Below, piece by piece: positions 1 through 64,000 of a DNA stretch of 64,000 bases (positions are counted from its first letter, which is position 1; each line of letters starts with the position of its first letter). The stretch spans positions 416,001 to 480,000 of the forward strand of contig CAVVLJ010000016.1 in assembly GCA_963749075.1 (NCBI GenBank), written 5' to 3'. Made by a program: the position numbers and the translations under genes. This stretch comes from an uncultured Pseudomonadota bacterium. GTDB lineage: Bacteria; Pseudomonadota; Alphaproteobacteria; JACZXZ01. The notes under the pieces were generated by a model, which made no database searches, was not told the DNA's origin, and worked only from the letters and a program-made list of their open reading frames with translations.

Positions 1-11
1 TGGCACTCACC

Positions 12-833
12 ATGTACCGCATGGCGCTCTGGCTGAAGAGCCCGCGGCCCTACCTCATGGTGATCGGCTATAGCCTCTTCCTCGGCGCCTGGTATCTCGC
101 GGTCCAGGTGTGGAAGCTGCCGCGCTTCGCCGAGATGCCGGGGCTGACCGAGGTGCTCAGCGAGTGGTTCAGCCGCGATCCCGTCTACGGCCTCTCGATC
201 TACACCCCGGAGTACTATGAGAACATCTGGGTGAGCGTCGAGCGCGTGACCGTCGCCTTCTTTCTGGCGACCGCGATCGGCGTGCCGCTCGGCCTCTTTC
301 TCGGCTGGTCCGAGCGCTTCAAGGACCATGTCTTTCCCGTCTTCGAGCTCTTGCGTCCGGTGCCGCCGCTCGCCTGGGTGCCGCTCGCCATCATCATGTT
401 CAAGGGCTCGGAGACGCCGATCATCTTCCTCACCTTCCTCGCCTCGTTCTACGCGACGGCGCTCAACACCATGCTCGGCGTCGAATCGATCGACCAGTCC
501 TACGTGCGCGCCGCCTATTGCCTGGGCGCCAAGCGCTGGCAGGTCTTCGGCCACGTCATCGTGCCCGGCTCCATGCCCTTCATCTTCACCGGCCTGCAGA
601 TCTCGGTCGGCGTCGCCTGGTTCTCGCTGGTGGCGGCCGAGATGGTATCGGGCCAGTACGGCCTCGGCTACGTGATCAACACCTCCTACACCATGGTGCG
701 CTATCCGACGATCGTCATCGGCATGTTCACGCTGGGCATCGTCGGCTACGTCACCTCGGCCGGCGTGCGCGTCGTCGGCCACTACCTCATGCAATGGCGC
801 GTGCGCGAGCGGGCGCTCGGGGGCGAGCTGTGA
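12..833 (+). CDS. NitT/TauT-family ABC transporter permease
   Basis: Multi-TM protein with LRPVPPLAWVP and EAA-like loop (YVRAAYCLGAKRWQVFGHVIVPG); may start upstream of the window. Confidence 0.9.
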   Translation: MYRMALWLKSPRPYLMVIGYSLFLGAWYLAVQVWKLPRFAEMPGLTEVLSEWFSRDPVYGLSIYTPEYYENIWVSVERVTVAFFLATAIGVPLGLFLGWSERFKDHVFPVFELLRPVPPLAWVPLAIIMFKGSETPIIFLTFLASFYATALNTMLGVESIDQSYVRAAYCLGAKRWQVFGHVIVPGSMPFIFTGLQISVGVAWFSLVAAEMVSGQYGLGYVINTSYTMVRYPTIVIGMFTLGIVGYVTSAGVRVVGHYLMQWRVRERALGGEL

Positions 834-1679
834 GAGCGGGCCCCACGGCAGAGCGCGGTGGCAAGGGTGCTATCAGCATCGTCGATGCGGTCAAGGTCTA
901 CAACCCCGAGGGTGCCGCCGTGCTCGCCGTCGACCACTGCACGCTCGACGTGCCGGCGGGCGAGATCTCGGTCGTCGTCGGACCGTCCGGCTGCGGCAAG
1001 ACTACGCTGCTCAACGCCATCGCGGGATTCCACAGCCTGAGCTCGGGCGCCATCTATCTCGACGGCGAGCTCCTCTGCGGACCGGGGAAGCCCCAGGCGT
1101 CGCCCGGTCCCGACCGCATCGTCGTCTTCCAGAACGGCGCGCTCTTTCCCTGGAAGACCAATCTCGACAACGTCGCCTTCGGCCCCATCGTGCAGGGCCG
1201 GCTCAGCCGCAAGGAGGCCTACGAGAAGGCGCGCGGCATGATGGCCGACGCGGGGCTCAGCGGCAGCGAGAAGAACTACCCCGGGGAGATCTCCTCGGGC
1301 GTGCGGCGGCGGGTCGAGATCGTGCGCGCGCTGATGAACGATCCCAAGGTGCTGCTGCTCGACGAGCCCTACCGCGCGCTCGAACTCGCTGACCAAATCC
1401 GTGATGCACGAATCGCTCCTCGAGATCTTCTACCGCAACCGCGTGACGATCTTCTTCATCACCCACGACCTCGACGAGGCGATCTTCCTCGGCCACCGCG
1501 TCGTGATCATGACGACGCGGCCGTGCAGGCCCAAGAAGATACTCGACATCGACATCCCGCATCCGCGCGACTACAGCGTGTTGACGACGAAGCGCTACCG
1601 GGAGATCCTCGACGAGACGGCGGAGGCCGTGCACGAGGAGGCCCGCAAGGCCTTCGCCGCGGGCGAGAAGGAAGGTTGA
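830..1679 (+). CDS. NitT/TauT-family ABC ATP-binding protein with a +1 frameshift near 1383 (likely sequencing error)
   Basis: GTG overlaps the upstream TGA; Walker A GPSGCGKT, Walker B LLLDEP; removing one A in cgaactcg restores ...ALDSLTKSVMHE and joins ORF 1401..1679 (H-loop ITHDLDEA). Confidence 0.8.
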
Positions 1680-1687
1680 GACCCGCC

Positions 1688-2527
1688 ATGATCCCAGCAC
1701 TCGGCGCCGCGAGGAAGCACCTCGGCAGCAGCAAGGTGCGGCGGGGCGCCCTCTCGCTCGCCGCCTTCCTCGTTCTCTGGGAGATCGGCTCGCGCTCGGG
1801 ACAATGGTTCGGCGTGCCCATGCCCTGGGTCGGCCAGGTGCCGGCCCCGAGCACGGTCGCGGCGACGCTTGCCGTGCTGGTGCAGACTCCCGGCTATTGG
1901 CAGAGCTGGTATCTCAGCACGTTCAGGGTCTTCGAGGGCTTCACCGCCGGCCTCCTCATCGGCATTCCGCTCGGCCTTGCCATGGCGGTGAGCCGCACCT
2001 TCTACGGCATCGTCTTCCCCACCTTCGAGGTGCTGCGCCCCATCCCGCCGCTCGCCTGGGTGCCGGCCTCGATCATCTTCTGGCCGACCCAGGAGCTCTC
2101 CATCGCTTTCGTGACCTTCCTCGGCGCCTTCTACACCATCGTCATCAACGTCATCGGCGGCGCCCAGGCGATCGACGTGCGCTACTTCCAGGCGGCGCGC
2201 TCCATGGGCTCCTCGAGCTGGGACATCTTCCGGCGCATCATCCTCCCCGGCACGCTGCCCTCGATCGTGGTGGGCGCCACCGTCGGCATGGGGATCACCT
2301 GGGCCGTGGTGGTGGCGGCGGAGATGATCTCGGGCGGCGGCAGTGCGGGCTCCATGGGCGGGGCCGCCGGCGGCGGGCTCGGCTTCTTCATCTGGAACTC
2401 CTACGTCGGCGGCTCCTACAACCAGATCGTCGTGGGCATGATCAGCATCGGCATTGCCGGCTATCTCTCGAGCGCCTTCTTGCGCAAGCTCGGCGAGATG
2501 GTCACGCCGTGGCTGCGGCAACGCTGA
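1688..2527 (+). CDS. NitT/TauT-family ABC transporter permease
   Basis: C-terminal part of ORF 518..2527 from MIPALG; LRPIPPLAWVP, AARSMGSSSWDIFRRIILPG. Confidence 0.88.
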   Translation: MIPALGAARKHLGSSKVRRGALSLAAFLVLWEIGSRSGQWFGVPMPWVGQVPAPSTVAATLAVLVQTPGYWQSWYLSTFRVFEGFTAGLLIGIPLGLAMAVSRTFYGIVFPTFEVLRPIPPLAWVPASIIFWPTQELSIAFVTFLGAFYTIVINVIGGAQAIDVRYFQAARSMGSSSWDIFRRIILPGTLPSIVVGATVGMGITWAVVVAAEMISGGGSAGSMGGAAGGGLGFFIWNSYVGGSYNQIVVGMISIGIAGYLSSAFLRKLGEMVTPWLRQR

Positions 2528-3402
2528 TGGCGCCGCCCGAGGCATCGCCCCAGGCGCCGGCCGACGGCCAGATCGAGGTCGAGGGTCTCGACAAGACCTA
2601 CGGCGCCAAGTCCTTCGCCAAGACGGTGGTGCACGGCTGCTCCTTCACCGTCGAGCGCGGCAAGCTCACCGTGATGATCGGCCCCTCGGGCTGCGGCAAG
2701 AGCACGCTCATCCGCCTCATCTCCGGCTTCGAGCGGCCGAGTGCGGGTCACATCGCGATCGACGGCAAGCCGGTCACCGGCCCGGGCCGCGACCGCCTCG
2801 TCGTCTTCCAGGAGACGGCGCTCTTTCCCTGGATGACGACCTACGAGAACATCATGTACGGGCCGCGCGCGCGCGGCGAGGACAACCGCGAGAGCCGCGC
2901 GCTCGCCGAGTTCCTCCTCGACAAGGTGGGGCTTACGGCGTTCCGCCACAAATATCCCCCGCAGCTCTCGGGCGGCATGCAGCGGCGCGCCGAGCTCGCC
3001 CGCGCCATGATCAACAACCCGCGCGTCATGATCCTCGACGAGCCGTTCCGCGGGCTCGACGCCATGACCAAGCGCCTGATGCAGGAGTATTACGCCAAGC
3101 TCTACGAGGAATCGCGGCGCACCACCTTCTTCGTCACCACCGACATCGACGAGGCGATCTATCTCGCCGACCGCATCCTCGTCATGACCAACATCCCGAC
3201 GCGCGTGCGCGCCGTGCTCGAGGTCGATCTGCCGCGCCCGCGCCAGCTCCTCGCCGTCGTCGACGACGACCGCGCCAATGCCATCAAGATGGAGGCCTTG
3301 ACGCTGCTCCACGAGGAGGCGATGAAATCCTTCGCCGGCGGCAGCAAGGCGGCGGCCGACTTCGTCGAGGCCTACGCGCGGCGCATCAAGACGGCGGGCT
3401 GA
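2527..3402 (+). CDS. NitT/TauT-family ABC ATP-binding protein
   Basis: TGATG coupling; GPSGCGKS, LSGGMQRR, ILDEPF. Confidence 0.9.
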   Translation: MAPPEASPQAPADGQIEVEGLDKTYGAKSFAKTVVHGCSFTVERGKLTVMIGPSGCGKSTLIRLISGFERPSAGHIAIDGKPVTGPGRDRLVVFQETALFPWMTTYENIMYGPRARGEDNRESRALAEFLLDKVGLTAFRHKYPPQLSGGMQRRAELARAMINNPRVMILDEPFRGLDAMTKRLMQEYYAKLYEESRRTTFFVTTDIDEAIYLADRILVMTNIPTRVRAVLEVDLPRPRQLLAVVDDDRANAIKMEALTLLHEEAMKSFAGGSKAAADFVEAYARRIKTAG

Positions 3403-3423
3403 GGGCGTCCTGCTGGCCGCACC

Positions 3424-4365
3424 TCAGCCGGCCTTGGCAGCCGGCGTGCGCGGCGGGTGCAGCAGGCGGCCGAGCTCGCCGCTCTCGCAGAGCGACTTGA
3501 GGAGCGTGTAGATCGCCTTGGCCATGGGCAGCATGGGGTCGCCCTCGACCCAGACCAGCCCGACCTCGCGCACCACGTCGGGCTCGACGAGCGGAACGAT
3601 GCGCGTCCTGGGGAAGGCGCCGATGACGTGGACGAAATGCTCGGGGATGATGGTGGCGAGGCCGCCGTTCATGGTGTGGAAGGCGAGGTTGACGATCGAA
3701 TCCGATTCCATGCGCGCCGTCGGCGCAGTACCGGCGGCGGCGAAGGCGGAATCGATGATCTGGCGCTCGTGCATGTGCGAGGGCAGGAGCGCCAGCGGCA
3801 GCGCCGCGGCCTCGGCCCAGCTCACGCTCTCGCCGGCCGGGAAATCCGCGCTGTCGGGGACGAGGAGGCTCAGATGCTCGCGGTAGAGCGGGTAGCTCGC
3901 GAGCGGCACGGGCTGCTTCTGGTCGGTGTAGGTGATGCCCACGTCGAGATCGAAATTGGCGAGCTTGACGCGCATCTCCTCGAGGCCGAGGAAGCTCACC
4001 TGGAAACGCACGCCCGGATGGCGCTTGGCGAACTGGCGGTCGATGAAGGGGAGGATGGGCGAGCAGGTCGGCATGGCGCCGAGGCGCAGCTGGCCCGAGA
4101 GGTTGCGCCGCAGCACGGAGAGCTCCTGCAGCATGGAATTGCGGTCCGCGATGATGCGCTTCGCCCATTCCACGACGCGCAGGCCTTCGGCGGTGAAGCC
4201 CTGAAAGCGCTGGTGGCGTAGGACGACCGGCGTGCCGAGCTCCTCCTCGAGCTGCTTGATCGCATTGGAGAGGCTCGGCTGGGAGACGTTGCAGTGCTGC
4301 GCCGCCCGGCTGAAATGCCGCAGCTGGGACAAGGCCACGAGATATTCCAGCTGGCGGATGAACAT
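3424..4365 (-). CDS. LysR-family transcriptional regulator
   Basis: MFIRQLEYLVAL...HFSRAAQHCNVSQPSLSNAIKQLEEELG HTH followed by a substrate-binding domain. Confidence 0.92.
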   Translation of the reverse strand: MFIRQLEYLVALSQLRHFSRAAQHCNVSQPSLSNAIKQLEEELGTPVVLRHQRFQGFTAEGLRVVEWAKRIIADRNSMLQELSVLRRNLSGQLRLGAMPTCSPILPFIDRQFAKRHPGVRFQVSFLGLEEMRVKLANFDLDVGITYTDQKQPVPLASYPLYREHLSLLVPDSADFPAGESVSWAEAAALPLALLPSHMHERQIIDSAFAAAGTAPTARMESDSIVNLAFHTMNGGLATIIPEHFVHVIGAFPRTRIVPLVEPDVVREVGLVWVEGDPMLPMAKAIYTLLKSLCESGELGRLLHPPRTPAAKAG

Positions 4366-4491
4366 CGGGCGTTTTCCGTGGGCCACGGCCGCGCATGCCG
4401 CTGCGGCCACCTTAGGGGACTTCGCGGCACTTTGCCATTGCCGAGTGGCGCCGGCAACGGGCGCAGTACCCGGCGTGCGCGCGGCGCGCGC

Positions 4492-5241
4492 ATGACGCTC
4501 TTCGTCATAGCGCTCGCCCTCGTCTCGGGCCTCCTCATCGGCTGCGTCGGCATCGGCGGCGTCCTCCTGGTGCCGGGCCTGAGCCTCGCGGGCGTGCCCG
4601 TGCATGACGCGATCGCCGCGAGCATGCTCTGCTATCTCTTCAGCGGCGGCATCGCGGTCGTCATCTACGCGCGCGCGGGCTCGATCGCCTGGACCTCCGC
4701 GGCCTGGCTCGGCCTCGGCGCCATGCCGGGCGCCTTCGCGGGCGCCGTGCTCGCGAATGCGGTCGGCGGCGAGGTGCTGCTCCTCCTCATCGGCGTCGCG
4801 GTGCTGTTCTCCGGCCTGCGCTCCCTGGGCCTCTCGCGCGCCGCCGTGGCGGGCGAGGGGCGGGCGCTCGGCGCCGCTCCCCTCGCGGTCATCGGCGCCG
4901 CGGTCGGCTTCGGCTCGGCCTTGACCGGCACCGGCGGCCCGGTGCTCCTCGTCCCGCTCCTCATGTGGTTCCGCCTGCCGGTCCTCTTCGTGGTCGGCTT
5001 GAGCCAGGCGATCCAGGTGCCGATCGCGGCACTCGCCACCATCGGCAACTTGCTCTACGGCCGGCTCGATCCCGCCCTCGCGGCATGGCTGAGCCTCGGC
5101 GTCGTGGCCGGCTCGGCGGTGGGGGCACGCATTGCGCACGCGCTGCCGCGCACGGCACTCGTCCGCCTCGTCGGGCTGGTGCTGCTCGCGGTCGGTGCCC
5201 TCCTCATCCTGCGCACGCGCCATCTGGCGTTCGCCGGCTGA
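4492..5241 (+). CDS. TauE/SafE (TSUP) sulfite-exporter-family membrane protein
   Basis: Two repeats of the G-x-x-G-x-G-G-x-x-x-V-P motif (GCVGIGGVLLVP; ALTGTGGPVLLVP); about 8 TM helices. Confidence 0.85.
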   Translation: MTLFVIALALVSGLLIGCVGIGGVLLVPGLSLAGVPVHDAIAASMLCYLFSGGIAVVIYARAGSIAWTSAAWLGLGAMPGAFAGAVLANAVGGEVLLLLIGVAVLFSGLRSLGLSRAAVAGEGRALGAAPLAVIGAAVGFGSALTGTGGPVLLVPLLMWFRLPVLFVVGLSQAIQVPIAALATIGNLLYGRLDPALAAWLSLGVVAGSAVGARIAHALPRTALVRLVGLVLLAVGALLILRTRHLAFAG

Positions 5242-6278
5242 TGGGGCTACGTAGCGAACTGGCGCGCGCCGGCATAGCGCTCGACTACGGCGACGCGGCG
5301 GGCGAGGCCAGCGCCTGCCGCGCCGCGGCGGCGCTCTTCGATTTCAGCTTCATGTCGCGCGCGCGGGTGAGCGGCCCCGGCGCCCTTCGCCTCCTCGCGC
5401 GCTTGACGCCGCGTCCGCTCGCCGATCTGCCAGCGGGCCGCATCCGCTACGCGTTTGCTCTCGATCGCCACGGCTCGGTCGTGGCCGACCTCACGGTCTG
5501 GTGCCTCGAGCGGGGGCGCTACGAGCTCATGAGCGGCCGCCACGAGGAGATTGCAACGCTCGCGGCATGGGCGGCCGACGCCGCCGCGGTCGAGGACCTC
5601 TCGGCGGAGAGCGCCGTCCTTGCCGTGCAGGGCCCGGCGAGCCTGGCAGCGCTTGCCGCCCTCGCTCCCGGCGAGGCGCTCGCGGCCATCCCCTATTTCG
5701 GCCATGCGGCGCTCGAGCTTGCCGGCATTTCCTGCCGCGTGGGGCGGCTCGGCTATACGGGTGAGCGCGGCTTCGAGATCCTGTTGCCGCGGAGCGCGCG
5801 CGCCGAGATCTGGCAGGCCCTCGCCGCGCGGGTGCGGCCGGCCGGCTTCGCCGCCGCGGACATCCTGCGCATCGAGGCGGGCTTCCTCCTCTTCGCCAAC
5901 GAGCTCGCCTTTCCCGTCACGGCAGGCGAGCTCGGGCTCGAGCGCTACGCGGCCGAAAGCGCCGCACCTCGCCGCGTCCGCCTCGCCGCCTTCCGCGCCC
6001 GCGCCGATCGTCGCCCGATCTTGCCGCCGCCGCCGCCGCCCGCTGCGGCGTTCCCGCCGCGGCCAGGCGAGATCGTCGCAACCTCGGCCTGCTGGAGCCC
6101 CCATGCGGCGGGCGTGCTCGGCCTCGGCTATGTGCGCGCGGAGGAGCCGGCCTGCGCCGGCCTCCTCGATGGCAGCAGGCGCTTCCATGCCGTCGAGGAG
6201 GTGGCGCTGCCGTTCCACGACCCGGCCAAGCGGCGGCCGCGCGGTGGCTGGCGGTGCGGCGATCGGATGCCCGAGTGA
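5241..6278 (+). CDS. GcvT-like aminomethyltransferase / THF-dependent demethylase family protein
   Basis: LFDFSFM, LAVQGP, RLGYTGERGFEI and LRIEAG motifs. Confidence 0.8.
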   Translation: MGLRSELARAGIALDYGDAAGEASACRAAAALFDFSFMSRARVSGPGALRLLARLTPRPLADLPAGRIRYAFALDRHGSVVADLTVWCLERGRYELMSGRHEEIATLAAWAADAAAVEDLSAESAVLAVQGPASLAALAALAPGEALAAIPYFGHAALELAGISCRVGRLGYTGERGFEILLPRSARAEIWQALAARVRPAGFAAADILRIEAGFLLFANELAFPVTAGELGLERYAAESAAPRRVRLAAFRARADRRPILPPPPPPAAAFPPRPGEIVATSACWSPHAAGVLGLGYVRAEEPACAGLLDGSRRFHAVEEVALPFHDPAKRRPRGGWRCGDRMPE

Positions 6279-6412
6279 GGGCGGCAGCCGCCGTCATTGA
6301 TAGGGTCGATCAGGTCATTCCAGGCTTGTCTTTGACTTGCTCGCCGGCCCGCTCGTACCCTTCGCGGCACAAACGGCATGGCATTCGCGCCGGGAACAAG
6401 GGAGGAATGGCA

Positions 6413-7363
6413 ATGAGCGCGCCCGCAGCGGCGCTGGCCCAGGCGCCGGCGCGCAGGAAGGTGACGATCAACTCGCTCATGGCGAAGATGCGCCGAAACG
6501 AGGCGATCGTGCAGATGGCGGTCTACGACTACCGCAGTGCGGTCATCGCCGACCGCCTCGGCATCGACATCCTCTGCGTCTCCGACACCGGCGGCATGGT
6601 GCTGTTCGGCCACCGCAGCACGGTAACGGTAAGCTTCGAGGAGGTCATGTTCATGGCCCAGGCAGTCGACCGCGGCTCGCGCTACGGGATGCGCATGGTC
6701 GACATGCCCTACTGGAGCTTTCACGTCTCGCGCGAGCAGGCGGTTGAGAACGCCGGCAAGTTCGTCTCCCAGGCCAATGCCGAGGTGATGAAGTGCGAGG
6801 GCAACAAGCACCACGTGCCCGCCATCGAGGCCATCATCAAGGCCGGCATCCCCGTGCAGGGCCACATCGGCATCACGCCCATGCGCATGCCGCAGTTGGG
6901 CGGCTTCGTGGCCCAGGGCAAGACGGCGGAGCGCGCGGCGGAGCTCGTGGAGGACGCGCGGCTCATGGTCGAGGCCGGCTGCTTCTCCATCCTCTGCGAG
7001 GTGACGACCGAGGATGTCTGCCGCTTTCTCACCGAGACGCTGCCGGTGCCGGTCGTCAGCCTCGGCGCCGGCAACAAGGCGCACGGCGTCCACATCATCA
7101 CCTCCGACCTCTTCCACCTCTACGAGGAGCACACGCCGCGGCACTCGAAGATTTACACCGACCTCATCCCGATCATCGAGGACGTCTACACCCGCTACGC
7201 CAACGACGTGCGCGCGCGCACCTATCCCGGCCCCGAGCACACGGTCTATATGACGCCCCAGGAGCTCGAGCGCTTCGCCAAGAAGGTCGCCTGGACGAAC
7301 CCGCCGATCGCCGAGGCCGAGGAGCGCGAGAAGGCCAAGCGCAGCAGCAAGGCAGCGGAATAG
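6413..7363 (+). CDS. panB: 3-methyl-2-oxobutanoate hydroxymethyltransferase-like protein (divergent PanB)
   Basis: GGAGG RBS; AVYDY, VSDTGGM, DMPY, KCEG and GHIGITP motifs. Confidence 0.78.
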   Translation: MSAPAAALAQAPARRKVTINSLMAKMRRNEAIVQMAVYDYRSAVIADRLGIDILCVSDTGGMVLFGHRSTVTVSFEEVMFMAQAVDRGSRYGMRMVDMPYWSFHVSREQAVENAGKFVSQANAEVMKCEGNKHHVPAIEAIIKAGIPVQGHIGITPMRMPQLGGFVAQGKTAERAAELVEDARLMVEAGCFSILCEVTTEDVCRFLTETLPVPVVSLGAGNKAHGVHIITSDLFHLYEEHTPRHSKIYTDLIPIIEDVYTRYANDVRARTYPGPEHTVYMTPQELERFAKKVAWTNPPIAEAEEREKAKRSSKAAE

Positions 7364-7397
7364 GCGGGCGGCGCGGCGGAAGCTCTATGGCGGCGTC

Positions 7398-8357
7398 CTA
7401 GCGCGCTGCGAGCCGGCGCCGCCGCACCACGCGCTCGCGGTGCGCGGTATAGATGCCGCTCGCCACGATGATCGCGGCACCGGTCACCGTCTCAAGGTCG
7501 GGCACGTTGCCGAAGATCGCCATCCCGAGCAGGCTCGACCATACGATCTGCGTGTAGGAGAAGGGTGCGAGCACCGAGGCCTCGGCGCGGCGGTAGGCCA
7601 GGACCACGAGCCATTGGCCCACGGAGCTCGCCACGCCGATGAAGATGCCGAGAGCCACCTGTGCCAGGTCGGGCGTCACCCAGACGACGGGGAGGGCGGC
7701 GCTGAGCGCCACGAAGCCGGTGCCGGCCGCGTAGGTCAGCATCGTGGTGGTGCCGTCGGTGCCGCTCATCTTGCGCGTGATCACGAGCGCCATGCTCCAG
7801 CTCGCCGCCGAGAGGAGCGGGAAGACCGCGGCAGGGTTGAAGGCGGTGGTGCCGGGCCGCACCACGATGACGACGCCGATGATGCCGACGACGATGGCGG
7901 CCCAGCGCCGCACGCCGACCGTCTCGCCGAGGAGCGGGATGGAGAGGGCCGTGGTGAAGAGCGGCGAGACGAAGCTCGTCGCCGTCGCGTCCGCCATCGG
8001 CATGTAGCTGATCGCCAGGATGAAGAGCAGGCTCGAGCCGAGCAGGCCGCAGCCGCGCACGAGCTGGAGCCGCGGGTTCCGCGAGCGCAGGCCGGCGCCG
8101 CCGTGCCGCACGAGTGCTGGCGTGATGAGCAGCACGAAGGTGGCGTAGCGGAGCCAGGCGATCTCGACCGCGGGCAGCGATTGCGTGAGGTACTTCGCCG
8201 TCGCGTCGGAGGCGGAGAAGACGATCATCGAGGCGACGACGATGAGGATGCCGGCGAGCGGCTCGTCGCTGCGCGCCTCGACCGCCGCGAGCGAAACCTG
8301 CGGTGCCGGTGCCGTGGCGCTCTCGGCTTCGCGCGGCGTGGACGGGCGCTTGGTCAC
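7398..8357 (-). CDS. DMT/EamA-family transporter
   Basis: About 10 TM helices; LLGETVGVRRW, ASVLAPFSYTQIVW; GTG start is approximate. Confidence 0.85.
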   Translation of the reverse strand: MTKRPSTPREAESATAPAPQVSLAAVEARSDEPLAGILIVVASMIVFSASDATAKYLTQSLPAVEIAWLRYATFVLLITPALVRHGGAGLRSRNPRLQLVRGCGLLGSSLLFILAISYMPMADATATSFVSPLFTTALSIPLLGETVGVRRWAAIVVGIIGVVIVVRPGTTAFNPAAVFPLLSAASWSMALVITRKMSGTDGTTTMLTYAAGTGFVALSAALPVVWVTPDLAQVALGIFIGVASSVGQWLVVLAYRRAEASVLAPFSYTQIVWSSLLGMAIFGNVPDLETVTGAAIIVASGIYTAHRERVVRRRRLAAR

Positions 8358-8529
8358 CTTGGGCTCTCGTTTCTCGCGCCGCGTCGGCGGCTTTCGCGGC
8401 GGCCACAATAGCGGCGCCGGGTCCGGCGAGAAAGCCCGCCGGCGCCGCCTTATGGCGGCCACGGAAAGTGATGCATAATCGCGCGCAAGCCGCCGGAGCG
8501 GCGGGCAACCCGGAGCAGCGGAAACGGCC

Positions 8530-9231
8530 ATGGGACACGAGACGCCGCCGTCCGGCGGGCAGAGGAGCGAGCGGGCGCCTGCCCTCGAGCGCGTGCTCCT
8601 GGCACTCCTCGCCCTCGTCCTCGCCGGCAAGGCCGGCGCGCTCGGGCGGGATGCCTTCCTCATGCTGCGGGAGATCGAGCCCGGCGAGCCCGACGCGATG
8701 CTGCTGGCGAACGTGATCGGCGCTGCGACGGCCTGCGCCTATGTGCTGCTGCTCGCTTGCCTCTTCATGATCCGGCCGCCGGCCTTGGCCAAGTACCGCG
8801 AGCTCTGGCCGCGGCTGGCCGCACTCCTCGGCAGCCTGCTGCCGTTCGCCGTGCCGTTCTTTCCGCCCGCCGAGGAGTTGCCGTACGAGCTGCACCTTGC
8901 CGCTAGCGCGATCAGCCTCGTCGGCATGGCGTTCGCGCTCTACATCCTAGTCTGGCTCGGCCGCTCCTTCAGCATCACCCCCCAGGCCCGCGGGCTGGTG
9001 ACGCGCGGCCCCTACCGCTACCTGCGCCATCCGCTCTACGCGGCGGAATACGTCGCCGGCCTCGGCGTGATGGCCCACTATCTTTCGCTCTGGGCGATCC
9101 TCATCACCCTCGCCCAGGGTGCCCTGCAGGTCTGCCGCATGCATTACGAGGAGCGCCTGCTGCGCCAGGTCTTTCCGGACTATGACGACTATGCCGCAAG
9201 GACGGCGCGCGTCCTGCCCGGCATCTACTAG
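8530..9231 (+). CDS. Isoprenylcysteine carboxylmethyltransferase/PEMT-family membrane methyltransferase
   Basis: LGRSFS..LVTRGPYRYLRHPLY..EERLL..Y..Y motif. Confidence 0.85.
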   Translation: MGHETPPSGGQRSERAPALERVLLALLALVLAGKAGALGRDAFLMLREIEPGEPDAMLLANVIGAATACAYVLLLACLFMIRPPALAKYRELWPRLAALLGSLLPFAVPFFPPAEELPYELHLAASAISLVGMAFALYILVWLGRSFSITPQARGLVTRGPYRYLRHPLYAAEYVAGLGVMAHYLSLWAILITLAQGALQVCRMHYEERLLRQVFPDYDDYAARTARVLPGIY

Positions 9232-9301
9232 GCGAATGCCGCCAGCGGCCGCGGCAACGTCGCCGCGGCGATTGCGTTTGCCGCCCGACGCGCGCCGGTG
9301 T

Positions 9302-9838
9302 CTACTTCTTCTTCGGAGCGCCCGCGCTCACGATGCGGTCGAAGACCACGGTGAAGTCCGCCGGCTTACCTTGCGCATCAGGCGCCGTGCCCGAGCAGGT
9401 CATCTTCTTCCGATCGGGCGACAGCGTGCAGGTCGACGTGCTGCCGGTCTCGGACTTCTTGCTCGTGAACTTGCTCTGCAACGAGCCGTCGGGCAGCACC
9501 GTGTAGGCGCGCGTCGCCCCGTCGTCGCGGCCCTTGACCGGGTAGGGCTTGCCGTCGAAGGCGCCGTCGAAGCCCTCGGAGCGCTCGGAGCCGTCCGGAT
9601 AGGTGATCTCGAGCGACATTTGCACGCGGTTGTAGTCGGTGTGCCCGTGCCCCGTGAAGTTCTTGATGTCCCAAATGATTTCCTGGGGCGCCGCGACTCC
9701 AGGAACGAGCTTGGACTCGTCCTTGTTCCAGTGCCAGGCACCGGAGAACGGGCTGATCGTCATCGCCGCCCGGACCGGGATCACGGCCGCCAAAGCCAAG
9801 AGACCGGCCGCCGCTGCGCCAATCGCCAATCGCCTCAT
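9302..9838 (-). CDS. Secreted beta-rich hypothetical protein (lipocalin-like start)
   Basis: AAGGAGG RBS; signal peptide; PFSGAWHWNKDESK (G-x-W) and FDGKPYPV motifs. Confidence 0.7.
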   Translation of the reverse strand: MRRLAIGAAAAGLLALAAVIPVRAAMTISPFSGAWHWNKDESKLVPGVAAPQEIIWDIKNFTGHGHTDYNRVQMSLEITYPDGSERSEGFDGAFDGKPYPVKGRDDGATRAYTVLPDGSLQSKFTSKKSETGSTSTCTLSPDRKKMTCSGTAPDAQGKPADFTVVFDRIVSAGAPKKK

Positions 9839-9931
9839 GGGAACCTCCTTCTCTGGATCAGGATGGGATCGTATCACCGCCCAAGGCGAAATTCAGCAGC
9901 CAAAACGGGGCATCGCCGAAGCCCTCGCCGG

Positions 9932-11083
9932 TCAGGCCTCGGCCCGGCGCGCGGCCGGCTCGGCGTAGCGCGCGCCCATATAGGCGAGGCTGATCTCGGT
10001 GATCGCCTTCTTCATCAGGCGGCAATGCAGCGTCTCGGTGCCTTCGAAGGTGCCGAGCTCGTAGAACTTGTTGGAGGGGGCGCCGCCGCCGCAAACCTCG
10101 AAATACTCGCAACTAGCCCGGCATTGCTCCACCCCCCGCGTGACCGCGCCCTTGAGGCGCGCGTACCGCCCGCCGGCGAGGATGGCCGCGAGATCCTCGG
10201 TCAGGAGATTGCCGATGGTGAAATTGTCCCATTCCGCGTTCTCCATGCCCAGGAGCTCGGGCGAGAACGTCGAGCAGTTGCCGAGATGGTCCACGCTCAA
10301 GATCGACAAGGGGGCGCTCTCGGTCGAGACGAAGTCGGGCGGCCGCGACAGGATGAGCCGCACGCACTGCTGCAGTTCGCGGATCATGAGGGGCCGGCCG
10401 TGCGCGTCGTTGAGCTCGAGGAGCCGCGTGAAGAAGCGCGTGAATTTCGCCGGCGCCTCCTCGTCGCTCAGCGTCGACGACTTGTTCTCCGCCTCGATCT
10501 CGTCGATGTTGAAGCCGACGCTGGAGATGCGGTTGCCGGCGAAGAAGTCGAAGATGGCGTCGGGATTCTCGATGGAGGGCTGCGTCAGCACCGCGATGAC
10601 GTGGAACGGCAGCGCTGCCTCCTGAAGGAGCCGCACGCCGCGCATGGTCGCCGCGAAGGTCCCCTTGCCGGCGCGCGTACGCCGGTTGACGTCGTGGATC
10701 TCCTGCGGCCCGTCCAGGCTTACGCCGACCTGAATGTTGTGCTCCTTGATCAGCTGGATCCAGTCGGCGTTCAAAAGCGTGCCGTTCGTCTGGAAGCTGT
10801 AGCGGATCGCGGTGCCGGCCGGCAGGTGCCGCGCCATCTCGGCGAATGCCGCCCGGTACCAGTCGACCGGTGCCGCGAGCGGCTCGCCCGCATGCCAGAC
10901 GATGCTGATGTCCGGCGGCAGCGGCGAGAAATAGTCGAAGAGCTTCTTCGCGATGACGCTCAAAGTCTCGAGCGTCATCCGCGCCTTGGAGGTGCGGTTG
11001 GGCAGGTAGCAATAGGCGCAGTCGATGTTGCAGAACGGCGTCGCCTGAATGACCAGGAGCTCAGGGAACTGGACCCGATCCAT
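9932..11083 (-). CDS. grrM: Cyclophane-forming radical SAM/SPASM maturase, GrrM/OscB family
   Basis: LLVIQATPFCNIDCAYCYLP (CX3CX2C), WHAGEPL, QTNGTL, VSLDGP; SPASM region CSTFSPEL and CRASCEYFEVCGGGAPSNK. Confidence 0.88.
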   Translation of the reverse strand: MDRVQFPELLVIQATPFCNIDCAYCYLPNRTSKARMTLETLSVIAKKLFDYFSPLPPDISIVWHAGEPLAAPVDWYRAAFAEMARHLPAGTAIRYSFQTNGTLLNADWIQLIKEHNIQVGVSLDGPQEIHDVNRRTRAGKGTFAATMRGVRLLQEAALPFHVIAVLTQPSIENPDAIFDFFAGNRISSVGFNIDEIEAENKSSTLSDEEAPAKFTRFFTRLLELNDAHGRPLMIRELQQCVRLILSRPPDFVSTESAPLSILSVDHLGNCSTFSPELLGMENAEWDNFTIGNLLTEDLAAILAGGRYARLKGAVTRGVEQCRASCEYFEVCGGGAPSNKFYELGTFEGTETLHCRLMKKAITEISLAYMGARYAEPAARRAEA

Positions 11084-11118
11084 CGGCAAACACGTCGAGC
11101 GCCCGAACGCGCGAGCGC

Positions 11119-11472
11119 TCAGAAATTGCCCCAGAAGCCGTTGCCCCAATTGTGCCAATTGTGCCAATTGTTCCAGGGCACATAGTGGCTGCCCCAATTC
11201 GGCCAATTGACCCACTGCACCTTGGTCAGAAGGTTCTCGCGCAGAAGCTCGTCGGTCACGGCCGGGTTCGCCATGGCAAGCGTCCGCACGGCGTTCACGC
11301 GCTCGCCCAGCGACGGCACCGGCTCGATGGCCTTGGCGGGACTCGCCGAGACCGCGACGCCGGCAACAAGCGCTGCCGCACCCGCCCCCAGCAAGAATTT
11401 GCGGCCCATCATCGACGTTTCAGCGGGAGAAGCCTGCGGATTCTCAGCCTTGCCGTCAAGACGCTTCGCCAT
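11119..11472 (-). CDS. RiPP precursor peptide, GrrA/OscA-like, W-x-N repeat core
   Basis: GGGAGG RBS; hydrophobic leader, ERVNAVR motif, core WVNWPNWGSHYVPWNNWHNWHNWGNGFWGNF; directly upstream of the rSAM gene. Confidence 0.88.
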   Translation of the reverse strand: MAKRLDGKAENPQASPAETSMMGRKFLLGAGAAALVAGVAVSASPAKAIEPVPSLGERVNAVRTLAMANPAVTDELLRENLLTKVQWVNWPNWGSHYVPWNNWHNWHNWGNGFWGNF

Positions 11473-11613
11473 TACCGATCCTCCCATCAAACCAAAGCCG
11501 TAGACGCATTTTGTCACCGCGCCATGCTAAAGGTCAAGAACGATCGTCCCTTGAACGCCTGCCGAGGGCGGCGGTTCCGCGGGGACGCGCGGGCCTTCCG
11601 GCCGGGCATCGGC

Positions 11614-12810
11614 TCAACTCTTGCGGGATTTGCGGGTGCGCGCCGCGCGCGTGGCCGGCGGCAGCGAGACCTTGCCCACATAGGTCGTGAACTCGCCGTG
11701 CTTGCGGTAGGCCTCGCCGTACTTGGCCACCTTGTCCTCGTCGATCTCGACGCCTAGGCCGGGCTTCTCGATGCGGCCCCAGCGCGGCCCGTCGGCGATC
11801 GGCAGTCGCTCGCTGAGGATGTCGTCCTCCATGAGCTGCGCCGTCTGCTGGTGCCCGAGGCAGGCATTGGGGATCGTCAGCATGATGTGCTGGCCGGCCG
11901 CGGCGGTGAGGCCGAGCTCGCCATGGGTGTGCTTGCAGACGAGCCAGCCCTCCATGTGCCCGGCATGGCAGAGCATGTGCCAGCGCGCGAGCGAGCCGAC
12001 CCAATATTGCGAGAAGCAGAGATAGTGCCCGGCGCGGGCCCGGATGATGCGCCAGGCATCGGCTTCGCGCCACAGGCCCTCGTTGACGCAGATCGGCACG
12101 TCCGTCTGCCGCATGAGGTCGAGATTGTTCTCGATCGGATCGATGCGCACCGGCGCCTCGGCGAAGTCGAGCGTGAACTTGCCGTGCCAGCGCTTCAAGA
12201 GCCGCACCGCCGTCGGCATGTCCCAGGCCTGGTTCACGTCGATGCGGATCCTGCCCTCGGGTCCGATGCCGTCGCGCAGCGCCTCGAGCATCGCCTCCTC
12301 CTTCTTCTCGTCGACTCCGGCCTTGATGTAGTAGGTGCCGTATCCCCGCCCGACGCCGTCCTTGGCCTGGCGCGCGATCTCCTCGGGCGTGCCCCATTCC
12401 ATATAATAGAAATAGTCGACCTCCTCGCGCATCGCACCGCCGAACAGGCGATAGAGCGGCTCGCCGCACGCCTTGCCGCAGAGATCCCACAGCGCCATGT
12501 CGATGCCGGCGTAGGCGAAGTTGCCGGTCATCGGCTGGAACGCCCAGAGCGCCGGGATCGCGAGATCGCGGTGGATAGCCTCCTTGTCCCAGGGGTCGCG
12601 CCCGAGCACGAGCGGCGTCATCGCCTTGATAGCACTCTCGATGCCCGGCACGTCGGCGGCGCGCGTGCATTCGCCCCAGCCGACGAGGCCGTTGCTTGCT
12701 GTCGCCTTGACGAGGACGTCGGCGACGCCGGCGCGGGCGATGAGCGAGCTCGCCTCGACGTGCTTGTAGGGAACGCGGACGGGAATGGCTTCGAGCTTGA
12801 CCACCTTCAT
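11614..12810 (-). CDS. Mandelate racemase/muconate lactonizing enzyme (enolase superfamily) protein
   Basis: GLVGWGE, AGIDMALWDLCGKACGEPLYRLFGG, RIDVNQAW, FAEAP, PGLGVEID. Confidence 0.9.
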   Translation of the reverse strand: MKVVKLEAIPVRVPYKHVEASSLIARAGVADVLVKATASNGLVGWGECTRAADVPGIESAIKAMTPLVLGRDPWDKEAIHRDLAIPALWAFQPMTGNFAYAGIDMALWDLCGKACGEPLYRLFGGAMREEVDYFYYMEWGTPEEIARQAKDGVGRGYGTYYIKAGVDEKKEEAMLEALRDGIGPEGRIRIDVNQAWDMPTAVRLLKRWHGKFTLDFAEAPVRIDPIENNLDLMRQTDVPICVNEGLWREADAWRIIRARAGHYLCFSQYWVGSLARWHMLCHAGHMEGWLVCKHTHGELGLTAAAGQHIMLTIPNACLGHQQTAQLMEDDILSERLPIADGPRWGRIEKPGLGVEIDEDKVAKYGEAYRKHGEFTTYVGKVSLPPATRAARTRKSRKS

Positions 12811-12837
12811 GGCGCACCTTTCGCGTATGTTGACGGA

Positions 12838-13521
12838 TCAACGGCCTCGGCCCATGCGCGACTCCATGTAGCGCACGGAGAGCGACAGCGGATAGCACAT
12901 GACGAAATAGATGCCGGCGACCAGCACGAAGACCGCCATGGGCTGGTACTCGGCAAAGGCGATGCTCTTGGCGTCGTTCATCAATTCGTTGACGCCGATG
13001 AGCGAGCAAAGCGCCGTGTCCTTCACCAGGCCGATGGCATAGTTGGCGACCGGCGGCAGCACGATGCGCACGGCCTGCGGCAGGATGATGTGGGCCATGG
13101 CCTTCGCCGGCGTCATGCCGAGGGATAGTGCTGCCTCGCGCTGGCCGCCGTGCAAGGCCTCGATGCCCGCGCGGAAGACCTCGGCAAGGATGGCCCCGCC
13201 GTGGATGCCGAGGCCGAGCACGGCACCCACGAAGGCGTCGAGCCACGTCCAATTGATGTCGGGGACCAATTGCGGCGGCACGAAGTAGACGATGTAGAGG
13301 AGCACGACGATGGGCAGCCCGCGCGCGACCTCGATATAGACCACGGCGGCGGTGCGGAGGATGCGGTGGCGCGAGGTGCGGCAGAGCGCCATCGCGAGGC
13401 CGATGGCGATGGCCAGGAGGAACGATACGGCGGCGATCGCCAGCGTCGTCTGGCAGAACGACAGCAGCTCCGGCAGCCAGCGGCCGATGTTGGCGGCGTA
13501 CACCTTGGGAAGATCGAGCAT
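12838..13521 (-). CDS. Polar amino-acid ABC transporter permease
   Basis: YIEVARGLP, AEVFRAGI..GQREAALSLGM, ILPQA, LVKDT. Confidence 0.92.
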   Translation of the reverse strand: MLDLPKVYAANIGRWLPELLSFCQTTLAIAAVSFLLAIAIGLAMALCRTSRHRILRTAAVVYIEVARGLPIVVLLYIVYFVPPQLVPDINWTWLDAFVGAVLGLGIHGGAILAEVFRAGIEALHGGQREAALSLGMTPAKAMAHIILPQAVRIVLPPVANYAIGLVKDTALCSLIGVNELMNDAKSIAFAEYQPMAVFVLVAGIYFVMCYPLSLSVRYMESRMGRGR

Positions 13522-13536
13522 GGCCGGCGGCGGTCC

Positions 13537-14202
13537 TTAGTGCCAGGCCCGTCGCGCCAGCTCGAGGCGGGCGGCCAGGCGGGCCATGGGGATGGTCATC
13601 GAGAGATAGATGGCGCCGGCCATGAGGTAGACCACGGCGCTCTGCAGCGTCTCGGTCACCAGGTTGCGCGCATAGGCCATGACTTCCGGAACCGCGACCG
13701 CATAGACGATCGCCGTGTCCTTCAAGAGGACGATCGCGAAATTGGTGATCGGCGGCAGCATGGTGCGCACCGCCTGCGGCAGGATGATGAACTGCATCGC
13801 GCGCGCCGGCGTCATGCCGAGCGTGAGCGCGGCCTCGAGCTGCCCCTTGTGGATCGCCTCGATGCCGGCGCGGTAAATCTCGGCGAGATAGGCCGCACCA
13901 TTGAGCCCGAGGCCCACGATGGCGGCTTCCAGCGGCGTCGGCTCGAGGCCGGCGTCGGGCAGCCCGAAATAGATCACGAAGAGCTGGACCAAGGCAGGGG
14001 TGCCGCGCAGGAACTCGATATAGGCGATCGCCGGATAGCGCACGATGCGCCAGCGCGACATGCGCAGAAGGGCGATGACCAGTCCGAAGGCAAGTGCGAA
14101 GAGGAGCGCTCCGGCCGTGACCTCGACGGTCGCCGGCAGCCCGCCGAGGAGCGTCGTGAGGAAATACCAGCCCCTCTCGGTCAGCACGTGGAGAAAACGC
14201 AT
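13537..14202 (-). CDS. Polar amino-acid ABC transporter permease
   Basis: YIEFLRGTP, AEIYRAGI..GQLEAALTLGM, LLKDT. Confidence 0.92.
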   Translation of the reverse strand: MRFLHVLTERGWYFLTTLLGGLPATVEVTAGALLFALAFGLVIALLRMSRWRIVRYPAIAYIEFLRGTPALVQLFVIYFGLPDAGLEPTPLEAAIVGLGLNGAAYLAEIYRAGIEAIHKGQLEAALTLGMTPARAMQFIILPQAVRTMLPPITNFAIVLLKDTAIVYAVAVPEVMAYARNLVTETLQSAVVYLMAGAIYLSMTIPMARLAARLELARRAWH

Positions 14203-14263
14203 GAGGGCGGGACCTTCTGGTGCTTTTCGCTAGGGCGTGATCCGAGCTGGCCGAAAGACCTGG

Positions 14264-14325
14264 CGTCACCCCCGCGAAGGCGGGGGTCCGCAAGCTGCTG
14301 GATTCCCGCTTTCGCGGGAATGACG
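14264..14325. repeat. REP-like inverted palindromic doublet (GTCA-CCCGCGAAAGCGGG type)
   Basis: cgtcacccccgcgaaggcgggggtcc...ggattcccgctttcgcgggaatgacg; related copy at 43534-43624. Confidence 0.75.
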
Positions 14326-14361
14326 ATGTAAATATCCGTTTCGCTCCGACGGGATCATGCT

Positions 14362-15135
14362 CTACCGCTCCTGGATGTGCTTGAGGAACTCCCGCGTGCG
14401 CGGCAGCTGCGGATTGAAGAGGACCTCGCGCGGCGCGCCCTGCTCGACGATCTTGCCGCCGTCCATGAAGACCACGCGGTCGGAGACCTCGCCGGCGAAC
14501 TGGATCTCGTGCGTGACGATGACCATGGTGCGGCCCTCCTCGGCAAGCTGGCGCATGACGCGCAGGACCTCGCCGATGAGTTCGGGGTCGAGCGCCGAGG
14601 TCGCCTCGTCGAACAGCATGAGCTTCGGCTGCATGGCGAGCACGCGGGCGATCGCCACGCGTTGCTGCTGGCCGCCCGAGAGGCGCTCCGGGTACTCGCC
14701 CATCTTGTGGGCGAGGCCCACCTTGGTCAGCATCTCGCGGCCGCGCGCCTCGGCCTCCTCGCGCGGGAGCGCCAGCACCTTGCGCGGAGCGATCGTCACG
14801 TTGTCGAGCGCCGTGAGGTGCGGGAAGAGATTGAAGCGCTGGAAGACGAAGCCGATCTCCTGGCGCTCCTTGGCGAGCTCGCGGTCGCTCAGGTGGACGT
14901 AGCCGCCCTGCGTCTGGCGCTCTCCGATCAGGTTGCCGTCGATATAGACGTGGCCCGAGGTGGGCTTCTCGAGATAGTTGATGCAGCGCAGGAGCGTCGT
15001 CTTGCCCGAGCCGCTGGGACCGATGATGGCGACCTTCTCGCCGCGCGCCACGTCGAGGCTGACTCCTGAGAGCACCTCGAGCTCGCCGAATCGCTTGTGG
15101 AGATCGACGATGCGCAGCAGGGATTGCGCCGCCAT
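14362..15135 (-). CDS. Polar amino-acid ABC ATP-binding protein (GlnQ-like)
   Basis: GPSGSGKT, LSGGQQQRVAIAR, LFDEATSALDPE, VTHE. Confidence 0.93.
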   Translation of the reverse strand: MAAQSLLRIVDLHKRFGELEVLSGVSLDVARGEKVAIIGPSGSGKTTLLRCINYLEKPTSGHVYIDGNLIGERQTQGGYVHLSDRELAKERQEIGFVFQRFNLFPHLTALDNVTIAPRKVLALPREEAEARGREMLTKVGLAHKMGEYPERLSGGQQQRVAIARVLAMQPKLMLFDEATSALDPELIGEVLRVMRQLAEEGRTMVIVTHEIQFAGEVSDRVVFMDGGKIVEQGAPREVLFNPQLPRTREFLKHIQER

Positions 15136-15274
15136 CACGCCCCCGAGCACGGACCGGCGCTGCCTCTGCCGGCCGCGCAACCGAGGGGCGGGCCACCGGC
15201 CCGCCCCGTTCCCGTTCGCTGAACCGCGGCCAAGCGTGCGACAGAGACGCCGCGGCGCCGCCCTATTTGAAGCC

Positions 15275-16165
15275 CTATTTGAAGCAGTGTGCCGCGGTCG
15301 GCGCCTTGTAGTCGGCCGGCCGGTCGACGCCGATGCGCGGGTCCTTCTCGGGCGGAATGAACCACGACTTGTCGCCCATCCCGTACTTGGCCATGGTCTT
15401 GACGTTGATGCAGTTGGGCCAGATGTCCTCGCGGATGATCTTGCTCATGGCCGCGGCGAGCTCGGGCTCCTCTTTGTTCACGCCGAAGATCACGTTGTAC
15501 TTGGTCGACATGATCGGGTACTTGGCCGCCATCGGGTCGAGCGGCAGCTGCTTGATCTTCCATTCGGGGTGCTGGACGATGCCCCATTGCACGAGGGGCG
15601 GGTCGAGGATGGCGATGTCGAGGCGGCCGGCGACGAGATCCTGGAGCACGCCGTCGGAGGTGTCGTAGAGCTTCACCTCGCCGATGCCCTCGATGCTCTT
15701 GAGCTCGGGCACCAGCGTGAAGCCCGTCACGGTGCCGGCCGAATGGCCTTTCATGTCGGCGAAGGTGTGGAAGTTGTTCGCGTCCTTCTGGGCGAGCAGC
15801 GTGCCGAAATAGTAGATCGGATCGGTCAGGTTCATGATCTTGGTGCGCGGCTCGATCCAGCCCATGGCACCGTGCATGACGTTGACCTTGCCTTGCTTGG
15901 TCGATTCGATCTCGGCGGCCCAGTCCATCTGCTGGACGACCGGCACGAGCCCCAGCTTCTTCGCGATATAGACCATCAATTCGCCGTCGGTCCCGCTCAG
16001 CACGCCATCCTTGAGCTGGGTCATCGGCATGTCGCCGTTCATGGCGATGTGGAGCTTGCCAGGCTCGATCGTCTTCACTTGGGCAGACGCGGGCATACTC
16101 GCGAGCCCGCCAGCGACGACCGCTACCGCGAAGGCGGCCGCCGCCCGACGCAGGTCGAATGTCAT
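15275..16165 (-). CDS. Polar amino-acid ABC substrate-binding protein (SBP family 3)
   Basis: Signal peptide; TIEPGKLHIA, GTDGEL, DLVAGRLD; GAGG RBS. Confidence 0.88.
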   Translation of the reverse strand: MTFDLRRAAAAFAVAVVAGGLASMPASAQVKTIEPGKLHIAMNGDMPMTQLKDGVLSGTDGELMVYIAKKLGLVPVVQQMDWAAEIESTKQGKVNVMHGAMGWIEPRTKIMNLTDPIYYFGTLLAQKDANNFHTFADMKGHSAGTVTGFTLVPELKSIEGIGEVKLYDTSDGVLQDLVAGRLDIAILDPPLVQWGIVQHPEWKIKQLPLDPMAAKYPIMSTKYNVIFGVNKEEPELAAAMSKIIREDIWPNCINVKTMAKYGMGDKSWFIPPEKDPRIGVDRPADYKAPTAAHCFK

Positions 16166-16576
16166 CTTAAGCCTCCCTCATTATGTGAAGTGCCTCCCGC
16201 GACCCCTGTGCGAAAGCCCACGCACGCAAACTGCACCAGTCTTGCGCATACCCCCGCGAGCCGTCGGGAAGCGTAACAGGGCGGAGCTCGGCCTGTCAAC
16301 TGAGGTGAAACAAAATTTCTTATCGAGAAACAGGATCGCCGCGGCATTGGCCGAAGTACGGCTCGCGACCGGGAGGCGCACGGCGCCGTCTCAGGCACGC
16401 CTCTTCGCGGCAGCCGAGTGGCATCTCGCAGTCTAAGGCGTCACCCGACTGCGACTCCGCGCCCTTGCCGGCAACGCAGAGGCCGAGGCCGCGTCCCGCA
16501 AGAGCGGCTTCGAACGCTCCGAGGTGGCGTTCGAGAAGCGGGTCGTCGGGGAGCGCCGAGGCGGCTCTCGCGCGGG

Positions 16577-16810
16577 CTAGAGCTTGGGCATCGCGCGGGG
16601 TTGAACGGTCATGCTTTGAGCCACGGGTCGCACGGCCCTTGCGGGCACCGTTGCCACCGCGATCGTCTCGCCGCCGGGCGTCATGAATTCCACCTCATAG
16701 CCAGCCCCGCCGGCATGAACCAGCACCACGCACCCTCGGTCGCCGGCACGGAGGCCTAGCGCGGGCAGACTCTCGGTGAGAATGACTGAGTCCAGCTCCT
16801 TGATCGTCAT
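16577..16810 (-). CDS. DUF4926-like small protein
   Basis: IKELDSVILTESLPALGLRAGDRGCVVLVH..YEVEF pattern. Confidence 0.8.
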   Translation of the reverse strand: MTIKELDSVILTESLPALGLRAGDRGCVVLVHAGGAGYEVEFMTPGGETIAVATVPARAVRPVAQSMTVQPRAMPKL

Positions 16811-17170
16811 TGGCCTCTCCGCAAAGGAACGACGGTGACCAGCCGTGGCTCGACGTGTCCCACGTCCACCATCCGGACGGCGCGCACTTGCGGCCCCCGC
16901 CCGTCGGGCGCGCGTAACGGTCCCTCCAATATATACTTCCTTCCGATATATACTTCCTTCCGAACTCCGTCAGTTCCACCCCTGCGACTGCAACAGTGCA
17001 CGCGTGCTCAAGGAGCGCGTCCCGCAATATTTGCCAATTCTGAGCCTGAAATCCGAAGCGAGAAAAAACATTGCCTTATGACGCCCCTCGGGATGGCTCG
17101 TGGATAGGAGATAGTCCCTGATCTTGCTCGCATCTATGATGGCAAGCTGGACGTTGGGTAGCAGGCCCAC
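16807..17170 (-). pseudogene. DUF6883-like (putative nuclease/toxin) pseudogene
   Basis: Pieces in three frames: LPNVQLAIIDASKIRDYLLSTSHPEGRHKAMFF / RDALLEHA..TEFGRKY / GPLRAPDGR..PRLVT; exact 17-bp tandem duplication at 16929-16962. Confidence 0.7.
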
Positions 17171-17398
17171 ATTACCCCCGCAATCTCCGGCTAGATCGGC
17201 GCCACCATAGTTTTCCTATGATGGCATTGGCTATAGGCTTGAACATCCTATACGTGCTCGCCATGACGGTCTGCGCCCGGCCGGCTTGTCGCAGACCGGG
17301 GGAGCGCCGGCACGTCTATGCCAGTCGGCGTCCTGCCCGCGGCATCGCGCCGCTGCTCCTCCGCGAACTCCCCTGTTGCTTTTTCCGCGCCATGCTTT

Positions 17399-17431
17399 AT
17401 CTAATCAGTACCTTTTCGGTCCTGATTGGAT
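17399..17431. promoter_or_regulatory. Imperfect palindrome, probable Rrf2 (SufR/IscR-type) operator
   Basis: ATCTAATCAGTACC-TTTTC-GGTCCTGATTGGAT, 10 bp before the regulator ATG. Confidence 0.6.
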
Positions 17432-17441
17432 GCGGTGCAGC

Positions 17442-17906
17442 ATGATCCGGCTAAACAGGCTTACCGATTACGCAATCGTCGTCCTCTCGCAGATGGGGCG
17501 GGGGCATGGTGCGATGCGCACGGCGGCCCAGCTCGCCCACGAGACGGGGATGCCGGTGCCGACCGTGGCCAAGCTCCTCAAGACGCTGGCGGCGGACCAT
17601 ATCATCCTCTCGCACCGCGGTGCCGCGGGCGGTTATGCGCTGAGCCGCCCGCCCGAGGAGATCAGCGTGGCGGAGATCATCGCCTCCCTCGAGGGGCCGA
17701 TCGCCCTCACCGCCTGCGTCGAGGGCTCGGGCAACCATTGCGACGTGGAGTCCCTCTGCCCGATGCGCGGCAACTGGGAAAAGATCAACGGCGCCATCCG
17801 CACGGCGCTCGAGGCTCTGACGCTCGCCGACATGGCGATGCCGCTGAGCTTCCCGCCGCTCGGCGCCGCCGCGCGCGCCGCCGCACCGGCGGTGGCCGGC
17901 GCCTGA
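17442..17906 (+). CDS. Rrf2-family SUF-system Fe-S cluster assembly regulator
   Basis: [22 protein letters not shown], three Cys (C-x6-C-x5-C); first gene of the suf operon. Confidence 0.9.
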
Positions 17907-17943
17907 GCGGACAGGGTCTCAAGGTCGAAGGGAGCAAGCCAGC

Positions 17944-19398
<1,455 letters not shown>

Positions 19399-19423
19399 GA
19401 TGGCTTTGACGAAGGACGCGGAA

Positions 19424-20179
<756 letters not shown>

Positions 20180-20189
20180 GGGCGTGGCG

Positions 20190-21539
20190 GTGAGCGAGAT
20201 GACGCAACGGCCCGGCCTCGGCGAGCGCTTCGTGGCGGAGTACGAGGCCGCGAAGGGCGGCTTGCCCGGCGGCGGCCTCGACTGGCTGCCGGCGCTCCGC
20301 GGCGCCGCACTCGCGCGCTTCGCCGCCGCGGGCTTGCCCACCCAGCGCAGCGAGGAGTGGCGATACACGAGCCTGGCACCGCTCGCACGGCTCGCTTTCG
20401 CGCCGGCACGTGCTACGCTGAACGGCGTTGCGGCGTCGGTGCTGCCGTGGCTGCTGCCGGAAGCCGCCGGCGCCCATCGCCTCGTCTTCGTGAACGGCCG
20501 GCTGCGCCGCGACCTCTCCGCACCCGGCACGCTCCCGGCCGGCGTCAGCTTGACGGGACTTGCGGTTGCCCTCGAGGAGAACCCGGTCATGCTCGTCGGC
20601 CGCCTGGGTGCCGTCGGCGACATCGAGGGCCAGCCGATGCTGGCGCTCAACACGGCGCTGATGGCGGACGGCTACGTTCTCCGCCTCGCACGCGATGTCA
20701 GGCTCGAGCATCCGGTCGAGCTCCTCTTCGTGGCGCTTGCCGGCGGCGAGCCGGTTTCCTATCACCCGCGCGGCCTCGTCGTCGCCGAGTCGGGGAGCAG
20801 TGCTACGATCATCGAGCAGCACGTCGGCATGGGCCGCGGCATAACGCTTGCCAACATGGCAAGCGAGATCCTCGTCGAGGACGGCGCTGCGCTCAGCCAT
20901 TACAAGCTCGCGGCGGACGGTGCTGAGGCCTTCCACATCGCCGCCTCCGCCGTGCAGGTCGCGCGCGGGGGGCGTTACGAGAGCTTCGTCCTGACCCATG
21001 GCGGCCGGCTCGCGCGCAACGAGATCCGCCTGCGCCTCGGCGGCCCCGGCGCATCTTGCGCGCTCGACGGGGCCTATCTCGGAAGGCGGCGCCAGCACAT
21101 CGACAACACCACCTTCATCGACCATGCAGCACCCGAGACGACGAGCCGCGAGCTTTACAAGGGCGTGCTCGGCGGCTATGCGCGCGGCGTCTTCCAGGGC
21201 CGCATCCTGGTGCGCCCCGATGCGCAGAAGGCCGACGGTCAGCAGACGAGCAAGGCGCTCCTCCTCTCGGCCGGTGCCGAGATCGACGCCAAGCCGCAGC
21301 TCGAGATCTACGCCGACGACGTGAAGTGCAGCCATGGCGCCGCCGCGGGCGAGCTCGACGAGGAGGCGCTCTTCTACCTGCGCAGCCGCGGCATCCCGGA
21401 GGCCGAGGCGCGGCACATGCTGGTCGAGGCCTTTCTCGCCGAGGCCGTCGAGAGGATCGCCTCTGCGCCGGTGCGCGCGGCCTTCCATCGGCGCCTCGCG
21501 GAGGCCCTGGCCGCCGATATCCTGGAGCCGGGAGAATGA
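20190..21539 (+). CDS. sufD: Fe-S cluster assembly protein SufD
   Basis: EEWRYT, GVFQGRI, KPQLEIYADDVKCSHGA, FYLRSRGI. Confidence 0.95.
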   Translation: MSEMTQRPGLGERFVAEYEAAKGGLPGGGLDWLPALRGAALARFAAAGLPTQRSEEWRYTSLAPLARLAFAPARATLNGVAASVLPWLLPEAAGAHRLVFVNGRLRRDLSAPGTLPAGVSLTGLAVALEENPVMLVGRLGAVGDIEGQPMLALNTALMADGYVLRLARDVRLEHPVELLFVALAGGEPVSYHPRGLVVAESGSSATIIEQHVGMGRGITLANMASEILVEDGAALSHYKLAADGAEAFHIAASAVQVARGGRYESFVLTHGGRLARNEIRLRLGGPGASCALDGAYLGRRRQHIDNTTFIDHAAPETTSRELYKGVLGGYARGVFQGRILVRPDAQKADGQQTSKALLLSAGAEIDAKPQLEIYADDVKCSHGAAAGELDEEALFYLRSRGIPEAEARHMLVEAFLAEAVERIASAPVRAAFHRRLAEALAADILEPGE

Positions 21540-46882: not shown

Positions 46883-48474
46883 TCACCTGCCTCCGCCGTC
46901 CTCCGCCACCGCATCGCCCCAGGGCGACATGATCTCGGTTGCACCCACGTTCAGCTCGCCCTCCCGCAGCACGCCCGCGGGGCAGGCGAAGAGGTAGGGG
47001 AACACGGTGCGCCGGCCGGGGACCAGCTTGAAATGCGCGGCGAGGGCGGCGTGCACCGCGGCGGGCAGGGTCTCGTCGGCGATCGCCGCGTCGCCGCCCG
47101 AGAGGTCGATGCGCGGATGGTGGAAGGCCTCCTCGAGGCTCATGCCGTAATCGACGAGGAAGGAGACGAGCTGCATGACGGCCGGCATGATGCGCCGGCC
47201 GCCCGAGGCGCCCAGCGCAAAGCGCCTGCCGCCGTGCTCGCCGATCACCGGGCAGACGTTCATCAAGCAGCGCTTGCCGGGCTCCATCGAGTTGGGCTTT
47301 CCCGGCTCGGGATCGAACCACAGGATGCCGTTGTTCATGAGAAGGCCGCTCTCAGGCAGCATGACCTTGGAGCCGAAGATCGAGAGCAGCGTCTGGGTCA
47401 CGGCGCAGATATTGCCGTGGCGGTCGACCACGTTGAAATGCGTGGTGCAGGCGGGCCCCGTGCGCGCCCCCTCCGCGTCCACGTCGCCCATGTTGGCGAG
47501 GCGCCAGCGGTAGCCCTCGGCGAGCGCGCGGGCGTAGGCGAGATAGGCGGCGGCGTCCGGCTGGCGGCCGCCCGAAAGCGGCGCCTCGGCGAGAAGCGAG
47601 AGGCAATGGGCGAGCGTCGGCCCCGCGGTGAGCTCGGGCGCCACATGGATCGCGCCGCCGCGATAGGGAATGGCGTGCGGCTCCTCGAGGACAGCGCGGT
47701 AGCCCCGCAGGTCCTCGCGCGGAGAGGCTGCCGCCGGCGCTTGCTCACGTCGCGGACGATGCCGCGCGCGAGCTCGCCTTCGTAGAACTCGCGCGGCCCC
47801 CGCTCGGCGATGCGGCGGAGAGTCGCGGCCATGGCGAGAGAGATCGACGCGCTTCTGCTGGAGCGCCGTCCACGACGAGATGGTCGGCCAGCGCCCCTCC
47901 TCGAGAAAGGTGGCGGCGGCCGTCGGGTTGGCGGCCAGCATGCGCGTGGCGGAGGCGATGAGGAGGGCGGCGTACCAGTCGACGAGCAGGCCCTCCTCCG
48001 CAAGCTCGGCCGCGGGCATCACGAGCTCGCGCCACGGCCGGTTGCCGTGGCCTCGTGCGCCGCGCGCATGCCGTCGACCGTGCCCGGCACCGCGATCGAG
48101 CTGCCGCCCACCGCGTTGCGGTCCTCGACCACGCTCGGCCAGGGGAAGAGATCGGACGAGACGCCGGCGCCCGAGAGCGGGTAATGCGCGGGATCGAGGC
48201 CGCCCGGCGCCCTCGCGCCGAAGTCGACCGTGCGATAGCGTCCCTCGCGCGCGCGGTAGATCACCATGGCGCCGGCGCCGCCCGGCCCGCTCATCCACGG
48301 CTCGAGCACGCCGAGCGCGAAGGAGACGGCGACCGCGGCGTCGACCGCGTCGCCGCCCTTCGCCAGCACCGCGGCACCCACCTCGGCCGCGCGGCGGTGC
48401 TGGGCCGCGACGATGCCGCCTTGAGACGCGACGGCGGGCTTGCGGACGATCTGGCTGCGGGAGAAGTTGTCCAT
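46883..48474 (-). pseudogene. ggt: Gamma-glutamyltransferase with about three frameshifts (pseudogene or read errors)
   Basis: GGDAVDAAVA..EPWMSGPGG; catalytic TTHFNVVD, NNG, GASGG; frame changes near 48040, 47835 and 47740. Confidence 0.8.
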
Positions 48475-48503
48475 GGCGGGTCCTTAGGGAGCTATGCAAG
48501 TCG

Positions 48504-48546
48504 TCCTTCGAGACGCGTCGCTTGCGCGACGCTCCTCAGGATGAGG
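48504..48546. repeat. Alphaproteobacterial intergenic palindromic repeat
   Basis: tccttcgagacgcgtcgcttgcgcgacgctcctcaggatgagg. Confidence 0.55.
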
Positions 48547-48563
48547 ACGTGGGTGCGCCGTCC

Positions 48564-49571
48564 TCAGCGCTCTTTCTTGGCGAGATACGCCAGCTCGCCG
48601 ATCCAGCGCGCTTGGGAGGCGTAGCTCTCGGGCGGTCCGGCGTCGGCCTCGCTGGCAACCATCGCCGCGAGCCGCGTCTCCTTGGCGGGCGTGTTCTCGG
48701 GCAGCTCGTCGAGCGCCTCCTCGAGCTTGGGGGCATAGTCGGCGCCGACCGGGCAAACGTCCTGGCAGCGCCGGCAGCCGGTGACGACGCCGGAGCCGCG
48801 CAGGATGCTCTGCCACAGGTTGAAGCTGGTCTCCGAGCGCAGCGCCTTCTTCTGCAGCGCCGCGTCCGGCTCGTCGATAATGCGGCCGATGTGCTCCGCG
48901 AGCTGGGCGAAGCCGTGGGGCGAGCGGTAGCGGTCGCATGCCGGCCAGTCGCGCTGCCAATGGCCGACCACGTCGCCCGGGCAAGTCTTGAGGCAGCGCC
49001 CGCAGGACGGGCCGAGGCAGAGCGCCGTCTCCATCTTGCGATCCGGCTCGACGGGCGGCGAGGAGAGCACGGCGGTCAGGATCACGCGCGGGCCGTACTC
49101 TGGCGTCAAGAGCTGCAGGTTGAGACCAAGCGTGCCGAGCCCGGCCTCGACCGCGGCGTGGCTGAGCGAGAGGATGGTCGAGAGATGCGCCTCCGGATCG
49201 CCCTGATAGCGCCAGGGATCGACGTGGGTCGGCGGGATGACGATGGCGGGATAGCCCTGGTCCTCGAGCCAATAGACGAGCTCGAGGGAGGCCTCCTCCA
49301 GGAGGGTGAGGGTGAGCTCGTCGTTGTAGTACTTGTGCCGCTCGTCCCAGCGCTTAAGCCGCGTGGTGCCCACGGTGTAGTGCTTGGCGAGCACGATCGC
49401 CCGCTCGCCGTCGTGCTCGGTGATGTCGCGCGGCCGGCGCGGATCGCGCGGGTCGGGCGGATAGCGGTCCATGATCCTGCCGTCGGCGATGCCGACGAGA
49501 TCGGCGCCGAGGGCGCGCGCCTTGGCCTTGATCTCCTCCGCCGTGATCGGGGCCTTGAAGATCGCGACCAT
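48564..49571 (-). CDS. QueG/reductive-dehalogenase-like 2x[4Fe-4S] protein
   Basis: LGADLVGIA, HAAVEAGLGTLGLN..LTPEYGPR, CLGPSCGRCLKTCP, CRRCQDVCP. Confidence 0.8.
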   Translation of the reverse strand: MVAIFKAPITAEEIKAKARALGADLVGIADGRIMDRYPPDPRDPRRPRDITEHDGERAIVLAKHYTVGTTRLKRWDERHKYYNDELTLTLLEEASLELVYWLEDQGYPAIVIPPTHVDPWRYQGDPEAHLSTILSLSHAAVEAGLGTLGLNLQLLTPEYGPRVILTAVLSSPPVEPDRKMETALCLGPSCGRCLKTCPGDVVGHWQRDWPACDRYRSPHGFAQLAEHIGRIIDEPDAALQKKALRSETSFNLWQSILRGSGVVTGCRRCQDVCPVGADYAPKLEEALDELPENTPAKETRLAAMVASEADAGPPESYASQARWIGELAYLAKKER

Positions 49572-49579
49572 GGCGCCGG

Positions 49580-50656
49580 TCAGCCCTCGTCCGCGCCCAG
49601 AGATGCCGCCGCGGCCAGCTCCGTCTGGCGCCGCTTGAAGTCCTGCAGCTGGCGCGCCACCAGCTGCTGGTAGCCCTCGGGCCCGACCCAGCGGATGTTC
49701 CACTCGTTCAGCCCGTCGATCGCCGCGCCCGCCTGCCGCGCCTCCTTCATCGCCTTGGCCTTGGCGGTCTTTTCCGGCGTGCGCTCGGGGATCGCCTTCT
49801 GCATCTCGGCCAGGTGCGCGTGATAGTCGTCGCCGACCGGGCAGACGGCGAGGCAGCGCGGGCAGTCGCCGAAGGAGCCGACCACGCGCAAGAGGCCCTG
49901 CCAGAAGCCGAAGAGATCGCGCGAGCGGGCGAGTGCCGCCTTCTCGGCGCGCGGCGCCGCGATGAAGCGCTCGAAGAACTTGAGGATGGTCGAGAAGCCG
50001 AACTCCTGGGCTTCGGTGGCGCAGGCGCGCTTGTCGATGTCGAAGTGCCCGACCGCGTCGGCGGGGCAGCTGTGGAGGCAGCGCGAGCAGGATTCGCCGA
50101 TGCAGACCTGCTCACTCATGGGATGGTCGGGCTCGAGCTCGAGCTCGGTCAGGATGCCGGTGAGATAAAGGCGCGGGCCGAACTCGGGCGTCAGGATATT
50201 GACCTCGAGGCCAAGCGTGCCGAGCCCCGCCTCGACGCCGAGATGGCGGGTGGAGAGGCGGCCGTAGCTCGCGGTCTTGTAGTCCCAGTCAGTCTCCTGC
50301 GCCGCGGTCACGAAGCTCGCAGCACCCGCCCGCTCGAGCCACTCGGCCAGGCGGTAGGCGATCTTGTCCATGCGGCGCAGCACCAGCATGTCGAGGTACT
50401 GCACCGGCACGTTCGTCTTGCAGCGGAAGGCGCCCGCGGGAATGCGCTGGGCTATGACGATGACGCTCCTGCAATGGGGCGAGATGCGCGCGGGCGTCTG
50501 CGGAAATCTCGGGTCCGGCGGGAAGGCGTTGAGCGTCGCAGCGCTGGCGATGCCGACGAGGTGCGCGCCGAGCTCCCGCGCATGGGCCTTGACCTGCGCC
50601 GCGCCGGGAGGGGCGGGGGCCGCCCCGGCTGCACGCGTGGCACGCTCGCCTTCCAT
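49580..50656 (-). CDS. QueG/reductive-dehalogenase-like 2x[4Fe-4S] protein (paralog)
   Basis: LGAHLVGIA, HLGVEAGLGTLG..LTPEFGPR, CIGESCSRCLHSCP, CPRCLAVCP. Confidence 0.8.
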   Translation of the reverse strand: MEGERATRAAGAAPAPPGAAQVKAHARELGAHLVGIASAATLNAFPPDPRFPQTPARISPHCRSVIVIAQRIPAGAFRCKTNVPVQYLDMLVLRRMDKIAYRLAEWLERAGAASFVTAAQETDWDYKTASYGRLSTRHLGVEAGLGTLGLEVNILTPEFGPRLYLTGILTELELEPDHPMSEQVCIGESCSRCLHSCPADAVGHFDIDKRACATEAQEFGFSTILKFFERFIAAPRAEKAALARSRDLFGFWQGLLRVVGSFGDCPRCLAVCPVGDDYHAHLAEMQKAIPERTPEKTAKAKAMKEARQAGAAIDGLNEWNIRWVGPEGYQQLVARQLQDFKRRQTELAAAASLGADEG

Positions 50657-50718
50657 GGCAGTTCTTATAGCCGAGGCGGGGGTGCGGTTCGAGAGCCGAG
50701 ATGGCGTCCGCCCCGGCG

Positions 50719-51123
50719 TCACTTGGCCGGGAGCACGAGCTGGGTCTGGGTGACGAGCGCCACGAGCCGGCCCTCGGCGGTCGCGATGCGCGTCTGCCAC
50801 ACCATGGTGCGCTTGCCGCGGTGGACGGGCGTGCATTCGCCGGTGAGCCTGGCGCCGAGTGGGGCGGCGGCGAGGAAGTTGGTCTTGCTCTCGAGCGTGG
50901 TGGTGCCGGCGCCCTCGGGCAAGTTGAGCACGGTGGCGACGGCGCCGAGGGTGTCGGCAAAGGCCATGACGGCGCCGCCGTGCAGCACCGCCGGGCGGGT
51001 GCAGAGCTCCTCGCGCACGGTGAGGGTGGCCACCACCTTCTCGGGCGCCGCCTCCACATAGTCGATGCCGAGCAGCTTCGCGAAGGGGAGCTCCACCGCT
51101 CTCGCGCGCTCGAGCATGTCCAT
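50719..51123 (-). CDS. PaaI-family thioesterase
   Basis: PFAKLLGI, LHGGAVMAFAD, TTTLESKTNF, HRGKRTMVW. Confidence 0.9.
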   Translation of the reverse strand: MDMLERARAVELPFAKLLGIDYVEAAPEKVVATLTVREELCTRPAVLHGGAVMAFADTLGAVATVLNLPEGAGTTTLESKTNFLAAAPLGARLTGECTPVHRGKRTMVWQTRIATAEGRLVALVTQTQLVLPAK

Positions 51124-51316
51124 GGCGTTCTCCCTCTTTCGTCCGTCGCGCGAAGTCTCCCATGGCAAGGAACCCGGCCGCAATGATCTCGCGGCTCAAG
51201 GCCTCATTCCGAGATTTGCCGTCCTTGACCGGCGGCTTCCGGCGCTGTCATAGGATAAGCGCATGCCCGCGCCGCGGCGGCGCCGGCAGCCGCTCGCGGC
51301 TTCTAGGGGCAGCATC

Positions 51317-52424
51317 ATGGCGCGTCGGCGACTGCGCGAGCTCGGGATCAGCGTCGGCGTGCTGCCGAGCGGTGCCTTCAACGCCATCACCGACGTGGCC
51401 GGCGTCGAGGTCGGGTACTGCACGCTGGTCCGCGACGCGCCGCACGTCGTGCGCACGGGCGTCACGGCGATCTGGCCGCGCGGACCCGAGATCTGGACCG
51501 ACTACGTCTTTGCCGGCACCTTCTCCTTCAACGGCAACGGCGAGATGACCGGCCTGCCGTGGCTCGCGGAGCAGGGCATGCTCGGGGCACCCATCGGCAT
51601 CACGAACACCTACCAGGTCGGCCTCGTGCGCGACGCGATCTCGGCGCTCGCGGTGCGCGACGCCGCCTCGCAGGCCTTCCACCTGCCGGTCGTCGCCGAG
51701 ACCTACGACGGCTGGCTGAGCGACATCCAGAGCTTCCCGCTCAAAGAGGAGCATGCGCTTGCCGCCTTCGACTCCGCCACGGGCGGCGGGCCGATTGCCG
51801 AGGGCAACGTCGGCGGCGGCACCGGCATGATCTGCCACGAGTTCAAGGGCGGCACGGGCACCGCCTCGCGGCTCGTGCGCGAGGATGGCGTGCCTTATAC
51901 CGTGGGGAGCCCTGGTCCAGGCGAATTACGGGCTCCGCGAGCTCCTGCGCGTCGATGGCGTGCCGGTCGGCCGCGAGATCGGTCCGGAGATCGTCCCGGC
52001 GCACCGCTCGGGCGCGCGCAAGGCGGCACCGGACGAGGCCGGCGGTTCGATCATCGTCGTGCTGGCGACAGACGCGCCCCTCCTCCCCATCCAATGCCAG
52101 CGTCTGGCGCGGCGTGCCGCAACCGGCCTCGCCTGGGCCGGCGGCATCGGCGACAACGGCAGCGGCGACATCTTCCTCGCCTTCTCGACGGCCAACCACA
52201 TCGGCCAGGACGACAAGACGACGGACGTGCGCATGCTCGCGCCCGCGGCGATGACCAGTCTCTTCCGCGCCGCCGCCGAGGCGACCGAGGAGGCGATCTT
52301 GAACGCGCTCTGCATGGCGGAGACGATGACGGGCCGCGAGGGCCGCACCGTCCACGCGCTCCCGCTCGACCGCCTCGAGGAGGTGATGCGGCGCTATCGG
52401 CCGTGGACGCCATCGCAGTCATGA
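51317..52424 (+). CDS. DmpA/P1 (peptidase S58) aminopeptidase with a +1 frameshift near 51908
   Basis: NAITDVAGVEVG, NGNGEMTG, EGNVGGGTGM, KGGTGTASR / LVQANYG, G-SIIVVLATDAP, NGSGD. Confidence 0.85.
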
Positions 52425-52499
52425 CGGCCGCTCCGACACACTTTATCATCGGCGCAGGCACCCGAAATCATCGGCGCAGCAGCCGAAGGATGTGACGCC

Positions 52500-52982
52500 A
52501 TGCCCCTGCGAACGCGCTTCGCTTTGCTCCTCAGTTTGGTCTTCGCCTTGGCGGCGTCAAGTGCGCCGGCTCGCTCCGACTGCTATCGGGATTGCCAGAA
52601 CCAATGCAGCGATGCCTCGGGCAATATCACGTCGCAGGAGTGCGTCAACAGCTGCAGTCGCTCGAAATGCCCTCGGCCGACGGTTTCCTATGGCTCGATC
52701 GCCTATGGCATGACAAGCCATTCCGCCGGCTGGTCCTACGATTACCGCGACGCCGCCGAAGCCGATCGGGTGGCGCTCGCGAGCTGCGCCAAGCACGGCG
52801 ACGACTGCAAGACCGTGCTCAGCTTCTCCAACGGCTGCGCCGCCGTCGCGGCGGGCGGCGGTGCCTATGGCACCGGCGAGGGGGGCACGCGCGGGGAGGC
52901 GCAGTCCGCGGCGCTTTCGGCCTGTGTTGGCGTCGGCGGCAAGGATTGTGAAATCCGCGCCTGGAGCTGCGCGCTTCCCTGA
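52500..52982 (+). CDS. Secreted Cys-rich DUF4189-like protein
   Basis: Signal peptide; YGSIAY..GWS..A...ALASC....C....F.NGCAAVA...A...ALSAC. Confidence 0.75.
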   Translation: MPLRTRFALLLSLVFALAASSAPARSDCYRDCQNQCSDASGNITSQECVNSCSRSKCPRPTVSYGSIAYGMTSHSAGWSYDYRDAAEADRVALASCAKHGDDCKTVLSFSNGCAAVAAGGGAYGTGEGGTRGEAQSAALSACVGVGGKDCEIRAWSCALP

Positions 52983-53057
52983 GAGCGGGGGTGCTTGCGG
53001 CCGGATGCGCGCGCAAGCGCGTCGAGCGGGGAAAAATCGCCGGATTGTACCACTACC

Positions 53058-53138
53058 CGCTTGACCGATGGCCATCCGTGTGCTAGCTTTTTTCCATCCT
53101 GACGAGTTGCGCCCGCCGCCGTGCGGGCGTTTTGTTTT
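53058..53138 (+). promoter_or_regulatory. Promoter-pause-terminator cassette, copy 1
   Basis: TTGACC-17 bp (GATGGCCATC palindrome)-TAGCTT, CCATCCTGA, hairpin CGCCCGC/GCGGGCG plus TTTTGTTTT; near-identical copy at 63361. Confidence 0.75.
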
Positions 53139-53268
53139 CCGATGTGCGACCGCATTCCGCGAGCACGCGGCCGATCCCAGCCAAGGTCCTCTGCCATGAC
53201 AACGCGACGCGCGGGCTGCGCGGCGCCGCCGGACGGCGCCTGAGCGCCGCCCGGGACGAGCGCGCGCG

Positions 53269-53880
53269 ATGGCCGGACGGCATCCCTTCACGCCGACGGA
53301 GAAAGAGCGCGGCATGGTCGAGGCGCTCGCGGGGCTCGGTCTCGCCCAGGAGGACATCAGCCTCCTCATCATCAACCCCGCGACCGGCAAGCACATCGAC
53401 GCCAAGACCCTGCGCAAGGCCTTCGCCCATGAGCTCAGCGTGGGCGGCGCCAAGGCGAAGGCGGAGATCGCGCGCACCATCTTCAAGATGGCGACCGAGG
53501 ACAAGAGCGTGAGCGCCGCCCTCTTCCTCGCCAAGACCCGCCTCGGTTGGAAAGAGCCACCCGCCAATGAGCAGAAGGACGCGGGCGGCACCGCCCATGA
53601 GGACGCCCTCGAGGACCTTGAGCTAAGCCTGACGATGCAGCAAAAGACTCGAGATGCCCGCCCGGAAGGGTACGTGCAGGTGACCGTGCAGCCATCTGTA
53701 AAAATTCGGAGCAACGCCGGCATTTATATATTGGTCAATGACCATTATCAGGTCGTAAGCCCTGATAAGAGCGTTGGTTGTGATGAAATTCTGACGCTGC
53801 TGGAAGAGCGTTTTGAAGCATCAATTAGGAACTCTGAGGGGATCGTCGACCAAATCATGTCGCTACGGGAGGCTCGGTAA
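53269..53880 (+). CDS. Terminase small subunit-like protein, read-through fused to an inserted foreign C-terminus
   Basis: HTH-like N-terminus, AALFLAKTRLGWKE motif; native end EDLE-stop survives in the second repeat copy. Confidence 0.75.
   Translation: MAGRHPFTPTEKERGMVEALAGLGLAQEDISLLIINPATGKHIDAKTLRKAFAHELSVGGAKAKAEIARTIFKMATEDKSVSAALFLAKTRLGWKEPPANEQKDAGGTAHEDALEDLELSLTMQQKTRDARPEGYVQVTVQPSVKIRSNAGIYILVNDHYQVVSPDKSVGCDEILTLLEERFEASIRNSEGIVDQIMSLREAR
53513..53622 (+). repeat. 110-bp direct repeat, copy 1
   Basis: Identical to 55663-55772. Confidence 0.92.
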
Positions 53881-53881
53881 T

Positions 53882-54592
53882 ATGGTTGCGCCAGCCACCG
53901 CTAAGGTGCATGAGGAAACTGATCGGGCTGACGAGGCTTCGAGTAGCACGTTGGGTATGCCCCGCCACTTAAGAGACTTCCTCGCGGACCTTTCTGCATT
54001 TCGTACGCGCCGGGTGCCCAATACGACAGCGCAAGAGAACAGATCGGAGGACGCCGAACCCACTCTAATTATCTCTCCCAATTTGAAAAATGATATGGCG
54101 CCATCGGATGCTGATGCGTTTACGCCATCGGATGCCGACGCGTTTGCGCAGGCGGCCGCGTTGTCATTAGAGCCACGTTCGGAATTGTCGTCACCCGAGA
54201 GGCCGTTGCAAAGCTTTGTCTCGAAGGCCCAGTACGGCGTTGCCGCAACAGGCGCAGAGCAAAGTTCATACGCTCTCCAAGAATGGGAAGGGTACGTCGT
54301 CGAGGTGGGGGGAGAGACCTTTACAGCCCGTTTGTTGGATATCACGGCGGGATCAAAGGTCGAGGGTGAGATAGCGGAGTTTGCTCTCTCCGAGGTTCCC
54401 GGGCACGACGAAGATCTGTTGCGCGTCGGTGCAGTGTTCCGCTGGATCATTGGACATCTTCGCACGAAGGGAGGCACGAGATGGAACGTCAGCCAAATTG
54501 TGTTCCGGCGTCTGCCTCAATGGAAGAGTCGCGATATTGAAGATGCCAATCGTCGCGCTGAGGCGCTGTCGGCGGCTCTCAAATGGGAATAG
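53882..54592 (+). CDS. Hypothetical protein in the insert (LQEWEGYV family)
   Basis: C-terminal LQEWEGYVVEV..FTARL.D...GAVFRW.IG..IVFRRLP.W; lower GC. Confidence 0.65.
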   Translation: MVAPATAKVHEETDRADEASSSTLGMPRHLRDFLADLSAFRTRRVPNTTAQENRSEDAEPTLIISPNLKNDMAPSDADAFTPSDADAFAQAAALSLEPRSELSSPERPLQSFVSKAQYGVAATGAEQSSYALQEWEGYVVEVGGETFTARLLDITAGSKVEGEIAEFALSEVPGHDEDLLRVGAVFRWIIGHLRTKGGTRWNVSQIVFRRLPQWKSRDIEDANRRAEALSAALKWE

Positions 54593-55182
54593 CCGCAGAC
54601 AGTCCTGCGTCCGACCAGCTTGAGGTTGTGCTTCTCGGACCGGGATATGGTGAGTGCTGCGTCGTTCACATCGGCGATCACCTCGCCGTGGTCGTGCTGA
54701 TCCAAGTTGGCGACACCGCTATGCTATTTGGTTCCGATCTCGAAGAAACTGCCGATCAAAATACCGGCTGGTCGGTCATCGTCAATTCGGTCCTTCGGCC
54801 GCAGATACGTGCGACCATTTTTAAGGTTCCTCATCATGGTTCCGAAAACGCCGACAATGGGGACGTGTGGGCGAGCATGCTCGTCGATCGTCCTATCGCC
54901 ATTCTCACGCCTCACCACCGTGGGAGAACGCGGCTCCCCACGCAAACTGACGTTGTCCGGATTACCAGCCGCACCGAATCAGCCTGGTCAAGCTCACGCG
55001 GAATCCCGCAGGTGCAGCGGCGTAGGCCGGAAGTAGCGAAAGAAATCAATATCCGAACTAAAAGGTTTGTGCGCACGGACGCGGCTACAGGCGCAATTCG
55101 CTTGCGCAATGGTGGAGCACGCACACCAGCCACGTGGTGCGTAGAACTATCGAATGGCGCGTGCCATCTCACCGAGATGTAG
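54583..55182 (+). pseudogene. ComEC/MBL-fold metallo-hydrolase, internally deleted
   Basis: GPGYGEC.VVH, LFGSDLE and KVPHHGS are present but the HxHxDH region is missing. Confidence 0.6.
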
Positions 55183-55662
55183 GTGGACCGTGCACGGCGT
55201 AGAGCCGTCGATTGCTTGACCCTGAGCGGCTGAGGCCGCCGTGCGCCAATATGCGTGGCCACTCGCCAGAAGGGGCCGGCCTCGTCATTGCCCCTTTCGG
55301 GCAGAAGGCTATCGTAGGTCAGCGTGAATTCCAAGAGCTTGCTCGCTGCATTGATGGAACGCTCAAATATGCCGGCCCCCGTTCAGCCTCAGTATCGATC
55401 TGCGAAAAATCATCGGACTGGCGAGGTTGCGCGATGGACTCTTCCACTATTGGTTGGGCACTTTGCAAAAGCGACAATTGGCCGAGTTTTTAAATTTCAA
55501 TGATTTGCTCGTGTACGCTCGCATTGCCTCGTAATTAACCTTTCCCTCTCCATCGAGAGGACTGGGAGTTATAACTTAGCTCCACGCGGGCCGTTCGGTT
55601 TTTGGAAGCGAACAAAAACGGATCGATCGAGAGGTGCGACCGCAAGTGAGTGCCTGGACTAG

Positions 55663-55772
55663 GCGCCGCCCTCTTCCTCGCCAAGACCCGCCTCGGTTGG
55701 AAAGAGCCACCCGCCAATGAGCAGAAGGACGCGGGCGGCACCGCCCATGAGGACGCCCTCGAGGACCTTGAG
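55663..55772 (+). repeat. 110-bp direct repeat, copy 2 (contains the terL start)
   Basis: Identical to 53513-53622, followed by the native terS TAA. Confidence 0.92.
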
Positions 55773-57189
55773 TAAGCGCGAGCGCGCCATCCGCCAGCGC
55801 CTCAAAAGCGACTTCGCGCACTACGCCGCCCACTGCCTCAAGATCCGCACCAAGGAGGGTGCCGTCGAGCCCTTCCGCCTGAATGCGGCGCAGCGCCACA
55901 TCCAGGCCGAGCTCGACCGCCAGCTCGCCGAGACCGGCCGCGTGCGCGCCCTCATCTTGAAGGGCCGCCAGCAGGGCTGCAGCACATATGTAGAAGGGCG
56001 GTTTTTCTGGCGCGTGACGCATCGGCGCGGCACCCGCGCCTTCATCTTGACCCACCTCGACGAGGCGACCATGACGCTCTTCGAGATGGCGAAGCGCTTC
56101 TACGAGCATTGCCCGCCGCCCGTGCGCCCGCGGCTCAAGGCCTCGAACGCGCGCGAGCTCGTCTTCGACCGCCTCGACAGCGGCTACCGCATCGGCACCG
56201 CGGGAAGCCGCGGCGCCGGCCGCTCCCAGACCATCCAATATTTCCACGGCTCGGAGGTCGCCTATTGGCCGAACGCCGAGGAGCATGTGGCGGGAGCGCT
56301 CCAGGCTGTGCCGAATGCGGCCGGGACGGAGGTCATCCTTGAATCCACCTCGGCCGGCCGGCGCGGCCTCTTCTACGAGCTCTGCGAGCGGGCGCGGCAA
56401 GGGGAAGGCGAGCACCGCCTCATCTTCGTGCCCTGGTTCTGGCAGGGGGAGTACCGCGAGGCGGCGGGGGAGGAGTTCGCGGCGAGTTCGGAAGAGGAGG
56501 AGTACGCGCGGCAGCACGGCACAGACGCAAACCAGCTCGCTTGGCGCCGCGCCAAGATCCGCGAGCTCGGCGGCCTCCACCATTTCCGCCGCGAATATCC
56601 GGCAACGCCCGAGGAGGCCTTCGCCGCCGAGCGGCCCGGCAGCCTGTGGCGCCGCGAGATCATCGACGGCACGCGCGTGGCGGCGGCGCCCGAGTTGAAG
56701 CGCATCGTCGTCGCGGTCGATCCCTCGGGCGGCGAGACGCAGGCGAGCGACGAGGCCGGCATCGTTGCGGCCGGGCTCGGGCACGACGGCCACGGCTATG
56801 TGCTCGAGGACCTCTCCGGCCGCATGGGGCCGGCGGCCTGGGGCGGGCGCGCGGTCGCCGCCTATCACCGCCTCGAGGCCGACCGCATCGTGGCCGAGAA
56901 GAACTTCGGCGGCGAGATGGTGGCGCACGTCATCCGCACCGTCGACGCCTCGGCGCCGCTCAAGCTCGTCACCGCGAGCCGCGGCAAGGAGCTGCGCGCC
57001 GAGCCGGTCGCCGCCCTCTACGAGCAGGGCAGGGTGCATCACGTCGGCACGCATCTGGCGCTCGAGGACGAGATGACGAGCTGGGAGCCCGGTCCCGCGA
57101 GCCGCTCGCCCAACCGGCTCGACGCGCTCGTCTGGGCCTTGAGCGAGCTCATGATCGAGCCCAAGGCGAAGAAGCTCGTATTCGGTTGA
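55717..57189 (+). CDS. terL: Terminase large subunit
   Basis: Walker A LKGRQQGCST, Walker B FHGSEVAYW, coupling motif ILESTS, nuclease VVAVDP..AEKNFGG..SPNRLDALVWA. Confidence 0.9.
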   Translation: MSRRTRAAPPMRTPSRTLSKRERAIRQRLKSDFAHYAAHCLKIRTKEGAVEPFRLNAAQRHIQAELDRQLAETGRVRALILKGRQQGCSTYVEGRFFWRVTHRRGTRAFILTHLDEATMTLFEMAKRFYEHCPPPVRPRLKASNARELVFDRLDSGYRIGTAGSRGAGRSQTIQYFHGSEVAYWPNAEEHVAGALQAVPNAAGTEVILESTSAGRRGLFYELCERARQGEGEHRLIFVPWFWQGEYREAAGEEFAASSEEEEYARQHGTDANQLAWRRAKIRELGGLHHFRREYPATPEEAFAAERPGSLWRREIIDGTRVAAAPELKRIVVAVDPSGGETQASDEAGIVAAGLGHDGHGYVLEDLSGRMGPAAWGGRAVAAYHRLEADRIVAEKNFGGEMVAHVIRTVDASAPLKLVTASRGKELRAEPVAALYEQGRVHHVGTHLALEDEMTSWEPGPASRSPNRLDALVWALSELMIEPKAKKLVFG

Positions 57190-57201
57190 GGCGAGGACGG
57201 C

Positions 57202-58545
57202 ATGGCTCTTCTCCGGCACCTCGGGCGGCTCGCGCGCGCCTTCCGCCGCGGCGGCGCGCCCGATGGTGCCGTGCCGGAGCGCGCGACGGCCGCCTATCCG
57301 CGTTTCGTGCAGCTCGGCGAGACGCGCTCGCGGCTGCTGCCGGCCTTGAAGCCGACGCCGCTCTCCCTGCGCTACTTCAGCCGCACGCCCTATGCGCGCC
57401 GCGCCATCAACGCCATCAAGAACCCGGTGGCTCAGCTTGCTTGGGAAGTGGCGCCGCGGCGCGGTGCGGAGGCGAGCCCCGAGCTCCAGCACCAGATCGC
57501 TGTCGCGACGCGCTGCCTGGGCGAGCCCAATGCCGAGGACAGCTTCCGCTCGCTCATCGAGCAGGTGCTCGAGGACGCGCTCTGCGGCGGCGGCGCCATC
57601 GAGGTCGAGCTCGGCCAGGATCCCGAGCGTCCGCTCTGGCTGTGGCCGGTCGACGGGCTCTCGATCCAGATCTATCCCGGCTGGAGCGGCACTCTGGGCG
57701 AGGCGCGCTACCTCCAGACCCTCGGCTACGGCGGCATCGGTGCCACCGACCAGGGGGTAGCACTCCTCGACGAGGAGCTCATCTACATCCGCCCCAATCC
57801 CTCGACCGCGACGCCCTTCGGCGTGGGCCCGCTCGAGATCGCCTTCACCTCGGTGAGCCGGCTCCTGGGCGTCGCCGAATACGCCGGCAACCTCTCCTCG
57901 AACACGCGGCCTGCCACCATCCTCGACCTCGGCGAGGCGGCCTCGCCCGACGAGCTCGCCGCCTTCCGAGCCTGGTGGAGGAACGACATCGAGGGCCAGG
58001 GCATGATGCCCATTGTGGGCGGCATGCAGAAGCCGCAGGTGCTGCGCCTCGCCCCCGAGGGCGACGAGGCGCTCTACCTCAAGTACCAGGAGTTCCTCAA
58101 GGCGGAGATCGCCGCCGCCTTCGACCTCTCGCCGCAGAACCTCGGCAAGGAGGCCAACGTGAACCGCTCGACCGCCGAGGTCGCCGAGGACCGCGACTGG
58201 GACCAGGCGATAAAGCCGTGGGCCGGCCTCATCGCGGCGCACCTGACGCAGGGTGCCATCGCCAAGCGCCTCGGCTTCTCCCAGCTCGAGTTCCGCTTCA
58301 CCGGCATCGACCGCGAGGACGAGCGCGAGACCGCCGAGATCTTCCAGATCTACTACCGCAACAACGCGCTCACGCCGAACGAGCAGCGCGCGCGCCTGGG
58401 CCTGCCACGGCTCGCCTCGCGGGTGGGCGACATGACCGCGGCCGAGGCCGCACTCATGCTCGCGCGCGCGGGCGTCCGCCTGCCCGCGGCCCGCGCCCAT
58501 CCGGCACAACCCTCAGGAGAGAAGGAGGACGACCATGGCTCGTGA
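57202..58545 (+). CDS. Phage portal protein
   Basis: Follows terL; LWPVDG, IYIRPNP..PFGVGPLE, IAAAFDLSP..LG, NRSTAE, LTPNEQRARLGL. Confidence 0.88.
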   Translation: MALLRHLGRLARAFRRGGAPDGAVPERATAAYPRFVQLGETRSRLLPALKPTPLSLRYFSRTPYARRAINAIKNPVAQLAWEVAPRRGAEASPELQHQIAVATRCLGEPNAEDSFRSLIEQVLEDALCGGGAIEVELGQDPERPLWLWPVDGLSIQIYPGWSGTLGEARYLQTLGYGGIGATDQGVALLDEELIYIRPNPSTATPFGVGPLEIAFTSVSRLLGVAEYAGNLSSNTRPATILDLGEAASPDELAAFRAWWRNDIEGQGMMPIVGGMQKPQVLRLAPEGDEALYLKYQEFLKAEIAAAFDLSPQNLGKEANVNRSTAEVAEDRDWDQAIKPWAGLIAAHLTQGAIAKRLGFSQLEFRFTGIDREDERETAEIFQIYYRNNALTPNEQRARLGLPRLASRVGDMTAAEAALMLARAGVRLPAARAHPAQPSGEKEDDHGS

Positions 58546-58843
58546 CATCCGCACCATCGAGGTGCCCGACGGCGCCACCCCGCAGCAGGAGGACCGCGTC
58601 GTCGTCGGCATGCTCGCGGGCGTCGCCAACGGGGCGGGCTCGGGGGCAGGGGCCGCCGTCGCGGTGGCGCTCGCCGGCTTCGCCAACCTCCCCGCGAGCT
58701 ACTCGGTGCTCGTCAATCCCGGCCAGGACGCCACCTGGTACGTGGGCGGCAAGGGCCCGACCGGCTTCACCGTGACGCTCACTCCGCGCCTCGCCGCCAA
58801 TACGCTCGCCGCCGGCAGCTTCGACGTGGTGATCGTGGCGTGA
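58535..58843 (+). CDS. Small phage structural-like beta protein
   Basis: AGGAGG RBS; LPASYSVLVNPGQ..K.PTGFTVTL..GSFDVVIVA. Confidence 0.65.
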   Translation: MARDIRTIEVPDGATPQQEDRVVVGMLAGVANGAGSGAGAAVAVALAGFANLPASYSVLVNPGQDATWYVGGKGPTGFTVTLTPRLAANTLAAGSFDVVIVA

Positions 58844-59096
58844 GTGGTGAGAGCGACCTGCGATCGACGACGGCCGAGCTATTGAGGTATTAGGACAAGC
58901 ACACCTAGTGCCGCTTCACAAAGGAATCGACTCGATTCAACTCGATACAAATTTGAGCAATAAAATTACAATATTTAGGGCGCGCATGGGCTTCCTTTGC
59001 CTGTCGCGACTAAGCTGGCCCGATGGTTCAAGAAGGACGCGTGAACAACTCCGACCACGTGACTGACGGCCAGCCGGTTTGACGGGAGCGGGAGCC

Positions 59097-59462
59097 ATGG
59101 CTACACGCGAAAACCCGCAACCGGGCGTCGGCATCGTGCGCGTCGCCGACGGGCGCGGGCGCAGGCTCGGCTTCAAGCGGCCGACCATTCTCGACCGCCT
59201 GCGGCTCTTCGAGCTCATCGGCGGCGAGAGCGCGGAGAATCCCGCCTACCTCGGCGTCGCGGGCACGGCTTTCTGCCTCGTGGAGATCGACGGCGAGCCG
59301 CTGGCGCCGGCCAACAGCCGGCGCGAGCTCGAGACGCGCGCGATCATGATCGGCGACGAGGGATTCCTCGCGGCGGGCCGCGTGGTCGCGGAGCAGTTCA
59401 CCGCACCGGGCCCGGACGAGCGCCAGGAGGCGCAAGCGGAAGTCCTACGCTCGCCGCCGTAA
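59097..59462 (+). CDS. Phage tail assembly chaperone-like protein
   Basis: GGAG RBS; V.DGRGR.L...LDRLRL..G...EN..Y...V.IDGEP...IGDEG pattern recalled from myophage tail chaperones. Confidence 0.55.
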   Translation: MATRENPQPGVGIVRVADGRGRRLGFKRPTILDRLRLFELIGGESAENPAYLGVAGTAFCLVEIDGEPLAPANSRRELETRAIMIGDEGFLAAGRVVAEQFTAPGPDERQEAQAEVLRSPP

Positions 59463-59545
59463 GCGCGAGCGCATTCGTACTTGATTTGTTCAAACATCCA
59501 CCCTAGGTTGAATGAACGTCGATCCGCGCAGCACCGGAAAGCCGG

Positions 59546-60367
59546 GTGCCGAGGCGGTCGGCGCAAGCCTGGCGGAGTGGTGCCGTGGGTTGGCGGCGAT
59601 TCATCGCGCGCGCAGCGAGGGGGAGGGCGGCGACGGATGGCGCTGACGGCGGCGCGGCGCGGGCGCGACCCCGCCGCCGCCGCTGGGCCGCGGCCGCGCT
59701 CGGTGCGCTGGCGCTCGCCGCGCTGTGGTGGCTCCTCGTGCGCGAGAGCGCGCCCGCGACCCTCGACGTCGATATTACGGACACGCCCACGCCGGGGAGC
59801 CCCGTCACGCATCTCAGGATCCCGAGGCCTTACTTCTTTTGGGCGATGATGCCCGACGCGCGCGAGGAGCCCCTCGTGGAGCTCGTCGCCTATCTGCCCG
59901 GCCTTCTCTCGGAGAAGGATGCGAAGCGCGCCGGCTACCCGACCGTCCGGGAGGTCGTCAACGGCATCAAGCTGCCGTCGGACAACCAAGTGTTCATCAC
60001 CGTCGAACAGTCCGTGCCGGACCTTGTGAATAAATTCTTTCATGTGCTGACCGCGCGGCCAGAGGTCAAGTTCGATGGTGCGCGAGACGGCACGTATCAG
60101 GTCTATACCATCACGAAGAAGAATTTTTCGGGGAATTACTTCTCCGACCCATTGCAGGGCGAATATCTCGGGCCGATCGGCCGCGACAATCTTTTCATTG
60201 AGTGCGGCTCTCTAAATATGTCGCCAGACGATACTGGCTGCGAAGTCTATACCCAATTCAGCGACAAGCTGGAAATGCGCTTCTCCGTCACCCGAAGCCG
60301 TCTTGCCGAATGGCCGAGCGTGGAGGAGAAGGTGAAGAAGCTCGTGGCATCCTTCGTGGTCGAGTGA
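59546..60367 (+). CDS. Membrane-anchored immunity-like protein, paralog 1
   Basis: Basic N-terminus plus one TM helix, C-x10-C near the C-terminus, RLAEWPSVE.KV..LV.SF; start uncertain. Confidence 0.75.
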   Translation: MPRRSAQAWRSGAVGWRRFIARAARGRAATDGADGGAARARPRRRRWAAAALGALALAALWWLLVRESAPATLDVDITDTPTPGSPVTHLRIPRPYFFWAMMPDAREEPLVELVAYLPGLLSEKDAKRAGYPTVREVVNGIKLPSDNQVFITVEQSVPDLVNKFFHVLTARPEVKFDGARDGTYQVYTITKKNFSGNYFSDPLQGEYLGPIGRDNLFIECGSLNMSPDDTGCEVYTQFSDKLEMRFSVTRSRLAEWPSVEEKVKKLVASFVVE

Positions 60368-60417
60368 GTGCTGCAAGGCGGGGAGAGCCGGCGACCGGAA
60401 CACGGTAAGGGTCGGCG

Positions 60418-61152
60418 ATGGGGATATTCGGAGGCACGGGAAAGTTTCCGCAGAAGTCGCGCCGCCGCTGGGCCGCGGCCGTGCTCGGTGCGCTGGCGCT
60501 CGCCGCGCTGTGGTGGCTCTTCGTCTGCGAGAGCGCGCCCGCGATCCTCAACGTCGATATCACGGACACGCGTACGCCGGGGAGTCCCGTCACGCACCAC
60601 AGGATCCCGAAGGCGTATTTGGACCGCTCGATGATTCCCGATGCCCGCGAGCAGCCCCTCGTGGAGCTCGTTGCATATCTCCCTGACCTCCTTTCGGAAG
60701 AGGACGCGAAGCGCGCGGGCTACCCGATCGTTCGCGAAGTCGTCGGCCGCTTCTCGCTGCCGTCGGATAATCGTGTCGATTTGACTGTGCGGCGGTCCGT
60801 GCCGGAAGGCGTCATTAAAGACCTTCACGCGCTGATCAAAGACGATCACGCCAGGTTCGATGGCGTGCGAGGCGGCGCGTACGAGGTCTACACTATCACC
60901 AAGAGGAATTTCTCGGGGAACTACCTCCCGGACCCGAGCCAGGGCGAATATCTGAAGCCGATTGGCCGCGACGATCTATTCATCGCGTGCCGCTCCCTCA
61001 ATATGGCACCCGAAAATGCGAGCTGCGACATTTACACCCAGTTCAGCGGCAAACTGGAAATCCGTTTTCTCGTCACGCGCAGCCGGCTTGCTGAATGGCC
61101 GAGCGTCGAGCGGAAGGTGAGGAGGCTGGTGTCATCCTTCGTGGTGCAGTGA
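60418..61152 (+). CDS. Membrane-anchored immunity-like protein, paralog 2
   Basis: Colinear paralog of the neighbouring ORFs. Confidence 0.8.
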   Translation: MGIFGGTGKFPQKSRRRWAAAVLGALALAALWWLFVCESAPAILNVDITDTRTPGSPVTHHRIPKAYLDRSMIPDAREQPLVELVAYLPDLLSEEDAKRAGYPIVREVVGRFSLPSDNRVDLTVRRSVPEGVIKDLHALIKDDHARFDGVRGGAYEVYTITKRNFSGNYLPDPSQGEYLKPIGRDDLFIACRSLNMAPENASCDIYTQFSGKLEIRFLVTRSRLAEWPSVERKVRRLVSSFVVQ

Positions 61153-61202
61153 GTGCCGCGCGGAGAGTAGGGCTCGCGAGCGGAGCACCGTAGGGATCGG
61201 TG

Positions 61203-61940
61203 ATGGGGATATTTGGGGGCACGGGGAAGGTTCCACGGAGAGCGCGCCATCGCCGCCGGGTTGCGGTCGCGCTCGGCGCGCTGGCGCTTGTCGCGTTGTG
61301 GTGGTTCCTCGTGCGCGAAAGCGCGCCTGCGATCCTCAACGTCGATATCACGGACACGCGCACGCCGGGGAGCCCCCTCACGCATCTCAGGATCCCGAGG
61401 GCGTATTTGGATCGGTCGATGCTTCCCGACGCGCGCGAGCAGCCCCTCGTGGAGCTCATCGCCTACCTGCCCGGCCTCATCACGGAGGAAGAGGCGAAGC
61501 GAGCCGGTTACCCCACCGCGCGAGCGGTCGTCGATGGCATCAAGTTGATGACGGATGACGAGCTCCCGATCACTCTCTACAACTCCGTGCCAGACGGGGT
61601 GAGCAAGTCCTTCCACGGAATGATCGGGGAGCGAGACGTGAGGTTCGACGGCATACGAGACGGCACCTACGAAGTCTATACGATCACGAAGAGGAATTTC
61701 GCCGGGAATTACTTGCCAGATCCGAGTCAGGGCGAATATCTGAAGCCACTGGGCCGCGACGATCTTTTCGTCGAGTGTCCCTCCCTCAATATGCCCCCCG
61801 AATATACACGCTGCAATTTTTATATCCAATTTAGCGATCGTCTGGAAATCCTATTCATACTCGGGCGCAATCGTCTAGCGGAATGGCCGAGCGTCGAGGC
61901 GAAGGTGAAGGAGCTGGTGGCATCCTTTGTGGTCGAGTAA
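61203..61940 (+). CDS. Membrane-anchored immunity-like protein, paralog 3
   Basis: Colinear paralog of the neighbouring ORFs. Confidence 0.8.
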   Translation: MGIFGGTGKVPRRARHRRRVAVALGALALVALWWFLVRESAPAILNVDITDTRTPGSPLTHLRIPRAYLDRSMLPDAREQPLVELIAYLPGLITEEEAKRAGYPTARAVVDGIKLMTDDELPITLYNSVPDGVSKSFHGMIGERDVRFDGIRDGTYEVYTITKRNFAGNYLPDPSQGEYLKPLGRDDLFVECPSLNMPPEYTRCNFYIQFSDRLEILFILGRNRLAEWPSVEAKVKELVASFVVE

Positions 61941-61986
61941 CCGATACCCGTCTTCGCCTTGAACATTATGGAATCTAGAAAAGACC

Positions 61987-63309
61987 ATGCCCGAGCAAAG
62001 CAAACGTCTTACCGAGGCGGATCTGGCGAGACTCAAGGCACTCCTCGACGCCCACGACCGCGGCGGTTTCTACGTCGAATATTGGCGCCTCACCGGCAGC
62101 GAGGAAGGCCTGCTGCAGGCCAACGTCGCCACCTTCAGCGGCTACATTGGCGGCATCGCGCTGAGCGTCAACATCGATCTCCAAAATGACCTGAAGGCGC
62201 GATATAAGGGGTTATTTGAAATATCTCAGGATGTGGCGAAATCCTTCTATGCCGCTGTGGAAACCGACGTCCGTGCCGGCGGGACCGGCCACCTGACGGA
62301 TCTTGCAGCGATAGACAGCGCCAAAAAAGCTTGGGAGGACCTGGTTCTCTCGAGATTCTTTCCCGGCAATCCGATCGACGCTTTTATCCATGCCATTCAC
62401 GGCGACTTCAGCAGGCTTGACGAGATCGTATCCCCGGGATCGGGTTACGCCCTTGCCGGCTATCTCGCGGAGCTCTACGGCTGGCGCTATGGCAAGCGGG
62501 CGTCCGACTTCGAAGGTCTCGCCGGCTATACCACGAAGATGGTGGAAGGCCCCGGCGGCCAGCGGATCAAGACCATCCTCGATCCCTCGGGCAAGACGGT
62601 GTTCGTCGAGAGCCCGCACCAGTATTTTCAAGACGTGCTGCCCGACATCGACCAACCGGACGCACAGCTCCCGTACAGCTTAAGCCGCTTCAAGGAATTT
62701 GACCGGGAATTTCGCGTCGAGGCGGATGAGAGCCATTATCCCTTCGGACCGGAGCACGAGCTCTGGCGGCCGCTGCCGCCCGGCATCGCCGACCGCGACC
62801 GCGCGAGCCAGGCGGCGCCGACCATGCCGGCTCCCGCACCCTTGCCCGAGCCGCCGCCCTTGCCGCCCTGGGGCGAGGACTTCCACGAGCTCATGCAGGA
62901 GCGCGGCCGGCACTTCCTCGGGCTCAGCCCGCGCCAGGCCATGTGGACCGGCGACGGAGACGGCGATGCCGCAGCGCAGTTCGCCTCCTTCGATCCCGAT
63001 GGCGCGAGTCCCGTCGGCGTATCGCTTGCGGAAGCTGACGCCGACGGCGAGGAGCCGGATGACGATGGCGAGCCGGACGGTCAGCCGCTGGCGAAGCTGG
63101 ACCGCTCCCTCGACGGCATCGCCCGGCAGCTCGGGGAGATCATCGCCGGCCTCGACGCCCAGTTGGCGCTGCGCCGGCGGCGCGCGCGCGAGATCGTCCG
63201 TGACGTCGAGGCATGGTTCGAGCGCGAGGCGAACAAGCCGCGGAACTCCTCCTGGCGCTACGACTTCCGGCGCACCTACACCCCGCCGGGTCCGGTGCCG
63301 CCGATGTGA
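61987..63309 (+). CDS. Putative effector/toxin: helical N-domain, Pro/Asp-rich linker, phage-like C-terminus
   Basis: 440 aa; lower-GC N-half LTEADLARL..DRGGFY..Y..TGS..LLQA..FSG..GG.A..N; high-GC C-half ending WFEREANKP..YDFRR..PPG. Confidence 0.7.
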   Translation: MPEQSKRLTEADLARLKALLDAHDRGGFYVEYWRLTGSEEGLLQANVATFSGYIGGIALSVNIDLQNDLKARYKGLFEISQDVAKSFYAAVETDVRAGGTGHLTDLAAIDSAKKAWEDLVLSRFFPGNPIDAFIHAIHGDFSRLDEIVSPGSGYALAGYLAELYGWRYGKRASDFEGLAGYTTKMVEGPGGQRIKTILDPSGKTVFVESPHQYFQDVLPDIDQPDAQLPYSLSRFKEFDREFRVEADESHYPFGPEHELWRPLPPGIADRDRASQAAPTMPAPAPLPEPPPLPPWGEDFHELMQERGRHFLGLSPRQAMWTGDGDGDAAAQFASFDPDGASPVGVSLAEADADGEEPDDDGEPDGQPLAKLDRSLDGIARQLGEIIAGLDAQLALRRRRAREIVRDVEAWFEREANKPRNSSWRYDFRRTYTPPGPVPPM

Positions 63310-63360
63310 GCGGGCCGCACGGCACCGCCGCGCGACAAATAATTGCCAGGCTCATCAATT

Positions 63361-63441
63361 CGCTTGACCGGTGGCCATCGCTCGGCTAGGATGTTGCCAT
63401 CCTGAGATGCTGCGCCCGCCGCCCGGCGGGCGTTTTCGTTT
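63361..63441 (+). promoter_or_regulatory. Promoter-pause-terminator cassette, copy 2
   Basis: TTGACC-17 bp (GGTGGCCATC)-TAGGAT, CCATCCTGA, hairpin CGCCCGCC/GGCGGGCG plus TTTTCGTTT. Confidence 0.75.
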
Positions 63442-63529
63442 GCGGACACCGCTTCGTTTGCGGACACCGCGCGCCCTCGCGGGCCGGCGCGGTGCGGGCG
63501 CCTTCATCCCGACCAGCACGGAGAGAGAC

Positions 63530-63829
63530 ATGGCCAAGAGCGAGCCCAAAGGCTCGGCCGATGCGGCCGCGCGCGTTGGCGTGAGGACGCCGGCCGCGGC
63601 CGCAGCGCCGGCGGCGCCCCGGACGGCGCCGGCCGGCGAGCCGGGCATGATCGCGCTGGTGAACGCCGCCGCGGCGGCGGCCGAGCGGGCGCGCGAGCGG
63701 GCGCGCGCGGCCTCGCTCCACGGTCTCGCGCTGCGTCTCGCCGAGCTCAAGGAGTTCGCCCTTCGCCTCGAGCCGGGCGAGGACCGCGAGGTGGCCGAGC
63801 TCCTCGAGATGCTGAGCAGGCGCATTTGA
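63530..63829 (+). CDS. Hypothetical protein (phage-associated)
   Basis: GGAG RBS; 99 aa, helical; directly after cassette copy 2. Confidence 0.55.
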   Translation: MAKSEPKGSADAAARVGVRTPAAAAAPAAPRTAPAGEPGMIALVNAAAAAAERARERARAASLHGLALRLAELKEFALRLEPGEDREVAELLEMLSRRI

Positions 63830-63851
63830 TGCGGGCGGCGGGAGAGCGGAG

Positions 63852-64000
63852 ATGACCAAGCTGAGCAAGATCGAGCGCGCGGCCCTTCCCGACAGCGCCT
63901 TCGCCGTGCCGGGGAAGCGCAAGCTCCTCATCGAGGACGCGAGCCACCTGCGCTTCGCCTGGGACGAGCTCGAGCGCACGCAGGACCTCACCGAGGCTGA
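63852..64000 (+). CDS. DUF6582-like phage head-module protein (partial)
   Basis: MTKLSKIERAALPDSAFAVPGKRKLLIEDASHLRFAW; runs off the window. Confidence 0.7.
   Translation, partial: MTKLSKIERAALPDSAFAVPGKRKLLIEDASHLRFAWDELERTQDLTEA

Follow-up and report, generated by a model that had tools for sequence, protein, structure and literature searches.

A putative effector-immunity cassette linked to contractile tail genes in an alphaproteobacterial prophage

Positions 59079-63309 of the window, the 64,000-nt stretch of DNA analysed here, hold one copy of what would be a mobile effector-immunity cassette, present at least twice, among the structural genes of a contractile-tailed prophage with a Rahariannevirus-like tail in a soil alphaproteobacterial genome. 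According to the best explanation, to which as a whole we give about an even chance, the cassette is of the polymorphic type, and the C-terminus of its effector, together with a chaperone-like partner, would load that effector into the contractile phage tail. If this is true, a phage tail injects interchangeable toxins into neighbouring bacteria. What was observed is the order of the genes, their homologies and modularity, purifying selection, and the link to tail genes.

Layout of the cassette and of the prophage

The five ORFs of the cassette were recovered on the + strand at the positions where the first-pass annotation had called them (Table 1). That annotation had placed them in the tape-measure slot; the cassette was found instead between the portal gene and the scaffold/capsid genes, with an SU10-like major capsid gene following the DUF6582 gene. 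An exact 18-nt tandem duplication (63435-63470) comes after the terminator-like hairpin, and terminator-like sites were no more numerous here than in shuffled sequences. The cassette families are nearly orphan.

Table 1. Features of the cassette and of its surroundings in the window.
Feature	Position	Strand	Evidence
Portal gene, upstream boundary of the head module	57202..58545	+	PF04860 Phage_portal E 8.6e-44; phrog_2662
102-aa ORF overlapping the portal stop, weakly decoration/cement-like	58535..58843	+	PF09956 E 0.0084 and phrog_122 E 0.0047, neither reaching a firm threshold
Whole cassette	59079-63309	+	five ORFs, all intact
w127, tail-assembly-chaperone-like, 127 aa	59079..59462, ATG at 59097	+	phrog_20383 E 8e-15
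Immunity-like paralog 1, 273 aa as called, start uncertain	59546..60367	+	member of family profile A2
Immunity-like paralog 2, 244 aa	60418..61152	+	family profile A2, matching Smlt3025
Immunity-like paralog 3, 246 aa, directly 5' of the effector-like gene	61200..61940	+	family profile A2
Effector-like gene w440, 440 aa	61987..63309	+	ORF
w440 N-terminal domain, about residues 1-230, RTX-protein N-terminal type (predicted)	61987..62680	+	phmmer
w440 Pro/Asp/Ala-rich low-complexity linker	62681..63066	+	translation; GC rise
w440 conserved C-terminal ~80-residue domain and stop codon, proposed tail-loading module	63067..63309	+	50% identity to t529 C-terminus
Terminator-like GC hairpin and T-run, just 3' of the cassette	63412..63433	+	consensus match only
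Start of 453-aa DUF6582 protein, scaffold/protease position, running past the window end, with the SU10-like major capsid gene after it	63852..64000	+	PF20223 E 4.6e-7; PF17236 E 4e-6

The proposed phage origin of the element was supported by the presence of terminase, portal, SU10-like capsid, sheath, tube and baseplate genes, and a PAAR gene comes after the spike gene. A diverged twin of the cassette was located in the tail module of the same prophage, between t310 and a gpD-like hub gene. t310 directly follows the tube gene, with no chaperone/tape-measure pair between them, and no other tape-measure candidate was seen between the tube and baseplate genes. The prophage also carries two inserts, a low-GC one in the small-terminase region and one separating the sheath and tube genes, as well as another cassette type with two of its three genes frameshifted; because of the two inserts and the two frameshifted genes, it may be defective. 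VirD4 and VirB4 were not found in the 96%-complete genome, and neither a PVC-metallopeptidase nor an AAA+ ATPase was present among the ORFs scanned.

Chaperone-like gene and C-terminal domain

The product of w127, which matched phrog_20383, is 50.5% identical to t152 of the tail module, and each cassette has its own phrog_20383 homologue. In Ralstonia phage Hyacinthe and the related prophages G079 and G345, a member of this family has the tube gene directly upstream and the tape-measure-position gene downstream. The earlier description of w127 as tail-chaperone-like is borne out by this synteny alone, the family itself being annotated as "function unknown".

The last ~80 residues of w440 recur in t529, a 529-aa protein of the tail module, whereas the N-halves of the two proteins differ (BLASTP E 0.43). 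Over the last 26 codons, 8 synonymous versus 2 non-synonymous differences were counted by hand. Furthermore, this C-domain family (A6) was present in six loci from soil metagenomes, which are partly redundant (three samples; L017 is identical to part of L021). Metagenome proteins with the same C-domain carry other N-domains, such as class-3 lipase, and, since the gene upstream of these lipase versions encodes a TM-anchored WD40/PD40 propeller and not a paralog-type protein, the upstream partner changes with the N-domain. The expected recurrence of the C-terminus behind different N-domains beside tail genes was thus borne out by t529 and by the lipase loci. Tube, chaperone-like, t310-like or gpV-like genes adjoin the effector in four of the six loci, and the remaining two contigs stop at the effector. 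The C-domain was seen only beside tail genes, and the chaperone-like gene was always present where flanks exist. This family is very rare: in a search of 400 genomes from the class, matches did not exceed what chance would give, and none was found in the genome_contigs and viral_contigs collections.

The suggested likeness of the C-terminus to the ends of tape-measure-position proteins turned out to be weak, the hhalign comparison of the C-end of the w440 family with such proteins giving 39 gap-free columns (E 0.012, probability 3.6%) and the C-domain HMM scoring the Hyacinthe protein at E 3. The tape-measure-position proteins of the relatives share a layout of N-domain, long low-complexity stretch, and C-terminal helix and tail. 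No mutual match was obtained by BLASTP among those of three relatives; for this reason, the absence of a "canonical" tape-measure gene here is unprovable by sequence.

Immunity-like paralogs

The three tandem paralogs, with their N-terminal TM helix, variable middle and Cys pair, were all confirmed as first described. Their proteins are 65-69% identical, and their DNA forms a tandem unit of ~785-788 nt with 75-84% identity. One hydrophobic segment lies near each N-terminus, behind an Arg-rich stretch, and the membrane topology is deduced from Kyte-Doolittle hydropathy alone. In alignment columns 136-180, the three paralogs agree at 3-6 of 15 residues versus 9-13 elsewhere, and dN is 0.36-0.54 versus 0.07-0.24. 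The dS values were mostly 0.25-1.2, the exception being a short N-terminal segment in one pair (0.04), and dN/dS was below 1 everywhere except in this segment. The paralogs are under purifying selection, with a hypervariable middle. The Cys pair is invariant across the three and, in sequences read by eye, occurs also in the Smlt3025 family and in plasmid relatives.

By profile comparison, the paralogs are remotely homologous to Smlt3025, which confers immunity to the T4SS effector Smlt3024 in Stenotrophomonas; this supports the likeness pointed out in the first-pass annotation. A five-sequence profile of the family matched PDB 6PDK, the structure of Smlt3025 (residues 86-333) according to PMC6759196, at E 1.8e-4, the two matched stretches being collinear. 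Comparison by hhalign with two genuine Smlt3025-family proteins, one of which exceeds the NCBIfam cut-off with 560 bits, gave a probability of 95.9% (E 5.6e-9, 175 columns). The profile also matched the gene that immediately precedes an RTX gene on plasmids from A. vitis (E 1.7e-5) and from Falsihalocynthiibacter (E 2.7e-3). NF050129 matched t259 at E 0.0015; the paralog score of 17.8 bits (E 0.03 genome-wide) is far below its equivalog cut-off of 500 bits.

Effector-like protein

The lower-GC N-half and high-GC C-half noted earlier for w440 were verified (GC 0.54-0.59 versus 0.68-0.71), and the Pro/Asp-rich linker was seen in the translation. The N-domain family is large, with 303 representatives found by phmmer at E<=1e-3; in 144 of the 149 non-self matches listed (the best of the 303), w440 residues ~1-250 align to the N-terminus of the match. 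RTX repeats (PF00353 or PF06594) were present in 17 of 25 sampled relatives, and the Pfam scan of w440 returned neither RTX repeats nor any other domain. Judged by these alignments, the N-domain is of a type with which RTX proteins begin, at their extreme N-terminus. This link agrees with what has been published on the relatives of Smlt3024 (PMC6759196).

The RTX part of the earlier RTX/Smlt3024-type assignment stood, but direct similarity to Smlt3024 did not extend beyond an opening motif of 29 N-terminal columns (hhalign of the two families, E 5.5e-4, probability 30%), which falls short of establishing homology to Smlt3024 itself. The HMM of the w440 family had no match among the ORFs beside two Smlt3025 homologues, phmmer with Smlt3024 homologues matched none of the 150 w440 relatives listed, and the Smlt3024-family HMM scored w440 at only E 2.

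Proposed mechanism and alternative explanations

The cassette would consist of a small protein, whose family in related phages holds the tail-assembly-chaperone position, one to three Smlt3025 homologues anchored in the inner membrane and facing the periplasm, and a modular effector with a variable N-domain, a long Pro-rich linker and the conserved ~80-residue C-domain. The binding, toxicity, loading and delivery that we infer would proceed as follows. With the chaperone-like protein and the C-domain, the effector would be loaded into the tail, inside the tube lumen or else at the hub/spike of the baseplate, mimicking the tape-measure protein, whose overall layout the effector shares. Contraction of the tail would bring the effector into the target cell's periplasm, the place where the N-domain would act. 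In cells carrying the element, the membrane-anchored paralogs would neutralise the incoming effector, and the diversified array would cover variant effectors.

This shared layout, the weak alignment of the C-ends and the lack of another tape-measure candidate in the tube-to-baseplate interval are also consistent with the modular proteins being the phage's own tape-measure/ejection proteins, whose N-domains (RTX-N-type, lipase) would help to breach the envelope in the course of infection, and with the paralogs being superinfection-exclusion proteins that bind the incoming protein of related phages. The element, having capsid, terminase and portal genes, may indeed be a real virus, and exclusion factors aimed at tape-measure proteins are known, namely the membrane or lipoprotein factors HK97 gp15 and TP-J34 Ltp. 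The system would then serve phage-phage competition, not bacterial killing. We consider this rather unlikely, given that a proven antibacterial immunity protein is a homologue of the partner family and that t310 follows the tube gene directly. Moreover, several different effector-like genes occupy varied positions in one element, including the head module, which is easier to reconcile with cargo than with one essential ruler.

The codon GC3 of the cassette (0.75-0.80 versus 0.91-0.96 in core phage genes) suggests acquired cargo, and ordinary moron effector-immunity pairs could ride in the prophage and exit by a host secretion system or lysis, with a C-terminus that has nothing to do with the tail and acts as a signal for secretion or regulation. 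The terminator-like hairpin and the RTX relatives of the N-domain, which are type I secretion substrates (PMC6759196), point the same way. Nevertheless, w440 has no RTX repeats, neither a T4SS coupling protein nor VirB4 was found, and the C-domain was seen only in the vicinity of tail genes, always with the chaperone-like gene where flanks exist, and was not recovered above chance from the broader genome and contig sets described above, which makes this explanation improbable. A decaying duplication in a defective prophage, with no present function, would account for the inserts, the frameshifted genes and the nearly orphan families; it appears very improbable, considering the five intact ORFs, the dS and dN/dS values of the paralogs, the excess of synonymous changes in the C-terminal codons, and the intact related cassettes in other soil metagenomes.

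Comparison with known systems

Smlt3024-Smlt3025 is an X-Tfe/X-Tfi pair of the bacteria-killing T4SS of Stenotrophomonas maltophilia, and Smlt3024 acts in the periplasm (PMC6759196). Both systems have the immunity gene directly upstream of the effector gene, effector N-domains related to RTX-protein N-termini, and a variable toxic N-domain followed by a linker and a conserved delivery-specifying C-domain (for w440, both roles are proposed ones); the immunity proteins are homologous. In contrast, w440 lacks an XVIPCD-type C-terminus (no Pfam match), its C-domain comes from another, rare family with links to phage tail genes, no T4SS was found here, and similarity of the N-domain to Smlt3024 is detectable over 29 columns only. 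The immunity-like proteins here, in three tandem copies, have a signal-anchor helix and not a lipobox, as read from the sequences. FrpC-FrpD of Neisseria meningitidis and the alphaproteobacterial plasmid RTX pairs likewise have a small upstream partner of the Smlt3025/FrpD type, presumably binding the N-domain, and such partners on the plasmids of A. vitis and Falsihalocynthiibacter are matched by the paralog profile; however, these effectors carry RTX repeats for type I secretion, of which w440 has none.

MuF toxin genes adjoin the portal gene, as does the cassette here. The MuF polymorphic toxins of temperate phages are also prophage-encoded modular toxins with immunity genes, according to PMC5576092. 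No MuF domain was found here (no Pfam match), the polarity is reversed, with the putative toxin N-terminal and the conserved module C-terminal, and this module is linked to tail, not head, genes.

T6SS effectors ride on VgrG/PAAR with the help of adaptor chaperones, and the tube lumen houses the payloads of eCIS/PVC. As with such contractile injection system cargo (T6SS VgrG/PAAR effectors and eCIS/PVC lumen payloads; PMC3482391), a contractile tail would deliver a separate toxic protein, and a dedicated small chaperone-like gene lies beside each effector; as in T6SS, cognate immunity genes, here putative, are present. The prophage also has a PAAR gene after its spike gene. Unlike these systems, the prophage keeps terminase, portal and capsid genes, the scan of its ORFs showed neither a PVC-metallopeptidase nor an AAA+ ATPase, and w127 belongs to a phage tail-assembly-chaperone-position family, outside the known T6SS adaptor families. 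Finally, phage tape-measure proteins with enzymatic domains resemble the modular proteins in that the twin gene follows a chaperone-position gene, in the succession of globular domain, long extended region and conserved C-end, and in the weak C-terminal alignment to the relatives' tape-measure-position proteins. The proteins described here differ from them in being present as several copies with unrelated N-domains in one element, one of them in the head module, and in being paired with immunity-type genes.

Genomic Setting of the Cassette

The element carrying the cassette was identified as a contractile-tailed prophage, because a set of terminase, portal, capsid, sheath, tube and baseplate genes was found in it. 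Past the window, which spans C16:416001-480000, the contig continues on the head side with a scaffold-position gene encoding a DUF6582 protein, the gene of an SU10-like major capsid protein and Rap1a-like genes, followed further on by a head-tail adaptor, the sheath, the tube and the baseplate genes (gpD-like, gpV, PAAR, gpW-like, gpJ, and gpI-like). Tail fibres and a transglycosylase-type endolysin were also located beyond the window. The cassette itself was situated between the portal and the scaffold/capsid genes, with a gap of 236 nt between the 102-aa ORF and the chaperone-like 127-aa ORF. This position lies outside the tail module, and the tape-measure slot given to the effector-like gene and the three paralogs in the first-pass annotation was wrong for this copy.

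Predicted prophage genes from the small terminase to the end of the cassette (window coordinates)
Feature	Position	Strand	Match
Small-terminase-like gene	53269-53880	+	
Large terminase	55717-57189	+	
Portal	57202-58545	+	PF04860, E 8.6e-44
102-aa ORF	58535-58843	+	
127-aa ORF (chaperone-like)	59079-59462	+	
Paralog 1 (immunity-like)	59546-60367	+	
Paralog 2 (immunity-like)	60418-61152	+	
Paralog 3 (immunity-like)	61200-61940	+	
440-aa ORF (effector-like)	61987-63309	+	

An exact 18-nt tandem duplication was observed at window 63435-63470, directly after the terminator-like hairpin closing the cassette. Low GC (0.56-0.58 versus ~0.70) was detected at window 53500-55500, a stretch that starts inside the small-terminase-like ORF, ends just before the large terminase and contains ORFs (53813-54592 and 54583-55182) with one phrog_28593 match. 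A second low-GC island (window 43500-46830) carried a minus-strand integrase fragment (43665-44378; phrog_1, E 8e-28) and a purM-like gene (45317-46438; phrog_1207). Two tRNA genes, tRNA-Ala(TGC) and tRNA-Met(CAT), were found 3.6 kb apart at window 32990-36739, a spacing that suggests an rRNA operon.

Additionally, three features were noted in the contig stretches beyond the window, L001 and L008 (contig C16). An array of Rap1a-type genes (T6SS immunity family, PF18602) directly followed the major capsid gene (L001:8392-10506; C16:482392-484506), one member being fused to the end of a 402-aa ORF. An insert between sheath and tube (L001:15618-18493; C16:489618-492493) contained genes for an HTH protein, a phrog_34320 protein and, on the minus strand, a HicB-like antitoxin. 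The gpV spike gene was followed by a stand-alone PAAR gene (L008:17400-17657; C16:507400-507657; PF05488, E 1.6e-22). The runs holding the cassette stretch were of soil metagenome DNA, one of them probably being the source sample, and no RNA run was listed.

The Tandem Paralogs and Smlt3025

The fold of Smlt3025, a predicted lipoprotein, combines two beta-hairpins with an 8-stranded sheet and a C-terminal helix, and the protein binds its effector 1:1. This fold resembles FrpD, and Smlt3025 (residues 86-333 in PDB entry 6PDK) serves as an immunity protein by binding and neutralising the T4SS effector Smlt3024, which acts in the periplasm (PMC6759196).

The three paralogs of the cassette shared 65-69% protein identity, and their DNA formed a tandem unit of 785-788 nt. 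Each one showed, by hydropathy, a single hydrophobic helix behind an Arg-rich N-terminus, and no canonical lipobox was seen by eye. In the hypervariable alignment columns 136-180, dN was 0.36-0.54 as compared with 0.07-0.24 elsewhere, with dN/dS below 1. Since dS was mostly 0.25-1.2, the copies appear to be old. These figures confirmed the first-pass description of tandem paralogs with an N-terminal helix and a variable middle. Paralog 3 ended 47 nt before the 440-aa ORF, and the same order, with the immunity gene directly upstream, was found in G741 and G539, two genomes holding Smlt3025 homologues.

When the five-member profile of the paralog family (A2) was compared with the PDB, 6PDK was matched (E 1.8e-4) in two collinear stretches, the N-terminal hairpin region and the C-terminal helix. 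Furthermore, the NCBIfam model NF050129 yielded two genuine Smlt3025-family members, from two phylum-sample genomes, and their alignment (A13) was matched by A2 in hhalign over 175 columns (probability 95.9%, E 5.6e-9). The link to Smlt3025 raised at first pass was largely borne out by these two comparisons. The paralog profile also matched small genes that immediately precede RTX genes on A. vitis and Falsihalocynthiibacter plasmids. With NF050129 itself, no match to the three window paralogs was obtained at E<=0.1, the genome-wide search gave 15 bits, and the best score was that of t259, an ORF of the same prophage's tail module (17.8 bits, E 0.0015; equivalog cut-off, 500 bits); apart from this hit, the NCBIfam scan returned no match. 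Because the scores fall far under the equivalog cut-off, the paralogs were classed, on profile similarity, as remote homologues of Smlt3025, neither equivalogs nor orthologues.

The N-Terminal Domain of the 440-aa Protein

The GC change noted within the 440-aa ORF proved to be a real step when GC was computed. An exhaustive phmmer search with the 440-aa protein gave 303 representatives at E<=1e-3. Query residues ~1-250 were covered by 144 of the 149 non-self matches listed, and these N-domain matches fell in the first ~290 residues of their targets, whose lengths ranged from 99 to 6020 aa. RTX repeats or HCBP_related (PF00353 or PF06594) were present in 17 of the 25 N-domain matches scanned with Pfam, which were hand-chosen (top matches and long proteins) and not random. 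An N-terminal position in RTX proteins is how PMC6759196 describes the Smlt3024 relatives, of which 221 are listed in its S4 Fig.

The direct comparison with Smlt3024 was weaker. The HMM of the 440-aa protein family missed the Smlt3024 homologues adjoining the two Smlt3025 homologues, and phmmer with these Smlt3024 homologues recovered none of the 150 listed relatives of the 440-aa protein. In hhalign, the N-domain matched the Smlt3024 family over 35 N-terminal columns when two sequences were used (E 0.067) and over 29 N-terminal columns with six (E 5.5e-4, probability 30%). Within a set of 12 proteins, the HMM of the 440-aa protein family scored three RTX proteins of Smlt3024-like type, encoded on plasmids, at E 0.002-0.02. 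The N-domain was therefore filed, by sequence comparison, as an RTX-N-terminal-type domain with an opening motif common to Smlt3024, and not as a demonstrated member of the Smlt3024 family. Hence, of the family proposed for it at first pass, the RTX-protein N-terminal type stood and the resemblance to Smlt3024 was reduced to a short N-terminal stretch.

Neither Pfam (E<=0.1) nor PHROG matched the 440-aa protein, and no RTX repeats were found in it. VirD4 (PF02534) and VirB4 (PF03135) were not detected in the 96%-complete genome. The delivery routes known for the relatives are thus not obviously applicable. No match was obtained by tblastn of plasmids with the N-domain. Among 400 phylum-sample genomes, with five candidates scored per genome, the N-domain alignment gave two weak matches at profile positions 193-335, mostly past the N-domain, and the two Stenotrophomonas-type genomes that hold the genuine Smlt3025-family members, apparently part of the same sample, were not matched. 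Sequence searches of the PDB with the 440-aa protein, the tail-module protein t544 and the profiles A10, A11, and A7 gave nothing useful; a match of A7 was rejected, as it corresponded only to CyaA RTX repeats through aligned repeat columns.

A Diverged Second Copy in the Tail Module

When the ORFs of the prophage were compared with one another by BLASTP and the genome was searched, the tail module was seen to contain a diverged second copy of the cassette, formed by t152, t287, t259, and t529. The chaperone-like t152 was 50.5% identical to the 127-aa ORF, and both matched phrog_20383, the family that occupies the tail-assembly-chaperone position in related phages. The paralog-like t287 and t259 shared 46% identity, and t259 was 24% identical to paralog 1 over its full length, with a TM helix in both. 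The last 94 residues of t529 were 50% identical to those of the 440-aa protein. A likeness between the N-domains of these two proteins was rejected (BLASTP of the N-halves, E 0.43). In their last 26 codons, 8 synonymous and 2 non-synonymous differences were counted by hand, a pattern that favours purifying selection over recent gene conversion. The t529 gene was located between t310 and the gpD-like gene, after the chaperone-like gene and the two paralog-like genes.

Three further tandem pairs of another type flanked the gpD-like gene (L008:7894-16589; C16:497894-506589). Each consisted of a small protein with a signal or TM helix (t314, t253, and t257; 63-76% identical) followed by a 413-544-aa protein (64-74% identical); Pfam, PHROG and PDB yielded no match for these pairs. 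Frame changes split two of the three t544-type genes (C16:499789-500530 and C16:506065-506788), and the C-terminal 222 residues of the t478 copy were 97.7% identical to t544, but in another frame. The split genes could be pseudogenes, assembly errors of this metagenome-assembled genome, or programmed shifts. A visual likeness had suggested that the t544-type proteins share the C-terminal domain of the 440-aa protein, but this was rejected on an HMM comparison (E 2.2).

Distribution of the C-Terminal Domain

Residues ~347-440 of the 440-aa protein, and not the N-domain, were matched by 5 of the 149 non-self phmmer matches listed: t529, a 593-aa protein with the same type of N-domain as the 440-aa protein, a 444-aa protein whose N-domain is a class-3 lipase, and two fragments. 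Pattern scans detected the C-domain in six metagenome contigs and in none of the genome_contigs or viral_contigs. In one contig the effector gene was followed by a tube gene (77% identical to that of the window prophage) and a chaperone-like gene, in another by a chaperone-like gene and a t310-like gene, and in a third by a chaperone-like gene. In a fourth, a gpV-like fragment was followed in turn by a chaperone-like gene, a TM-anchored WD40/PD40 propeller and a lipase effector, and in the other two only the propeller and, after it, the lipase effector preceded the contig end. Because the six loci overlap in part and derive from just three samples, they were counted as perhaps two or three independent elements.

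The C-domain was therefore seen joined to an RTX-N-type domain, to the different N-domain of t529 or to Lipase_3. The upstream partner was Smlt3025-like with the first two and a WD40 propeller with Lipase_3, so that the C-domain and the chaperone-like gene were constant while the upstream membrane protein varied with the N-domain. In t529 and in the metagenome loci with flanks, the C-terminus recurred behind different N-domains and beside tail or chaperone-like genes, as anticipated at first pass.

No match to the 440-aa protein or paralog 2 was found by tblastn in 50,697 phage records. The 440-aa protein and the paralog profile were matched in 0 of 60 relatives, and the paralog search for related loci gave none in genome_contigs. 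With the C-domain profile, 400 genomes of the class returned three matches at chance level (E 1e-3 to 9e-3). Word-index protein searches returned proteins of the same genome only; one of these searches, saturated at 8000 candidates, missed t529 and is a weak negative. In the Atlas, residues 505-593 of the homologue P0012 scored below 0.9 throughout; the Atlas model was poor (pLDDT 0.37) and gave no lead.

Discussion

In the Ralstonia phage Hyacinthe and two related prophages, the sheath and tube genes are followed by a phrog_20383 homologue, a 350-640-aa protein, a t310-like gene and gpD-like, gpV, gpW, gpJ, and gpI genes. In the window prophage, t310 comes directly after the tube, and the chaperone-like gene with t287, t259, and t529 comes later. 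A layout of N-domain, long low-complexity stretch, and C-terminal helix plus tail is common to the tape-measure-position protein of one of these relatives (G079), the 440-aa protein and t529. The main rival explanation is that the genes would encode tape-measure or ejection proteins paired with superinfection-exclusion proteins. The resemblance of the C-terminus to tape-measure ends, proposed at first pass, turned out to be weak: hhalign of the extreme C-ends aligned 39 gap-free columns (E 0.012, probability 3.6%), the C-domain HMM found nothing in the tape-measure-position protein of Hyacinthe (E 3), and the tape-measure-position proteins of the relatives had no BLASTP match among themselves. 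For these reasons, the tape-measure analogy is taken as a lead, not as a result.

The swapping of upstream partners around a constant C-domain and chaperone-like gene is, at the level of gene arrangement, the signature of a polymorphic effector-immunity system. The locus is best explained as a tail-linked polymorphic effector-immunity cassette, all functional steps of which we infer. The initial view, in which a phage-derived element carries an effector together with its immunity array, largely holds, as does the Smlt3025 link; the tape-measure slot falls away for this copy, and the Smlt3024 and tape-measure-end components remain weak. More generally, we tentatively suggest, at somewhat less than an even chance, that a lineage of contractile-tailed temperate phages, or tailocin-like derivatives, has turned a tape-measure/chaperone pair into polymorphic antibacterial toxin cassettes. 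Interchangeable N-terminal effector domains (RTX-N-type, lipase and others) would ride on a conserved tape-measure-like C-terminus, each effector would have its own tail-assembly-chaperone homologue and membrane-anchored immunity proteins, and the phage tail would serve to inject toxins from one bacterium into another. In the literature searched, with most subscription journals lying outside it, effector-immunity cassettes tied to tape-measure or chaperone genes were not found described, and the word "tape" does not occur in the first 300,000 characters of PMC3482391.

Tail loading by the conserved C-terminus and its chaperone-like partner, if it occurs, would be a new trafficking mode for polymorphic toxins and a natural case of a phage tail reprogrammed with swappable payloads. 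An 80-residue tag and a 130-residue chaperone would offer a compact experimental handle on protein placement inside contractile tails. The proposal also bears on why some prophages keep arrays of immunity-like genes within structural operons.

Compared with known systems, the 440-aa protein differs from MuF polymorphic toxins, whose N-terminal MuF (Phage_Mu_F) domain was not found in it with Pfam or PHROG. It also differs from X-Tfe effectors, which carry a C-terminal XVIPCD and have a cognate X-T4SS; Pfam includes an XVIPCD model, and the protein had no Pfam family at E<=0.1. If the proposal is true, the Smlt3025/FrpD-type immunity family would have shifted among type I, type IV and phage-tail delivery, its partner domains likewise, and polymorphic toxins would have, in the cassette, a further way of being delivered besides T1SS, T4SS, T5SS, T6SS, T7SS, eCIS, and MuF.
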